Source: a virus (Duplodnaviria > Caudoviricetes). Taken from it: a stretch of 64,000 nucleotides of DNA. The translations under genes and the position numbers were made by a program. The notes under the pieces are model-generated. The model searched no databases. It saw only the letters and a list, made by a program, of their open reading frames with translations, and had not been told where the DNA came from. The stretch lies in the IMG/VR virus record IMGVR_UViG_3300011336_000387, positions 1,850 through 65,849 of that record. One strand, given 5' to 3'. Position 1 is the first letter of the stretch. Each line of letters begins with the position of its first letter. Positions 1 to 64,000 of this stretch are shown one piece after another.

Positions 1-19
1 GGAAAATAATTTTTATATA

Positions 20-51
20 TTTGTTTTTATTTATAAATAATTATATATTTG
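20..51 (+). promoter_or_regulatory. Bacteroidota sigma70-type promoter (-33 TTTG, -7 TAnnTTTG)
   Basis: TTTG at 20-23, a 20-nt spacer, then TATATTTG at 44-51, upstream of the ATG at 77. This matches the established Bacteroides/Flavobacterium consensus. Confidence 0.65.
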
Positions 52-76
52 TAAATAATATTTAAAAACCAACACT

Positions 77-355
77 ATGAGTTCAGGAGTTACACCCATC
101 CCAAATGGTATTATTGATATCAATGAAACTAAAATTCTAACCTTTGGTGAAGAATTAATTGGTATTGAATTTAGTACAGAAGAAGATTCTTCAGATTATA
201 AAGTAAAGAAAAATATTGCTGATATTGTAAATATTTTAAAAGATCATTATAATAATGAAACTAAATCAGCTTCTAAAAGTTTTATTTTTGATCATGCTGT
301 AGGAGAATTAATTAGTGCACAGACTGCTGTGTCAAAATTATTAAATACAAAGTGA
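77..355 (+). CDS. small helical-hairpin protein; possible divergent Acb2/Tad1-like family member
   Basis: 92 aa. LTFGEELIGIEF...KVKKNIADIVNIL...AVGELISAQTAVSKLL resembles a widespread phage family with TFGxKAVGxxFNPS...AQMWAVKA (recalled, not searched). Confidence 0.45.
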   Translation: MSSGVTPIPNGIIDINETKILTFGEELIGIEFSTEEDSSDYKVKKNIADIVNILKDHYNNETKSASKSFIFDHAVGELISAQTAVSKLLNTK

Positions 356-475
356 CAACTCTAAAACATAACTAAAATGACAAAACATGAGTTAGGTATA
401 TGGCAAAAATTAACATCAGAGTCAGAGACTAACTTAGAAGCAAGAATTAAATTTGATAACCTAATAAATAATAAA

Positions 476-766
476 ATGAACACACAATTTAAAACATTAA
501 GAGGAAGACGGATACTTATTGAGGTACCTGTAAGAAAAGAATCAGTAATTAAGTTATCTGAAAAAGATGAAGATGCTTTAATGTATGAAGCAATGAAGCA
601 ATGGAACAGATTAACTGTATATGCTATAGGTGATAAAGTAGAAGAGATTGCTGTTGGAGATTCAGTATATATTCCAACTGGACAATTAGAACATGCAGAA
701 AAAGTTGACATTGATGGTAGTGTAAAGCTAATGTTTAATGAAATGGATATTGCAATAATATGGTAA
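476..766 (+). CDS. groES: GroES/Cpn10-like co-chaperonin
   Basis: 96 aa from the ATG at 476 (the track starts it at 377). FKTLRGRRILIE...VYAIGDKVEEIAVGDSVYI...IDGSVKLMFNEMDIAII follows the Cpn10 pattern (KPLGDRVLV...VAVG...VKVGDKV...ESDILA). Confidence 0.7.
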   Translation: MNTQFKTLRGRRILIEVPVRKESVIKLSEKDEDALMYEAMKQWNRLTVYAIGDKVEEIAVGDSVYIPTGQLEHAEKVDIDGSVKLMFNEMDIAIIW

Positions 767-1125
767 ACATAACAGATGATAATCCGTATTTTTCTGGAAG
801 AACAAGTACTGATAAAATTAATTCTAAAGAATTATCTAAAGAAGATATAGATAAAAGAACTAAAAATACTTTAGATTCTGAACATAATAAAAATTATGAC
901 TTTAGAAAAGATATTCCACCTTTTGAATCACGTCCTAAATACTATGGTGGAAAAGATTCAACATATGAAGTTTTTAATGTGCTAGAAGCCTGGAAGTTAG
1001 ATAAAGATTTTTACTTAGGAAATGTAATAAAATATTTAGCTAGAGCTGGTAAAAAAACTTTTAACAATAAAGAAGATTTAGAAAAAGCATTGGTATATTT
1101 ACAACGTAGAATTGATACCTTATGA
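760..1125 (+). CDS. DUF3310 / SaV-like protein
   Basis: PKYYGG...YEVFNVLEAW...FYLGNVIKYLARAGKK...EDLEKALVYL is the DUF3310 signature. Confidence 0.8.
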   Translation: MVNITDDNPYFSGRTSTDKINSKELSKEDIDKRTKNTLDSEHNKNYDFRKDIPPFESRPKYYGGKDSTYEVFNVLEAWKLDKDFYLGNVIKYLARAGKKTFNNKEDLEKALVYLQRRIDTL

Positions 1126-1313
1126 ATTATTTAATAATGTTATTTATTTTAAGCATAGCATGTTTGTTATGGATTATAGGAAACTCTTTTAGAGGACCTT
1201 TATACAATAGTGTTAAAGACTCATATGAATTAGATCCTGAAGGTGATATTACTGGTTCATATTTTATTATTGCAGCACTTCTATTAATTTTTATAGCAGG
1301 AACATTGATATAA
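1122..1313 (+). CDS. small two-TM membrane protein
   Basis: 63 aa with two hydrophobic segments; ATGA overlap with the upstream gene. Confidence 0.65.
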   Translation: MNYLIMLFILSIACLLWIIGNSFRGPLYNSVKDSYELDPEGDITGSYFIIAALLLIFIAGTLI

Positions 1314-1324
1314 TGTCAGTTATT

Positions 1325-1353
1325 AATCTCTATTAATCATAGGGATTTTTTTT
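1325..1353 (+). terminator. intrinsic terminator
   Basis: AATCTCTAT-taatc-ATAGGGATT stem (one G-U pair) followed by a T run. Confidence 0.6.
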
Positions 1354-1357
1354 GTCA

Positions 1358-1380
1358 TAAAATTTTTGTATATTATAGTA
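1358..1380 (+). promoter_or_regulatory. putative phage promoter (TATATT motif), possibly leaderless
   Basis: taaaatttttgTATATTATAGT directly precedes the ATG at 1380 and follows a terminator. The same motif recurs in other intergenic gaps. Confidence 0.45.
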
Positions 1381-1685
1381 TGGGTGAATTTACTAAAACC
1401 GGAAAACTATCTGTTACAGGTACTGTTTTAGCAGTAGGGGGACCTTCTTCAGCAGGTTTAAATAGATTATTTACCGTTAGATTTAATAATGCTGTATCAT
1501 ATAATATACAAATATATATTTATGAAGCTGGTTCAGCAACAACAAATTTAATGTATGCTTTAAATTTATCAGCTGGTGATACAGTAACAGATGATTTCTC
1601 ATATGCATTAAATAAGGGTGATCAAATAATTGCCTATTCAAGTGTAGTAGGCACTAGTTATTATATATATGGAGCAACATACTGA
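1380..1685 (+). CDS. hypothetical beta-rich protein, probably virion-associated
   Basis: 101 aa, beta-strand-like pattern; its stop overlaps the tail fibre start. Confidence 0.6.
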   Translation: MGEFTKTGKLSVTGTVLAVGGPSSAGLNRLFTVRFNNAVSYNIQIYIYEAGSATTNLMYALNLSAGDTVTDDFSYALNKGDQIIAYSSVVGTSYYIYGATY

Positions 1686-4600
1686 TGCAAGTAGTAGATA
1701 AAGTTGGAAAACTATTAGTTAGTGGTAGTGGTGGTGGAGGAGGAGCTCCTTCAGGACCAGCTGGTGGAGATTTATCTGGTGTTTATCCTAATCCTTCTGT
1801 ATTATGGAATAATGGACTACCAACATATGATTTATTATATTATCCTTTAACTGGTAATCCATCAGGATTTGTAACAGCCTCTGCATTAACTCCATATTTA
1901 ACAATTACATTAGCAGCATCAACCTATTATCCAATACCTACTGGTACAGTATCACAATATATAAGAGGAGATGGTACATTAGCTACATTCCCAACTATAC
2001 CAAGTTTTACACCATCTGCTTTAACTAAGGTTGATGACACTAATGTTACTCTTACATTAGGAGGTACACCTGCTACAGCATTGCTTCAATCAACTAGTTT
2101 AACACTTGGTTGGACAGGAACTCTAGCAGACTCAAGAATAACTTCTGCAACTACCTGGAATAATAAAGTAACATCTTTATCTTCGGGTACAGGAATTTCT
2201 ATAGGAGGTACAACTACTGTACCAATTGTGACTAATACTGCTCCAGATCAAACTGTAGTACTTACTCCATCAACAGGAATATCTGTAACAGGTACATATC
2301 CAAGTTTTACTATAATTAATACTGCTCCATCTACTACTTCAGGTACTGTAACTAGCGTAGCTACAGGTACAGGTTTAACAGGTGGTACAATTACTTCTGC
2401 AGGAACAATAGCATTAAATACTAAATTATCTCCTTTAGATAGTTTAACAGGTAATTCTTTAAAACTAGCAAGAGTTAATGCTGGAGAAACAGCTTTAGAA
2501 TATTTTACAGCTCCTTATGGAACAGGTACAGTAACTTCTATAGCAACAGCCGGTCTAATTTCAGGTGGAACTATTTCTACAACAGGAACTATTACAACTT
2601 TGATGACTACAAATAGGTTAGTTGGTCGGGGCACTGCATTATCAGGTGTAATGGAAGAAATTACACTTGGTACAAATCTTTCACTAACAGGTACTACTTT
2701 AAATGCAATAAATAGTGGTGGTACTGTAACTTCTGTAGCAGCATTAACTTTAGGTACAACTGGTACTGATTTATCTTCTACTGTAGCTACAGGAACAACT
2801 ACTCCAGTAATTACATTAAATGTACCAACAGCTTCTGCATCTAATAGAGGAGTTTTATCTACTACAGATTGGTCTGCTTTTACTGCTAAACAAGCTGCAT
2901 TAAATGGTACTGGTTTTGTTAAAATTATAGGTACTGTTATTTCTTATGATAACTCTACTTATTTAACAACCATATCAGGTATTACCGCAGGAGGTGAATT
3001 AAGCGGAACTTATACAAATCCATCTTTAGTCAATTCAGCAGTAATAGGAAAAGTTTTAACAGGAGTTAATATTACAGGAGGAACTATTTTAGCTACTGAT
3101 TCTATCTTAATTGCCTTTGGTAAAGTTCAAAATCAAATTAATGGTTTAATAGGTGGTTCAACTTATCAAGGTACTTGGAATGCTTTAACTAATACGCCTC
3201 CATTAACAAGTAGTGTTGGAACTTCAGGATATTATTATATTGTAAATGTTGCAGGTTCTACTAACTTAAATGGAATTACTGATTGGAACATTGGAGATTG
3301 GGCAATATTTAATGGTGGTGTATGGCAAAAAGTAGACAATACTGATTCAGTAGTTTCTGTAAATGGTTTTACAGGTGCTGTAAGTTTAACAACTACAAAC
3401 ATTGCTGAAGGTACTAATTTATATTATACAGATTCAAGAGCAAGATTATCTAATTCATTTGTTGCAGGTTCAGGAGCATATAATTCTACAACAGGAGTTA
3501 TCACAATTCCAACTAACAACAATCAAATTACAAATGGTTCTAACTTTATAATCTTAACTTCTTTAAGTGGAGGTACGGGAATAAACTACAACAATACAAC
3601 AGGAGTAATTACTAACTCTGCTCCAGATCAAATTGTTTCTTTATCAAATGGTGCAGGAATATCAGTTACAGGAACATATCCTTCTTTTACAATAGCATCT
3701 ACAATCACTCAATATACAGATGCTTTAGCTAGATTAGCTATTAGTTTAACTACTACAGGAACATCAGGTGCAGCTACATATAATTCTACAACAGGTGTTT
3801 TAAATATTCCACAATATTCAGGTGGTGTTACAAGTCCAGCGGGTTCTAATACTCAAATTCAATATAATAATAGTGGTGTATTTGGAGCAAGTTCAAAATT
3901 TTCTTGGAATAATGCTAATGAAGGTTTAAGTATTATAAGTGAATCAGGTTTGTCAACAAGAGGTTTAATGCTGTATCAAAATCAGACTGGTCCACAAGCA
4001 GCAGTTGCACAATTTTTTAAATCAAGAGGAACTAATGCTTCCCCTACGGCAGTAACAACTGGAGACATTGTTAGTGCATTTACTTTTAGGCCTTATATTG
4101 GTACAACTTATGTACAAGACCAAAGTTTATTTGGTGCAAGTATGACCTCTACAACAGGTATTTCTCAATTTTTTATTGCAGGAACAACTGCAAGTAACTA
4201 TACACCAAGTTTATTAATAGCAGAAAATGGTAATGTAACAGTAGGTAATTTAGGAACTGGAACTATTACTACTTCATTAACCTTACCTACTTCAAAATTA
4301 CAAGTAGCAGGTAATGCTGCAATAGGATTTACTACAGCAACAGCTGCTCCAACTAATGGATTGGCAGTTGCAGGTGCTGCTACATTTGCAAGTTCAATTA
4401 CTGCATCAACTTTAACTTCAGGTTCTGTATTATTTGCAGGTACAAGTGGTGTACTACAACAAGACAATGCAAACTTCTTTTGGGATGATATTAATGATAG
4501 ATTAGGAATTGGAACAAATGCTCCTGCTGCGAAAACTTCAATTGTTTCAACTACAGCTTTAACAGGTTTGTATGTTGAAAATTTAGGTTCAGTTACTTCT

Positions 4601-6133
4601 CCTTCTGCTGTATTTAAAAATAATCAAAATACATCTTATGCATCTATTGATATTTTTGGAGGCAGTCTTATTACAAATTCAAATAAATTTCAATTTGGCC
4701 AATACTCATCGGGAGATTCTTTTTTCTTTTTAGTTGGTAATAACAATTTAGATTTTTTCACCAATTCAGTAAATAGAATACGAATATTTGGTGGAGGAAA
4801 CATAGGAATAAACACTACAACAGATGCAGGATATAAGTTAGACGTAAATGGTACTGCAAGAATACAAAATAAATTAAGTGTAGGAACACCTTCTGCAGCT
4901 TCTGCAGTGTTAGAAGTAAGTTCTACAACACAAGGTTTTTTACCACCTGTAATGACCACAACGCAGAAGAATGCTATTGCTACTCCTGCAAGTGGACTTA
5001 TTGTTTATGACACTACTTTAAATGCTCTCAACTTTTACAATGGCACTTCATGGTCAAGTGGTGGTGGTGGTGGAATGGTTTATCCTGGAGCAGGTATTGC
5101 ACTTTCAACAGGTTCAGCTTGGGGAACTTCAATAACTGATAATAGTGCAAATTGGAATACTGCATATACAAACAGAATAACAAGTTTAACAACAACAGGA
5201 TCAGGTGCTGCCACTTTAGTAAGTAATGTATTAAACATACCTACACCTCCAACAGCTACATTTACATCATTAACTGTAACAGGAAGTAGTGGAGCAAGTA
5301 CATTATTATCAGGAGTATTAAATGTACCTACATATACTTTAACAGGATTAGGTGGACAACCTTTAGCTACTAATCTTACTTCATTAGCAGGATTATCTTA
5401 TGCTTCAACTTCATTTGTAAAAATGACAGGAACAGGTGTATTTGCTCTTGATACTAATACATATATAACTGGTAATCAAACCATTACTTTATCTGGTAAT
5501 GTTACCGGAACTGGAACAACTTCAATAACTACTACAATAGGTACAAATGTAGTTACTAATGCTATGTTAGCACAGGTTGCAACAAGTACAATTCAAGGAA
5601 GAGTAACAGCAGGCACGGGTAATATTGAAACATTAACTGGTACACAAGCTACAACATTAATAGATACCTTTACATCTACATTAAAAGGTCTTGCACCTGC
5701 AAGTGGTGGTGGTACTGCAAACTTTTTACGTGCAGATGGTACATGGGCAGCTCCAGGTGGAGGAGGTGGTGGAGTTACACAAATTATTGCAGGAACAAAT
5801 GTTACTATATCTCCTGCAGGTGGTACAGGAGTAGTAACTATAAATTCTTCAGGTGGTGGAGGTGGAGGAACTATATATAAACTAACAGCTCAAACATTAA
5901 CTTCAACAAGTTGGTCACTTGTAAGTGGATATTATACATATACATTTTCTAATGTAAACATAACAGTAAATACAAGAGTAGACTTTACTCCTGATAGGAC
6001 TGCTTATCTTGAAGTAACAACTTGTGGAATGCAATCTGAAGTAACAGTGGCTGCAGGATCATGTACATTTTATTCATTATTTCCACCACAAACAAATATA
6101 ACAGGAGAAATAACTATATTCCCAACAATATAA
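1685..6133 (+). CDS. long tail fibre / spike protein (Thr/Gly/Ser-rich, modular)
   Basis: 1482 aa with repeated GTVTSV, APDQxVxLxxxxGISVTGTYPSFTI and TSLTTTGxSGAATxxxxVLNIP modules, plus ITGNQTITLSG and NFLRADGTW fibre motifs. Confidence 0.75.
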   Translation: MQVVDKVGKLLVSGSGGGGGAPSGPAGGDLSGVYPNPSVLWNNGLPTYDLLYYPLTGNPSGFVTASALTPYLTITLAASTYYPIPTGTVSQYIRGDGTLATFPTIPSFTPSALTKVDDTNVTLTLGGTPATALLQSTSLTLGWTGTLADSRITSATTWNNKVTSLSSGTGISIGGTTTVPIVTNTAPDQTVVLTPSTGISVTGTYPSFTIINTAPSTTSGTVTSVATGTGLTGGTITSAGTIALNTKLSPLDSLTGNSLKLARVNAGETALEYFTAPYGTGTVTSIATAGLISGGTISTTGTITTLMTTNRLVGRGTALSGVMEEITLGTNLSLTGTTLNAINSGGTVTSVAALTLGTTGTDLSSTVATGTTTPVITLNVPTASASNRGVLSTTDWSAFTAKQAALNGTGFVKIIGTVISYDNSTYLTTISGITAGGELSGTYTNPSLVNSAVIGKVLTGVNITGGTILATDSILIAFGKVQNQINGLIGGSTYQGTWNALTNTPPLTSSVGTSGYYYIVNVAGSTNLNGITDWNIGDWAIFNGGVWQKVDNTDSVVSVNGFTGAVSLTTTNIAEGTNLYYTDSRARLSNSFVAGSGAYNSTTGVITIPTNNNQITNGSNFIILTSLSGGTGINYNNTTGVITNSAPDQIVSLSNGAGISVTGTYPSFTIASTITQYTDALARLAISLTTTGTSGAATYNSTTGVLNIPQYSGGVTSPAGSNTQIQYNNSGVFGASSKFSWNNANEGLSIISESGLSTRGLMLYQNQTGPQAAVAQFFKSRGTNASPTAVTTGDIVSAFTFRPYIGTTYVQDQSLFGASMTSTTGISQFFIAGTTASNYTPSLLIAENGNVTVGNLGTGTITTSLTLPTSKLQVAGNAAIGFTTATAAPTNGLAVAGAATFASSITASTLTSGSVLFAGTSGVLQQDNANFFWDDINDRLGIGTNAPAAKTSIVSTTALTGLYVENLGSVTSPSAVFKNNQNTSYASIDIFGGSLITNSNKFQFGQYSSGDSFFFLVGNNNLDFFTNSVNRIRIFGGGNIGINTTTDAGYKLDVNGTARIQNKLSVGTPSAASAVLEVSSTTQGFLPPVMTTTQKNAIATPASGLIVYDTTLNALNFYNGTSWSSGGGGGMVYPGAGIALSTGSAWGTSITDNSANWNTAYTNRITSLTTTGSGAATLVSNVLNIPTPPTATFTSLTVTGSSGASTLLSGVLNVPTYTLTGLGGQPLATNLTSLAGLSYASTSFVKMTGTGVFALDTNTYITGNQTITLSGNVTGTGTTSITTTIGTNVVTNAMLAQVATSTIQGRVTAGTGNIETLTGTQATTLIDTFTSTLKGLAPASGGGTANFLRADGTWAAPGGGGGGVTQIIAGTNVTISPAGGTGVVTINSSGGGGGGTIYKLTAQTLTSTSWSLVSGYYTYTFSNVNITVNTRVDFTPDRTAYLEVTTCGMQSEVTVAAGSCTFYSLFPPQTNITGEITIFPTI

Positions 6134-6135
6134 TT

Positions 6136-8331
6136 ATGGCATTTAACTTACCATTACAAAATTATTTTAGTAGAACAACAGGTCCAGCAGTATATTCTAG
6201 ACCTTCAGATTGGCCTGTAATTACAGATGTAGCAACAGAAGTACAATTCTTATTCTGTGATCTTGGAGATGCAGCATGTTCAATTAGAACAACATTTACA
6301 AGAACATCAGGTTCTCAAAACATTATTATAGATTGGGGAGATGCAACTACTAGTACAGTTACAACTACTGCTACAACAGATACTACTCATACATATACTC
6401 CAGGAACAGGAACACCTTGTTCTTTAGGTTATACAACATTTATAATTAGAGTTTATTTTACAGGAACTGGAGTATCAGTTTTAAATAACTGTAATATAAT
6501 GGCTATTCTAAATACTGCTAGTACTGCAGTTGGTAGTCCTCAAATTTGTCATGTATTAGAAGCATATTATGGTGATAGCACACAAAATGTAACTCCTGTT
6601 AATTTTTATTCAATCATAGGTAGTACTTGTTTATCTATATATAGCCAGTTACAATATGTAAAATTACCAGCAACAGTATCTTGGACATCATGGCAGTTTA
6701 CTTTTAGTTATTGTTATTCATTACTTAAAGTTGTTATGCCAACTTCTAATTCTGCTACACTTACATATGCGACTGCATTTCAAAATTGTTGGAACTTACT
6801 AGAAATTACAATTCCTTCTAATTCAACAGGTATTCAAAATTTTAACGGAACATTTAATGGTTGTTCTAACTTAAGATTTGTTACTTTTCCAACTACAATA
6901 AATTCTTGTACTGATTTTGGTAGTTGTTTTTTTAGCTGTTCTAATTTGAGATCTGTTACAATGCCCTCTATTAATGCTGCTAATAACTTACAATATGCAT
7001 TTTACAATTGCACGCAACTAGAATGGGTAAAATTTACAAGTATGCCAACGGTAGGAGCTAATATGGCAAATTGCTTTCAAGACTGTTTAAATTTACAAAC
7101 TGTATATTTCCCTGCTACAGTATCAAATCCTTTATCCTTGTATTCTTTAAACAGTACATTTAGTGGTTGTCGTCAATTAAAAAACATTGTTTTACCATCA
7201 AATATAAATGTTAGTACGTTTGAAAGTACTTTTAATAGTTGTACTTCATTAACATCTTGTATATTACCTGCAACTTCTCCAGGTTGTATAGCATATAACA
7301 ATACGTTCTTATCATGCGTTTCTTTACTTAAAATTACATTACCAGCAGCACCAACAGCTACTGTTAGTTTTCAATCTATGTTTAATAGTTGCGTTAAATT
7401 ACAAGAAGTTACAATTCCTTCTGGATATATACTTTCAACTTTTAATCAAACATTTCTTAATTGTAATAGCTTAAAAACAATATCATGGACTCCAGGTGTT
7501 CAAAATTCAATACAGCAAATGCAATTAACATTTGTTGGTTGTTATCTATTAACAAGTTTTACAATGCCTACTTCTATGAATGCTTTAACAAATCTTACAT
7601 CTGCATTTAGTGGGGCTAGGTCTTTATTAAGTTTAACATTTCCTTCAAGTTTAAATGCTGTTACTACAATGTCAAATTGTTTTTCTGGTAATATAGGATT
7701 TACATCTGTTACTTTACCTACTTCAATGTCTGCCTGTACTAACTTTAGTGGTACTTTTAATGGTTGTATCTCACTTACTAGCATTACTTTACCAAATACT
7801 GTAGGAGCAGTTACAACATTTAATGGTTGTTTTGCCGGTTGTAATAGTCTTAAAACTTGTGTTTTACCTGGAGCTGCTCAGTTGTCTTTAGTAAATGACA
7901 TTAATGCAATGATTAATGGGTGTTCTGATTTGGTTACACTTACAAACTTTGATAAAATTGGGTCTTTAACTGCAACACCTTTAATGTCTGCCTCTGCTTT
8001 TAATAACAATAGATTTAAAAATGGATCAACAATTTCATTTTATGGACCATTAAGTTTACTTCAATTAAATGGATTAAACGTTAAAACAGATGTACAAAAT
8101 GTAAGACTTTTAAATACTTCTGCAGGACAATGGACTGGATCATCTCCTCAAATAAATATAACTTTTACTAATATGAGTACAGCACAAATAGTACAATTAT
8201 TTAATGATATGGCAGCTCAAGGAGCTGTTGTAACAAAAACAATTAATATAACTGGAGCAACAGGAGCAGCAGGTTTAACTGCAGCAGATAGATTAATAGT
8301 AACATCAATAGGATGGACAATAATAGGATAA
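6136..8331 (+). CDS. PKD-like plus BspA-type leucine-rich-repeat adhesin
   Basis: Start taken at ATG 6136 after TAATT (the track starts it at 6061). IIIDWGD...HTY domain followed by many F..C.SL.S(V/I)TLP repeats of about 24-26 aa. Confidence 0.8.
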   Translation: MAFNLPLQNYFSRTTGPAVYSRPSDWPVITDVATEVQFLFCDLGDAACSIRTTFTRTSGSQNIIIDWGDATTSTVTTTATTDTTHTYTPGTGTPCSLGYTTFIIRVYFTGTGVSVLNNCNIMAILNTASTAVGSPQICHVLEAYYGDSTQNVTPVNFYSIIGSTCLSIYSQLQYVKLPATVSWTSWQFTFSYCYSLLKVVMPTSNSATLTYATAFQNCWNLLEITIPSNSTGIQNFNGTFNGCSNLRFVTFPTTINSCTDFGSCFFSCSNLRSVTMPSINAANNLQYAFYNCTQLEWVKFTSMPTVGANMANCFQDCLNLQTVYFPATVSNPLSLYSLNSTFSGCRQLKNIVLPSNINVSTFESTFNSCTSLTSCILPATSPGCIAYNNTFLSCVSLLKITLPAAPTATVSFQSMFNSCVKLQEVTIPSGYILSTFNQTFLNCNSLKTISWTPGVQNSIQQMQLTFVGCYLLTSFTMPTSMNALTNLTSAFSGARSLLSLTFPSSLNAVTTMSNCFSGNIGFTSVTLPTSMSACTNFSGTFNGCISLTSITLPNTVGAVTTFNGCFAGCNSLKTCVLPGAAQLSLVNDINAMINGCSDLVTLTNFDKIGSLTATPLMSASAFNNNRFKNGSTISFYGPLSLLQLNGLNVKTDVQNVRLLNTSAGQWTGSSPQINITFTNMSTAQIVQLFNDMAAQGAVVTKTINITGATGAAGLTAADRLIVTSIGWTIIG

Positions 8332-8333
8332 TT

Positions 8334-8513
8334 ATGGAAGATACATCAGGATTTTATAAATTAGAAGATGACAATTGGCTTTATGCACCTAACTTTGTAT
8401 ATGGTCCAAATTATGAATTAGTTAGAGAAAACAAAGATTCTTACACATATCCTGTAGAAGGATGGGAATGGTATGATGAATCACCTATAAAAGAAGAACC
8501 AAATAGTTTGTAA
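8334..8513 (+). CDS. small acidic/aromatic hypothetical protein (possible fibre chaperone)
   Basis: 59 aa from ATG 8334 (MEDTSGFYK...YTYPVEGWEWYD), directly after the LRR gene. Confidence 0.6.
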   Translation: MEDTSGFYKLEDDNWLYAPNFVYGPNYELVRENKDSYTYPVEGWEWYDESPIKEEPNSL

Positions 8514-8572
8514 TATAAAATATTTTGTGTATATTATATATATATATTATTAATACTTAAAAAACAAACAAA

Positions 8573-9040
8573 ATGGATATCTTAAATTTTATTAGCTGGG
8601 TTAAAAAAGGAGTACGTTATGTAACAACTGTACCTACTGACACAGGAGTTTTATTACCACTTGCTGCTAAAGATGCAACAAGAGATGATGAGTGGTTAAC
8701 TTTAGCTTTAAATGCTGATGGATTAAAGCCCTTATATAATAAAGGAACTGTAACACAGTTAACTAGTACTGCTACTGGGGTAACTTTGAATACACCTTCT
8801 GGAGTTGTTACTACTTTTACACAAACAATTGCTTCTTTAAATGAAGTTACTTTTACAATAACTAATAGTGTTGTTAAAACATCATCAGTAGTTCTTGTAT
8901 CTACAGAATATGTAGGTAATGGTAATGCTGACGTAACAGTATCAACTGTAGCAAATGGTTCATTTGATGTTACAATAGCTAATCAAGGTACAGCAGCATT
9001 AAATGCAGTTGTTAAAGTTCACTTCTTTATTGTTGCTTAA
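8573..9040 (+). CDS. putative virion structural protein
   Basis: 155 aa with a Thr/Val-rich beta-sandwich-like C-terminus. A TATATT motif at 8530 lies upstream. Confidence 0.6.
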   Translation: MDILNFISWVKKGVRYVTTVPTDTGVLLPLAAKDATRDDEWLTLALNADGLKPLYNKGTVTQLTSTATGVTLNTPSGVVTTFTQTIASLNEVTFTITNSVVKTSSVVLVSTEYVGNGNADVTVSTVANGSFDVTIANQGTAALNAVVKVHFFIVA

Positions 9041-9084
9041 TATAAATTAGTTTTTTTAAAAACTTTTTTATTAAAATCTTAACT

Positions 9085-10407
9085 ATGTCAATTGGTAATC
9101 TCAAAGATACTGGAAACCAGGGGAATAATTTTCCATGGCAATATAAAATGTTATTGGGATTAGACTCAATTAACACTGCTGTTAATACAACTATTTCTCC
9201 AGCAGGTGTTATGGCAAGTGATGCTTTTGGAAGAGAACGTGATTCTGCTCCTTATACACTTGGAGACTATAAACACATTTATGGTTTAAATATAAATTTT
9301 CTTGATAAAGTTGCTAATGGTGGTACAGTTACTTTTAATGCTAACCAATCATCAGCTTTACTATCTACAACTTCAAATCCTGCAAGTAGTGCTATACATC
9401 AAACAAGAATGTATCATAACTATATTCCAGGAAAAAGTCAATTAATTTTTTCTACAATTTGCTATAAAGCAGCCGTTACTAATGTAACAAAAAGAACAGG
9501 ATACTTTGATGATAAAAATGGTATTTATTTTGAACAAACTGGAGATGGTGTATTATCACTTAATTTAAGAACAAGCACAAGTGGATCACCAGTAGAAACT
9601 AAAGTAATTCAAGCAAACTGGAATGTAGATAAATGTAATGGAACAGGTGCTTCTGGTTATAATTTAGATATAACTAAAACACAATTTTTATTTATAGACT
9701 TTACATGGTTAGGTTTAGGTAGAGTACGTTGTGGATTTTTAGTTAATGGAAAATATATTGTAGCAAATGAATTTCTAACCTCTAATACACTCACTGTTCC
9801 TTATATGGCTACTCCTAATTTACCAATTAGATGTGAAATATTTAATACAGGGGCAACAACAGGAGGATCTTTTAATCAAATATGTAGTACAGTAATAAGT
9901 GAAGGTGGAGATGCTGATGCAGGACAAGACTGGTCAACATTAAATTCTAGTTTAAGATCAATTGCTGCAGGAGCTACACTACCATTAATAGCAATTAGGT
10001 TAACAAATAACTTTCAAACTTATCTTAACAGAATGTTTATACGTTTACAAGACTTTAGTATATATTCAGTTAAAGAACCTCTTACATATAAAGTTATTAA
10101 ACTTCCAAATATTTCATATTTAACTGGAGCAACTTGGACAAGTGTACATACAAACTCAGGTGTTGAATTTAGTGTAGATGCTGTATCAAACACAAATGGA
10201 TATGTTTATGGATCTGGATTTGTTTCAGCTGCAGTAGGTAATAGGGGTGCAATAAGTATAGATCCTACATCAGCAAATGCTAGAGGAAATTATATTTCAC
10301 AAAATTATGATTCAACAGATTCAGAAATTTATATTATTTCAGTAACTAACATTGGAACAACAGCAACAACTGCTGGTGCATCAATGCAATGGAGAGAAGT
10401 ATATTAA
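9085..10407 (+). CDS. virion protein with ConA/LamG-like beta-sandwich
   Basis: DAFGR...HQTRMYHNYIPGKSQL...RTGYFDDKNGIYFEQ...DFTWLGLGRVRCGF...PNLPIRCEI, a pattern common in aquatic phage virion proteins. Confidence 0.65.
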   Translation: MSIGNLKDTGNQGNNFPWQYKMLLGLDSINTAVNTTISPAGVMASDAFGRERDSAPYTLGDYKHIYGLNINFLDKVANGGTVTFNANQSSALLSTTSNPASSAIHQTRMYHNYIPGKSQLIFSTICYKAAVTNVTKRTGYFDDKNGIYFEQTGDGVLSLNLRTSTSGSPVETKVIQANWNVDKCNGTGASGYNLDITKTQFLFIDFTWLGLGRVRCGFLVNGKYIVANEFLTSNTLTVPYMATPNLPIRCEIFNTGATTGGSFNQICSTVISEGGDADAGQDWSTLNSSLRSIAAGATLPLIAIRLTNNFQTYLNRMFIRLQDFSIYSVKEPLTYKVIKLPNISYLTGATWTSVHTNSGVEFSVDAVSNTNGYVYGSGFVSAAVGNRGAISIDPTSANARGNYISQNYDSTDSEIYIISVTNIGTTATTAGASMQWREVY

Positions 10408-10424
10408 CATTAAAATAAAAAAAC

Positions 10425-10922
10425 ATGTCAATAGGAAATTTGCAAGATTACGGGAATAAAGGAAATAATTTTCCTTGGCAATTAAAAATGTTAAATGGTT
10501 TACAAAGTATTTATACTACATTAGTAAATATTTATAGTATTATAATATCATCACTTAATGTAAATATTATAGGCCCATTAGGACAACGAACTTGTAATGA
10601 TTCAGTTTCTACAACTTTGTGTACTAGTCAAGCTAATGTAATAATTACACCAGGTATAAATACAATTAATGGAAATAAACCTATGACCTATTATACTGGA
10701 GCAATTGCAAAATTATTAACATTATCAATTTATAATCAAGACACTACTGTTTCTATTTTAGTAAGTACAGATGGTGGTGTTACTTATGTTTCTGTTCCTA
10801 AAGGTGTAACAATTAATTATGATGCTGGAGGATTATTAAATTACTTTGAACCAACTGAGATATATATTAATTCAAATTCAGCTACAATAGATCCACTTAT
10901 TATTTATACATATACACTATAA
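10425..10922 (+). CDS. putative virion protein sharing its N-terminus with the 9085 gene
   Basis: MSIGNLQDYGNKGNNFPWQLKML versus MSIGNLKDTGNQGNNFPWQYKML. Confidence 0.6.
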   Translation: MSIGNLQDYGNKGNNFPWQLKMLNGLQSIYTTLVNIYSIIISSLNVNIIGPLGQRTCNDSVSTTLCTSQANVIITPGINTINGNKPMTYYTGAIAKLLTLSIYNQDTTVSILVSTDGGVTYVSVPKGVTINYDAGGLLNYFEPTEIYINSNSATIDPLIIYTYTL

Positions 10923-11620
10923 TGTCTACAAGTATTACTATATCAAAACAAATTGCTATTAAAGATGAAGGAGTAGTAAAAACTTCTGATGTAAATAGTA
11001 TTGATTTTACAGGTGCAGGTGTAACTGCAACAAATGTTGGAAATAATGTTACTGTTAATGTACCAGGTTCTGCAGGTGGAGGTGGAGGATTCCACATGTT
11101 AACTCAACCAATATCAACATGGTTATATGCAGCTCAAGCATATGATACTAATTTTAATACTACTCTTTTAAGTTCTGGAGTCAACGTTATGATGTTGTCA
11201 TTATTTTATCCTGCAACTACATTTACAATATCTGAATTATCAATTAATGTTACAACTGCTGCAAGTTCTGCAAGTAATGTAAAGATATTAGTTTATTCAG
11301 ATGATGGTTTTGGATACCCAAGAGCAAAGTTAATTGAATCATCAGCATTAAGTATGACAACTACGGGTGCAAGAACATATCCTATATCTTATACATTTAC
11401 AGCAGGTACAAAATATTGGATGGGTGTAATAATTGATGCATCTGCTGGTGCAGTAGTTACAAGTTTAAGTTCAAATGTATTATATACGCGACATTTCAAC
11501 TATACAATTTCACAGACTGGTATGTATATACCTACTACATTTGCAAGTCCTCCAGCATTAAATACAACTGCAGCTACAAGCGGAACTTTGCAATCTGCTG
11601 CTGTCTTTTTAAAAATATAA
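10922..11620 (+). CDS. short fibre / receptor-binding-like protein
   Basis: 232 aa. N-terminal IDFTGAGVTAT...GGGGG hinge followed by a beta-sandwich domain (YTFTAGTKYWMG). Confidence 0.55.
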   Translation: MSTSITISKQIAIKDEGVVKTSDVNSIDFTGAGVTATNVGNNVTVNVPGSAGGGGGFHMLTQPISTWLYAAQAYDTNFNTTLLSSGVNVMMLSLFYPATTFTISELSINVTTAASSASNVKILVYSDDGFGYPRAKLIESSALSMTTTGARTYPISYTFTAGTKYWMGVIIDASAGAVVTSLSSNVLYTRHFNYTISQTGMYIPTTFASPPALNTTAATSGTLQSAAVFLKI

Positions 11621-11647
11621 ACTATAATCACTCTTAAAGGAGAATAA

Positions 11648-12130
11648 ATGAAATACTTAATTATATTACTTTTATTATTATCATCTTGCTCTCTTGAAAA
11701 GAGACTAGCAAAGTATTGTCCACTATGTGTACAAAAAGATAGTACTATAACAGTAATACAGTTTAAGGATACTACAATAACAATCCCAGGTGAAACTATA
11801 ACTCTATTAGACACACTTTATTGTGACTCATTGGGTAATGTTATATCTAGACTAAATGGAGACCTTAGAGACAAGGATGGCAAGTTAATCAGCCTACAGA
11901 CAAAACTACAAAACAACATATATACATCTAAAGCTAGAGTTCAGACAATATATAGAACTATTAAGGGTAATGATGTATACCATACTAAAGTTGTAACTAA
12001 AACATTAAAGCCGGAGAAGATAAAGTATATACCTTGGTGGGTTAACTTCTTTGCTGTACTAGGAGTAATATTATTTCTTATACTACTTGTATACTTTGGT
12101 TACAAGCTGATTAAACTTTATTTATTATGA
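11648..12130 (+). CDS. unimolecular spanin candidate
   Basis: Signal peptide with lipobox LSS-C (Cys14) and a C-terminal TM helix (WWVNFFAVLGVILFLILLVYFGY). It is adjacent to the holin and endolysin. Confidence 0.65.
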   Translation: MKYLIILLLLLSSCSLEKRLAKYCPLCVQKDSTITVIQFKDTTITIPGETITLLDTLYCDSLGNVISRLNGDLRDKDGKLISLQTKLQNNIYTSKARVQTIYRTIKGNDVYHTKVVTKTLKPEKIKYIPWWVNFFAVLGVILFLILLVYFGYKLIKLYLL

Positions 12131-12591
12131 AAACACAGTTAACACTATTATTAATATCTATACAACAAGAACTTTTGACTTTAATATCTATTTGCTTTGC
12201 ATTCTTTTTACCTATATCAGGAATACTCTTGATGATTGGAGTATTAATATCTATTGATACTTTTACGGGAATATGGAAAGCAAATAAATTAGAAGAAAAA
12301 ATAACTAGCAGAAAGTTATCAAGTATTATCAGCAAACTAGCACTTTATGAAATGACTGTAATAATGTTTTTTCTTATAGATAAATTTATTCTTAATGATA
12401 TCATACTAACTTTTTTTAGTGTACCATTTATGTTGACTAAAGTAGTAGCATTAATTCTAGCTAGTATAGAAGTAATGAGCATTAATGAGAACTATAAAGT
12501 AGTAAAAGGTATAGACCTATGGCAATCAATGAAGTTACTATTTGCAAGAGCTAAGGATATTAATGATGACATTAAAAAGATAAAGAAATGA
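12127..12591 (+). CDS. holin (phage holin family 4-like)
   Basis: Several TM helices and ISIDTFTGIWKA...ITSRKL...IEVMSINEN motifs; ATGA overlaps on both sides. Confidence 0.8.
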   Translation: MKTQLTLLLISIQQELLTLISICFAFFLPISGILLMIGVLISIDTFTGIWKANKLEEKITSRKLSSIISKLALYEMTVIMFFLIDKFILNDIILTFFSVPFMLTKVVALILASIEVMSINENYKVVKGIDLWQSMKLLFARAKDINDDIKKIKK

Positions 12592-13181
12592 CATACACTA
12601 GAGAACAAATAGCAGCAACAGTAAAAGCTAAAGGATACACTTATTTTACAAGTCCTGGAAATTATGATGTTAATATAGTAGGAGTAAGAAACTCTGATAC
12701 TGGTCAAACAGTAACTAATCTATTTGATGATAAAATTACTTTATCTTATAAGTTAGATGGAGTATGGAAATATCATGAGTGGGATAACACAACTGAACCA
12801 GGTAAAAAAGGAGTTACACAATATCACAATGCTAATGGTGTAGCTAGATTAGTACCAGGACAGTATAGAGGAGTATATACTATATCTAAGCACCAAGGTA
12901 AGTATGAGGCACTATGCCAAAGACTAGGTAATGTTACTGTATGGAGAGATAAAAATAAAAACATGACCTTTGATGAAGTTGAAACAGATACAGGAATGTT
13001 TGGTATAAATATACACAAAGCAGGTTCAGTATCAAACTTTGTAGAGAACTGGTCAGAAGGATGCCAAGTATTTAAAAGATCAAAAGATTTTGATGAGTTC
13101 ATGAAAATAATAAATAAAGCAAAAGATTTTCATGGCAATCATTTTACATATACTTTACTAGAGAGTAAAGATATTAATTAA
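12588..13181 (+). CDS. endolysin candidate, L,D-transpeptidase (YkuD)-like
   Basis: GINIHKAG...NWSEGCQVF fits the H-x(n)-S-x-G-C catalytic motif. It follows the holin. Confidence 0.7.
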   Translation: MTYTREQIAATVKAKGYTYFTSPGNYDVNIVGVRNSDTGQTVTNLFDDKITLSYKLDGVWKYHEWDNTTEPGKKGVTQYHNANGVARLVPGQYRGVYTISKHQGKYEALCQRLGNVTVWRDKNKNMTFDEVETDTGMFGINIHKAGSVSNFVENWSEGCQVFKRSKDFDEFMKIINKAKDFHGNHFTYTLLESKDIN

Positions 13182-13195
13182 TTAAACAAACAATT

Positions 13196-13354
13196 ATGAA
13201 ATTTAGAAACAATTGGAAATCAGCAAGAAAACAATGGGATAAGATATCTATAAGACTTAGATTATCTTCAGTAGATGTATTTACTTTAGAGATAGATATC
13301 TATAGAGAATTTTACATGCTAACAATATTAAACTTAACAATTAAAAACAGATAA
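13196..13354 (+). CDS. small hypothetical protein (not in ORF track)
   Basis: 52 aa, MKFRNNWKSARKQWDKISIRLRLSSVDVFTLEIDIYREFYMLTILNLTIKNR. It has an A-rich leader and is followed by a terminator. Confidence 0.6.
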   Translation: MKFRNNWKSARKQWDKISIRLRLSSVDVFTLEIDIYREFYMLTILNLTIKNR

Positions 13355-13381
13355 AAGTAAAATTCTTATTTAAGATATAAT

Positions 13382-13415
13382 AATCCAGGTAATTTAATTT
13401 ATCTGGATTTTTTTT
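13382..13415 (+). terminator. intrinsic terminator
   Basis: AATCCAGGTAA / TTATCTGGATT stem followed by a T run. Confidence 0.7.
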
Positions 13416-13434
13416 GTTTAAATATTTTTTATTT

Positions 13435-13454
13435 AAACTTTTATAGTATATTTG
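13435..13454 (+). promoter_or_regulatory. putative promoter (TATATTTG, -7 element-like)
   Basis: AAACTTTTATAG-TATATTTG between the terminator and the ATG at 13478. No TTTG at canonical -33 spacing. Confidence 0.45.
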
Positions 13455-13477
13455 TTTAAACTTATAAAATATAAACA

Positions 13478-13783
13478 ATGGAAAATGTAAATCAACAGGA
13501 AGAAATGGAAGCTTTATCTCCTGAACAATTAGTTGCTAGAAAAGAAGAAATGAAAGAATTTTTTGAAGAAGCTGTTCCTTTTTTAGAAGCCCAACATAAA
13601 TATGAAAAGTTATTAGCTGAAATATCAGAATTTAAATATAAAAGATTTCAGTATGATACTCAGTATTCTATGCAAATGTATCAAATGCAACACCCTGAAG
13701 AATTTGAAACAGAAGAAAGATATACTAAAAAAGAAGGTGCTAATGAAAATCCAGTAAGAGAAAGAAAACTAAAAAGAGAATAA
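13478..13783 (+). CDS. hypothetical acidic coiled-coil protein
   Basis: 101 aa, Glu-rich; first gene after the promoter. Confidence 0.7.
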   Translation: MENVNQQEEMEALSPEQLVARKEEMKEFFEEAVPFLEAQHKYEKLLAEISEFKYKRFQYDTQYSMQMYQMQHPEEFETEERYTKKEGANENPVRERKLKRE

Positions 13784-13785
13784 TT

Positions 13786-14166
13786 ATGGCTTTAGTAAAC
13801 CAAGTACAAAAAAAAGTTATGATGCCTAAATGGAATATAGTTAAGTTCCAAATACTTACTCATTGTTATATAAATGAGATTGAAATGAGTAACTCTGATT
13901 TAAATTGTCTAACACTATTAAGTTTTAATCAACCAATAGAACTAACACATTTTTGTTATGATGCATCTTCAGATGAAGAAACAATTTTTAAGTCTCCACA
14001 AACAGTAAGAAACTGCATTAATAAAGCAGAAAAAAACAATCTTATTGTAAAAGATAAAGAAAATAAAAAAATAATATTTCTTAATCCAGATTTAAAAATT
14101 CAAACTGAAGGTACTATATTATTAGATTACAAATTTTTAGGAAATGATTCCAAAGAAATCCAATAA
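13786..14166 (+). CDS. putative winged-helix DNA-binding protein
   Basis: FKSPQTVRNCINKAEKNNLIVK resembles an HTH recognition helix plus wing. Confidence 0.5.
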   Translation: MALVNQVQKKVMMPKWNIVKFQILTHCYINEIEMSNSDLNCLTLLSFNQPIELTHFCYDASSDEETIFKSPQTVRNCINKAEKNNLIVKDKENKKIIFLNPDLKIQTEGTILLDYKFLGNDSKEIQ

Positions 14167-14533
14167 ACTTTATAAGGATATATCTGAAGAATTAGATATA
14201 TCAAATATTTTAGTAGAGGAATTGGTAGAGTTTTATTATAATGAGGTTAGACAGTTATTAAGTAATTTAGTTTTTCCAAGGATTAATGTAGAAGGCTTAG
14301 GACAATTTGTTGCAAGACCAAAACTTGTAAGAAATGCTATACCAAGATACACTAAGATTTTACAAAGCCATGATACTTCAACTTTTGCAGCTTATTATAA
14401 TAAAAAAAGTTTAGAAACTAAACTAGAACTTTTAATTTTATTAGAACAAAAAATTACAGAACAAGAACTTAAAAAAACAAATTTTAAAAAAACCAAATAT
14501 GAAAGCAGTACTGAAAACACTTTGGGAAAATAG
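14144..14533 (+). CDS. HU/IHF-like DNA-binding protein
   Basis: LYKDISEELDIS...VEELVEFYYNEVRQLL...RINVEGLGQFVARP fits the HU/IHF helix-helix-beta-arm pattern. Confidence 0.7.
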   Translation: MIPKKSNKLYKDISEELDISNILVEELVEFYYNEVRQLLSNLVFPRINVEGLGQFVARPKLVRNAIPRYTKILQSHDTSTFAAYYNKKSLETKLELLILLEQKITEQELKKTNFKKTKYESSTENTLGK

Positions 14534-14801
14534 AAAAGGAATATTTGAAGGAATTAAAAATTCTGTTATTAGAGATGAGTTTGTAGAAGAGGTAGCAAAA
14601 ATGAGATATGATATCTGTAATACTTGTGAACTTAAAGGAAAAAAATGTGCAGTAAAAGGTACAGGTCCTTGTTGCAATGAATGTGGATGTTCTTTAACAT
14701 TTAAAACTAGATCTTTATCCTCATCATGTCCTCATCCAGAAGGTGCAAAGTGGGAAGCAATTATAAGTGAAGAAGAAGAAGATAAACTTGATGCATTATG
14801 A
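14499..14801 (+). CDS. Cys-rich metal-binding protein (DUF6171-like)
   Basis: RYDICNTC...CCNECGCSLTFKTRSLSSSCP...KW. Confidence 0.65.
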   Translation: MKAVLKTLWENRKGIFEGIKNSVIRDEFVEEVAKMRYDICNTCELKGKKCAVKGTGPCCNECGCSLTFKTRSLSSSCPHPEGAKWEAIISEEEEDKLDAL

Positions 14802-15631
14802 GTATCACATTTAATGCTATAGATCATAGTTATAATAGTATAAACACTGAAGGTATAGACTGGATTAGTGTAACAACTCTTGTTTCTCATTTTAAGAAAC
14901 CCTTTGATGCTAAAAAGGTTGCTGAAAAAGTTTCTAAAAATAAAAAATCTAAATGGTATGGTATATCACCAGATGATATCCAAAATATATGGAATGCTGA
15001 ATCTACAAGAGCAACTACATTAGGAACATACTATCATAACCAAAGAGAATCTGACTTATGTGCATTAGCATCTATAGAAAGAGAAGGTTTTACAATTCCA
15101 ATATTTTCACCACTACCGGAAAAGGATGGCATAAAATATGCTTCTATACAAAAGTTAGAACCAGGAGTATATCCTGAACATATGATGTATCTTAAATCAG
15201 TTGGTATTTGTGGACAATCAGATTTAGTAGAAATAGTAAATGGTAAAGTAAATATCATAGATTATAAAACTAATAAAGAAATAAAAACAGAATCATATAC
15301 AGATTGGGAAGGTAAGTCAGATAAACTATTACCACCACTAGATAATTTAGATGATTGTAACTTTAATCACTATGCCTTACAATTAAGTATTTATATGTAT
15401 ATTATACTTAAGCATAATCCTAAATTAAAACCTGGAAAAATATTTATTCATCATATTTCATTTGAACAAGAAGATGTTGATAAATGGGGATATCCAATAG
15501 CTAAACTTAATTATAATAATGAACCAATTGTAAAAGAAGTCCTTCCAATTGCTGTTCCTTATCTAGATGATGAAGTAATAAGTATTATGCATTATTTGCA
15601 TGATAATAAACATAAAGTAAAAAAGAAATGA
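14798..15631 (+). CDS. PD-(D/E)XK nuclease
   Basis: SVTTLV...GTYYH...PEHMMY...ICGQSDLV...IIDYKT...HYALQLSIY contains intact catalytic motifs. Confidence 0.85.
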   Translation: MSITFNAIDHSYNSINTEGIDWISVTTLVSHFKKPFDAKKVAEKVSKNKKSKWYGISPDDIQNIWNAESTRATTLGTYYHNQRESDLCALASIEREGFTIPIFSPLPEKDGIKYASIQKLEPGVYPEHMMYLKSVGICGQSDLVEIVNGKVNIIDYKTNKEIKTESYTDWEGKSDKLLPPLDNLDDCNFNHYALQLSIYMYIILKHNPKLKPGKIFIHHISFEQEDVDKWGYPIAKLNYNNEPIVKEVLPIAVPYLDDEVISIMHYLHDNKHKVKKK

Positions 15632-16143
15632 TTGTAAGATTATTTGATGTTCAGAATGGTGTGGTTATTCCAACAGAACATTGTTATACACTAAAAGCCC
15701 TTAAAGATATAATGGATAACTATCCAGAAGATCATCTTAACATATATTTATATCTTTTTTATATGACTTGTCCTAATCCAGATTTAAATCCTTTTTTTCA
15801 TACTCCTGAGATTGATAAAGAAAGTATTATACTAAAAGAAATAAATGCTGAATTTTCTACAGAAGATGATGATATCTTTATTGCTTTACAGTTTTGTCAA
15901 AGAATGTATGAAACTCCTACATCAAGAGCATATAAAGGAATGGCTTCTATGTTAGATAGATTAGCTAAATATATGGAGACTACACAGATTACAGCAGGAA
16001 GAGATGGTAATATTAATTCACTAGTAGCTGCAGCCAAAAACTTTGACCAGATTAGAGCATCATTTAAAGGAGTATATAAAGATCTTCAAGATGAACAATC
16101 TAGTAAAGTTAGAGGTGGAATTGGTATGGCTTATGATCAATAA
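15628..16143 (+). CDS. putative terminase small subunit
   Basis: 171 aa helical protein directly upstream of TerL. The assignment is positional only. Confidence 0.4.
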   Translation: MIVRLFDVQNGVVIPTEHCYTLKALKDIMDNYPEDHLNIYLYLFYMTCPNPDLNPFFHTPEIDKESIILKEINAEFSTEDDDIFIALQFCQRMYETPTSRAYKGMASMLDRLAKYMETTQITAGRDGNINSLVAAAKNFDQIRASFKGVYKDLQDEQSSKVRGGIGMAYDQ

Positions 16144-16145
16144 TT

Positions 16146-18347
16146 ATGAGTGAAATATATCAAGACATACCCTGTTGGGATAATGGTACATGGACAACAG
16201 TATCATTTGATTCTAGAGAAGAATTTTCTAACTCTATTGCTGAAATATTTTCTGAACCTGGAAAGTATAAATTTGATGATACAAGTTTTCTTTTTAATCA
16301 AGAAGCAGTAAAGTTTAGAGAACAAAATGTATATTGTACATTTCCATTTAGATCTAAAGATTTTGTAACTTATTGGGACAATCAAAAAGAAAAATGTAGA
16401 AAAGGAGTGTTCTATAAAAAAGGTACCAAGAAATGGTATATTACAAGAGACTACTATATGTGGTTAAACTTTTTACCAATCTTTGATAAAGAACAACAGA
16501 AGTTTGACTTTGCAAAAATTAGAGATGCTCAGTATCATATGGCACTGTATGAACTACTTGCAGAACTTAATTATAAACATGTTGCTATCTTAAAGAAACG
16601 TCAGATAGCATCTTCTTACTTTCATATATCTAAGTTACTAAATCAGTTATGGTTTGAGTCAGGAGTTACACTTAAAATAGGAGCTAGTCTTAAAGATTAT
16701 ATAAATGAAAAAGGTTCATGGAAATTTCTTGCAGAATATGCTGCATTTTTAAATGAACATACTGCTTGGTATAGACCTATGTCTCCTGATAAAGTTTTAA
16801 TGTGGCAACAAAAGATTGAGGTAAGAAAAGGAGATAGAAAAGCAGAAGTTGGTCTCAAAGGTACAATGCAGGGGATGTCCTTTGAAAAGGATCCAACAAA
16901 TGGTGTAGGTGGGCCAGTAAAATATTTCTTTCATGAAGAAGCTGGTATAGCACCAAAGATGGATCAGACTTACGAGTACATGAGACCTGCTATGAGATCA
17001 GGTTTAACAACTACAGGAATGTTTATTGCTGCAGGTTCTGTAGGAGATTTATCTCAGTGTAATCCATTAAAGGATATGATGCTTAATCCTACATCAAAAG
17101 ATATTTATTGTATTGAAACTAATCTTATAGATTCTAAAGGTACTGTAGGTTTGTCAGGTTTATTTATTCCTGAACAATGGTCAATGCCTCCACATATTGA
17201 TGAGTATGGTAATTCACTTGTAGAAGAATCATTAAAAGCTCTAGATGAACAGTTTGCTAAATGGAAAGATGAATTATCTCCAGAAGATTACCAGTTAAGG
17301 ATATCTCAGCATCCTAGAAATATTGAAGAAGCTTTTGCACATAGATCTGTATCTGTTTTTCCTCCACATCTAGTAGCTGCACAACAAAGAAGAATTGAAG
17401 AAAAAGAATATTCATATGAATTTTTAGATATTTCTACAGATGAAAATGGTAAGCCTACTGTTAAACATTCTAATAAACAACCTATTAAAGAATTTCCAAT
17501 AACTAAAAAAACTGAAGATAAAACAGGAGTATTAGTTGTATGGGAAAGACCAATTAAAGATCCAACATTTGGACAGTACTATGCTTCAATTGACCCTGTA
17601 TCTGAGGGAAAAACAACAACATCAGAATCATTATGTTCTATATATGTAATGAAAGCTCCAGTAGAAGTTACAAAAGTAACTGGAACAGAAACTGAAACTT
17701 ACATAGAACCAGATAAAATTGTAGCAGCTTGGTGTGGTAGATTTGATGACTTAAATAAAACACACCAGAGATTAGAATTAATTATAGAATGGTATAATGC
17801 ATGGACAGTAATAGAGAATAATATTTCTTTATTTATTCAGTACATGATATCTAGAAAAAAACAAAAGTTCTTAGTACCTAAGAGTCAGATCATGTTCTTA
17901 AAAGATCTAGGTGCTAATGCTAATGTATTTCAGGAATATGGTTGGAAGAATACTGGAACCTTATTTAAACAGCATCTTCTTAATTATGCTATAGAATATA
18001 CTAAAGAAGAATTAGATGTTGAAACTAAAACAGATGGTACTATAGTAAGAACTAAATATGGCATAGAAAGAATACCAGATCCTATGTTATTAACTGAAAT
18101 GAGAGAATATGCAGCAGGTGTCAATGTGGATAGATTAGTTTCTTTTGCAGCTTTGGTTGCCTTTATGAGAATACAGCAATCTAATAGAGGTTATGCAAAA
18201 AGAGTTATTATGGATGACAGTGCTAAAAACTTGCAAAAGTCAGAAAATTTGTTTAAATTAAATAGAAGTCCCTTTCGTCACATGGGGAAAGGTCAACTTG
18301 CAAATGGTCAAGGATTTAAAAAATCTCCATTTAAAAACTTAAAGTAA
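16146..18347 (+). CDS. terL: terminase large subunit
   Basis: ILKKRQIASSY (Walker A-like), YFFHEEAG (Walker B) and the RNase H-like YASIDPV motif. No intein or intron is visible. Confidence 0.9.
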   Translation: MSEIYQDIPCWDNGTWTTVSFDSREEFSNSIAEIFSEPGKYKFDDTSFLFNQEAVKFREQNVYCTFPFRSKDFVTYWDNQKEKCRKGVFYKKGTKKWYITRDYYMWLNFLPIFDKEQQKFDFAKIRDAQYHMALYELLAELNYKHVAILKKRQIASSYFHISKLLNQLWFESGVTLKIGASLKDYINEKGSWKFLAEYAAFLNEHTAWYRPMSPDKVLMWQQKIEVRKGDRKAEVGLKGTMQGMSFEKDPTNGVGGPVKYFFHEEAGIAPKMDQTYEYMRPAMRSGLTTTGMFIAAGSVGDLSQCNPLKDMMLNPTSKDIYCIETNLIDSKGTVGLSGLFIPEQWSMPPHIDEYGNSLVEESLKALDEQFAKWKDELSPEDYQLRISQHPRNIEEAFAHRSVSVFPPHLVAAQQRRIEEKEYSYEFLDISTDENGKPTVKHSNKQPIKEFPITKKTEDKTGVLVVWERPIKDPTFGQYYASIDPVSEGKTTTSESLCSIYVMKAPVEVTKVTGTETETYIEPDKIVAAWCGRFDDLNKTHQRLELIIEWYNAWTVIENNISLFIQYMISRKKQKFLVPKSQIMFLKDLGANANVFQEYGWKNTGTLFKQHLLNYAIEYTKEELDVETKTDGTIVRTKYGIERIPDPMLLTEMREYAAGVNVDRLVSFAALVAFMRIQQSNRGYAKRVIMDDSAKNLQKSENLFKLNRSPFRHMGKGQLANGQGFKKSPFKNLK

Positions 18348-18352
18348 AAACT

Positions 18353-21103
18353 ATGCAAATAATAAATGCAATACAAGCTAAAAAAGGAGCTAAAACTGAT
18401 CATAATAGATTAGCATCTATAACACAACCATTACAGTTTCTTTCTAGAAAAGAAAAAGATGAACAATGGGCTGCTTGGAACCTAGACTGGGTAGAATGGA
18501 AAGGTCTAGTACAAATCCGTAGAAATGCCCGCAGGTTAATGAAGAACTATAAGCTTGCAAAAGGTATCATAGACAAGTCAGATTACATAGTAGAGGATAA
18601 CAATGATTACAGAGATATTGTAGAAATATTAACAAAAGAAGATCAATCAGCATTAGAGTTAAAGTTTTATCCAATTATCCCAAATGTAATTAATGTACTT
18701 GTAGCAGAGTTTGCAAAAAGATCCACTAAACTTACATATAGAGCAGTAGATGAATTCTCATACAATGAGATGATAGAGCAAAAAAGAAAAATGGTAGAGG
18801 AAACTTTACTAGCTGATGCTCAAATTAAACTTACTGCAGCTTTATTAGAACAAGGATTAGATCCTGATTCTGAAGAAGCAAGACAACAAATGAGTCCAGA
18901 GAATCTTAAAACATTACCAGAAATAGAACAATTCTTTAAAAAAGATTATAGATCTATGGTAGAGGAATGGGCATCACATCAACATAAAGTAGATGTTGAA
19001 AGATTTAGAATGGATGAGTTAGAAGAAAGAGCTTTCAGAGATATGCTTATTACAGACAGAGAGTTCTGGCATTTCCGCATGATGGAAGATGACTATGAAG
19101 TAGAGTTATGGAATCCTGCTATTACATTCTATCACAAGTCTCCAGATTCAAGATATATATCTCAATCTAATTGGGTTGGTAAAACAGATATGATGACAGC
19201 TGCTGATGTTATTGATAGATATGGATACATAATGACAGAAGAACAGTTAGAAGCATTAGAAGCTGTTTATCCTATCAGATCTGCTGGTTATACAATAGGT
19301 GGAGTACAAAATGATGGATCATTCTATGATGGTACTAAATCTCATGAGCAAAATGTTAATATGCCTTCTCTAGGGTATAGACAGTACACTAGTGCAATGG
19401 GAGGATCTGTATTAGAATCTGGTGATATTATTAATCAGATACTAAGTGAAGGAGAAGATTATTATGACCAAGGTACTGCATTTTTATTAAGAGTATCTAC
19501 AATCTATTGGAAATCCCAAAGAAAACTTGGACACTTAACAAGTGTTGCTGAAAATGGTGAAGTAACAAATGAAATAGTTAGTGAAAATTATGAAGTGGAA
19601 AATAAACCAATTTATGATACTAGACTATTTAAGAATAAAAGTAAAGACAATATTGTATTTGGAGATCATATTGATTGGATCTGGATTAATGAAGTTTGGG
19701 GTGGTGTAAAAATTGGTCCAAATATTCCTTCATTTTGGGGTATGAATAATCCAGGTGGATTTTCTCCTATATATATTGGAGTAGATAAAAACAAAATTAA
19801 CCCTCTTAAGTTTCAATTTAAAGGAGACAATACTTTATATGGTTGTAAACTTCCTGTAGAAGGATCTGTATTCTCAGATAGAAATACTAAGTCAACAGCT
19901 TTATTAGATTTAATGAAGCCATACCAAATTGGATATAACATAGTAAACAATCAGATTGCTGACATATTAGTAGATGAGTTAGGAACTATTATCATGTTAG
20001 ACCAGAATACTCTTCCTAGACATTCACTAGGAGAAGATTGGGGAAAAGGTAATTTAGCTAAAGCTTATGTAGCAATGAAGAACTTCCAGATGCTACCATT
20101 GGATACCAGTATTACCAATACAGAGAATGCTCTTAACTTCCAACATTTCCAGAAACTAGATCTATCTCAGACAGAAAGATTAATGTCAAGAATACAAATA
20201 GCAAACTACTTTAAGTCTCAAGCATATGAAGTAATAGGTGTTAATCCTCAAAGGATGGGACAACAGTTATCTCAAATGACTGCTACAGGTGTAGAACAAG
20301 CTGCTGCAGCATCTTATGCACAGACAGAGGTATTCTTTATTCAACACTGTGATTATCTAATGCCTAGGGTACACCAAATGCGTACTGACTTAGCACAGTA
20401 TTATCACTCAACTAAACCATCAGCAAGATTAACATATATTACAGGTGCTGATGAAAAAGTTAATTTTCAAATAAATGGTACTGACTTATTAATGAGAGAT
20501 CTTAACATCTTTTGTAGTACTACTGCAAATCATAGATCAGTTCTTGAACAATTAAAACAAATGGCCATGACTAATAATACAGCAGGTGCTAGTATTTATG
20601 ATCTTGGTAAAATTGTACAAGCTGATTCTATTGCTCAACTTAATACTGTTCTTAAAACTTCTGAAGAAAAACAACAGAAACAAAAACAAGAGGAGATGCA
20701 GCAGCAACAACAAATGCAAAGTGAACAACTAGCATCTCAGGAAAAACAGAAACAGATGATGATTCAGGCTGAAGCTGATAACCAGGATAAACAACTACAG
20801 AATAATATTACTGTTGCTGAAATTAAAGCTGCTGGATATGGTTCTGCTGTAGATGTTAATAAAAATGAAATGTCTGACTATCAAGATGCTATGAAAGACA
20901 TCCGTCAAACTGAGCAATACCAACAGCAAACTAATATTGCTAGAGATAAACAATCTAATGAGAATTTAAGACATTCTCAAAAGATGGCTATTGAACAAGA
21001 AAAGTTACAAGTACAAAAAGATATTGCTGATAAACAACTTGAGATAGCTAGAATTAATAAAAATAAGTTTGATAAAGGAGGCAATGATAAAAAGAAAGAG
21101 TAG
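18353..21103 (+). CDS. portal protein (crAss-like)
   Basis: 916 aa after TerL with crAss-type size, YPIIPNVINVL and KPYQIGYNIVNNQI motifs, and a Q-rich coiled-coil C-terminus. Confidence 0.8.
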   Translation: MQIINAIQAKKGAKTDHNRLASITQPLQFLSRKEKDEQWAAWNLDWVEWKGLVQIRRNARRLMKNYKLAKGIIDKSDYIVEDNNDYRDIVEILTKEDQSALELKFYPIIPNVINVLVAEFAKRSTKLTYRAVDEFSYNEMIEQKRKMVEETLLADAQIKLTAALLEQGLDPDSEEARQQMSPENLKTLPEIEQFFKKDYRSMVEEWASHQHKVDVERFRMDELEERAFRDMLITDREFWHFRMMEDDYEVELWNPAITFYHKSPDSRYISQSNWVGKTDMMTAADVIDRYGYIMTEEQLEALEAVYPIRSAGYTIGGVQNDGSFYDGTKSHEQNVNMPSLGYRQYTSAMGGSVLESGDIINQILSEGEDYYDQGTAFLLRVSTIYWKSQRKLGHLTSVAENGEVTNEIVSENYEVENKPIYDTRLFKNKSKDNIVFGDHIDWIWINEVWGGVKIGPNIPSFWGMNNPGGFSPIYIGVDKNKINPLKFQFKGDNTLYGCKLPVEGSVFSDRNTKSTALLDLMKPYQIGYNIVNNQIADILVDELGTIIMLDQNTLPRHSLGEDWGKGNLAKAYVAMKNFQMLPLDTSITNTENALNFQHFQKLDLSQTERLMSRIQIANYFKSQAYEVIGVNPQRMGQQLSQMTATGVEQAAAASYAQTEVFFIQHCDYLMPRVHQMRTDLAQYYHSTKPSARLTYITGADEKVNFQINGTDLLMRDLNIFCSTTANHRSVLEQLKQMAMTNNTAGASIYDLGKIVQADSIAQLNTVLKTSEEKQQKQKQEEMQQQQQMQSEQLASQEKQKQMMIQAEADNQDKQLQNNITVAEIKAAGYGSAVDVNKNEMSDYQDAMKDIRQTEQYQQQTNIARDKQSNENLRHSQKMAIEQEKLQVQKDIADKQLEIARINKNKFDKGGNDKKKE

Positions 21104-21141
21104 GTTAGCTATGTATTACAAAAAAATAGTTTTAAGCTTTT

Positions 21142-21175
21142 AAATTTATCAAGTTTAATTTGTATATTAAAGTAT
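21142..21175 (+). promoter_or_regulatory. putative phage promoter upstream of scaffold and capsid genes
   Basis: AAATTT-ATC-AAGTTT near-palindrome followed by TATATTAAAGTAT (TATATT at 21163). Confidence 0.45.
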
Positions 21176-21192
21176 AAACAAAAACCAACAAC

Positions 21193-22455
21193 ATGAGTAA
21201 AGAAATTGATGACCTTAACAAAGAGGTAAAAGATTCTACAACGGTAGATCTAGTAGATGTAAATATTGATGAGTTATTTGGCACCCCTGGAGCAGAAAGT
21301 ATTATGCTACCTTCAGATGGAGATTCAGATGATAAACCAAAGTCCATGTTCTCTAAAGGGAATGTAGACACTTCGTTCCTTGACAACCCTGCAAGACCTA
21401 CTGATAAAGTAGAAGAGGCAGAAAAGAAAGCAGAAGTTGATGAAACTATTGCAGAGCTTGATAACTTAATCAGTCAAGAAGAAGATGCTGGTAATAAAGG
21501 TAGACCAAAGATTGATAAATCAGGTCTTTATGAACTAGCACAGAAGATGATTGAAGAAGGAGCTTTAGTAGCTTTTGATGATGATAAACCATTAGAAGAA
21601 TATAGTACTAAAGACTTTAGAGAATTGTTTGAAGCTAACTTCCAAGAAAGAGAAGACAAGATTAAAAAGAATGTTCCAAAAGAATTTTTTAATTCTTTAC
21701 CAGAGGAACTTCAAATTGCAGCTAAGTATGTAGCTGATGGAGGACAAGACTTAAAAGGATTATTTAGAACACTTGCACAAGTAGAAGAAATGATTCAATT
21801 AGATCCTTCAAATGAATATGATCAAGCAGAAATTGCAAGACAATATTTATATGCTACTAATTTTGGAACCCCAGAAGAAATAGAATCTGAAGTTCAAGAT
21901 TGGAATGACTTAGGAAAACTAGAGCAAAAAGCTAACCAGTTTAAACCAAAGTTAGATAGAATGCAAGAAGAAATTGTTGCAAGACAGTTAGCAGAACAAG
22001 AACATAAAAAAGAACAACAAACTCAGGCAGCAAAAGCGTATACAGATAATGTATATAATACACTTTTGACAGGTGAATTAGGAGGTATTAAACTTGATAA
22101 AAAGACACAGAGTCAACTTTACTCAGGATTAGTTCAACCAAATTATCCATCAATTTCTGGTAAACCTACAAACATGCTAGGACACTTATTAGAAAAGTAT
22201 CAGTTTGTAGAGCCAAGACATGACTTAATTGCAGAAGCTCTTTGGTTACTTTCAGATCCAGAAGGATATAAAGGAAGAGTAAGAGAGCAAGGTGGTAAAC
22301 AAGCTACTGAAAAAGCAGTAAGAATGTTAAAAACAGAGGAGGCTAGAAAAAATACAGCAACAGCACTTGATGAAGAGCCAGAGCAAAGAAATTCTAGTAA
22401 CAAACCTCAAAGAACACTTCCTAGAAATGGTGGCAACATATTCAGGAAATTTTAA
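21193..22455 (+). CDS. scaffold / head assembly protein
   Basis: 420 aa, very acidic and helical, between the portal and the major capsid protein. Confidence 0.65.
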   Translation: MSKEIDDLNKEVKDSTTVDLVDVNIDELFGTPGAESIMLPSDGDSDDKPKSMFSKGNVDTSFLDNPARPTDKVEEAEKKAEVDETIAELDNLISQEEDAGNKGRPKIDKSGLYELAQKMIEEGALVAFDDDKPLEEYSTKDFRELFEANFQEREDKIKKNVPKEFFNSLPEELQIAAKYVADGGQDLKGLFRTLAQVEEMIQLDPSNEYDQAEIARQYLYATNFGTPEEIESEVQDWNDLGKLEQKANQFKPKLDRMQEEIVARQLAEQEHKKEQQTQAAKAYTDNVYNTLLTGELGGIKLDKKTQSQLYSGLVQPNYPSISGKPTNMLGHLLEKYQFVEPRHDLIAEALWLLSDPEGYKGRVREQGGKQATEKAVRMLKTEEARKNTATALDEEPEQRNSSNKPQRTLPRNGGNIFRKF

Positions 22456-22483
22456 ATAGTAACAATTAAAAACAAAATAAAAA

Positions 22484-24100
22484 ATGGCAACTCCAGTTTT
22501 AAACAATGGTATATTCCTTAGAGATACCGCTTACAACGCAAGCTCCCATGTGGATTCTTACCACTTGGTGAACATGCTAAAAGATGCAGAGCCAATGGAT
22601 TTAGGTCCAGTGGATTTATGGGCAATGGCCCAAAAGGTAGAAATGCCACTTTATCAAATGTCTTCATTTGGTGGAAAAAATGTTATAATGGTAGATAATG
22701 CTCGTGGAGAGTACAAATGGCAGACACCAGTGTCTACTGACCTACCTTATATCATTGAGGACATTGAACCAAACAATGAATTTAAAGGTATAGAAGGATC
22801 TACTTTCCGTATCAAACTTAACAGAAGAGAATTTGGACATGGTGATATCATCACATATGACAAATACAATGGTGTTGAGATGTACATTACAGCAGATGAT
22901 ATCCTTAACATTGGTGATGGATTTATCTATACTGTACAGTTAGTAAACAATGATAACTTCAAATACTTAGATAACAAGTATTTAAACAATGGTACTAAAG
23001 TATTCCGTAAGGGTTCTGCCCGTGGGGAATATGGTGAAAGGTTCTCAGACATTACAACAAGAACAGGATTCCGTGAATTCTATAACTTTGTTGGTGGTGC
23101 TGAAGCTCATGTTCACTATTCTATATCTTCACGTGCTGACTTAATGATCAAAGGTGGAATGAATGCAGATGGTACAGTTCCTGTAACTGAAATCTGGAGA
23201 ACATTTGACAAAACTATGGATCCATCTGTGACTTCTTTAGAAGACATGGTAAAAGTTATGGGTAAAGATAAAGTTAAGAAAGCATTTGATAATGGTGATT
23301 TGTCTAGAACATTCCTTACTGGAATGGAAGCAGCTCACTTATCTAAAATTGCTTCTGACATTGAGACTTACTTAATGTGGGGACAAGGTGGTAGAGTTCG
23401 TCAGGATGGTCCAGATGATCTAAGGTTATCAGTAGGTCTTTGGAAGCAGTTGGATAACTCTTTCAAAAGAATCTATAACAAGAATAACTTTACACTTGAC
23501 CTATTCCGTTCTGAGATATATAACTTCTTTAATGGTAAAGTTGAGTTCCAAGGTCCAGATCCAAAACGTTCACTAGTTGTACAAACTGGTATGGGTGGTA
23601 TGCGTATGGTTAATGAGGCTATTAAAAAAGAAGCAATTTCTTCTGGTCTTTTAATTCAAGCTGCTGACATAGGAGCTATCACAGGAAAAGGAATGGACTT
23701 AAACTTTGGTTTTGCTTATACTTCATATGTAATTCCATTCTTAGCTAATGTTAAGTTTGTACTTAATCCAGCATTTGATAATGTTCATACTAATGATATT
23801 GAAAACCCAATCATTGATGGTTTCCCATTATCTTCTTATAGCTTTATCATCTTTGATATCACTGATAATACTAATGACAATATCTTCTTATTGAAGTTGT
23901 CTTGGGATAATCAATTAAAGTGGTGGTACCAAAATGGAACTATGGACTACATGGGCCGTACACAAGGATTCCAGTCTTCAGGACAGTTTAATGGATACCG
24001 TGTAATGATGTCTCAAACAATGCCAGCTATTTGGGTAAAAGACCCAACTAAAGTTTTAAAGATTGTAATGAGAAACCCAATCACTGGTGGATCTTTCTAA
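22484..24100 (+). CDS. major capsid protein
   Basis: 538 aa after portal and scaffold, followed by a strong terminator. It uses many TTC/AAC/CGT codons, suggesting high expression. Confidence 0.8.
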   Translation: MATPVLNNGIFLRDTAYNASSHVDSYHLVNMLKDAEPMDLGPVDLWAMAQKVEMPLYQMSSFGGKNVIMVDNARGEYKWQTPVSTDLPYIIEDIEPNNEFKGIEGSTFRIKLNRREFGHGDIITYDKYNGVEMYITADDILNIGDGFIYTVQLVNNDNFKYLDNKYLNNGTKVFRKGSARGEYGERFSDITTRTGFREFYNFVGGAEAHVHYSISSRADLMIKGGMNADGTVPVTEIWRTFDKTMDPSVTSLEDMVKVMGKDKVKKAFDNGDLSRTFLTGMEAAHLSKIASDIETYLMWGQGGRVRQDGPDDLRLSVGLWKQLDNSFKRIYNKNNFTLDLFRSEIYNFFNGKVEFQGPDPKRSLVVQTGMGGMRMVNEAIKKEAISSGLLIQAADIGAITGKGMDLNFGFAYTSYVIPFLANVKFVLNPAFDNVHTNDIENPIIDGFPLSSYSFIIFDITDNTNDNIFLLKLSWDNQLKWWYQNGTMDYMGRTQGFQSSGQFNGYRVMMSQTMPAIWVKDPTKVLKIVMRNPITGGSF

Positions 24101-24118
24101 CCAGTCACTATAATAAAC

Positions 24119-24146
24119 AAGGAGGGGGAAACTCCTCCTTTTTTTT
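24119..24146 (+). terminator. intrinsic terminator
   Basis: AAGGAGGGG-GAAA-CTCCTCCTT stem with a GNRA loop and a T8 run. Confidence 0.85.
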
Positions 24147-24201
24147 GATTTCAATTTAATTTAACCAATAATAATAATAATAACTAAAAACCAACAACAA
24201 A

Positions 24202-25218
24202 ATGGAAAATTTCACAATGGTAGAAACCGGAAGGGGTACAGTTAAAATAACACCAATAGCTGTAAGACCTTTCTTTGATTCAAGTGCTTCTAATATGGGC
24301 TTAGAAGATTATGGTATGTCTTTATTTGATGGGGTAACTCATCATGAACAATTAGCATGCTTAGAAAATAATGGAGTAGTTAGATACTTAACAGGTCTAA
24401 ATGAATTTGCTCCAGATATTAAATTATTAAATGAGGATGACAAATCTGCAAGGATAAGAGAAATTAGATCTGCAGTATGTGAATTAGAAAAAGAATTAGC
24501 TGCAAATGTAATTGAACTTGATGATCCACAATTTTGGAATAAAGTAAAATTACTTAAACCAGATAATTCTGATTTTTGGAATAAAATAACTTTAGCTTGT
24601 GGTAATGAACCTGTATTCTTAGATCCAAAAGATCCATATGATAGAATTAAATTACATGGTATTGAAGCAGGAGGGTTTTCATTGGTAGCTAAAAGTTATG
24701 ATGATGCAAGATCAAGACCAGTTGCTCCTAAGTTTTACTTAGATAAAACAGAAGAAACTGTAATGGTAAGAACTGAATATAAGAAGTTGCGTAACAAAGC
24801 ACTTTCTGAACTTCAGAAATTATTTGATAAAAATAGTACTAAGTTATTCTACATTGCAAAAGTTGTGGATATAAATAGTACACAATATAAAAAGTCAACA
24901 CCTAATGATGTTATCTATGAAAACATGGATAATTATATTAATGGTTTAGGTGGAGAAAGTAATATGGAACGGGCAGCTAAATCTTTTGTTGAAACTGCTA
25001 ATTTAGACATGGAAGCATTAAAAATTAAATCTATTGTAAGAGATTCCGTTTTTTTTAAGTATATTGTTAATAAGGCAGATGGATATATCTATCATACTAA
25101 AACTAACTCTTTGTTAGGAAGAAATGTGGCAGATGTAGTAGAGTACTTAAAAAATCCTTTAAATGAGGATATTTTAAAAGACTTAACACAGTCTGTTGAG
25201 AAGTATTGGAACTCATAA
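24202..25218 (+). CDS. conserved crAss-like protein following the major capsid protein
   Basis: 338 aa intact ORF in the conserved post-capsid position. Function is not evident from sequence. Confidence 0.6.
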   Translation: MENFTMVETGRGTVKITPIAVRPFFDSSASNMGLEDYGMSLFDGVTHHEQLACLENNGVVRYLTGLNEFAPDIKLLNEDDKSARIREIRSAVCELEKELAANVIELDDPQFWNKVKLLKPDNSDFWNKITLACGNEPVFLDPKDPYDRIKLHGIEAGGFSLVAKSYDDARSRPVAPKFYLDKTEETVMVRTEYKKLRNKALSELQKLFDKNSTKLFYIAKVVDINSTQYKKSTPNDVIYENMDNYINGLGGESNMERAAKSFVETANLDMEALKIKSIVRDSVFFKYIVNKADGYIYHTKTNSLLGRNVADVVEYLKNPLNEDILKDLTQSVEKYWNS

Positions 25219-25230
25219 AATTAATATAAA

Positions 25231-25522
25231 ATGAAAGCAAAAAAAATGCAATATGGTGGTGTTAAAAAAATGCAAAAAGGTGGTATTATTAAAACTAAAA
25301 AAAAATAAAATAAAAAAGGCAAGTAAAGGAGTAATTGTAAAATTGAATGGTAACACACCAGTTCAAAAAACTCCAGGTTCAAAAGGTGTTAAATCAGGTG
25401 TTAACCCAAAAGCTGCAGCATCAAAAGTTGCTAAAGGTAAAGTAGGTGGAACATCTTCTGCTCCAAAAACTGCAATACCTAAAGCTAAAATGGGCGGAAG
25501 CATGAAAGGTAAAAGCTGTTAA
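25231..25522 (+). CDS. small basic GG-motif protein, apparently split by a frameshift at an A9 tract
   Basis: 25231-25308 encodes MKAKKMQYGGVKKMQKGGIIKTKKK*. The +1 frame continues NKIKKASKG...AKMGGSMKGKSC to 25522. A9 lies at 25297-25305. Confidence 0.55.
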
Positions 25523-25524
25523 TA

Positions 25525-25863
25525 GTGCCTAAAGATGCCTGCTATAGTAAAGTAAAAGCACAGTATGCTGTGTTTCCTTCAGCAAGGGCTTCTCAAGCAA
25601 TTGCTAAATGTAGGAAAGGTTCTGGTGTAGTTAGAAAAACTAAAGCAGGTTCAAACCTTAAAAGATGGCAAGCAGAAAAATGGCAAGATACTAAATCAGG
25701 AAAAGCTTGTGGTGCCGGTGGTTCTAATGAATACTGCCGGCCTACAAAAAGAGTATCAAAGGATACTCCTAAAACAAAGTATGAATTAACTCCTTCTAAA
25801 TTAGCTGCTAAGAAAGCTGAAAAGTCTAGAGTAGGTATGGGAAGAAGAGTAAAAAAAGCATAG
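25525..25863 (+). CDS. small basic Cys-containing protein (DUF5872-like)
   Basis: LKRWQAEKWQD...KACG...YCRPTKRVSKDTPKT; start codon is GTG. Confidence 0.65.
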   Translation: MPKDACYSKVKAQYAVFPSARASQAIAKCRKGSGVVRKTKAGSNLKRWQAEKWQDTKSGKACGAGGSNEYCRPTKRVSKDTPKTKYELTPSKLAAKKAEKSRVGMGRRVKKA

Positions 25864-25865
25864 TT

Positions 25866-26138
25866 ATGGCAAAGACAGCAGCTTGGACAAGAAAAGAAGG
25901 TAAGAATAAAACCGGAGGTTTAAATGCAAAGGGAGTAGCCAGTTATAGAGCAGCTAATCCGGGATCTAAACTTAAGATGGCAGTCACTACTAAGCCATCT
26001 AAGTTAGATCCAAATGGCAAAGCAGCAAAGAGAAGGCGGAGCTTTTGTGCTAGAATGTCTGGGATGCCTGGACCTATGAAAGATGAAAAAGGCAGACCAA
26101 CAAGAAAAGCTCTTTCTTTAAGAAAATGGAATTGTTAA
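25866..26138 (+). CDS. small basic protein (DUF6321-like)
   Basis: AWTRKEGK...GGLNAKGVASYR..NPGSKLK...RRSFCARM...SLRKWNC; 24 of 90 residues are K or R. Confidence 0.75.
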   Translation: MAKTAAWTRKEGKNKTGGLNAKGVASYRAANPGSKLKMAVTTKPSKLDPNGKAAKRRRSFCARMSGMPGPMKDEKGRPTRKALSLRKWNC

Positions 26139-26153
26139 TTTAATATATACAAA

Positions 26154-26525
26154 ATGAAAACAAAATGCATGAGCTGTGGTGGTTCAATGAAGAAAATGGC
26201 TAAAGGTGGTATGCCAAGTAAAACTCCAATCTTAGGTCCTCCTAAAAAACCATTTGCTGCAGGTATACCTTACTTTATAGGTGCTGGACAAACAGGTCCA
26301 TCTTCTATGAAATCAGGAGGTTCAGTAAGCCGTGCAGTACAACCTTCTTGTAAAAGTGGTATGGTAAGAGGTGAAGATGGTAGATGTGTAAAAGCAAGAC
26401 CAATTCAGTTTGGTTCTGGAGGTTCTACTAAAAATGCTAAGTTAGCTGCATTAGCTGCGCCATATAATAAAATTACAAGAGCTGATATTATTACAGGTGC
26501 TAAAAAGAATGCTAAAAAGAAATAA
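26154..26525 (+). CDS. small basic GG-motif protein
   Basis: Contains MSCGG, MAKGG, MKSGG and FGSGG; Lys-rich. Confidence 0.65.
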   Translation: MKTKCMSCGGSMKKMAKGGMPSKTPILGPPKKPFAAGIPYFIGAGQTGPSSMKSGGSVSRAVQPSCKSGMVRGEDGRCVKARPIQFGSGGSTKNAKLAALAAPYNKITRADIITGAKKNAKKK

Positions 26526-26527
26526 TC

Positions 26528-26674
26528 ATGGCTGAGAAGAAGGATAAGAAATGGATACAAAAAGCAGTTAACCCTAAACATAAAGGTTTTTGTACTCCTC
26601 TTACTAAAAAAACTTGTACACCAAAAAGAAAAGCTCTTGCAATGACTTTTAAAAAAATGGCTAAAAATAAATAG
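26528..26674 (+). CDS. 48-aa basic peptide (not in ORF track)
   Basis: MAEKKDKKWIQKAVNPKHKGFCTPLTKKTCTPKRKALAMTFKKMAKNK; 16 of 48 residues are K or R; tightly packed between neighbours. Confidence 0.65.
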   Translation: MAEKKDKKWIQKAVNPKHKGFCTPLTKKTCTPKRKALAMTFKKMAKNK

Positions 26675-26677
26675 ATC

Positions 26678-26740
26678 ATGTTAAATAGTACTATTACTAT
26701 AAAGATAAAACAGAGAATCAATAAATTAGATAGATTATAA
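26678..26740 (+). pseudogene. orphaned original 5' end of the 27147 gene (20-codon mini-ORF)
   Basis: MLNSTITIKIKQRINKLDRL* versus MLNSTLVIKIKQRINKLDSN at 27147; 44 of 56 nt identical. The stop overlaps the endonuclease start (TAATG). Confidence 0.8.
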
Positions 26741-27153
26741 TGGGAAGAGATCTTGAAAATAAAAAGGAATACCAAAAAAAATACTATCTTAAAAATAAAG
26801 AGAGGCTCTTAGAGTATAGAAAAAATTTTTATAATGATAATAGAGAGGTAGCAATTGAAAGATCTAAGACTTGGGCTGAAAATAATAAAAGACAAAGAAA
26901 ACATAATGTATTAAAATCAACCTATAATATTACTATTGATGATTTTGAAAAAATGTTAGAAGATCAAGATTATAAATGTTATTGTTGTGCAGTTGAACAT
27001 AGTGAATTAAAAAATGGATTATATGTAGATCATTGTCATAATACAAATAAGGTTAGAGGTTTGCTTTGTTCAACATGTAACTTAGCTATAGGTTATGCAA
27101 AAGATAATATAAAAACATTACAAAACATGATAAAATATTTAGAAAAATGTTAA
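26740..27153 (+). mobile_element. free-standing homing endonuclease, endonuclease VII (His-Me) family
   Basis: YNITIDDFEKMLEDQDYKCYCC...VDHCHNTNKVRGLLCSTCNLAIG; flanked by duplicated starts of the host gene. Confidence 0.85.
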
Positions 27154-27845
27154 ATTCAACACTTGTAATAAAAATAAAACAGCGCATCAATAAATTGGAT
27201 AGCAATGACTATGACAATATAGAATGTTGGCAAATAGTAGAAGCATTTAATAAGGCTCAAGTAGAATGGTCAAGAAGACAACTGCATGGAATTAATATTC
27301 TTAAAGAAGGAGATGAACAATCTACTAGAAGAAAAGATGACTTACAAGTATTATTAAATTCTCAATCTTTAACTATTAATCCTAAAGAGTATTATTATAA
27401 GGCTTTACTTCCTGAAGATTATATGCAATGGAAAAGAGTTGATGTACTAGCAAAAAAAGATTGTTGTGAAAAAAGAAGAATGACAGTTTATTTTGCAGAA
27501 GAAGGAAATCTTAATCAGCTTTTAAGAGATAAATCTAAACAACCAAGTTTTGAGTGGGGAGAAACCTTTGCTACATTAATTAATAATAATGTACATATTT
27601 ACACAAATAAAGATTTTGAGGTACAAGATGCTAATATAGTTTATTACAGACAACCTGTAAAAATTCAAGTTCAAGGATGTGTTGACCCATATACAGGAGT
27701 AGCATCACCTACTAATATTCAATGTGAATTTAAAGATGATATAATTGAAGTTATAATAGATGAAGCAGTTGCTGTATTAGCTGGAGACATTGAATCAGGA
27801 AATCAATATGCAAGAGGCACAGAAAGTGCTGAAAGAAATAATTAA
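27147..27845 (+). CDS. crAss-like tail ring / head-tail connector protein
   Basis: 232 aa with FNKAQ, PSFEWGET and YYRQP motifs, in the conserved structural block. Confidence 0.55.
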   Translation: MLNSTLVIKIKQRINKLDSNDYDNIECWQIVEAFNKAQVEWSRRQLHGINILKEGDEQSTRRKDDLQVLLNSQSLTINPKEYYYKALLPEDYMQWKRVDVLAKKDCCEKRRMTVYFAEEGNLNQLLRDKSKQPSFEWGETFATLINNNVHIYTNKDFEVQDANIVYYRQPVKIQVQGCVDPYTGVASPTNIQCEFKDDIIEVIIDEAVAVLAGDIESGNQYARGTESAERNN

Positions 27846-27858
27846 AATTTAAAAAAAA

Positions 27859-28311
27859 ATGGAAAAACCTAGACTATTAAAAAGAGATGTTGCATCAACT
27901 GCATCATATTCAAGTGCACCTACAGGAGGATCTGTAGACACAATGACTGCAGCATGTGTATCAGAACTAATGAATGCTGGAACAAGTTTTCATAAGTTAC
28001 ATCTTAAAGTGACTGGTGCAGGATCATTTGCTGCTCATAAAGCTCTTAATGAGTTATATGATGCTTTACCTGGTCATGCTGATGACTTAGCAGAAGGATA
28101 CCAAGGAGCAGCTGAAATTTTACTTTCATATTCTGAAGTATCTGCAAGGAAATTAAATTCTGTTTCTGAGGGACTTGACTATATAAGAGAATTAATTGAT
28201 ATGGTGTCAAAGTTACAATCTAAAATGCCATATTCAGAAATAGTAAATGAACTTGATACCGTTAAGTCAACACTTAACTCTACTAAGTATAAGTTACTTT
28301 TTTTAAAATAA
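27859..28311 (+). CDS. Dps/ferritin-like protein (DUF5856-like)
   Basis: HKLHLKVTGAGSFAAHKALNELYDALPGHADDLAEGYQG matches the HxxHW...HxxLxExY...DxxAE ferritin-like pattern. Confidence 0.8.
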   Translation: MEKPRLLKRDVASTASYSSAPTGGSVDTMTAACVSELMNAGTSFHKLHLKVTGAGSFAAHKALNELYDALPGHADDLAEGYQGAAEILLSYSEVSARKLNSVSEGLDYIRELIDMVSKLQSKMPYSEIVNELDTVKSTLNSTKYKLLFLK

Positions 28312-28325
28312 TTTTGATATATTAA

Positions 28326-28351
28326 AAACTTTTACTATATTATAGTATATT
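28326..28351 (+). promoter_or_regulatory. putative phage promoter
   Basis: AAACTTTTAC-TATATTATAGTATATT upstream of the ATG at 28378. Confidence 0.5.
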
Positions 28352-28377
28352 TATTTATTAACTAAAACTAAAACAAA

Positions 28378-30216
28378 ATGAGTTATTTTAATCATGCATT
28401 TCAGAAAACCTTTGTAGGTGTGAATGCAGCAAATCCTGGAACTCAAGGGTTCACAGGTCTAAATGGAGGTGTACTAGGTACTACCGGAAACATTTTGGCT
28501 ACTGGCCAATATGCATTTGTTAACCCAAAGTCTTGGACTGTATATAATACAGCTTCTGGTTCAGCTCCAACAGGATGTTGTCCAGTTATCTTAGCATCAG
28601 GTTCACTTTATCAAAATGATAAAATTGGTCCTTTTGCAGGAGGTTACAAAGAGTCTAACAAATCTAAGGAAATCAATCCTAAGTATGTTAGTCGTTTCTA
28701 CTTTACTCCAGCATGTGCAGCACAAAACAATGTAATCCACGTAGGATTTACTCCATACACAGATGATCAGGCTTTATCATTAGCTATTACAAATGCTGGT
28801 GCAAATGCAGCTGATGGTACTTATACTAATATTGCATTAGTTGACTTATCTTCTCCAACAGGTTCTGCATTAGAAGCTACTTTAACAGTAGTTGGTGGTT
28901 TAGTTACTAACGTAGCTATAACACAAGCAGGTACAGGATGGATAACAGGTGATGTTGTTACTCCTGCTACAGGTATTTCTACAGTAGGTAGTAGCATTGC
29001 TGGTACTACTATGACAATTGCAGCTATGGCAGCAAGTGGTGGTTCTTTCTTCCCTGGAATGGTTGTTCAAGGTACTGGTGTTACAGCTGGTACAACTATT
29101 GTTTCTCAATTAACAGGAACTCCTGGTGGTGCTGGAACTTACACAGTTAGTATTTCACAAACTGTTGCCGGTCCAATTGCAATCACAGGATTCTTTTTAC
29201 CATATGATGGTTCAGGAACAATTACTGCTCCTACATTTACAGTAACTGCAGGTGTGCCTTCATCTTGTAACCAAGATTTCTTATGTGGTGAAACATACTA
29301 CTTACGTTTAGATGTTAAAGGTTCTCCAGCTTTGAGATTCTTAAATCACAATGCATACTTAACAGTTTCTGCTTATACAGGATGTTGTGCTCCAGGTTCA
29401 ATTGCTCCAGTAGCAGTAGATGCAACTTTAGTATATATTGAGTGGGCTAATCAAATTTACAATTCTCCATTAATTTCTCCATTTATTTTACCAGTAGTAG
29501 TTGCTGAAAACAACTCTTTATGGTATGCTCCTAATACAACTGCAGCTCAACTTGCAGTTTTAGCAGCAGGAACAATTCCAGCTGGATACACAATTGGTGG
29601 TACTTGGGATAAATATGTATCTCCAGGACATGTTGCTGGTCAATATGCAGGTATAGTTTTAAATGGTGCTTATGTAGATACTAAATTCTTAGATTGTACA
29701 TTCCAACCTACAGATTTCTATGAAAAAGAGCCTGTAAGATTATATGCTTCTGAAGTAGATTTAAATGGTGACCCATGTACATTCTCAGGAGTGTGTGTAG
29801 TTACTGAATGTGAAGGCCGTCAAGCTAATGGTTTTGGTGACACTTATTTAAGAGATACTATCTTATCTGAAAGATACCGTCAAAACTTCTTTGCTAGTGA
29901 CTTCCGTATCCGTGAGATAACACAAGGAAACCAGATACTAAATGCTATCAGTAGAAATACTACTTATAATGCATTCTTTATCCAGCACAATGTTCCACGT
30001 TTCAATAACCCATCTTCTACATTTGATAATGATCAATACTTATTAGAGATAGTTGTTGCTAACACTGTAACACCTACAGATGGTGGTAATGGACAATTGT
30101 TTGCTACCTGGGTAAATACTTGGTTAAACAACTGTGGATCTAGATGTGGTACAATTGAAACTTTTGGTTGTGTTACTTCTTGTACTCCGGTTACTCCAGT
30201 TCCTCCAACATCATAA
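28378..30216 (+). CDS. abundant virion structural protein (auxiliary capsid or decoration candidate)
   Basis: 612 aa with its own promoter motif and terminator, and an internal Gly/Thr-rich fibre-type insertion. Confidence 0.55.
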   Translation: MSYFNHAFQKTFVGVNAANPGTQGFTGLNGGVLGTTGNILATGQYAFVNPKSWTVYNTASGSAPTGCCPVILASGSLYQNDKIGPFAGGYKESNKSKEINPKYVSRFYFTPACAAQNNVIHVGFTPYTDDQALSLAITNAGANAADGTYTNIALVDLSSPTGSALEATLTVVGGLVTNVAITQAGTGWITGDVVTPATGISTVGSSIAGTTMTIAAMAASGGSFFPGMVVQGTGVTAGTTIVSQLTGTPGGAGTYTVSISQTVAGPIAITGFFLPYDGSGTITAPTFTVTAGVPSSCNQDFLCGETYYLRLDVKGSPALRFLNHNAYLTVSAYTGCCAPGSIAPVAVDATLVYIEWANQIYNSPLISPFILPVVVAENNSLWYAPNTTAAQLAVLAAGTIPAGYTIGGTWDKYVSPGHVAGQYAGIVLNGAYVDTKFLDCTFQPTDFYEKEPVRLYASEVDLNGDPCTFSGVCVVTECEGRQANGFGDTYLRDTILSERYRQNFFASDFRIREITQGNQILNAISRNTTYNAFFIQHNVPRFNNPSSTFDNDQYLLEIVVANTVTPTDGGNGQLFATWVNTWLNNCGSRCGTIETFGCVTSCTPVTPVPPTS

Positions 30217-30237
30217 TAGGAATAAATTATTAACTAG

Positions 30238-30274
30238 AAAGGGGAGCTGAGTTTCAAACTCCTCCCCTTTTTTT
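30238..30274 (+). terminator. intrinsic terminator
   Basis: AAAGGGGAG...CTCCCCTTT stem with an inner GAGTT/AACTC stem and a T run. Confidence 0.8.
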
Positions 30275-30285
30275 ATATAAAAATT

Positions 30286-30828
30286 ATGGCAAATCATGTA
30301 TTAAGTTTAGAGGTACCTACTGTGATGAACACATGTATTTTAAGTATATTTGATACAAGTGTATATACTGATTTAATACCTATAAATTGTCCTACACTTC
30401 AAATTACTGTACCTGGATTTAGTTATTCAACTGAAATAACTGTAACTCCAAATTTTAATCAAGTTATAACAGCTTGTAATTTAAATTTACAAACTCAAAA
30501 TTGTGGTACTACTTATACAGATATTCCAGATGGTATATATATAATAAAATATAGTGTAGCTCCAAATGATATAGTATTTGTAGAATACAATCATTTGAGA
30601 ATTACAAAAGCATTAAACAGATATAATAAAATTTTATGTAGAGTGGATGTTGCTGATTGTGACCCACCTTTTAAAATAAAACAAAAACTAGAAGCTTTAA
30701 GAATAATCCGTATGTATTTAGATGCTGCTAAATCAAAAGTTGAAATTTGTCATGAGCCTCAAAAAGGAATGTCATTATACAACTATGCTTTAAAACTTTT
30801 AAATAAAATGGATTGTGTAAATTGTTAA
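30286..30828 (+). CDS. putative tail structural protein
   Basis: 180 aa with IPDGIYIIKYSVAPN, resembling crAss-like hub or fibre-docking proteins. Confidence 0.5.
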   Translation: MANHVLSLEVPTVMNTCILSIFDTSVYTDLIPINCPTLQITVPGFSYSTEITVTPNFNQVITACNLNLQTQNCGTTYTDIPDGIYIIKYSVAPNDIVFVEYNHLRITKALNRYNKILCRVDVADCDPPFKIKQKLEALRIIRMYLDAAKSKVEICHEPQKGMSLYNYALKLLNKMDCVNC

Positions 30829-30847
30829 ACCATTAAAACCAACAAAA

Positions 30848-31036
30848 ATGTCAAATTCATCATGTCCAAATTGTAATGCAATATTATCATGTGGTTGTCA
30901 AAGAAGACAAGCATCTAATGGAGCAGCTGCTTGCACAAGTTGTGTAAGTTCAATAGAAGAAAAAATTAAAGCACAAAAAACAATACATCCCAGAGCTTAT
31001 GTTCAATCTAAACTAGGGGCAAATAAAATTAAATAA
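30848..31036 (+). CDS. small Cys-rich metal-binding protein
   Basis: CPNC...SCGC...CTSC in 62 aa. Confidence 0.6.
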   Translation: MSNSSCPNCNAILSCGCQRRQASNGAAACTSCVSSIEEKIKAQKTIHPRAYVQSKLGANKIK

Positions 31037-31045
31037 AATTATATA

Positions 31046-34000
31046 ATGGCAAATATACCTACTATAACTTTTGTACCCTGTTGTGCTCCTGGAGATAATT
31101 ATGCTAGATTTATTGGTAGTTCAATTGTTGGTATGCCTAATAATAGTACTTGGGTATATACAGGAACATCAGTTATACAAGGAGAAGGTTCAGGTCCATG
31201 GACTCAATTAATTCCTGGTCAATGTTATACAGTATTTTATAATAATATTTCTGTACCTATAACAACTCCTGTATTTACATTAGATGCTTCAAGTTTTAGT
31301 AATAGTTCTATTTATTTTCCTAGTGGTAAAACATGTGAAGAATCATCTTATTGTCAAAGAGCATGTATACCAGAATGTTTTAAGTTATGGCCATGTGATG
31401 GTTCTATTGCACCTTTTACAACTTCTACAGATTTATCAGGTTTTATAGGAAATAATATAATAGTAAGTAGTTTAGATCCAAGTTATAATATAGATAATAT
31501 TTGTGTATTTGTTGAAAATATATCTAATAATAATTGTGCAAATGCAATTGATATTGTAGTAGATGCAAATTCATGTGAGTGTCCTTGTACATGTTATACT
31601 ATTATAGGAGAAATTAAATCATTAGAATGGATTGATTGTTATGGTGTTTATAATTCAGTAGCAACACCATTAGCTCCTTTTGAGATTTGTGCAGGAGCAT
31701 ATCCTTTAGCATTTCCTTTATTTCCAAATAATCCTTTACAAATAATAAGTAATGGATTATGTTCAGAAATCACAGTTTTAAATGATGAAACATGTGAAGA
31801 AATAACTGAGTTTCAATGTTATCCGCCACCTTGTTATTTATTAGAAGATTGTTTAGATAATACTAATGTTATTTATTCTAACTCACCATCATTATTTAGT
31901 CCGGCAAGTCTTGGACAAGTAGTTACTATTGCTGGTCATACAGAATGTTGGAAAGTATTAATTCCACAAACATGTGAGTGTCCAATAAATGTAACAGTAC
32001 TAACTACTAGTTCTTGTTGTTTAACTTGTTTACCTAATATAAATTATAAACTTACATTATGTGAAGATCCTTTAACATTTGTTTATACATCAAATGATTT
32101 AAGTTTATATGTAGATAAAGTTGTTAGAAGAGAAGACTGTCCAGGATGTTGGCAAGTAACACAAATTGATGGAAATATACCAACAGATCTAGATATTACA
32201 GTCATAGAAGATTATTTAGATTGTGAAAAGTGTAATAGAAAATATTATTTACTACAAGATTGTTTAGGACTTGAATTAGATGTAATAACCTATACTGATC
32301 TTTCAAACTATGTTGATAAAGTAATTACATTAGATTGGTGTCCTGAAACATGTTGGGAAGTAACTGAAACTATTATAGATGATACTGCTGGTATTATATC
32401 AGATGTTTTAAATTCTTATAATGAATGTATAGACTGTTTAACAAATGCACCATGTATTTGCAGTACTATTAAAAATTATAATGATATAACATTAACATAT
32501 AAATATTTAGATTGTGAAGGTGCTTTACAAGAAATTAGATTAGACCCGGGACAAAAAAGTGATAGGTTATGCTTAATAAGATGGTATGCACCAGAACCTT
32601 GTGATGAACTTATAGTAACTATAACATCTTCTGTTGGAGTTGTTTCAAATATTATACTATATCAAAGTAGTGCAATTCATCCAGGGCCTGTAATTGTAAA
32701 TGATAAACCAACTTGGAAAGATGCAGGAAATACTTTATATGTATACTATGATGGTACAAAATGGATATTAAGTAAAAATTTAACTCCATTAGTATTACCT
32801 TTTGTTTATACCCCTATTGGTTTTATTAACTGTAATGAAGATTGTGATTGTCCAACAGGAACATGGCAACAAAGCTCAAGTATTCCAAATCAAGATGTTT
32901 ATATAACAAATAAACTTAAATACACAATAGAATATTTTGGTAACTGTATAAATGGTGTATGTCCTCCAAGAAAGAATAAACAAAAATCTGTTACTCCTGG
33001 TTATGATACTCCAGGATGTGAAGCATGGAAGTATGAAGAAATTTCTTGTAGAGCTGCAGAAGCAATGTACAAACAAGTTTTACACTTAAGATATGGAATA
33101 TCAAACTGTTGTCCTGATGAGGATGAACAATATATTGTACAAAAAGAACTAATAGATTTAGCTGCATTAAATGATCCAGCTTATCCATGTTCTACAAATT
33201 CATGTGGCTGTAGTTGTGATTGTGATTGTTCAACAACTGAACCTGTATGTCCAGTTTGTAATAATGCTTTTATTACAACATGGGAAACTACTGGAGCAAT
33301 GGAAAGTATTGTTTTACCTTATTTTACAAATGGTACTTACACAGGGACTATTGATTGGGGTGATAATACTACAGATAGTAATAGTTATGCTAACAGTATA
33401 CATACTTATGCAACAGCAGGAATATATACTGTAACTATATGTGGAGATATTGTAGGTTGGAATTTTAGTTCAGTACCAAATAGTAAATTAAATATTAGAT
33501 CAGTATTACAATGGGGACAGTTAAGATTAGGCACTGATATAGGATCATATTTTAGTGGTTGTTCTAATTTAGATTTATCTTCAGTTTCAGATACTTTAGA
33601 TTTAACAGGCATTACTGATTTGCAAAATATGTTTATTAATTGCACATCACTTATTTCTATAAATAATATAAATTCTTGGTCTACAAGTACTATTACTAAT
33701 ATGAGTAATATGTTTAATAATTGCAATGTATTTAATCAAGCGTTAAGTTTTAACACATCAGCAGTTACAGATATGAATTTTATGTTTAGTCAATGCTTTA
33801 CATTTAATTCACCATTAACATTTAATACAGTGGCTGTTATTGATATGAGTGCTATGTTTAATTCCTGTTATTTGTTTAATTCACCAATAACATTTACAAG
33901 TACTGCATCAGTAATGTATATGAATGGTATGTTTGTAAATTGCCCTGCATTTAATCAACCAATAAATTTTAATACAAGTTCAGTTACTGTTATGAATGGT

Positions 34001-34351
34001 ATGTTTGCAGGATGTACAGTATTTAATCAACCATTATTATTTAATACAATTAATGTTACTGATATGAATATGATGTTTTTAGGAGCAACAGCATTTAAAC
34101 AAAACATAGGTTCTTGGAATATATCAAATGTTGCAGACTTTACAGATTTTATGGTAGGTAAAACACCTGCAACATGGCCAACTACATTTTTTAATAATCT
34201 TTTATGTGGCTGGAGTCCTCAAATAGTTCAACCTGGTCTTACAATAAATTTTGGATTAGCTAATTATACAAATGCAACAGGAGGACCATGTTATACTATT
34301 TTAGATATTGCACCAAATAATTGGACTATAAATAGTGGGGGAGGAATTTAA
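31046..34351 (+). CDS. Cys-rich repeat fibre protein fused to a PKD plus DUF285/BspA-like adhesin domain
   Basis: N-terminal repeats YxLxxC...DLSxYVxKV...CWxV...CxxC. From 33266: FITTWET...IDWGD...HTY...QWG, then W/F-N-T-S-x-V-T-x-M-x-x-M-F repeats. Confidence 0.75.
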   Translation: MANIPTITFVPCCAPGDNYARFIGSSIVGMPNNSTWVYTGTSVIQGEGSGPWTQLIPGQCYTVFYNNISVPITTPVFTLDASSFSNSSIYFPSGKTCEESSYCQRACIPECFKLWPCDGSIAPFTTSTDLSGFIGNNIIVSSLDPSYNIDNICVFVENISNNNCANAIDIVVDANSCECPCTCYTIIGEIKSLEWIDCYGVYNSVATPLAPFEICAGAYPLAFPLFPNNPLQIISNGLCSEITVLNDETCEEITEFQCYPPPCYLLEDCLDNTNVIYSNSPSLFSPASLGQVVTIAGHTECWKVLIPQTCECPINVTVLTTSSCCLTCLPNINYKLTLCEDPLTFVYTSNDLSLYVDKVVRREDCPGCWQVTQIDGNIPTDLDITVIEDYLDCEKCNRKYYLLQDCLGLELDVITYTDLSNYVDKVITLDWCPETCWEVTETIIDDTAGIISDVLNSYNECIDCLTNAPCICSTIKNYNDITLTYKYLDCEGALQEIRLDPGQKSDRLCLIRWYAPEPCDELIVTITSSVGVVSNIILYQSSAIHPGPVIVNDKPTWKDAGNTLYVYYDGTKWILSKNLTPLVLPFVYTPIGFINCNEDCDCPTGTWQQSSSIPNQDVYITNKLKYTIEYFGNCINGVCPPRKNKQKSVTPGYDTPGCEAWKYEEISCRAAEAMYKQVLHLRYGISNCCPDEDEQYIVQKELIDLAALNDPAYPCSTNSCGCSCDCDCSTTEPVCPVCNNAFITTWETTGAMESIVLPYFTNGTYTGTIDWGDNTTDSNSYANSIHTYATAGIYTVTICGDIVGWNFSSVPNSKLNIRSVLQWGQLRLGTDIGSYFSGCSNLDLSSVSDTLDLTGITDLQNMFINCTSLISINNINSWSTSTITNMSNMFNNCNVFNQALSFNTSAVTDMNFMFSQCFTFNSPLTFNTVAVIDMSAMFNSCYLFNSPITFTSTASVMYMNGMFVNCPAFNQPINFNTSSVTVMNGMFAGCTVFNQPLLFNTINVTDMNMMFLGATAFKQNIGSWNISNVADFTDFMVGKTPATWPTTFFNNLLCGWSPQIVQPGLTINFGLANYTNATGGPCYTILDIAPNNWTINSGGGI

Positions 34352-34407
34352 TATATTTTAAATCAACCTGTATGCTTTTAAAAATAAACAATAGTTGCAA
34401 GTCTTAA

Positions 34408-34433
34408 TAAAATTTTGTATATTATATTAATAG
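34408..34433 (+). promoter_or_regulatory. putative phage promoter
   Basis: taaaattttgTATATTATATTAATAG upstream of the ATG at 34441. Confidence 0.4.
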
Positions 34434-34440
34434 TAAACTT

Positions 34441-35973
34441 ATGAAACCATTAAATTACGATAACTCTCCCTGTAGTCCAATATCATCTAACTGTGTTATT
34501 TGGCAAGGACCTGATTTGCATTGTATTAAACTATGTGCAGGAGATACTGTATCAGATGTAGTTGCAAATCTTGCAACTGAACTTTGTACTATAATGGAAC
34601 AACTAGATATTACAAACTATGATCTTTCTTGTTTTAACTTAGTAGCATGTCCACCAAATACATTTGAAGCTTTAATACAATTTTTAATTGAAAAAATATG
34701 TTCATTAGAGGGTATATCAAGTGATCCTAATTCTGGAAATAAATCTTTAACAGGGTGTCCAGATTGTTTAGTTTCTGTTGCTTCATGTTTTATAGTAAAT
34801 AATATTACTAGCATGCAATTGATTGACTATGTAAATATGATTGGTCAAAGAGTATGTAACATACTTACAACTATTACAGAATTGCAAGATCAAATTAGTG
34901 AACTGGATGTTAGAGTAACTGTATTAGAAAATGCAACTGCTCCAACATTTACTATGCCAACAATAGTAGTAGACTGTACTTTACAAAGTTCAAGTCCAGG
35001 ACCTTATATTGGTGGTGGAGGTGCGGCAGTAGCAATGGATCTTGTTCTTAGTGCTTTGATTAATGATAATACTTATGGCTATTGTGCTTTAAGAACTGCA
35101 CTAGGTTTACCTGCTGCATTACAAACTGCTGTTGCAAGTCAGTGTATTACATCTAGTTCAACTTCATTAGTATATGGTACTCCAATGGCAACAGCTTATG
35201 TTGGAAGTTGGATAGGTACACCTACTACAGTAGCTGATACACTTACAGATATGTGGATTTCTATATGTGATATATTTGAATATTTATCTACAATGCTAAC
35301 AATAACTGCTGTTGCAGCTGGAGAAAATACTACAGTTACATCAGCAACTGTTGGATCAACAACTACATATACAGTTAACTCAACAGGATTAAATTCTTTT
35401 GTTGCTCTTTTGACAATTGATCAAAATTATCAACCATTAGATGGTTCTATTCCTTTAGTTGCTCCAGCATCTGTAATTGGTTTACCAGCTGGACAAATTA
35501 TTAATAGATATAATAAAATTACAGTAAATAATACTACTGTTACAGCTACGGCTACTTCAGGAAGTTATGTTTCAAATGGTTTAATTCCAACATGTCCTTT
35601 TGGAACATTTGATAATGCAACTACTGGAGAATTTTCAATTACTAGAACTGGTATGTATTTGATTCAAGGTTCTTGTAATTTAAAAGCTGATGCAAGTAGT
35701 TCAAGTTTTTGGCAAACAACAGGTTCCGGTTCATTTGGTCTTGGTTTATTAAGTAATAGTAATGATATTTTTGGTGGTCAATATCTATCAACTATTGCCG
35801 GTATAAATAAAAATGTAAATCAATGTGCTGATTTAATTACTTATATTGTAGCATCATCTGGATCTCCAGTGATTCTTAGACTGTCTGTTTTAAATTTAAC
35901 AGATAGAAGTTATAATGGTAATGGCTATGCTGGAAGTGATAATATAAGGTTTTCAATTACTCAAGTAAAATAA
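34441..35973 (+). CDS. fibre protein with Cys-rich N-terminus and C1q/TNF-like C-terminal domain
   Basis: SSNCVIWQGPDLHC, a coiled coil, and a C-terminal TTGEFSITRTGMYLIQG motif. Confidence 0.6.
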   Translation: MKPLNYDNSPCSPISSNCVIWQGPDLHCIKLCAGDTVSDVVANLATELCTIMEQLDITNYDLSCFNLVACPPNTFEALIQFLIEKICSLEGISSDPNSGNKSLTGCPDCLVSVASCFIVNNITSMQLIDYVNMIGQRVCNILTTITELQDQISELDVRVTVLENATAPTFTMPTIVVDCTLQSSSPGPYIGGGGAAVAMDLVLSALINDNTYGYCALRTALGLPAALQTAVASQCITSSSTSLVYGTPMATAYVGSWIGTPTTVADTLTDMWISICDIFEYLSTMLTITAVAAGENTTVTSATVGSTTTYTVNSTGLNSFVALLTIDQNYQPLDGSIPLVAPASVIGLPAGQIINRYNKITVNNTTVTATATSGSYVSNGLIPTCPFGTFDNATTGEFSITRTGMYLIQGSCNLKADASSSSFWQTTGSGSFGLGLLSNSNDIFGGQYLSTIAGINKNVNQCADLITYIVASSGSPVILRLSVLNLTDRSYNGNGYAGSDNIRFSITQVK

Positions 35974-36005
35974 TTATATATTCAATAAATAAAACTTAAA
36001 TTATA

Positions 36006-37655
36006 ATGAGTTGTAATAATACTAATAATACTTGTAGCAGTTGTAATCACAACTATAGTAGTTGTAATAACAAATGTGCAAAATGTGGATGTAAGGATAG
36101 TTTTTTAACTAGTCCTCCTCCATGCCCTACTCCTGCAGGTTGTCCGGATCCAATTCCTTGTCAAGAAGTTTTAAGTTCAGATTGTATTATATATAATGGT
36201 CCAGATATTTCTTGTAATAATACTGTAATTATAACTTCAGATTCTACATGGACAGAATTATTAGAAGACTTAGTTGCTTATTTTTGTACTACATATGGAA
36301 CTGTGCCCTTAATATCATGTGGAGTAACTCCTGTAGTAACAGCTGGTTCTAGTGTTAATTCAGCTTTACAACAAGTAGTAGCATATTTTTGTACAGCAAT
36401 TTCAGCTTTAGCAACAGTAACAGCAAATAATGGATTAACAAAAACTGTAAATAACATTCAACTTGGAGGTCCTTTAGTTCAAAATACAACTATTACCAAT
36501 TCTACATTTGCTTTAAATATAAATAGTACTACAGTACCTGCATTAGCATTACAAAGATCTACTGCTGGCTTTGCATTAGATATAAATCCTACAGGAACAG
36601 TTGCTCAAGCTATTTCTGCAGCATCACAAACAGTTGGAAATCCAAATCCTGCAGTAGATATTATATGTGGAACAGCTTTAACAACTGGTTCTTTAGCTTT
36701 ACGTGCTTTAGGAAAACATAATACAGTAGATGCAGTAACTCCAGAAGCTTCTGTTCCTGCTGTATATATTGATAGTGCATCAAGTACTGCAAAAGGAGCA
36801 ACAAATTCAGTTGCTTTAAGACTATCAAATACACTTAATGGTACAGTTGGTTCAGGAGTAGCAATAGAGTTTGGAAATACTACTGTAGCAGCAACCAATC
36901 AAGCATATATTACAAATAGAATAATATCTAAAACAAGTAATAATACAAGTACAGCATTAATGACTTCTACATTTATAGTACAAGGTAAACCAACTGGTAC
37001 TGTATATCCAACAGATCAATTAACTTTAAAAAGTACTAGTCAATTACAATTAAATAAATATGGTATAGGAACTTTTACAGGTATACCTACATATAATTTA
37101 TCTACAACAGGTACGGGAGATATTATTGAAACTACTGCAGGTTTATTTGGTACAGCTTTTAGAGGTTATATTAGTCCTAATAGTTTTACTTTTAAACCTT
37201 TTAATTTTAATAATACAAAAATTGAAACAGGTGATCCTGTAATATTTGATGTTGCTAATGGTATTTTAGAATATCAAATACAAGATGGAGTAAATGTTAC
37301 TTCACAATATAATCAAACTACTGGAATATGGACTTGTCCTCAATCAGGTAAATATGATATTAATTATAATGTATATTTAACTGCACCAGCAACTACATAT
37401 GGGTGGGGTCAAGTAGGAGGAACTTTTATTATTGGTGTAACACAAGGTGCAACAATTATTTATTGTGCAGATACGTTTACTGCTGTAAGAGATTATTATT
37501 ATTCTCACATTTATATGACAGGTGGTATACAAGGTAAATATATAGCTGCAAATACTCAAATAGCATTAAGAATACAAAATTTAACAGGTGTGGCTTATAC
37601 TCAATCACCTACTCGTGGTGATAATATAGATTGGGCTATTAGAAGAGTAGGTTAA
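36006..37655 (+). CDS. fibre protein with Cys-rich N-terminus and C1q/TNF-like C-terminal domain
   Basis: SSDCIIYNGPDISC, TANNGLTK...IQLGG, and a C-terminal TTGIWTCPQSGKYDINYNV motif. Confidence 0.6.
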   Translation: MSCNNTNNTCSSCNHNYSSCNNKCAKCGCKDSFLTSPPPCPTPAGCPDPIPCQEVLSSDCIIYNGPDISCNNTVIITSDSTWTELLEDLVAYFCTTYGTVPLISCGVTPVVTAGSSVNSALQQVVAYFCTAISALATVTANNGLTKTVNNIQLGGPLVQNTTITNSTFALNINSTTVPALALQRSTAGFALDINPTGTVAQAISAASQTVGNPNPAVDIICGTALTTGSLALRALGKHNTVDAVTPEASVPAVYIDSASSTAKGATNSVALRLSNTLNGTVGSGVAIEFGNTTVAATNQAYITNRIISKTSNNTSTALMTSTFIVQGKPTGTVYPTDQLTLKSTSQLQLNKYGIGTFTGIPTYNLSTTGTGDIIETTAGLFGTAFRGYISPNSFTFKPFNFNNTKIETGDPVIFDVANGILEYQIQDGVNVTSQYNQTTGIWTCPQSGKYDINYNVYLTAPATTYGWGQVGGTFIIGVTQGATIIYCADTFTAVRDYYYSHIYMTGGIQGKYIAANTQIALRIQNLTGVAYTQSPTRGDNIDWAIRRVG

Positions 37656-37708
37656 TAAAAATTTTATAAGAAGTTACAGTTTGTTGGTTACTGTGGCAAC
37701 AAGACAAT

Positions 37709-37738
37709 ACCCCCGCACTTGTGGGGGTTTTGTTTTTT
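37709..37738 (+). terminator. intrinsic terminator
   Basis: ACCCCCGC-ACTT-GTGGGGGT stem and a T-rich tail. Confidence 0.8.
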
Positions 37739-37784
37739 ATAGTATCTTTACATTTGTTCATGTCAGTAATTTTTAGTATATTAA

Positions 37785-38375
37785 ATGTATAGTATGAGAG
37801 AATTTAAAAAACCAGATGTTACAGCTCCTAGATTTAGACCAGAAACAAAAAATGTTCTAAGCAAAGAGTTTTTTAATTTGTTTAAAAAAAAGTATCCAAA
37901 GTATAAGGAAATTGATAATAAAGAATTAAGAAAGATAATAAAGAAATTTAATCAAGTTGTATTTCAAACAGTAATTGAAAATAGAGATGGAGTGCAACTA
38001 CCAGAACAGATTGGATGGTTATTTATTGGAACATGTCAGCAAAGTAAAAAAGAAAATGTTGATTATGCAAAATCTTTAAAGTATGGAGTTAGAGTTACAA
38101 ATAAAAATTGGGATTCAGATGGTAAGTTAGCAAAAATATTTTTTTCAAATCATGCACTAAAACATAAAATTAAGAATAGAGAATTTTGGAGTTTTATAGC
38201 ATGTAGAGAATTTAAAAGATCAGTTGCAAAATCTTATCCTGAAAATTGGCAAATGTATGTAGAGGTCAGTCCTGAAATTAAATTACAATGGGCATATAGT
38301 AGAACTGTGTATAAAGATTTACAAAATAAAAAAACTGCAAATACATTGCAAAATTATAATGAATTTGACTTATGA
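37785..38375 (+). CDS. second HU/IHF-like protein (crAss-type)
   Basis: LRKIIKKFNQVVFQTVIENRDGVQLPEQIGWLFIG. The true start may be 37794. TATATT motif at 37777. Confidence 0.5.
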   Translation: MYSMREFKKPDVTAPRFRPETKNVLSKEFFNLFKKKYPKYKEIDNKELRKIIKKFNQVVFQTVIENRDGVQLPEQIGWLFIGTCQQSKKENVDYAKSLKYGVRVTNKNWDSDGKLAKIFFSNHALKHKIKNREFWSFIACREFKRSVAKSYPENWQMYVEVSPEIKLQWAYSRTVYKDLQNKKTANTLQNYNEFDL

Positions 38376-39034
38376 CAACAGTAGGAGAAGCCATATCAAG
38401 AGTAAGAAATGTATTAAAGGCTGTTAAAGAAGATCCTTTTTTAACAGACAGAACAATATATTTTTCATTGCTTAAATATGCTAAGACTTTAATTAAAAGA
38501 GAAGACAATCAAAATAAACTTATGAAAATGAGTTCTATTTTTAAAGTGCTTCCTTATATTGAATTAATAGATGTAGATAAAGTTGAAGCAGGCTGTCTTG
38601 GTATTTACTCACAATGTTATTTTAAAAGATCTAAAGAAAAACTACCAACTATTTTAGATGGTATGTTTGGTCCTATTTTCCGTACTGTATCTTCTATAGA
38701 TGGAACTATAGAAATGTTTAGAACAGATCCAGGAACTTGGGTATCAATAACTAAATCTACAACATTTAAATATAATAAGAGACCATACTTTTGGTTTCTT
38801 AATGGTTATCTATATTGCCCTAACATTGATTGGGAAGCCATAAGAGTAGAAGCAATCTTTGAAGGTGCATTAGATACCTGTGATACAACAGAATGTCAAG
38901 TATTTCAAGATCAAACTTTTGCTTTACCAGAATATTTATTCTCAGAAGTAGAACAATTTGTAATAAAAGAATTAACTATGATGTTGTCTGTTCCATCTGA
39001 TGGACCTGATGATAGTCAAAATTCACTTAGATAA
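38372..39034 (+). CDS. tail ring / tube-like protein
   Basis: 220 aa preceding the muzzle gene; YFWFLNGYLY motif; crAss-like tail block position. Confidence 0.55.
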   Translation: MTTVGEAISRVRNVLKAVKEDPFLTDRTIYFSLLKYAKTLIKREDNQNKLMKMSSIFKVLPYIELIDVDKVEAGCLGIYSQCYFKRSKEKLPTILDGMFGPIFRTVSSIDGTIEMFRTDPGTWVSITKSTTFKYNKRPYFWFLNGYLYCPNIDWEAIRVEAIFEGALDTCDTTECQVFQDQTFALPEYLFSEVEQFVIKELTMMLSVPSDGPDDSQNSLR

Positions 39035-40092
39035 TGGACTTTAATTATACATTACGTTACAGAACATTTGACCAGTTACTGGAAGATGTTACTATTGATC
39101 TAAGCAGCTTTGCTTTAGAGAACATGATTGAGCCACAACAACTCATTAAGTTAGCTAAAAAAGTAAACTATGATCTTGGCCTTAGACTTAACCAAACAAA
39201 AGAAGTTATACTAGATGTATGCCATGGTAAAGTAAAGCTACCAGATGACTTCTATACCTTTAATTCAGCTTTAATTTGTAATGAATTTGAACTTGCTGTA
39301 GGTTATGATGGTTTTGCTAGTGGTACAAATATTCAAGAGGTACCCTATAGAGAATTTCCTGCTACTGTAGATCAATGTGCAGCACCTACAATTAACTGTT
39401 CTACATGTAATTCTAATCCATGTAATCATACTGCTGCCTGTCCAACTAATACATGTCCTGCAGAATGTCCCACACCAACTATTCCTACGTCTTTTGATCC
39501 ACTTAATCCTTCTGGAGATACTTGCATAAGACCAAGAGTTTTTATGAACTGTAAGGGAGAAAAATGGGAACTGATACAAGTTATAAATCAGGGGACTACA
39601 AGAATCTATAGAAACATGTTTCCTTTAAGAATGAAAGCAAGTCAAGGTATTGAATGTGACTGTCCTAGTTTATATGTAAATTCAATAAATGAAGGATGGA
39701 TAACAGGAGGATTTTTATTTACTACATTTAGTGAAGGTAAAGTTTACTTAAACTATCAAGGTCAAATGGAAGATGACCAAGGACAGTTATTAGTTCCTGA
39801 TCATGATTTATTAAATGAGTATTATGAGTATGCACTGAAAGCAAGAATCATGGAAAACTTATATCTTAATGGTGAAGATGTTGCTCAAAGATTAAGTCTT
39901 ATTGAAGGTAGATTAAAAGCTGCTAGAAATCAAGCACTTAGTTTAGTTAATACTCCAAACTTTAAAGAACTATATGATCTTTGGTGGAAAAACAGAAGAG
40001 CACAGTATTCTAAATATTATGATATGTTTAATTCACATGCACCAGCAAATACATATAGACAAAATCCTAATGCAACAAGAGTAGTAAGATAA
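39034..40092 (+). CDS. tail ring-like protein
   Basis: 352 aa; VKLPDDFY, GKVYLNYQG and YYEYALK motifs; small Cys/Pro-rich insert. Confidence 0.55.
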   Translation: MDFNYTLRYRTFDQLLEDVTIDLSSFALENMIEPQQLIKLAKKVNYDLGLRLNQTKEVILDVCHGKVKLPDDFYTFNSALICNEFELAVGYDGFASGTNIQEVPYREFPATVDQCAAPTINCSTCNSNPCNHTAACPTNTCPAECPTPTIPTSFDPLNPSGDTCIRPRVFMNCKGEKWELIQVINQGTTRIYRNMFPLRMKASQGIECDCPSLYVNSINEGWITGGFLFTTFSEGKVYLNYQGQMEDDQGQLLVPDHDLLNEYYEYALKARIMENLYLNGEDVAQRLSLIEGRLKAARNQALSLVNTPNFKELYDLWWKNRRAQYSKYYDMFNSHAPANTYRQNPNATRVVR

Positions 40093-40094
40093 TT

Positions 40095-43000
40095 ATGGCA
40101 AAGAATTTACAAGATACTTCTCAAAATATTAATCACAGTTTTACAAAAGGACTGAACAAAGATTCTGATCCTTCATTTGTACAAGATGGTATGTGGACTC
40201 ATGCCCGTAATGCTGTTAATAATACTGTAGAAGGTGACTTAGGTGCAATATCAAATGAAACATCTAACTTTTTATGTGCAATTACTGGAGCAACTATGCC
40301 CGCAAGTATTGTAGATAAATATATTATAGGTGCTATACAATTGTTTTCAGATAAATGGCTAGTATATACTGCAGGTCATAATTCCCAAGGTCAATCTAAA
40401 ATGTCTGAAATTGGATTATTAGAAGAAAACTCTTGTACTTATAGACCTATTGTACAAGATGCATGTTTAGGATTTGATAAAAGATATCTTATTTCTGGTG
40501 TATCAAGAGAAAAAGAAGATTGTACATGGCAAGCATATTGGGCAGATGGATTAAATCCAGATAGATATTTAAATGTTGGAGATCCTCAAACTTGGCCTAC
40601 AAGTAACTATGTATGGGTTGGAGTTTCTCCAAATATGAACTATTACAGTAATGGTATTAACACAACATTTTTATGGCCTGGAGTAAGGTGGCAAAAATTA
40701 TGTACAGACTCAAGTAATACTACAGAAACATCACCAGGTGTTTGGCCAGCAGGTCATCCAGTAGCAGGTTGTATTACTTGTGATGAATTTAATGTTTTAG
40801 ATTGTGATAAAATTAGACTAGCAAGATTAATGGAAACTCCGTGTCTTAAAGTTCAGAAAGGTGAATCTGGTGGTACATTAAGAAATGGTACTTACTATGC
40901 AACAATAGCTTATAGTATTAAGGGTCAAAAAGTTACAGATTATTTTTCTGCTAGTAATACACAACCTTTATGGTCTATTAATGATTTATCATGTTCACTA
41001 ACAATTACTGTACAAGCTGATGATGTAAATTTTGATGAATTTATTCTTGTTATAGTACAAAATATAAATCAAGGCACTGTTGCAAAACAAGTTGGTACTT
41101 ATTCAACTAAAACAACTAGAATTGAATTAGATCAACTTAAAGAAGATTTAGTTTCTGTTCCTGTTGAACAGTTACCTATTCAAACACCTATATTTGAAAA
41201 GTCAAATCAAATAGCTGAAGTAAATAGTTATTTACTCCGTGTAGGGCCCACATCTAAATTTGATTTTAATTATCAGCCATTAGCAAATTTAATTACAGCT
41301 AAGTGGGCTTCAGTTGAATATCCAGGAAACTATTATGTTAAAGGTGGAGGTAAAGGATCTTATCTAAGAGATGAAGTATATACTTTTTTTATTAGATGGG
41401 TTTATGATACTGGTGATAAATCTGCATCATATCATATTCCAGGAAGAGCACCTGTATTTTATACAGTACCTTCTAATGGTTCTAGTTTACTTGAAACAGC
41501 TCTTTTAACTGATAGAAATTCATTAGCAGCAGATGATCAAGTATTTGAAGTATATAATACAGCTACATCAGTTCCTAATGCATTAGTTGGTACAACTTTA
41601 GATGATGGTGGTCTTATATTAGCTACTGGAAATATGGGTTATTGGGAATCAACTGAAGTATATCCTGATAACCAAGATTATATTTGGAATGCTAGTGCTC
41701 ATTGTTGGACAGGAAAAGAAAATTTTCCAAGTCCTGTTTATGATTTATGTGGCTTACCAATAAGACATCATAAATTCCCAGACAATTGTCTTAATAATAA
41801 TACTATACATTTTAATCCAAGTACATCTACTACTACTCAAGCTAATATTCCACAAATCAGATTAATGTCTGTTTTTTTTGAAAATATTATTGCACCAAAA
41901 GATAATGATGGAAATGATATTCCAGGAATAGTTGGATATGAAATTTTAAGAGGATCAAGAGAAGGTAATAAGTCTATTATTGCTAAAGGAATGATTAATA
42001 ATTTTAGATCATATCCTATAAAAGGAAATGCTGCAAGAGGAAGAACAGGTCTTTATCCAAATTATCCTTTTAATACTATTACACCTATAGCGACTTCTTC
42101 TAATCCTGCAGATAATAATTATAGATATAATGATCCCTATATAGGAAATGGTAACTATGCTCAAAATATACCATTAGATCTTACTACTTTTCATTCACCT
42201 GATACAATGTTTAGTTCACCTTTTCTTTCTACAACAGAATTAAAATTGTATGGATACATGTCAGGTTATTCAAATCAAAATTTTCAGGATCCAGATCAAC
42301 ATCCACAGTATAAACTTCTTTCTGATTTTACTGTATTCATAATGTTTATAGGTGGTGTAATAGAAACTATTGTAAGTTTAATTGGTAAAAGAACATATGA
42401 TACTCCAAAAGTACCTGATTTTTATCAACAGATATTAGGTGCTGCTCCAGGAGCAACAATAAACCAACCTGCACAAACAACTGCTCAAACAGTACTTGCA
42501 GCAGACGTAGTAGCAGCAAATACTATAGTAAATACTTATTATTCAACAGGAGGTTATTTAATTGATGCAGTAGGTATAGCAATAGGTGGTTATCAAACTA
42601 CTGGTCAAGCTGTGTTTAATGATGCGGTTAGACTTGCAAATAATACTGCAGCACTAGTTCCTACATCAGGGGTAGTACCATTACCTACATTAACTGGTTC
42701 ACAAGAATTACCAGGATATGCATACTTACCTATAGGTTTAAGAACAATTGGATTTTTAGAAGCCTCTATATTTTATTTTTCTGAAGGAGCAAATGTTACT
42801 CTTGAGTTTTTATATGCTATAATACCATATAGACAATATGCTATGCAATCATTAGCATATGGTTTTTATAGTAATATGACTACTGAAAATTTAGCAACAG
42901 ATACTGTAAGATTTAAAATTGATGAAAGTTTTTATATTAGAGATACTATACAGGAAGTTCCAAGATATCAGAGTAGTGCTGGTACATTTTTTTCTTATAA

Positions 43001-46000
43001 CATTAATAATCTTAAAAGATCTGATACAGTTACTTTAAGAACAGTAGATGGAAGTGGTGCTTTAAATGGTCCTAAACTATTAAATATAGATAAGTCATTG
43101 GTTACTATGGGTAATATTCAACAAAATTTAGGAACATATCCATGGTTACCAGGAGCACTACCTGATTTTGATGATATAAACATTCCTTTTTCATTACCTA
43201 TTGCAAGTCATTATGGTGGTATTAAAGTAAGACTTAGAAATCAATATGGACAATTACAGTCTATTAAACAAATTCCTATTTCTCCTTGTGAACAAAAAAT
43301 AGGAACTGTTGGTAATAATTTTACACCAGTAACAACAAGCATTACTTGTCCTGGTATTATTACAAATTCTAATAGTACTTTAATATTAAATACATTACAA
43401 AGAACTCCTGTATTTTTTGGTGGTGATACTTTTATAAATAGATACACTGAAAAAAATACAATGTTTTACTTTTTTGATTGGTTATATGGTCAACCTGATG
43501 GATTTGAATATAATTATTATTTACATTCAATGATTCCAAATCCAAGATTTAGAGTTAATAGTATTAGATATGATGTTTCTAATCTTACACCAGCTAACTG
43601 GTCTAATCCAACACCTGGTACTGGTGCTGGTCCAAGTAACTTTTATAACTTAGATTGGGATGGTTATGATTATGCTGATGATGATCCAGGATTTTATGGA
43701 GCAGCTATAAAACTTAGTGTAAAAGAAGCTAAATTTTATTTAGCTAATTCATCTGTAAAAGATTATTTTGTTGAGTCAGATGTATTAATAGATTTTAGAA
43801 CTCAAGGTGATACAGAAGGTGAAAAACATTATGATCCTTATAGGTATACTAATCTGCCTTCAATGTTTAACATGAATCCAGATATCATCACTAGAGGTAA
43901 TGTATATAGATATGATTATTCACTTAGTATTTCAAAAGCATATACTCAATATTTTTCACAAGGAAATTTACAAAGCAGATACTATGATCCTAATGTAGCT
44001 AAGTTATGTTATACATATTTACCAGATAGACTTTATTATTCATTACCACAACAAAATGAATCCTTTAAAGATAGTTGGTTTGTGTATTTACCAAATAACT
44101 ATAATGAATTTAAGTCTCAAATTAGTGGAGTAAAGTCTATAAATAAAAGTGGTATCTTTATTACTTTTCTTAATGATAGTCCATTAATGTTTCAAGGTGT
44201 AGATTCTCAACCTTTAGATGCTAAATTATTAACTCCAGAAGGTTGGGTTACAATGGAGAATATAACTACTGAACATAAAGTTATTGGTAGAGATGGTAAA
44301 ACTTATAATATTTTAAATGTATATGAAATTGGTCTTAAACCAATATATAGAGTTTATTTTAAAGATGGTAGTAGCGTAAGAGCTTCTGATACTCATAAAT
44401 GGAATGTTCTTGATTATAAAGCTAGAGCAAAAAATTCAAGTACTTATTTAAAAGAAAAAATTAAATCAACAACAGAACTTTCTTTTGAATATCATAGAAG
44501 AGATGCTCTTCCTTTACCTTCTGGAATTGAATTTTCTGAAAAAGAATATATTATTCCTTCTTATACTTTAGGTGCATTAATTGCTGATGGATGTATAACT
44601 ACCACTCCTTTTATTAGTTGTGTAGATTATGAAATAATTAAAAAAATTAAAAATGAATCTAATACATTATCTAAAATTAAAACAGGAATAAATAAAAACA
44701 AAAATACTTTTTATACTATTTCATTAATTGCAAAAGGTGCAAGAAGAGAAAATTCTAATCCTTATAAAGAAGAATTAAAAAAATTAAATTTATTTGGTAA
44801 AAAGTCATTAGACAAATATATTCCAAATGAATATATGTTTGGAAGTTTTAATCAAAGATTAGAATTATTAAAAGGATTGATGGATTGTGATGGTACTGCT
44901 AGTAATGGTAAAATTAGTTATAGTACAATTTCAAAAAAGTTAGCTGAAAATGTTAAAGATTTAGTTTTAAGTTTAGGCGGGGTAGCAACTATAAAAGAGT
45001 ATAAAAAATTAAATTATACAAAAAAAGAAATAGTTGAGTATAGAGTAAGGTTTCAATGTAATTTTAATCCTTTTTATTTAAAAAGAAAAAGTGATAAAGT
45101 TACAATTAGACTAAAAGAACCATATAGATATATTGTTAGTGTAGAGTATGAAGGTGTAGAAGAAGCTCGTTGTATTAAAACAGATGCTCCTGATGAATTA
45201 TATATAACTGATAATTATGTATTAACTCATAACACACTTCAAACAGATTTAGGAACTAAAGTTACAATTGGAGATGGTGGTTTATTTTCTCAACCTGGTC
45301 AGTCTGTATCAAATGCAGATAAACCATATGAATATGGATCATCACAAAATAGACTAGGAGTTATTTCTACACCTGCAGGTTTATTTTATATGTCAGAGAA
45401 CCAAGCTAAAATATTTAACTATGCAGGAGGTCTTAAAGAAATTTCTCAAATAGGTTTAAAATGGTGGTTTTCAATATTTTTACCATATAAACTAACAGTT
45501 GATTTTCCTAATTATCCTTGGCAAGATAATCCAGTAGCTGGTATTGGTTGTCAATCATTATATGATAATACAAACTCTATTATTTATTTTTCTAAAAAAG
45601 ACTATCAACTTAAGGAAGAACTTAAAAATCAAGTTGGTTATGTATCTTTAATAACTACAGGTAAAGATAAAGGTAAAGGAGATTATTTTACTTTGAATGG
45701 TACTGGTAGATATTTAATAGGAGATCCAAGATTGTTTGATGATGCTTCATGGACATTAAGTTATGACCCTAAGAATAATTTCTGGATTAGTTTTCATGAC
45801 TGGCATCCAGATCTTAATCTACCAACTAAAACTACTTTCTTAACTACAAAGAAAAATACAATTTGGAAACATAATTATGCATGTGATTCATATTGTAACT
45901 ACTATGGTCAAGATCATCCTTTTGAAGTTGAGGTACCTATAATAACAGGAGAAACAGTTACTACAGTTAAGTCTGTACAATATGCATTAGAATGTTATAA

Positions 46001-46553
46001 AAGATCAAATGTAAACTGTGTTGATCAATTTCAGGTATTAGATTTTAACTTTGATAAAGCAGTTGTATTTAATGCAGAACAAGTTTCTGGATACTTAAAC
46101 TTAAATATATTCCCTAAGAATAATATTACATTAAGTTTACAATATCCAAAACCTAATCCTTTTATACTTGTTGAACCTAACGTACAACCATTACCAGGAT
46201 TTGAAATTTTATTTTCTAAAGAAGAAAACAAATATAGATTTAATCAGTTTTGGGATATTACAAAAGATAGAGGAGAGTTTCCTATTGGTTCAGGATATCC
46301 ACCACAAGGACCATTAATTCCTGGTACTACTGAATTATTTGGAAATTACCCACAACAATTTTTATGGGACACACAACCAAATGGATATATTAAAACTTTG
46401 AATCCAAATAATATGGATATCAATAAACCATTTTTACAAAGAAAAAAGTTTAGACATTATCTTAATTTCTTACATTTAAGAAGAGATGTGTCATCTAATA
46501 TTAATATGATTCTTAAATTAACAAGTACTAAAAATCAATTATCCCCAAGGTAA
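40095..46553 (+). CDS. tail muzzle / stabilization protein containing an intein
   Basis: 2152 aa with N-terminal GLNKDSD...ARNAVN, DGLNPDRYLN and YLRDEVYTFFIRW motifs of crAss-like stabilization proteins. Intein at residues 1371-1713. Confidence 0.75.
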   Translation: MAKNLQDTSQNINHSFTKGLNKDSDPSFVQDGMWTHARNAVNNTVEGDLGAISNETSNFLCAITGATMPASIVDKYIIGAIQLFSDKWLVYTAGHNSQGQSKMSEIGLLEENSCTYRPIVQDACLGFDKRYLISGVSREKEDCTWQAYWADGLNPDRYLNVGDPQTWPTSNYVWVGVSPNMNYYSNGINTTFLWPGVRWQKLCTDSSNTTETSPGVWPAGHPVAGCITCDEFNVLDCDKIRLARLMETPCLKVQKGESGGTLRNGTYYATIAYSIKGQKVTDYFSASNTQPLWSINDLSCSLTITVQADDVNFDEFILVIVQNINQGTVAKQVGTYSTKTTRIELDQLKEDLVSVPVEQLPIQTPIFEKSNQIAEVNSYLLRVGPTSKFDFNYQPLANLITAKWASVEYPGNYYVKGGGKGSYLRDEVYTFFIRWVYDTGDKSASYHIPGRAPVFYTVPSNGSSLLETALLTDRNSLAADDQVFEVYNTATSVPNALVGTTLDDGGLILATGNMGYWESTEVYPDNQDYIWNASAHCWTGKENFPSPVYDLCGLPIRHHKFPDNCLNNNTIHFNPSTSTTTQANIPQIRLMSVFFENIIAPKDNDGNDIPGIVGYEILRGSREGNKSIIAKGMINNFRSYPIKGNAARGRTGLYPNYPFNTITPIATSSNPADNNYRYNDPYIGNGNYAQNIPLDLTTFHSPDTMFSSPFLSTTELKLYGYMSGYSNQNFQDPDQHPQYKLLSDFTVFIMFIGGVIETIVSLIGKRTYDTPKVPDFYQQILGAAPGATINQPAQTTAQTVLAADVVAANTIVNTYYSTGGYLIDAVGIAIGGYQTTGQAVFNDAVRLANNTAALVPTSGVVPLPTLTGSQELPGYAYLPIGLRTIGFLEASIFYFSEGANVTLEFLYAIIPYRQYAMQSLAYGFYSNMTTENLATDTVRFKIDESFYIRDTIQEVPRYQSSAGTFFSYNINNLKRSDTVTLRTVDGSGALNGPKLLNIDKSLVTMGNIQQNLGTYPWLPGALPDFDDINIPFSLPIASHYGGIKVRLRNQYGQLQSIKQIPISPCEQKIGTVGNNFTPVTTSITCPGIITNSNSTLILNTLQRTPVFFGGDTFINRYTEKNTMFYFFDWLYGQPDGFEYNYYLHSMIPNPRFRVNSIRYDVSNLTPANWSNPTPGTGAGPSNFYNLDWDGYDYADDDPGFYGAAIKLSVKEAKFYLANSSVKDYFVESDVLIDFRTQGDTEGEKHYDPYRYTNLPSMFNMNPDIITRGNVYRYDYSLSISKAYTQYFSQGNLQSRYYDPNVAKLCYTYLPDRLYYSLPQQNESFKDSWFVYLPNNYNEFKSQISGVKSINKSGIFITFLNDSPLMFQGVDSQPLDAKLLTPEGWVTMENITTEHKVIGRDGKTYNILNVYEIGLKPIYRVYFKDGSSVRASDTHKWNVLDYKARAKNSSTYLKEKIKSTTELSFEYHRRDALPLPSGIEFSEKEYIIPSYTLGALIADGCITTTPFISCVDYEIIKKIKNESNTLSKIKTGINKNKNTFYTISLIAKGARRENSNPYKEELKKLNLFGKKSLDKYIPNEYMFGSFNQRLELLKGLMDCDGTASNGKISYSTISKKLAENVKDLVLSLGGVATIKEYKKLNYTKKEIVEYRVRFQCNFNPFYLKRKSDKVTIRLKEPYRYIVSVEYEGVEEARCIKTDAPDELYITDNYVLTHNTLQTDLGTKVTIGDGGLFSQPGQSVSNADKPYEYGSSQNRLGVISTPAGLFYMSENQAKIFNYAGGLKEISQIGLKWWFSIFLPYKLTVDFPNYPWQDNPVAGIGCQSLYDNTNSIIYFSKKDYQLKEELKNQVGYVSLITTGKDKGKGDYFTLNGTGRYLIGDPRLFDDASWTLSYDPKNNFWISFHDWHPDLNLPTKTTFLTTKKNTIWKHNYACDSYCNYYGQDHPFEVEVPIITGETVTTVKSVQYALECYKRSNVNCVDQFQVLDFNFDKAVVFNAEQVSGYLNLNIFPKNNITLSLQYPKPNPFILVEPNVQPLPGFEILFSKEENKYRFNQFWDITKDRGEFPIGSGYPPQGPLIPGTTELFGNYPQQFLWDTQPNGYIKTLNPNNMDINKPFLQRKKFRHYLNFLHLRRDVSSNINMILKLTSTKNQLSPR
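44205..45233 (+). mobile_element. intein with LAGLIDADG homing endonuclease (class 3-type)
   Basis: 343 aa. Block A SQPLDAKLLTPEGW, block B ASDTHKW, blocks C/E LGALIADG and LKGLMDCDG, block F ARCIKTD, block G VLTHN, then Thr+1. Confidence 0.93.
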
Positions 46554-49360
46554 TGTTAAATAAAAAAGTTTTATCTAAAATAGATTTAGGGAGTTATACA
46601 AAACCTAACCCCTATCATAATGATATAATCTATGATCCAAGAGGTCAATGGGATCATCCTGGACAAAACACTAGAATACCTGGTGGAGATATTACTATGC
46701 AGGGAGTACCATATCCTGTATATGCTCAACCTAATATAGGTCAACCACAAATGATGTATCCTGATCAAAACTATCAGTTTCCAGGAGCAGACTATGTAGA
46801 TGAATTTCCTCAGATGAAAAAAGGAGGTAGAACAAAAGGTCTTATATCAATGCCAAAACCAAGTAAAAAAGGTTTGATGTCTAATAAGTATTCTAGAAGT
46901 TTAGATGCAACTAATAAACTGTTTACAGAAAATTTTTTATTTGCAAAACCTAAGTCTAGAAAGAATAAAGTATTTGATCCTAATGCAAACTATGCAAAAG
47001 GTGGTGCTTTACTTACTAAAGAAGTAACATGTAAAAAGTGTGGTTGGGAATGGGATGCTGCAGATGGTGGTAAAGATATTACTACATGTCATAAGTGTGG
47101 TGGTCAAGGATTAGTACATGCACAGAAAGGTGGTAATACTGATGGAATGACTGGTATGATGAAAGCTAGACTAGCATATGCTAATGAATTTGGAAATCCT
47201 GCTGCTGAAAGAATGATTAACCTACCAGACAATCCTTATCAATTTGATAATGGTGATACTGGTTCTCATTACATGGCTAGTTATGATAATTATGCAGTAC
47301 CACAAATACAAGATGAGAATGGTGAATTAGTATTAGGAGACTATGGTCCGGAATCTAATGAAGCTATAAGATTTGATTCAGATGAAGATGCTAATTATTT
47401 TGCAGAAAATTATAAAGATGTTTCTCCAGGATTTATAGAAGCTGAACTTGATGAAGATGAAATAGAGGAATATAGAAGAGGTGGATACATAGTAGAAGAT
47501 ATTTCTATACCTTCATTAAATCAGATGCAAGATGGTGGTACATACACTGTAAAAGGAAGTGATGGTGTTTATAAAAAAGTTAATGGTCAATGGCAAGTAG
47601 ATTGGAATAGATCTGGAAAGTATCAACCTTTAAGTAAAGGTGATGTTAAAGCTAGGACAGCTGTTTTAGATAAGATGGCTAAACCTTTATATGATAAAGA
47701 TTATGATGAAATGGTTGCTTATAAAAATTTATCTGCTGAAGATAAAATAAATAAATTTGAACCTAAAAAAGAATTAACTAAAGAAGAATTAAAAAAAGTT
47801 TCAGAAAGACTTGGTAGAAATTATAAACCAGAAAATACTAAATTACAATCAGTTGAAATGGTTTATCCTGAGAAATATATTATAGGTCCTGGAGGAGGGT
47901 TATTAAATCAAGGTTTAAAAACAGGTGTTGGAGCAATTGAAAAACTTGCAGCAACAAAAATACCAGGATTATTTGGCACTACTGTTGGTCAAGCTGCAGG
48001 AGCAGGTTTTGCAGCAGATGCTTTAATAAATCAATTTCCAGGAGCTATAAGTGATATAGGTAAAGGAGAGTATGAAGATGCTGCAGAAAAAGCTTTATAT
48101 GGTACATTAGGTTTAGCTGGATCAGGTATTGGTAAAGGAGTGGTATCAGGAGCTAAAGATTTAGGTAAATTTTTAGGTACTGACTCTGGAGTATTATCTA
48201 ATACATATAAAATTAATCCTTGGGCATTTAAACCTAATCCTGAAGCTTATTATAGAGGAATAGGAGAAGCTGGATATAAAGATGCTATAGAGAGTGGTGT
48301 ATTAAGAACAAATAGAAATCCAAATTGGACTTCTTCTCCTGGTGATTCTCCTTATTTTTTTAATGGAAAAAACTTTAAAGGTATAAAACAATATGAACCT
48401 AATGTAATTGCAGAAGTTACAAATCAACCTATGAGAGCAAGAACTTTTTCAAGACTTGCAAAAAAAGGAGATGAAAGTGTTTTTCAACCAATTATAAATA
48501 CAGGACAAAAATTTGCAGGAATGGATGTTGTTAAAAAATTACCAAATATACCTTTAGGTGAAAATATAAAATTTTATAAAAAACATTGGAGAAAAGGATA
48601 TAAAGAAATACCTAAACAACTACCAGGTTCTTCTAATTCTTTTGAATTATTTGATTTAAATAATGTTCGTAAACCTAGTGGAAGTATAGGTAATCAAGGA
48701 GCTACTCCAGAAGGAGCAAGAGATATTTTAAAAAGTATAGGTGTAGAAGTAAAGGCTGTAGACCCCGCTCATCCTACTTTTAAAGAAATGGTTGAACATT
48801 TAAAAAATAATCCTAAAGATGCTTCAAAATATAAAAAATTTTTAGAAAATGAACCTATTAATGTTAGTGAACTACCTGGAGGAGAATATCAAATTAATGA
48901 TGGGCATCATAGAGCTACGTTAAGTTATTATTCAGGAAATGAAAATATTCCTGCTATTATAAAAAATAAAGGAGAATATATAACACAATTACCAGGTTCT
49001 CCTAATACACCTATAGTTAATACAAAAATGGGTTCTGGTCTTGGAATAGATATGTCAAAATATGAAATAAAAAATCCTGATTATTATACACAATTATTAA
49101 ATACTTATGACAATAAAACTCTTTCCTCTACAAATAAAAAGTTTTATAAAGATTTAATTAACACAGTTAAAAAACAAAATGGTATATTAACTGAAAGACA
49201 ATATAATGAACTTCAAAGATTAAAGAATGGAAATTTTAATTTTGGTAAAAAAGGTTATGCTAATGGTGGAGCAACTAATGATTATGTAGATGTAGAATTA
49301 ACTCCAAAAGAAATAAAAGATTTAATAGCACAAGGTTATGTGATAGAAGAACTCAATTAA
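46553..49360 (+). CDS. modular (polyvalent-like) cargo protein with GG motifs, Zn ribbon, ART-like and ParB-like modules
   Basis: 935 aa with six xxxGG motifs, CKKC...CHKC, YYRGIG...SGVLR and INDGHHR. Confidence 0.6.
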   Translation: MLNKKVLSKIDLGSYTKPNPYHNDIIYDPRGQWDHPGQNTRIPGGDITMQGVPYPVYAQPNIGQPQMMYPDQNYQFPGADYVDEFPQMKKGGRTKGLISMPKPSKKGLMSNKYSRSLDATNKLFTENFLFAKPKSRKNKVFDPNANYAKGGALLTKEVTCKKCGWEWDAADGGKDITTCHKCGGQGLVHAQKGGNTDGMTGMMKARLAYANEFGNPAAERMINLPDNPYQFDNGDTGSHYMASYDNYAVPQIQDENGELVLGDYGPESNEAIRFDSDEDANYFAENYKDVSPGFIEAELDEDEIEEYRRGGYIVEDISIPSLNQMQDGGTYTVKGSDGVYKKVNGQWQVDWNRSGKYQPLSKGDVKARTAVLDKMAKPLYDKDYDEMVAYKNLSAEDKINKFEPKKELTKEELKKVSERLGRNYKPENTKLQSVEMVYPEKYIIGPGGGLLNQGLKTGVGAIEKLAATKIPGLFGTTVGQAAGAGFAADALINQFPGAISDIGKGEYEDAAEKALYGTLGLAGSGIGKGVVSGAKDLGKFLGTDSGVLSNTYKINPWAFKPNPEAYYRGIGEAGYKDAIESGVLRTNRNPNWTSSPGDSPYFFNGKNFKGIKQYEPNVIAEVTNQPMRARTFSRLAKKGDESVFQPIINTGQKFAGMDVVKKLPNIPLGENIKFYKKHWRKGYKEIPKQLPGSSNSFELFDLNNVRKPSGSIGNQGATPEGARDILKSIGVEVKAVDPAHPTFKEMVEHLKNNPKDASKYKKFLENEPINVSELPGGEYQINDGHHRATLSYYSGNENIPAIIKNKGEYITQLPGSPNTPIVNTKMGSGLGIDMSKYEIKNPDYYTQLLNTYDNKTLSSTNKKFYKDLINTVKKQNGILTERQYNELQRLKNGNFNFGKKGYANGGATNDYVDVELTPKEIKDLIAQGYVIEELN

Positions 49361-49401
49361 ACTTATTAAGTTTACTGAATAAATTAAAATTTATTATATT
49401 T
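49359..49401 (+). promoter_or_regulatory. putative promoter with upstream AAACTT-N3-AAGTTT palindrome
   Basis: Palindrome at 49359-49373 and TATATT at 49395, 21 nt apart. Confidence 0.55.
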
Positions 49402-49417
49402 AATTATAACTAGTTAT

Positions 49418-52400
49418 ATGAAAAAAAGAGTAAGAATTTATAAATCATCAGATGGTGAAGGTAAATTTATAAATAAAACTGCACAATTTTTACAAAGAGC
49501 ACAAGAAGGGGGAGTTCCTGATTCTAATATGATGGGATATCCAGGTGCTCAACAACAATCTCAAGAACTTACTGATGATCAGTTAGCATCTGTTGTATTA
49601 CAAGATATATCAAATTCTGCACCTAGAGAAGCAATTGTTGTAAAGTTAGTTAATGTATTTGGTAAAGAACCAATGGAAGCTATGCAATTTGTAGATCAAA
49701 TGTATAACTATGTTAAACAACAACAACAATCAGAAATAGATAGTGAAGATAATAAAGATGAAGAATCAGAAGATATAGTAGCTGGAAATGATGTATTGGA
49801 AGTTGCACAACCTGAAGAAGAACCAGAATCTCAATCAGGTACAGACATGGCAAATGAAATGATTCTAGAAGATGATGGATCAGATTATGATGACAATGCA
49901 GCAGCATCAGATTTAATCATGAAATATGGTGGATACTATAGAGCTCAAGAAGGTATGGAAGTACCAATTGAAATGCCTGATGTAAGTGCTTATTTACCAG
50001 AAAATATGTTTGATGCTTATGGTAATCCAAATTATTATGGTGATACAAATTCTGCAGCTGAAATAGCATGGGCACCACCTCAAATGTATGGTGATGATGA
50101 ACAAGAAGATATTAATTCTTTTTCAGGATTTGAAACTCCTGAAATACCAGAAGAAGTGATTGATGACTATGCAAAATATGGAGGTTCTAAGCAAAGCAAA
50201 AAACAATTTGTAAGTTCTGTTTTAAAACTTGTTAAGAAACAAATGGGTGGAGATAATCAAGATCCAAAGTCTGCAGATTTTACAGATGACCATGCAGATC
50301 CAACAGGTTCAGGTATAAGAAAAAAGAATTTAAATAAATTTATTGGGTCTATTAAAAATGAATCTGCTATTGCTCAAGCTAAAGAACAAGCTGAACAACA
50401 GTATGATCAGATGATGCAACAACAACAAATGTATCAACAATATCCTGTAGCACAAAATGGTGGTGAACAAGATATCTATCAAGGACAAGATTATGAGAAT
50501 CCTATGCATCATTTGGCAGCTTACTCACAGGCAGCAGGTGATGTCTTTAGTCAAGATCAAAATCAAATTATTCAAGCTAGAAATGGTGGAGATATATTTG
50601 GTAGACAAAGAATGCCAAGAGATTTTAACTTTGGATATGGTTTACCTCCTATTACTAAAATAGATGTAAGAAAATCAGGATGGTTAACAGGTAGACCAAG
50701 ACAATACTCTATTGAGTTTGGACAAGGAAGTCCTATGCCAGGAATGGGTATGCCAGAACAAGGTGCAGGAACTTATGGATATGGAGCTAGAACAGTTAGA
50801 TGGCCGGCTACAAGAAAAAGTGTTGTAACTGATGCAACTTCAGTTAATAAAGAAGCATTAAAAGAAGTAGCAAAAGAAACTCCTGGATCTACAGCAACTA
50901 CAAATGCTGCTAATCCAGAAACTGTAACTACAATGAGTACAACTACTCAAGGAACTGTAGCTAGTACTGTAAAACCAGGAGGAACTACACAAACTCAAAC
51001 TAAAACAGTTAATGGTAAAACAGAAACTAATCCTGTAAATTCAAAAACAGTACAACCTACTGATAAATCAGATACTAAAGAAAAGAAAACTTTAACTGAT
51101 GGTGTATATACTTATCCTGGAAAGAATAACTTATATAAAAAGAAAGAAGGTGTATGGTATATAGATACAACAGGTACTGGTAAGAAATATCAACAGTTAA
51201 AGTCAGGAGATGTAACAGGTAGAATTAATGCTTTAGAATCTAAAGCTATACTATATAAAAAATCTGCAGCTAATACTACACAAAAAGTTAATCCAGCTGC
51301 ATATAGTCTGGGAGATCCTATGGCTTTTACAAATGCACTATTAACTAAAGATCAAAATCAAATTAATAATGTTATGTTCCCAGGATATCAAGAAGGTGGT
51401 AATACATCACAAGATATGATGGGAAATAATGGTGATCTTTTAAAATATGTATATGGTGGAGATGAATATGATGATATTTCTCAAGGAGATATAGATGATG
51501 TATATTCTAAAGATACCGCTAATGGAGATTTTCCTATGGCTCAATTTGGTAGATCAATTGGTAGAGGAATAAGAAATTATTTTCCTGCAAATGTTATGCC
51601 TGTTGGACAATATACAAGAATGCAAAGAGGACCTTATAATCCTCAAACTGGACAAGCTCAAAATTTTATACCAGGAGCTGGTACATATTTAAAAAATATT
51701 GATGTTAAAAAATCAAGTTGGATTACAGGTGCTCCTAAAAAGTATACTATTACTTATGGTAATCAAGAAATGGATCCTAGAAAACAAAATATTATTACTC
51801 TTCCAGGTTCTGGTGCACAAACTTCTCAAACTCAAGGTGATAATAGAACTGCTAATAATAATCAAAGGAGTGATACAAAAGGATTAAAGTTAGGTTCTAA
51901 AGCTGCTGTTAGAAAAGGAGAGTTAGGAAATAAAATAAATGATTGGAAACTTAAAATGCTAGGCTTAGATGAGTATGGTAATAAAATAGGTAATGAACAA
52001 AGTGATAAAGTTCCAATGTCTAATGTAGAAATGCTTACAAAACAAGGTAAGATTTGGGATGAGAAAAGTAACCGTTGGATTGTAAAACCAGAACCACTTT
52101 CTGCACCTATGCAGTATATGAAAGATTCATTAACTGTACCTAATAATCCTCAACCTTTTTCATCTGATCAATTAATTAATACATCAGGACCAAGAAATAC
52201 AGAAATGCAATATGGAGGTGACTTAAGAAGATTTATGCCTTATGTTCAAAGTGGTGCAGAGACTCCTGTAACTTATACAAGTAATCCTGCATTAGCTGGA
52301 ATGACAGATGTTGATATGATATCATTAAATCCAGGTATAGCAGGTATAAATAAATCTTCATTTTGGAATGATCAAGCAAGTTTTAATCCTCCTGCTCCTG

Positions 52401-52870
52401 AAAGAGATAAATCTAAAGATCCTATTGAATATAAAGTAGATCCAAATCAAGGTCAAAGTCATCAAGCTGAAAATGTTTATTCAGGTACAGAAGGTGATAC
52501 GTCTATGGATTTTAAAACTAAAAATCTATTTGATAATGATGCTTATTTAAATGTTGCTAATGCTGGTATTAGAGGTGTTACAGGAATGATAAATAGAGCT
52601 CAAGATAGAAAGAGTGAAAGAAAGATGTATGATAATTATAATGCTGATAATCTTTATGCTGCTAAAACAGTTCAAGACAAAGGAGATTATGATACTAATA
52701 CAGGATTGTATAGACCACCTAATCAAGGACAATTACATGGTAGCCGTTCTGCAAAATATGGTGGTGATGTATATCAAGATGGTGGATATGTTGAAGGTGA
52801 TGAAGTATACATGACAGATGATGAAATACAAGAATTTCTTGCTAATGGTGGTGATTTAGAATTTATATAA
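49418..52870 (+). CDS. large low-complexity cargo / internal virion protein with GG motifs
   Basis: 1150 aa, acidic and Gln-rich, with about a dozen [MAY]xxGG motifs. Confidence 0.6.
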   Translation: MKKRVRIYKSSDGEGKFINKTAQFLQRAQEGGVPDSNMMGYPGAQQQSQELTDDQLASVVLQDISNSAPREAIVVKLVNVFGKEPMEAMQFVDQMYNYVKQQQQSEIDSEDNKDEESEDIVAGNDVLEVAQPEEEPESQSGTDMANEMILEDDGSDYDDNAAASDLIMKYGGYYRAQEGMEVPIEMPDVSAYLPENMFDAYGNPNYYGDTNSAAEIAWAPPQMYGDDEQEDINSFSGFETPEIPEEVIDDYAKYGGSKQSKKQFVSSVLKLVKKQMGGDNQDPKSADFTDDHADPTGSGIRKKNLNKFIGSIKNESAIAQAKEQAEQQYDQMMQQQQMYQQYPVAQNGGEQDIYQGQDYENPMHHLAAYSQAAGDVFSQDQNQIIQARNGGDIFGRQRMPRDFNFGYGLPPITKIDVRKSGWLTGRPRQYSIEFGQGSPMPGMGMPEQGAGTYGYGARTVRWPATRKSVVTDATSVNKEALKEVAKETPGSTATTNAANPETVTTMSTTTQGTVASTVKPGGTTQTQTKTVNGKTETNPVNSKTVQPTDKSDTKEKKTLTDGVYTYPGKNNLYKKKEGVWYIDTTGTGKKYQQLKSGDVTGRINALESKAILYKKSAANTTQKVNPAAYSLGDPMAFTNALLTKDQNQINNVMFPGYQEGGNTSQDMMGNNGDLLKYVYGGDEYDDISQGDIDDVYSKDTANGDFPMAQFGRSIGRGIRNYFPANVMPVGQYTRMQRGPYNPQTGQAQNFIPGAGTYLKNIDVKKSSWITGAPKKYTITYGNQEMDPRKQNIITLPGSGAQTSQTQGDNRTANNNQRSDTKGLKLGSKAAVRKGELGNKINDWKLKMLGLDEYGNKIGNEQSDKVPMSNVEMLTKQGKIWDEKSNRWIVKPEPLSAPMQYMKDSLTVPNNPQPFSSDQLINTSGPRNTEMQYGGDLRRFMPYVQSGAETPVTYTSNPALAGMTDVDMISLNPGIAGINKSSFWNDQASFNPPAPERDKSKDPIEYKVDPNQGQSHQAENVYSGTEGDTSMDFKTKNLFDNDAYLNVANAGIRGVTGMINRAQDRKSERKMYDNYNADNLYAAKTVQDKGDYDTNTGLYRPPNQGQLHGSRSAKYGGDVYQDGGYVEGDEVYMTDDEIQEFLANGGDLEFI

Positions 52871-52879
52871 ATATATAAT

Positions 52880-55015
52880 ATGTTAAGAAGAGTTAAAATT
52901 AAAGTTGTTCCTAAAGCAAGAACTGGGTACCAAGTACGTGGAGCTTTAGCAAATGATGTACCTGCTTTTGGAGGTGCTGACTACAATGCCTATATTGGAC
53001 AACCAGATACTAAAGTTAGTAAATCTATTTCTGCTGTTCCTAGAAAAGAAGCAAATCTTGAAGCTGAAGGTGGAGAGACTGTAGTTGGTAACTTAGATGG
53101 AAGTAACATACCTTCATTTAAAAAAATAGTAGGACCAAAACATTATAATGGAGGAGTACCTCTTAATCTTCCTGATGATAGTTTTATTTTCAGTGATACT
53201 AAATCTATGAAGATTTCAGATCCACATATTCTTAAAATGTTTAATAAGACTGTTAAGAAAGGTGGTTATACTCCTGCAGAATTATCAAAGAAATTTGATA
53301 TCAATAAGTACAGACAAATTTTACAAGATCCTAACTCAGATAAGATAGATATAAAAACTGCTGAGTTAATGATTAAAACTTGTGTTTTAAAATTAGGTGC
53401 TTTAGCTTTAGCTCAAGAATCTAAAAAATCATTTCCACAAGGTATCCCTAAAATTGCTGAACCATATATGGAAGCAAATGGAATAGCAGAAGAAGATTTG
53501 ATACCTAAAAAACCAGAAGAGCAAGAAGAAATGCCTGAACAAGAAATGGGTGAGTATTCTGAAATGCAAGGTATGGAAGAAATGCCAATGCAAATGCCTA
53601 ATGGTGAACCAGTAGCAATGCCACAACAAGGTATGCAACAAATGCAACAAGCTCCTATGGCAGCTTATGGAATGGAAATGGGAGGCTATGATATGCCTTA
53701 CTCTAGTGATCCATATGAAATGGCTTATGGTGGTAGTTTGTATAGAGCACAAGATGGTATTACTGTAAATGGTATTCCTGCTCAACAAAGAAACATGAGT
53801 CCTGCAGAAGGTGCTGGATATCAAAAAGGAACTGTTACAGGTGCTGGTCCTAATGCTCAAGGTTACTATAGAAGTATTCCTGGTGCTGAAAGAACTTATA
53901 AAGGTGGTAAAGCTATTCCAGGAGGATCAAGACCATCATCAGGATGGGCAGGAAGTATGTGTGATAGATTAATGCAAGGTGCTACAATTGCCCAACTTGT
54001 AAAAGAGGGTCATGGAACTACGGCAGGATTAACAGCTTTACTTAAAGATTGTAGTCCTAAAGCTGAAGAGAAATTTAAAGAAAAGAAAGATGCCTTTTAT
54101 AATGAAGAAGGAGCACCTGGAATAACTACTACAACTTCTACAACTTCAAAATCTCCATGTGAGTGTACTGATCCGGATACTGGTGAAACATATGATCCTG
54201 GTGAAGATGCAAATGGTAACTGTAATGACTGTACTAAAGATTATCCAGGATCAGGAGTATATAAAAATAACACAGAACGTAATCCAGAATGGTGGTTACA
54301 AGATACAGTAAATACTTTTGGTGCAGTTGGGGATTTAGCAGGTATTAGAAAATATATGCCATTTGAAGTAAGAGCTGATCTTGAAGAACCTAGACCTACA
54401 TTTGTAGATGACACACGTGGTCAAGGAAAAATAAATGCTGCTGCTAATGTTGCTGCTCAAGCTACAGGACAATTTGCTAGAGCTCAAGGCCAAGGTGCAA
54501 ACTTATCTGCAATACAAGGAGCAAATGCAGCTGCTGCAGCAGATTTAGCATCACAAACTAATAACCAAAATGTAAATATTGGTAATCAGTTTGAAGCAGC
54601 CCAAGTTGGTGTAAGAAATCAAGAAAATATGTTGAACCAACAGATGGCAAACAGAGTGTATGATAAAAATGTTGTTGCTAATCAACAGTTTGATAATGCT
54701 AAAAGACAAGGTAGAGCTAATGTAAGAGAATCATATAATACTGCACTTACTAATAGAGCTAAGACAGATGCTATGAATCAAATGTATCCTAATTATCAAG
54801 TAAGTCCAGGTTCTGGAGGTTTGGTTAATTATACACCTACTCAGAAAAAAGTTAGTCCAGGTGCAAAAGAAATGACTCCAGAAGAATATGCTCAATCTAT
54901 TTCTAAATATGATCCAAAAGTTCAAGCAAAATTAATGGAACTTAAGTTTGGAAAATATGGTGGACAGTTCTTTGAACATGGTGGTTATGTGTATTCTACA
55001 TTCCCAATTATTTAG
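52880..55015 (+). CDS. cargo protein with EAEGGE domain and GG motifs
   Basis: ANLEAEGGETV...GPKHYNGGV...IFSD resembles a domain in crAss-like cargo genes; MAYGG, GKYGG and FEHGG motifs. Confidence 0.6.
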   Translation: MLRRVKIKVVPKARTGYQVRGALANDVPAFGGADYNAYIGQPDTKVSKSISAVPRKEANLEAEGGETVVGNLDGSNIPSFKKIVGPKHYNGGVPLNLPDDSFIFSDTKSMKISDPHILKMFNKTVKKGGYTPAELSKKFDINKYRQILQDPNSDKIDIKTAELMIKTCVLKLGALALAQESKKSFPQGIPKIAEPYMEANGIAEEDLIPKKPEEQEEMPEQEMGEYSEMQGMEEMPMQMPNGEPVAMPQQGMQQMQQAPMAAYGMEMGGYDMPYSSDPYEMAYGGSLYRAQDGITVNGIPAQQRNMSPAEGAGYQKGTVTGAGPNAQGYYRSIPGAERTYKGGKAIPGGSRPSSGWAGSMCDRLMQGATIAQLVKEGHGTTAGLTALLKDCSPKAEEKFKEKKDAFYNEEGAPGITTTTSTTSKSPCECTDPDTGETYDPGEDANGNCNDCTKDYPGSGVYKNNTERNPEWWLQDTVNTFGAVGDLAGIRKYMPFEVRADLEEPRPTFVDDTRGQGKINAAANVAAQATGQFARAQGQGANLSAIQGANAAAAADLASQTNNQNVNIGNQFEAAQVGVRNQENMLNQQMANRVYDKNVVANQQFDNAKRQGRANVRESYNTALTNRAKTDAMNQMYPNYQVSPGSGGLVNYTPTQKKVSPGAKEMTPEEYAQSISKYDPKVQAKLMELKFGKYGGQFFEHGGYVYSTFPII

Positions 55016-55019
55016 TTAT

Positions 55020-55070
55020 AAACTTTTAAAGTTTAGTAAACTTATAAAATTTTAATATATTTACAGTATA
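55020..55070 (+). promoter_or_regulatory. putative promoter with 9-bp-phased AAACTT/AAGTTT array
   Basis: AAACTT-TTA-AAGTTT-AGT-AAACTT-ATA-AAATTT-TAA-TATATT; same palindrome-to-TATATT spacing (21 nt) as at 49359. Confidence 0.55.
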
Positions 55071-55084
55071 GATAATAATAAATT

Positions 55085-58021
55085 ATGGCAACGTATATTC
55101 AATCCGTAACAGACTACATACCACAGTTGCAACCTTTTCAGCCTGACTATAATTTTTATTCTAATGTTTTGCAAACAAAGCAAACACAATATGATACAAA
55201 TTGGAAAGCTTTAAATAAAATGTATGGTCAGTATTATAATGCTGACTTAACAAGAGATCCCAATATTGCAAAAAAAGATAATTATCTAAAGCAAATTGAG
55301 TTTAATTTACAAAGAGTTTCACAATTAGATTTATCATTAGAACAAAATGTAGATCAAGCTACTCAAATTTTTAAACCTTTTTATGAAGATAAAAATCTAA
55401 TGAAAGATATGGCTTGGACAAAAAACTACATGAGTAATGTTGGTTTTGGAGAAAGCTTAAAAAATGCCTATGATCAAAAACAAAGATCACAATATTGGTC
55501 TGATGGTATTGCTGCAATGAATTTTAAAAGAGATGAATTTAAGGAAGCTTCAGATGCTGATGCATTATCTTTTGAAAATGCAACTTATACACCTTATGTA
55601 AATGCTGTTGAAAAAGCACAAGAGATAGCTAAAGATGCTGGTTTATCTATTGAATCAGTTGACTTTAGTAAGGATGGTAAATGGATTGTTAAAACAAAGA
55701 ATGGTGAACAATTAATTGAACCCTTACAAAAGTTATTTGAAGCTAGATTAGGAAATGATCCAGGAATTCAAGAAGTATATAAAACACAAGCATATGTAAA
55801 TAGAAAAAATTATGCATATTCTAATGCTGCTCAATTTAAAGGAGATAAGAATATGGCAGAATTAAAATATCTTGAGAATAGCTTTAATGTTTTAAAAGCT
55901 CAAAGTGCTGTAAGATATCTTGGACTTAAAGAAAGATCAGTATCTTATGATGCAAAAATAAAAGATCTTGAAAATCAAGTTGAAAAAGGAACAGCATCTC
56001 CAGAAGTAAAATTGATGCTCTCTCAATATAAAATGAATAAAGATATTAATGATCAAGTATTAGTAAGAGCAGAAAATGAACAAAAAGAATTAAGTAGTAG
56101 TCAAAGTACTGCAACTACATCTACTGGTTTTGTAAATCCTTTTGGAGATATTAAGTCTTTAAGGTATAAAGTTGACAATGGAATGGCTTCTACTTTAATG
56201 CAAAAAGATTTAGATGAGGCTGCCAATATATTTGCCTTTAAAGATTCTAAAGTAGATATTGATGCTAACCCATATGCTGTATTAGATGTAAAGCACCGTT
56301 ATAGTATGCAAGAAACTGCAGCTAGAAATGCTGGTTTAGAAAGAGCTGCTAGAATTAGAAATGCAGGTGAAAAAGATACAGCACTAATGAAATGGAAATT
56401 AGAATCTGGTACTTATTATCAAGATGAAGAAACTGGAGAAATTCTACCAGTAGAAGCTTTAAATCAAATGTTTGTAGATCCAAATGATAAAGGTACATCT
56501 ACTGATAAGCTTAATTTAAAAGAAGCTAGTAGACATATTAATAGATTACAAACTGAAAATATTGCAAGACCTCATTTAACAAATGCACTTACTTTAATTG
56601 AAAAAATGGTTAAAGAAGGTACAATGAGTAAACAAGAAGCTGGTAAGATATTATCTTATGGTAAAAATCCTAATATTAGTGTTGATTTATTTTCTAAGAA
56701 ACTTAATAAATATGGTTCTGAATGGTTACGTGCTGAAGTAGGAGCTGATGATTTAGCTAAGATAAACAGTAGAATGAATACTTGGGTATCTCAAAATGGT
56801 CAATTATCAGGATTATCTACCACTGAGTATAAAAACTTTGCAGTTAGTTCTATGAAGTTTCAAGATTATACTAATTATCTTAAAGCAGATGCTGATTGGA
56901 GAAAACAAACTTCTTATGAAGTAGAAAGAGATTTAAGAAAGCAAGGTTATAAATATGTAGACTATCTATATGATAATAAGGGTAACCTAAGAAGTCAAAA
57001 AGACTTTTATGGAGCTCTTGAAAAAGCTGGTAAAATTAATAAATCAGACGCTGAAAAAGGTAAAGCATATAAAAAAGATCCCGTTTATGTATCTATGGGA
57101 CCAGGTTTACCTGCTATGCCGGTAGAATCTCAACCAGAATCTGTAGATTATAATGACTTAGTGAAAGCAGCTAGTAATGTATATACTTCAGGTAGAGTTA
57201 AAAAAAATGTACCAGGTTTAGATAAATTAGGTACTATGTCAGGCACAGGTAAGTTTACTATGGGTACTACAACTACATGGGTTAATCCTAAAGCACATGG
57301 TACAGCAAGTACAATTTGGACAGCTGAAGCTTTTAGAGACTTAGCTAAAATGGACTGGGGTGCTAATGATAAAAATAGAGTAACTTTTGGAGGCCTAAGT
57401 AAAGATACTTGGAATAAAAGAGGAGAGATGGAGTCTAAGAATAATGTTGGTAAAGCATTATTTGAAGCTATAAGAGGTGAGCTAACTAATCCAAAAACTA
57501 AAATGGGTAATTTCCGTATTGGTGTTTCTCCAATAGCTATTGGGTCAATGAATAAAGCTGCCATTATTATTCATCCAAATGCTGAGTGGTTAAAAAATTA
57601 TGTAAAATCTGGTAAAGAAGGTACAGGAACAGGTTTAATAAATCAAGAAGAATATAATTATATTTTACAGAATGGTATTTCTTATATTACTGATTCTAAA
57701 GATATGACTAATACAATGTACAAAAGTGCATTCCAATCTCCTTTACAATCTTATGTAGATCAAGTTGGATCATATACATATAGTGATCCAAGAAATGAAA
57801 ATTATAAATTTACAATTGAAAAAAATAAATTAGGTACAGGTGATTATACTACTTCAACTTCATTTCCATTATGGAATCCAGAGAAAGGTAAATATGAATA
57901 TGAAACTGAAGTAGAAAATACTTCAAACCTTGGAACTAATTTAGAGTCTACAAGAGACATGATGCCCGATCAATTTGATGCAATAATGGATTTAAATAAA
58001 CAGTTATCTAATGGCAATTAA
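55085..58021 (+). CDS. large helical ejection / cargo protein
   Basis: 978 aa; N-terminus MATYIQ...YIPQLQPFQPDYNFY typical of crAss-like cargo genes preceding giant proteins. No GG motifs. Confidence 0.55.
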   Translation: MATYIQSVTDYIPQLQPFQPDYNFYSNVLQTKQTQYDTNWKALNKMYGQYYNADLTRDPNIAKKDNYLKQIEFNLQRVSQLDLSLEQNVDQATQIFKPFYEDKNLMKDMAWTKNYMSNVGFGESLKNAYDQKQRSQYWSDGIAAMNFKRDEFKEASDADALSFENATYTPYVNAVEKAQEIAKDAGLSIESVDFSKDGKWIVKTKNGEQLIEPLQKLFEARLGNDPGIQEVYKTQAYVNRKNYAYSNAAQFKGDKNMAELKYLENSFNVLKAQSAVRYLGLKERSVSYDAKIKDLENQVEKGTASPEVKLMLSQYKMNKDINDQVLVRAENEQKELSSSQSTATTSTGFVNPFGDIKSLRYKVDNGMASTLMQKDLDEAANIFAFKDSKVDIDANPYAVLDVKHRYSMQETAARNAGLERAARIRNAGEKDTALMKWKLESGTYYQDEETGEILPVEALNQMFVDPNDKGTSTDKLNLKEASRHINRLQTENIARPHLTNALTLIEKMVKEGTMSKQEAGKILSYGKNPNISVDLFSKKLNKYGSEWLRAEVGADDLAKINSRMNTWVSQNGQLSGLSTTEYKNFAVSSMKFQDYTNYLKADADWRKQTSYEVERDLRKQGYKYVDYLYDNKGNLRSQKDFYGALEKAGKINKSDAEKGKAYKKDPVYVSMGPGLPAMPVESQPESVDYNDLVKAASNVYTSGRVKKNVPGLDKLGTMSGTGKFTMGTTTTWVNPKAHGTASTIWTAEAFRDLAKMDWGANDKNRVTFGGLSKDTWNKRGEMESKNNVGKALFEAIRGELTNPKTKMGNFRIGVSPIAIGSMNKAAIIIHPNAEWLKNYVKSGKEGTGTGLINQEEYNYILQNGISYITDSKDMTNTMYKSAFQSPLQSYVDQVGSYTYSDPRNENYKFTIEKNKLGTGDYTTSTSFPLWNPEKGKYEYETEVENTSNLGTNLESTRDMMPDQFDAIMDLNKQLSNGN

Positions 58022-61000
58022 TGATGAAGTTTTTAATTCTTTGGATCCATTAGGGCCTGAGTATGGAAAAATAAATGCACCTATAATAGATAGTAAAGGT
58101 TTATCTCCTTTTGAGGGAGATAGAATTGAAATGCCTAAAACTAATTTTCCTGATCAAGGAGAACAATTTTTTCCAATAAGACCTAATATAAATAATCTTG
58201 AGTCTCCACAAAAAAATGTAAGACAAAGTATTGTTGGAACTCCACAAAATAAACCTGGATTAAATAAATCAGCTAATTATAATGATATAAAAGCTGCTGT
58301 TAAACAAAATTTAAAAGCTGCTATACAAGCTAAACAAGATAAAAACACTTATGCAAAGATATACTCTTATGATGCAGGACCAGATGGTAATGCATTTTAT
58401 AAAAGGTATCAAGCATATGGTCAAGAAAAGTTTGATGAAATAGGATTCTCTCCAATAAGAGATAATGAATCTTTATTTAATGCACATACTACTTGGTGGG
58501 ATGATCATAAAAGAATGATGACTAATTCATTCTGGCCTTTGTTTGGAAGAGGCTTTGTTGCCGGTCCTAAAAGTTTAGGTAAAATGCTTACTGGAGATTT
58601 TTTTGGAACAGACCTTGAAGATGCAGCAGCTTATAAAGAAGCAGCAGCTATTGGTCAATCTAGCAAAAAAGGAATTGGTTCCTTTGCTAACAATACCATA
58701 ATGAACTTTGGATACTCAGCAGGTATTATGTCTGAAGCTATCTTAGAAGAAATTGGTGGTGTTTTACTTGCTCCTGAAACATTAGGAGGAAGTTTTTTTG
58801 TATCTACAGCTAACTTACTTAAGAATACTGCAAAAGCATTTAAGGGTTTAGATCTTGCAAAAGATGGTTATAAAGCTGTTAATACTAGTTTAGATGCTGT
58901 CAATAGTGTACAGGGAGCTAGAAAATTTTGGGAACAAGCAAGAAATATAGGTAAGATACCTTTAAGTCCTATAGGTAGTACAGTAAGAGCATATGAAGCT
59001 GCAAAGACTGCAAATAATTTAACTAATCTTGCTAAAGCATATAAAACAGCAGGAGGTTTTTACAGAGATATTGTAAGAATGAACATGGCTTTATCTGAGG
59101 CTAGACTTGAAGGTGGTATGGTAGAGAATCAAATTTATGATAATCTATACAACCAATACTATGCTAAAAATGATAAGGCTCCAGGTGATGCTTTACAGTA
59201 TGATATGATTAAGCAATCTAAGAAAGGAGCTCTTAATACAGTACTGTGGAACTCTGCTCTTATATATGGTAGTAATGCTATTGTTTTCCCAAATATCATG
59301 GGGCCAAAAGGTGGTATCAGAGGTTATTTAAAAAACTCTATTAGTGAATTTAAAACAATTAAGGGTGGAAAGTTTGGGGATTATGGTAATATAATGTACA
59401 ATAAAGCAGGTAAAAAAATTCAGTTTGAAAAAGCTAATTTTAAAAACATGATTTTAGATTACATGAGAAAACCTATTCATAAAGCTGCTCTAGGTACATT
59501 AGGTTATTTTAAAAAGAATTTTACAGAAGGTATTCAAGAAAATTTACAAGAAGTTATTTCTGGAGCTAATGAAAAATACTACTCAGATACATTTAATAGT
59601 AAAGCTTTAGGTTCACATGAGTATTCAAAAGCAGTATCTAAATATAATACTGCATCTCAATTAGATTATTATGGTAAGGAACTAGGTAATCAATTTACAG
59701 CTACAGGATTTGAAACATTTGCTTCAGGTTTTGCTATGGGAACATTAGCTTCTCCATTAAATTTTGCATTTAAAGAATTATCTATTGGTTATAATAGAAT
59801 GTTTGATAAAGAAACTTATAATACATTTAAAGAACAAAAATTAAATATTACTAAAAATCTTATTACTCAGTTAAATGGTATAGGTATACAAGAATTTTTA
59901 GATTCTAAAACTTTTAATTATGCTGTACAAGAAGGTGTAGCAAATATAAAAGAACAAGGTTCTAAAAAACAAGCAAATGATGCTGACTTAGAAGGAATTG
60001 TAAGTCAAATGGAATACTTGTTTAATAATGGAACTACTGATATCTTTAAAGAAAAGCTGAGACATTTTAGTGAAATGACTCCAGAAGAATTTGAAGAAGC
60101 TGTGCCTACTGTACCAAAAGGTGAAGGTGCTAAGTATCAAGCAAAGATTCCAGATACTCTTAAAAAACTAGATGAAGTAGAACAAGACTATAAAAATATT
60201 AATGAAAGATATCCTAATCCAATTACTGATGATAATCTTCCACCAAAAGGTAGTCCTGAATATGCAGATGCTGTAGCATTAAAGGAGGGTTGGAAAAAAG
60301 CAGTACAAAATGCTGTTTATTTTAAACAATCCTTTAAGGATACTATGGTTAGAAAAGCACAAATTATGGCTAAGTATCTTTCACAAGCTCCTTTACAGGG
60401 AATGACACAAAGAGACTCTGAAGTTATTTTTGATTATGATAAGTTAAGAAATGAAGCTGCCATGCTTAAAGATGAAGTAGCAACATTAAAAGAACTTAAA
60501 GATCCTGAATCTCAAAGACAGTATACTATTAAACAAAGAAAATTAGAAGCTTTAACTAAGCTAGGAGAAAAAACTGTTAAGTTCAGTAACTTTTTTAATA
60601 GATATGAAAAAGCTGCTGCTATCAGAGCTGAACTTCAAAAACAAAGTGATGTACCTGTAACTGATGAAGAAGTTGAAAAAGTAATGGATAGTATATTAGG
60701 AGAATATAATGATGAAAATAAAATAAAAACATTTTCAGAACATGAAGCAGCTTATAAAGATTATTTAAGAGCACTTGCTGAAGTAAATGGAGATTATCTT
60801 TTTGATCAAAATGTTGATGAGTCTTATGAATTATTAGCTGATCATTATAAATTAGGATATGAAGCTAATAACTTAATGCAGTATGTAAATTTATTACATG
60901 ATCCAAATGCATTCATGGAAACTGCTGATAGAAACAGAAAATGGATGAAAGAACTCTATAATAAAAGAGGAGAGATCTATGAAAAAATGATCAGAGAGCA

Positions 61001-64000
61001 ATTAGATTTAGTTATAGATAATGCTTTACTAAATAAATTAGCAAATGAAGGTATTTATATTAGTCTTGATGATTTTGCTCAATGGAAAAAAGATGGTACT
61101 CCACCTTCAGAATTTTTTGATAATGCAAGAAAGATGATTATTCCTGAAGGAACAACAGCTTATGATGAATATTATGCATTTTTTGAACAAGCTTCTAGTC
61201 TTAAAGATCAATCAACAGGAACATTAAAAGAATCATTAGATCAATCATTAAGTGTTAAACTTGATGAGATAGATGAGCAAATGGCAGAAGCTATTAATAA
61301 AGTTCCAAAGAAAGAAGTTAAGATTGTTAGTAATACTCTTAAATCTAAGAATGGAGTTAATATAACTCTTGCTGAAATTTTTAATACACTTGGTCAAGAA
61401 GAATTTGCAGAAGGTGTTTTTAGTGAAGATGCAGAACCTTTAGTGTTATATAAAGATCTTGAAGGAAATCTTAGACTAGATGGAAAAGAAGGTGAAATTT
61501 TTAAAAATTTAAATGCAGCTGTTGATTTTACAAGTGTTCAAATATATACTGTTAGTGAGCAATCTGATCCTCAATTAGTTGGACCTATAGAAAAAAGATA
61601 TGAAGAACTTAAAAATAAGACAAGAGAAGAATATGCAGATAGACTTGAAAAAATTACAACTGAAGAAGAAAAACCTGTAGTAGATTTTGTACCTGTTACA
61701 AATGATGCTGAGAGTCTTCTTGATTATCCAGCTTTATATAATAGTTTATATAGATCTTTTAATGAAAAAATTCTATCTAAATTAAGTGACCAAGATCAGG
61801 TTAACCTTACAGAAGAAGAAGAGATAAATTTATTTAATAGATTTTTAAAAACTGATAAAGATGCAAAAGCTGAGATAGATGAATTTAATAAAAAGAAAAA
61901 GTTAGATGTAACTACTAAAGAAACTGGTGAGAAAGGTGAGTTTGAATTCATGTATCAGGGTAAGAAAAAAAGTACAGAGGACTATAAAACAGTTGTTGAT
62001 CTTAGAAAAATTCAAAGAAGGTTTATAGCACTTATTAATGAAATTGATAATAAAGAAAATGCTACTACAGAAGATATGACTGATAAAAGTAAGTACAAAG
62101 TTCTTGTTACTGACTTTGAAAAACTTATTGCAACCAGATCCAGAAAAGGATTAACTCCTGAACTTAAAGCAGCCATTGATAAAATTAATACTATTAAAGA
62201 AAAGCAAGGTGATATAGTAATAACTGAAGAAGGCATAACAGTAAATGGTGAACAATACCAAACTGCTAATAATGCATTAGGTATTGATGAAGTTAAATCT
62301 CCATTTAAGGATTATGTAGATGAACAAGTTAAAAACTTATTTGATCCAGAAGGAACTCCTATGTTTGATGAAACTAAGATTACTCAAGAAGCATATGATA
62401 ATTTATTTGGAGATAAAGGATATCTTACTAAGTTAAAACAAAGAGTAGATAATGGTGAGTTATTTATTGTATCTCAAGGATTGACGGTATATGATACCAA
62501 ATCTAAAATGGCTAGTACAATAGACTTACTAGTAGCAGATGCAAATAGTAATTTGACTATTGTAGCAGTGACTCCGGATTCAAAAAGTAACTGGGATATC
62601 TTTAATAAAAAAGATAATCCTAAGTCTAAGATGAAGCAAGCAGCAATGCTACAAACAGCCAATGCTAATTTGTTAATGAGTATGCTTGGTACAGAAGCTA
62701 AGATTGCTGTCTTACCAATTGAGATGAGTGTCAGTACTACAGATGATAAAATCTTATCAGCTAATAAACCTACTTCACCTACATTACTTGCTACTGATTT
62801 CTTAATTGCTTTAAACAAAGCAGAAGCTCAAGCAGAGATAGATAAACTAATCCCTGTAGAAAAAGCTACTACTACTACAGATACTAAAGCTGAAATAGAA
62901 AGAAGAAGACAAGAAGAATTAGAAGCTTTACCATTTGATGAGCAAGCTAAACAAACATTAGAATTTGCAAAAACAAAAGGAGAAGAAAGATATTTAAGAC
63001 AACTAAAACTAGAAGCTTCTAAAATACCTTCAACTACAAGTACAGTTAGTGGAAAAACAGTTATGATACCTTCTGGTGGTGATATTATGGAAAAGCATGA
63101 TGCAGAAGATGCATTAGCTAATCCAAACTCTGATATTGCAAGTAGAATTATGGCTGTTCAGAAATTAGCTGATATTTTTAAACCATATAATGAAGCAAGA
63201 AAATCTGATATTTTAAAAGATATAGCAAAAATTGAAGCTGGTGATATTTCAAGTGATGAAGTTAGAGAAGTTAAAAAAATATATGATGCAGAACTAGCTG
63301 CTTTAAAAACAAATGTAGTTCCTGCAGATGCTGAATCAAGTGATGATGTAGAGTCTCCTGCAGTAGAAGCAGAAGTAAAAGAAAGAGAAGTTGTTGTTAT
63401 TGATGATTCATTAAGATATAAGATATCTGACTTTAAAGCTGACTTAGATAAAGTAACTACAAAAGAAGAGTTTAATAATTTAATAGCTGATCTTAGTATT
63501 AAAAATTCACAACGGTTAATCTCTTATGAAGACTTGCAAGAAATGCAAACTATGGCTAAAGAAAAAGCTAACCAATTAAATACTCCACAAGATATTAAAA
63601 TTGTTCCGGAATCATTGGTTCCAGGTACAGAGTTTGTTGCAAAAAATACTATCTTTGTTTCAGGTGTTAATGTTCAAGTAGATGAAACAGTAGTGGTTAA
63701 ATCAGTAAATGCTAGTAATAAAACTATAGTAGTTACTCCACTAAATTCAACATCTTCTATAACACTAACTTTTAGTACATTAAACCAATCATTTACATTA
63801 AAAGATGCTGTAATGAATGCAACAGAAACAGGAGAAGAGAAAATAACACCAGAAGATAAAACTAAAATAGTTGTGTCTACAGACTTAGTAGATACTTTTG
63901 TACAAAATAAGGCTGGTAAAATTGATGAAATTGAAGAGAAAGCTTCAGCTAAATCTCTTGAAGAATTAGATGAAGAATTAATGGATGACTTAGAATGTTA
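58011..64000 (+). CDS. giant ejection / cargo protein (~1996 aa), stop codon probably cut by the window edge; not in ORF track
   Basis: ATG 58011 (MAINDEVFNSLDPLG). The frame was open in every line I translated across the region. It contains FTEGIQENLQE and a degenerate PD-(D/E)XK domain, and ends ...LMDDLEC followed by TA at 63999-64000. Confidence 0.8.
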   Translation, partial: MAINDEVFNSLDPLGPEYGKINAPIIDSKGLSPFEGDRIEMPKTNFPDQGEQFFPIRPNINNLESPQKNVRQSIVGTPQNKPGLNKSANYNDIKAAVKQNLKAAIQAKQDKNTYAKIYSYDAGPDGNAFYKRYQAYGQEKFDEIGFSPIRDNESLFNAHTTWWDDHKRMMTNSFWPLFGRGFVAGPKSLGKMLTGDFFGTDLEDAAAYKEAAAIGQSSKKGIGSFANNTIMNFGYSAGIMSEAILEEIGGVLLAPETLGGSFFVSTANLLKNTAKAFKGLDLAKDGYKAVNTSLDAVNSVQGARKFWEQARNIGKIPLSPIGSTVRAYEAAKTANNLTNLAKAYKTAGGFYRDIVRMNMALSEARLEGGMVENQIYDNLYNQYYAKNDKAPGDALQYDMIKQSKKGALNTVLWNSALIYGSNAIVFPNIMGPKGGIRGYLKNSISEFKTIKGGKFGDYGNIMYNKAGKKIQFEKANFKNMILDYMRKPIHKAALGTLGYFKKNFTEGIQENLQEVISGANEKYYSDTFNSKALGSHEYSKAVSKYNTASQLDYYGKELGNQFTATGFETFASGFAMGTLASPLNFAFKELSIGYNRMFDKETYNTFKEQKLNITKNLITQLNGIGIQEFLDSKTFNYAVQEGVANIKEQGSKKQANDADLEGIVSQMEYLFNNGTTDIFKEKLRHFSEMTPEEFEEAVPTVPKGEGAKYQAKIPDTLKKLDEVEQDYKNINERYPNPITDDNLPPKGSPEYADAVALKEGWKKAVQNAVYFKQSFKDTMVRKAQIMAKYLSQAPLQGMTQRDSEVIFDYDKLRNEAAMLKDEVATLKELKDPESQRQYTIKQRKLEALTKLGEKTVKFSNFFNRYEKAAAIRAELQKQSDVPVTDEEVEKVMDSILGEYNDENKIKTFSEHEAAYKDYLRALAEVNGDYLFDQNVDESYELLADHYKLGYEANNLMQYVNLLHDPNAFMETADRNRKWMKELYNKRGEIYEKMIREQLDLVIDNALLNKLANEGIYISLDDFAQWKKDGTPPSEFFDNARKMIIPEGTTAYDEYYAFFEQASSLKDQSTGTLKESLDQSLSVKLDEIDEQMAEAINKVPKKEVKIVSNTLKSKNGVNITLAEIFNTLGQEEFAEGVFSEDAEPLVLYKDLEGNLRLDGKEGEIFKNLNAAVDFTSVQIYTVSEQSDPQLVGPIEKRYEELKNKTREEYADRLEKITTEEEKPVVDFVPVTNDAESLLDYPALYNSLYRSFNEKILSKLSDQDQVNLTEEEEINLFNRFLKTDKDAKAEIDEFNKKKKLDVTTKETGEKGEFEFMYQGKKKSTEDYKTVVDLRKIQRRFIALINEIDNKENATTEDMTDKSKYKVLVTDFEKLIATRSRKGLTPELKAAIDKINTIKEKQGDIVITEEGITVNGEQYQTANNALGIDEVKSPFKDYVDEQVKNLFDPEGTPMFDETKITQEAYDNLFGDKGYLTKLKQRVDNGELFIVSQGLTVYDTKSKMASTIDLLVADANSNLTIVAVTPDSKSNWDIFNKKDNPKSKMKQAAMLQTANANLLMSMLGTEAKIAVLPIEMSVSTTDDKILSANKPTSPTLLATDFLIALNKAEAQAEIDKLIPVEKATTTTDTKAEIERRRQEELEALPFDEQAKQTLEFAKTKGEERYLRQLKLEASKIPSTTSTVSGKTVMIPSGGDIMEKHDAEDALANPNSDIASRIMAVQKLADIFKPYNEARKSDILKDIAKIEAGDISSDEVREVKKIYDAELAALKTNVVPADAESSDDVESPAVEAEVKEREVVVIDDSLRYKISDFKADLDKVTTKEEFNNLIADLSIKNSQRLISYEDLQEMQTMAKEKANQLNTPQDIKIVPESLVPGTEFVAKNTIFVSGVNVQVDETVVVKSVNASNKTIVVTPLNSTSSITLTFSTLNQSFTLKDAVMNATETGEEKITPEDKTKIVVSTDLVDTFVQNKAGKIDEIEEKASAKSLEELDEELMDDLEC

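Follow-up and report, generated by a model that had tools for sequence, protein, structure and literature searches.

How can a nuclease gene sit within the coding region of a phage structural gene, with neither an intron nor an intein, and leave that gene whole? We examined this question at a locus (Table 1) in the window, i.e. the entire stretch of 64,000 nucleotides analysed here; it stems from a freshwater crAss-like phage, has a GC content of 31% and is part of a 65.8-kb IMG/VR virus contig. Sequence comparisons make it very likely that the locus harbours a mobile homing-endonuclease cassette living in the 5' end of a tail ring-protein gene. The invaded gene stays whole because its start comes a second time, re-spelled, with the nuclease gene.

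Table 1. Features at and around the ring-protein gene (positions in the window)
Feature	Position	Strand	Remarks
Major capsid protein gene	22484-24100		matches Pfam Crass_capsid
48-aa basic protein gene, upstream neighbour	26528..26674	+	from the open reading frame list; its stop lies 3 nt ahead of the stub ATG
5' end (codons 1-18) of the resident ring-protein gene, remaining as stub/leader	26678..26731	+	Ser4 = AGT
Stub open reading frame, 20 codons	26678-26740	+	the stop TAA and the nuclease ATG (26740) have one base in common (TAATG)
Junction AGATTATA	26732..26739	+	closes the stub reading frame; stop TAA 26738-26740 overlaps the nuclease ATG
Putative EndoVII-motif HNH homing endonuclease gene, 137 aa	26740..27153	+	PF02945, phrog_2914
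Cassette-borne re-spelled codons 1-18 of the ring-protein gene	27147..27200	+	Ser4 = TCA
Predicted tail ring/adaptor protein gene, complete, 232 aa (invaded gene)	27147..27845	+	phrog_29507, fold match
DUF5856/Dps-like protein gene	27859-28311		directly 3' of the ring gene; phrog_858; position conserved in most relatives

A sequence-only reading of this DNA had described a 56-nt imperfect repeat on both sides of the nuclease gene, and re-comparison bore it out in full. The copies at 26678-26733 and 27147-27202 are identical at 44/56 bases. Over codons 1-18, which translate to MLNSTITIKIKQRINKLD in the upstream copy and MLNSTLVIKIKQRINKLD in the downstream copy, 16/18 residues are the same; five codon differences are synonymous, as had been listed (AGT/TCA, ACT/ACA, AAG/AAA, AGA/CGC, TTA/TTG), and the remaining two differences are conservative replacements. 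The probability of at least 44/56 matches arising by chance is P = 1.8e-14 per pair, about 4e-5 being expected across the whole window, and the best repeat match in five codon-shuffled windows reached only 35-37/56. The overlaps between the reading frames were likewise found as claimed: TAATG joins the 20-codon leader (hereafter the stub) to the nuclease gene, and ATGTTAA joins the nuclease gene to the new start, the nuclease frame ending (27153) within this motif, i.e. within the ring-gene start at 27147. In the junction, the last two bases common to natural codon 19 are followed by foreign sequence. Elsewhere in the window, the starts of neighbouring 440-aa and 165-aa genes (9085-9177 and 10425-10517) match over 93 nt at 71% identity; these genes have an N-terminal module in common and no nuclease lies between them.

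The invaded gene encodes what is, judged by its modelled fold, a tail ring/adaptor protein. The 232-aa protein belongs to phrog_29507 (virion structural protein), and a structure model built on 30 homologues (pLDDT 61, moderate confidence) matched the tail barrel of phicrAss001 (7qoj chains D/E/F; Foldseek E 2.5e-11 to 6e-10, TM 0.62-0.64) as well as head-to-tail adaptors of N4-, SU10- and DEV-type podophages. A sequence search of the protein against solved structures gave no meaningful match. With tblastn, an annotated 'ring protein' of a crAss-like phage (E 2e-6) and Cellulophaga phage structural proteins were retrieved. The tail ring/adaptor role suggests that the protein is essential.

The gene between the repeats had been called EndoVII, which agrees with the match of its 137-aa product to Pfam Endonuclease_7 (PF02945, E 1.3e-22; 79.9 bits vs a cut-off of 23.6) and to phrog_2914 (E 4e-29). 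Following the motif definition of DHHRN, or EndoVII-motif, homing endonucleases (PMC6083498), the complete set was detected in the window's nuclease: CX2-4C, DH(D)H, a conserved R, and CX2C followed by N. The corresponding catalytic and zinc residues (C80/C83, D97-H98-C99-H100, R106, C110/C113-N114) are all invariant in an alignment of five homologues. With a dN/dS of 0.07-0.29, the codon comparisons indicate that the intact nuclease gene is under purifying selection. As is general for homing endonuclease genes, it is patchily present at one fixed site and accompanied by evidence of horizontal transfer. It is not placed like the free-standing seg/mob-type genes of T4, which are ORFs between host genes: the insert lies at ring-gene codon 18/19, and a second nuclease lineage, described below, likewise lies within the coding region, at codon 11/12 of the ring gene.

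What the locus looked like before the insertion can be read from relatives. At least 587 homologous ring-gene loci are present in IMG/VR, of which we read the best 80, plus loci reached through the nuclease search. About 75 of these best 80 have no nuclease adjoining the ring gene, and cassette carriers are rare (3 of the best 80). Endonuclease-free relatives had been proposed for comparison, and in them the gene starts where the upstream copy starts. In 24 nuclease-free loci, the ring-gene ATG follows within a few bases of the stop of the small basic gene's homologue, as in the window (26674/26678), from which it follows that the stub start is the original ring-gene start. Past codon 18, nuclease-free alleles continue GAT AGC/AGT AAT/CAA GAC. 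The upstream copy tracks them through GAT AG and then diverges, which places the break in codon 19, again as the sequence-only reading had it. A second copy of the ring-gene start was found in 0 of the approximately 75 nuclease-free loci among the best 80 (best upstream matches were 26-31 of 54, equal to the downstream control), i.e. the duplication does not occur there without the endonuclease.

The region between the capsid genes and the ring gene (25231-26674 in the window, and the matching region of L001-L080) is a hypervariable block of small Lys/Arg-rich proteins, in which the number and kind of ORFs differ among relatives. Other endonucleases were considered as candidates for the variable ORFs directly upstream of nuclease-free ring genes; ten representatives gave no Pfam match.

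A nuclease flanked by two pieces of one gene might also reside in a self-splicing intron, or be part of an intein, with the stub as exon 1. Group I introns with HNH genes occur in many phage structural genes, and the protein would be unchanged if codon 18 of the stub were joined to codon 19 of the downstream copy. We nevertheless regard splicing as extremely improbable. A group I intron or any other RNA family at the insert was rejected, as nothing matched in Rfam at E<=1; only about 58 nt of the 469-nt insert fall outside the nuclease ORF, which could not accommodate a ribozyme core; and RNA folding gave a z-score of 0.04, by which a structured leader RNA was rejected too. Furthermore, the downstream codons 1-18 keep their protein sequence through many synonymous changes across 11 variants, which means that they are translated, and an intein is excluded because stops separate the frames. 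Insertion without splicing, as had been claimed from the window, is thus supported.

The nuclease search returned 5 IMG/VR and 11 metagenome contigs with proteins 77-93% identical. The ring-gene layout seen in the window is repeated in 15 further contigs with nucleases of this identity, and all 16 homologues that are at least 77% identical occupy the same site inside the ring gene. Every contig of this first lineage with available flanks has a stub of the first 18 codons (12 in L135), the ATGTTAA overlap and then a full ring gene, while the junction measures 8-14 nt and differs between nuclease lineages. No stub-less nuclease directly upstream of the ring gene, which would be the ancestral free-standing state, was seen among the 16 close homologues. 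In L135 (2457-2500), the first-lineage nuclease was kept and 6 stub codons were lost; its junction resembles an 18-21 nt deletion of the L085-type junction, with TAATG still at the end. The second nuclease lineage, represented by three contigs (L070/L071, L123), is 40% identical to the first. Its ORF opens with the first 11-12 codons of the ring gene, fused in frame, and a complete ring gene again comes after it.

A different EndoVII nuclease was observed in three contigs (L030:2588-3276, L054:1954-2803, L067:2517-3366), directly after a homologue of the window's 90-aa basic protein. These nuclease ORFs end in the last residues of that basic protein (L-R/E-K-W-N-C, stop), and in L030 the 21-nt end of the basic protein gene is present twice, at 18/21 identity and with synonymous changes. 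The window's counterpart of this gene (25866-26138) is without a nuclease. The arrangement looks like a 3'-end mirror of the ring-gene layout.

Does the cassette move? In a tree of the ring-gene body (codons 21-232), 9 changes were counted for 11 nuclease-bearing rows, at least 7 of them forced by well-supported branches. Two comparisons delimit what is moved. L085 and L137, which come from different metagenomes, show 2 mismatches between stub codon 15 and nt 71 of the ring gene; this interval, with junction and nuclease in it, is a near-identical cassette of roughly 500 bp. Past nt 71, their ring genes are approximately 20-25% different (dS 1.35, i.e. saturation, vs 0.014 for the nuclease), and the DNA 5' of the stub is unrelated; such flanks have to be read with the caution that all relatives are metagenome assemblies, in which a shared 500-bp segment can yield mis-joined flanks. 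L081 and L123 share 97.5-100% identity for kilobases to either side, and their sole difference extends from stub codon 12 to ring-gene nt ~90, where two different nuclease lineages are present. From these comparisons, the mobile unit consists of the junction, the nuclease and the first 18 to ~30 ring-gene codons. The tract ends also indicate that the left crossover can lie within the 54-nt stub.

Alternatively, the insertion might be old and passed on vertically, with recombination between the 54-nt repeats removing it many times over and a nuclease that no longer homes. Direct repeats do allow a precise loss that leaves an intact gene, and the rarity of carriers would fit. So would the nuclease-free ring-gene starts of L076-L079 (4001-4060), which resemble cassette-linked ones (ACA ATA GTC ATA AAA; in L078, Ser4 = TCT) and may be footprints of cassette loss through recombination between the two repeats. 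We consider vertical inheritance very improbable, however. A near-identical cassette is found in phages whose ring genes are saturated at synonymous sites and whose upstream genes are unrelated; in almost every pair, dS of the nuclease is 2-3 times below that of the ring gene; and purifying selection acts on the nuclease. Cassette loss through the repeats probably does occur, and may account for free alleles such as those of L076-L079, in a cassette that is otherwise mobile.

The two gene starts of a carrier differ in their affinities. The stub of the window is up to 87.5% identical to nuclease-free alleles over 56 nt, whereas the downstream copy reaches at most 78.6%, and in 9/9 testable contigs the nearest nuclease-free relative is closer to the stub than to the downstream start. 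In L138, for example, the stub is 95% and the downstream start 69% identical to the nearest free relative, and this stub has a 100% match elsewhere among free alleles. Compared with the whole set of free alleles, stubs average 75% identity and downstream starts, which are outliers, 66%. The difference can be traced to individual codons, counted over unique cassette-linked starts and unique free alleles: Ser4 is TCN in 11/11 cassette-linked starts, 0/16 stubs and 1/49 free alleles (Fisher p 3.5e-11), Lys9 is AAA in 11/11 cassette-linked starts and 16/49 free alleles (p 3.8e-5), and Ile6 is ATA in 9/11 and 7/49, respectively (p 3.3e-5), although these p-values overstate independence because the rows are related. 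Stubs have AGY at codon 4 in 16/16 cases, as natural alleles do. As a switch from AGY to TCN takes two or three base changes, it points to a single origin of the re-spelled start, which has accompanied the cassette in either nuclease lineage. Between L085 and L137, and between L081 and L123, the downstream start indeed moves with the nuclease. The claim of a recoded replacement start can therefore be upheld.

Whether re-spelling confers immunity to cleavage is a separate matter. Self-protection of the cassette would probably stem from the interruption that the break makes in the stub and from the synonymous re-spelling of the downstream start. No consistent sequence difference between cassette-linked and free starts was seen at codons 16-19, so immunity may rest elsewhere or not exist. 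AAATTAGATAG, tried as an immunity motif at the break, was present in 0/10 cassette-linked starts and 10/51 free alleles (p ~0.1, not significant). Re-spelling would also reduce recombination between the repeats, which otherwise deletes the cassette.

We propose the following model. The cassette comprises a short junction, AT-rich and containing a stop codon, the EndoVII-type HNH gene and the re-spelled first 18 to ~30 codons. In mixed infection, the nuclease would cut nuclease-free alleles near codon 18/19, and the break would be repaired by copying the cassette from a co-infecting carrier genome. The conversion tracts bound the cut to codons 14-24 (L085/L137), and to near codon 12 for the second lineage, in segments that are conserved anyway. 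With the insertion at resident codon 18/19, codons 1-18 stay upstream as the stub and a full-length ring gene is rebuilt downstream. The stub would then act as the left arm, pairing with recipient codons 1 to ~14, and the gene body as the right arm. With such arms, both homologies lie in a conserved gene despite the hypervariable region upstream, in which an intergenic nuclease would in many cases find no left arm. We infer that the stub is the only left homology for the cassette.

The duplication itself may stem from one-sided, illegitimate repair. Experiments on intron homing in T4 have demonstrated such one-sided repair, in which junctions can form at microhomology, according to the account of Parker et al. 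1999 given in PMC2988022, and T4-like junctions of this kind could explain the origin of the ring-gene duplication. Under such an origin, the duplicated segment would be the interval from the nuclease's original position, just before the ATG, to the cut site.

Beyond pairing, the stub may contribute to expression. Ribosomes would enter at the resident start and stop at or just before the nuclease ATG; as the nuclease stop overlaps the new ring-gene ATG (ATGTTAA), the ring protein would be re-initiated, and nuclease and ring protein would be read in relay. That the nuclease is fed by the resident start is suggested by the conserved stop-start geometry together with the in-frame fusion of the second lineage. 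The stub could equally be the scar of a first one-sided illegitimate repair within a mobile cassette, with no role in translation and a nuclease that initiates alone. Illegitimate joins during one-sided homing are known from T4 (Parker et al. 1999, as reported in PMC2988022), stops are frequent in 31% GC DNA, L135 still keeps its nuclease without 6 stub codons, and no RNA structure links the stub and the nuclease start. On the other hand, the stub frame closes between a 1-nt overlap and 8 nt before the nuclease ATG in 12/12 distinct junctions, the L135 deletion included, the nuclease ORF of the second lineage continues the resident start in frame, and no stub contains a frameshift or an internal stop. 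The last point weighs less if the stub ORFs look intact only since each transfer renews them, which may be so. A mere scar thus seems possible, if on the unlikely side.

Tentatively, and short of calling it probable, we suggest that a natural 'home-and-rescue' drive operates here, in which the stub is functional, both as a left arm, which permits entry despite unrelated upstream genes, and as a site of ribosome entry, and that the nuclease lineages compete. The fused lineage could displace the first, whose 18-codon stub retains the target of the fused lineage, whereas the 11-codon stub of the fused lineage is without the rival's target.

Among described systems, the closest are the gene hybrids formed by mobile endonuclease ORFs (mORFs) of fungal mitochondria, known from atp6 of Allomyces macrogynus and from atp6, atp9, cox2 and nad3 of Glomus (PMC3630166). 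There, a foreign C-terminus is carried into atp6, atp9, cox2 or nad3 and the native C-terminus is left beside it (PMC3630166). In both systems, an endonuclease ORF lies inside a protein gene with no intron, and the gene remains complete thanks to a diverged second version of the end that was displaced. The native end lies beside the ORF and resembles close relatives, and the imported end is an outlier, as was found at the ring gene. However, the ring-gene case is a mirror image, with the 5' end (N-terminus) duplicated and the native piece upstream, whereas mORFs duplicate the C-terminus; its nuclease is EndoVII/HNH rather than GIY-YIG or LAGLIDADG; and the host is a phage instead of a mitochondrion. 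At the ring gene, the stub may feed translation of the nuclease. The free-standing homing endonucleases of T-even phages (seg, mob; intronless homing) also have a separate nuclease ORF with no intron or intein, and spread through break repair with co-conversion of flanking markers (PMC2988022). These T4 genes lie between genes and cut at a distance, while the ring-gene nuclease lies inside a coding region and restores the gene by its own copy; in what PMC2988022 relates of the T-even elements, no such duplication is described. Finally, F-CphI, a free-standing DHHRN enzyme found in phages, has the same motif set (CX2-4C, DHxH, R, CX2C-N) in its C-terminal half and an N-terminal extension, a likeness to the ring-gene nuclease drawn by motif only. 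Encoded between genes next to its target, the intron-less psbA site, it has no reported spare gene end (PMC6083498).

We found no description in the open-access literature of a phage in which an intragenic nuclease is combined with a spare gene start. New at the ring-gene locus are two nuclease lineages at one site, cassette boundaries obtained from natural near-isogenic pairs, and a stub as the sole left homology. Engineered cleave-and-rescue and home-and-rescue gene drives couple a nuclease with a copy of part of an essential gene, recoded to resist cleavage; they are synthetic, RNA-guided and used in animals, and parallel the ring-gene cassette in design only. In that sense, the cassette would be a natural counterpart of engineered rescue-type gene drives. 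For annotation, two warnings follow: i) short 'orphan' ORFs before HNH genes can be displaced gene starts, and ii) the first 20-30 codons of a host gene can differ in history from the remainder. The near-isogenic pairs are ready-made substrates for cleavage and homing assays. The layout of the cassette would explain how such an element spreads when one flank is hypervariable, and a spare, re-spelled gene end would constitute a third route, beside introns and inteins, into an essential phage gene at no cost.
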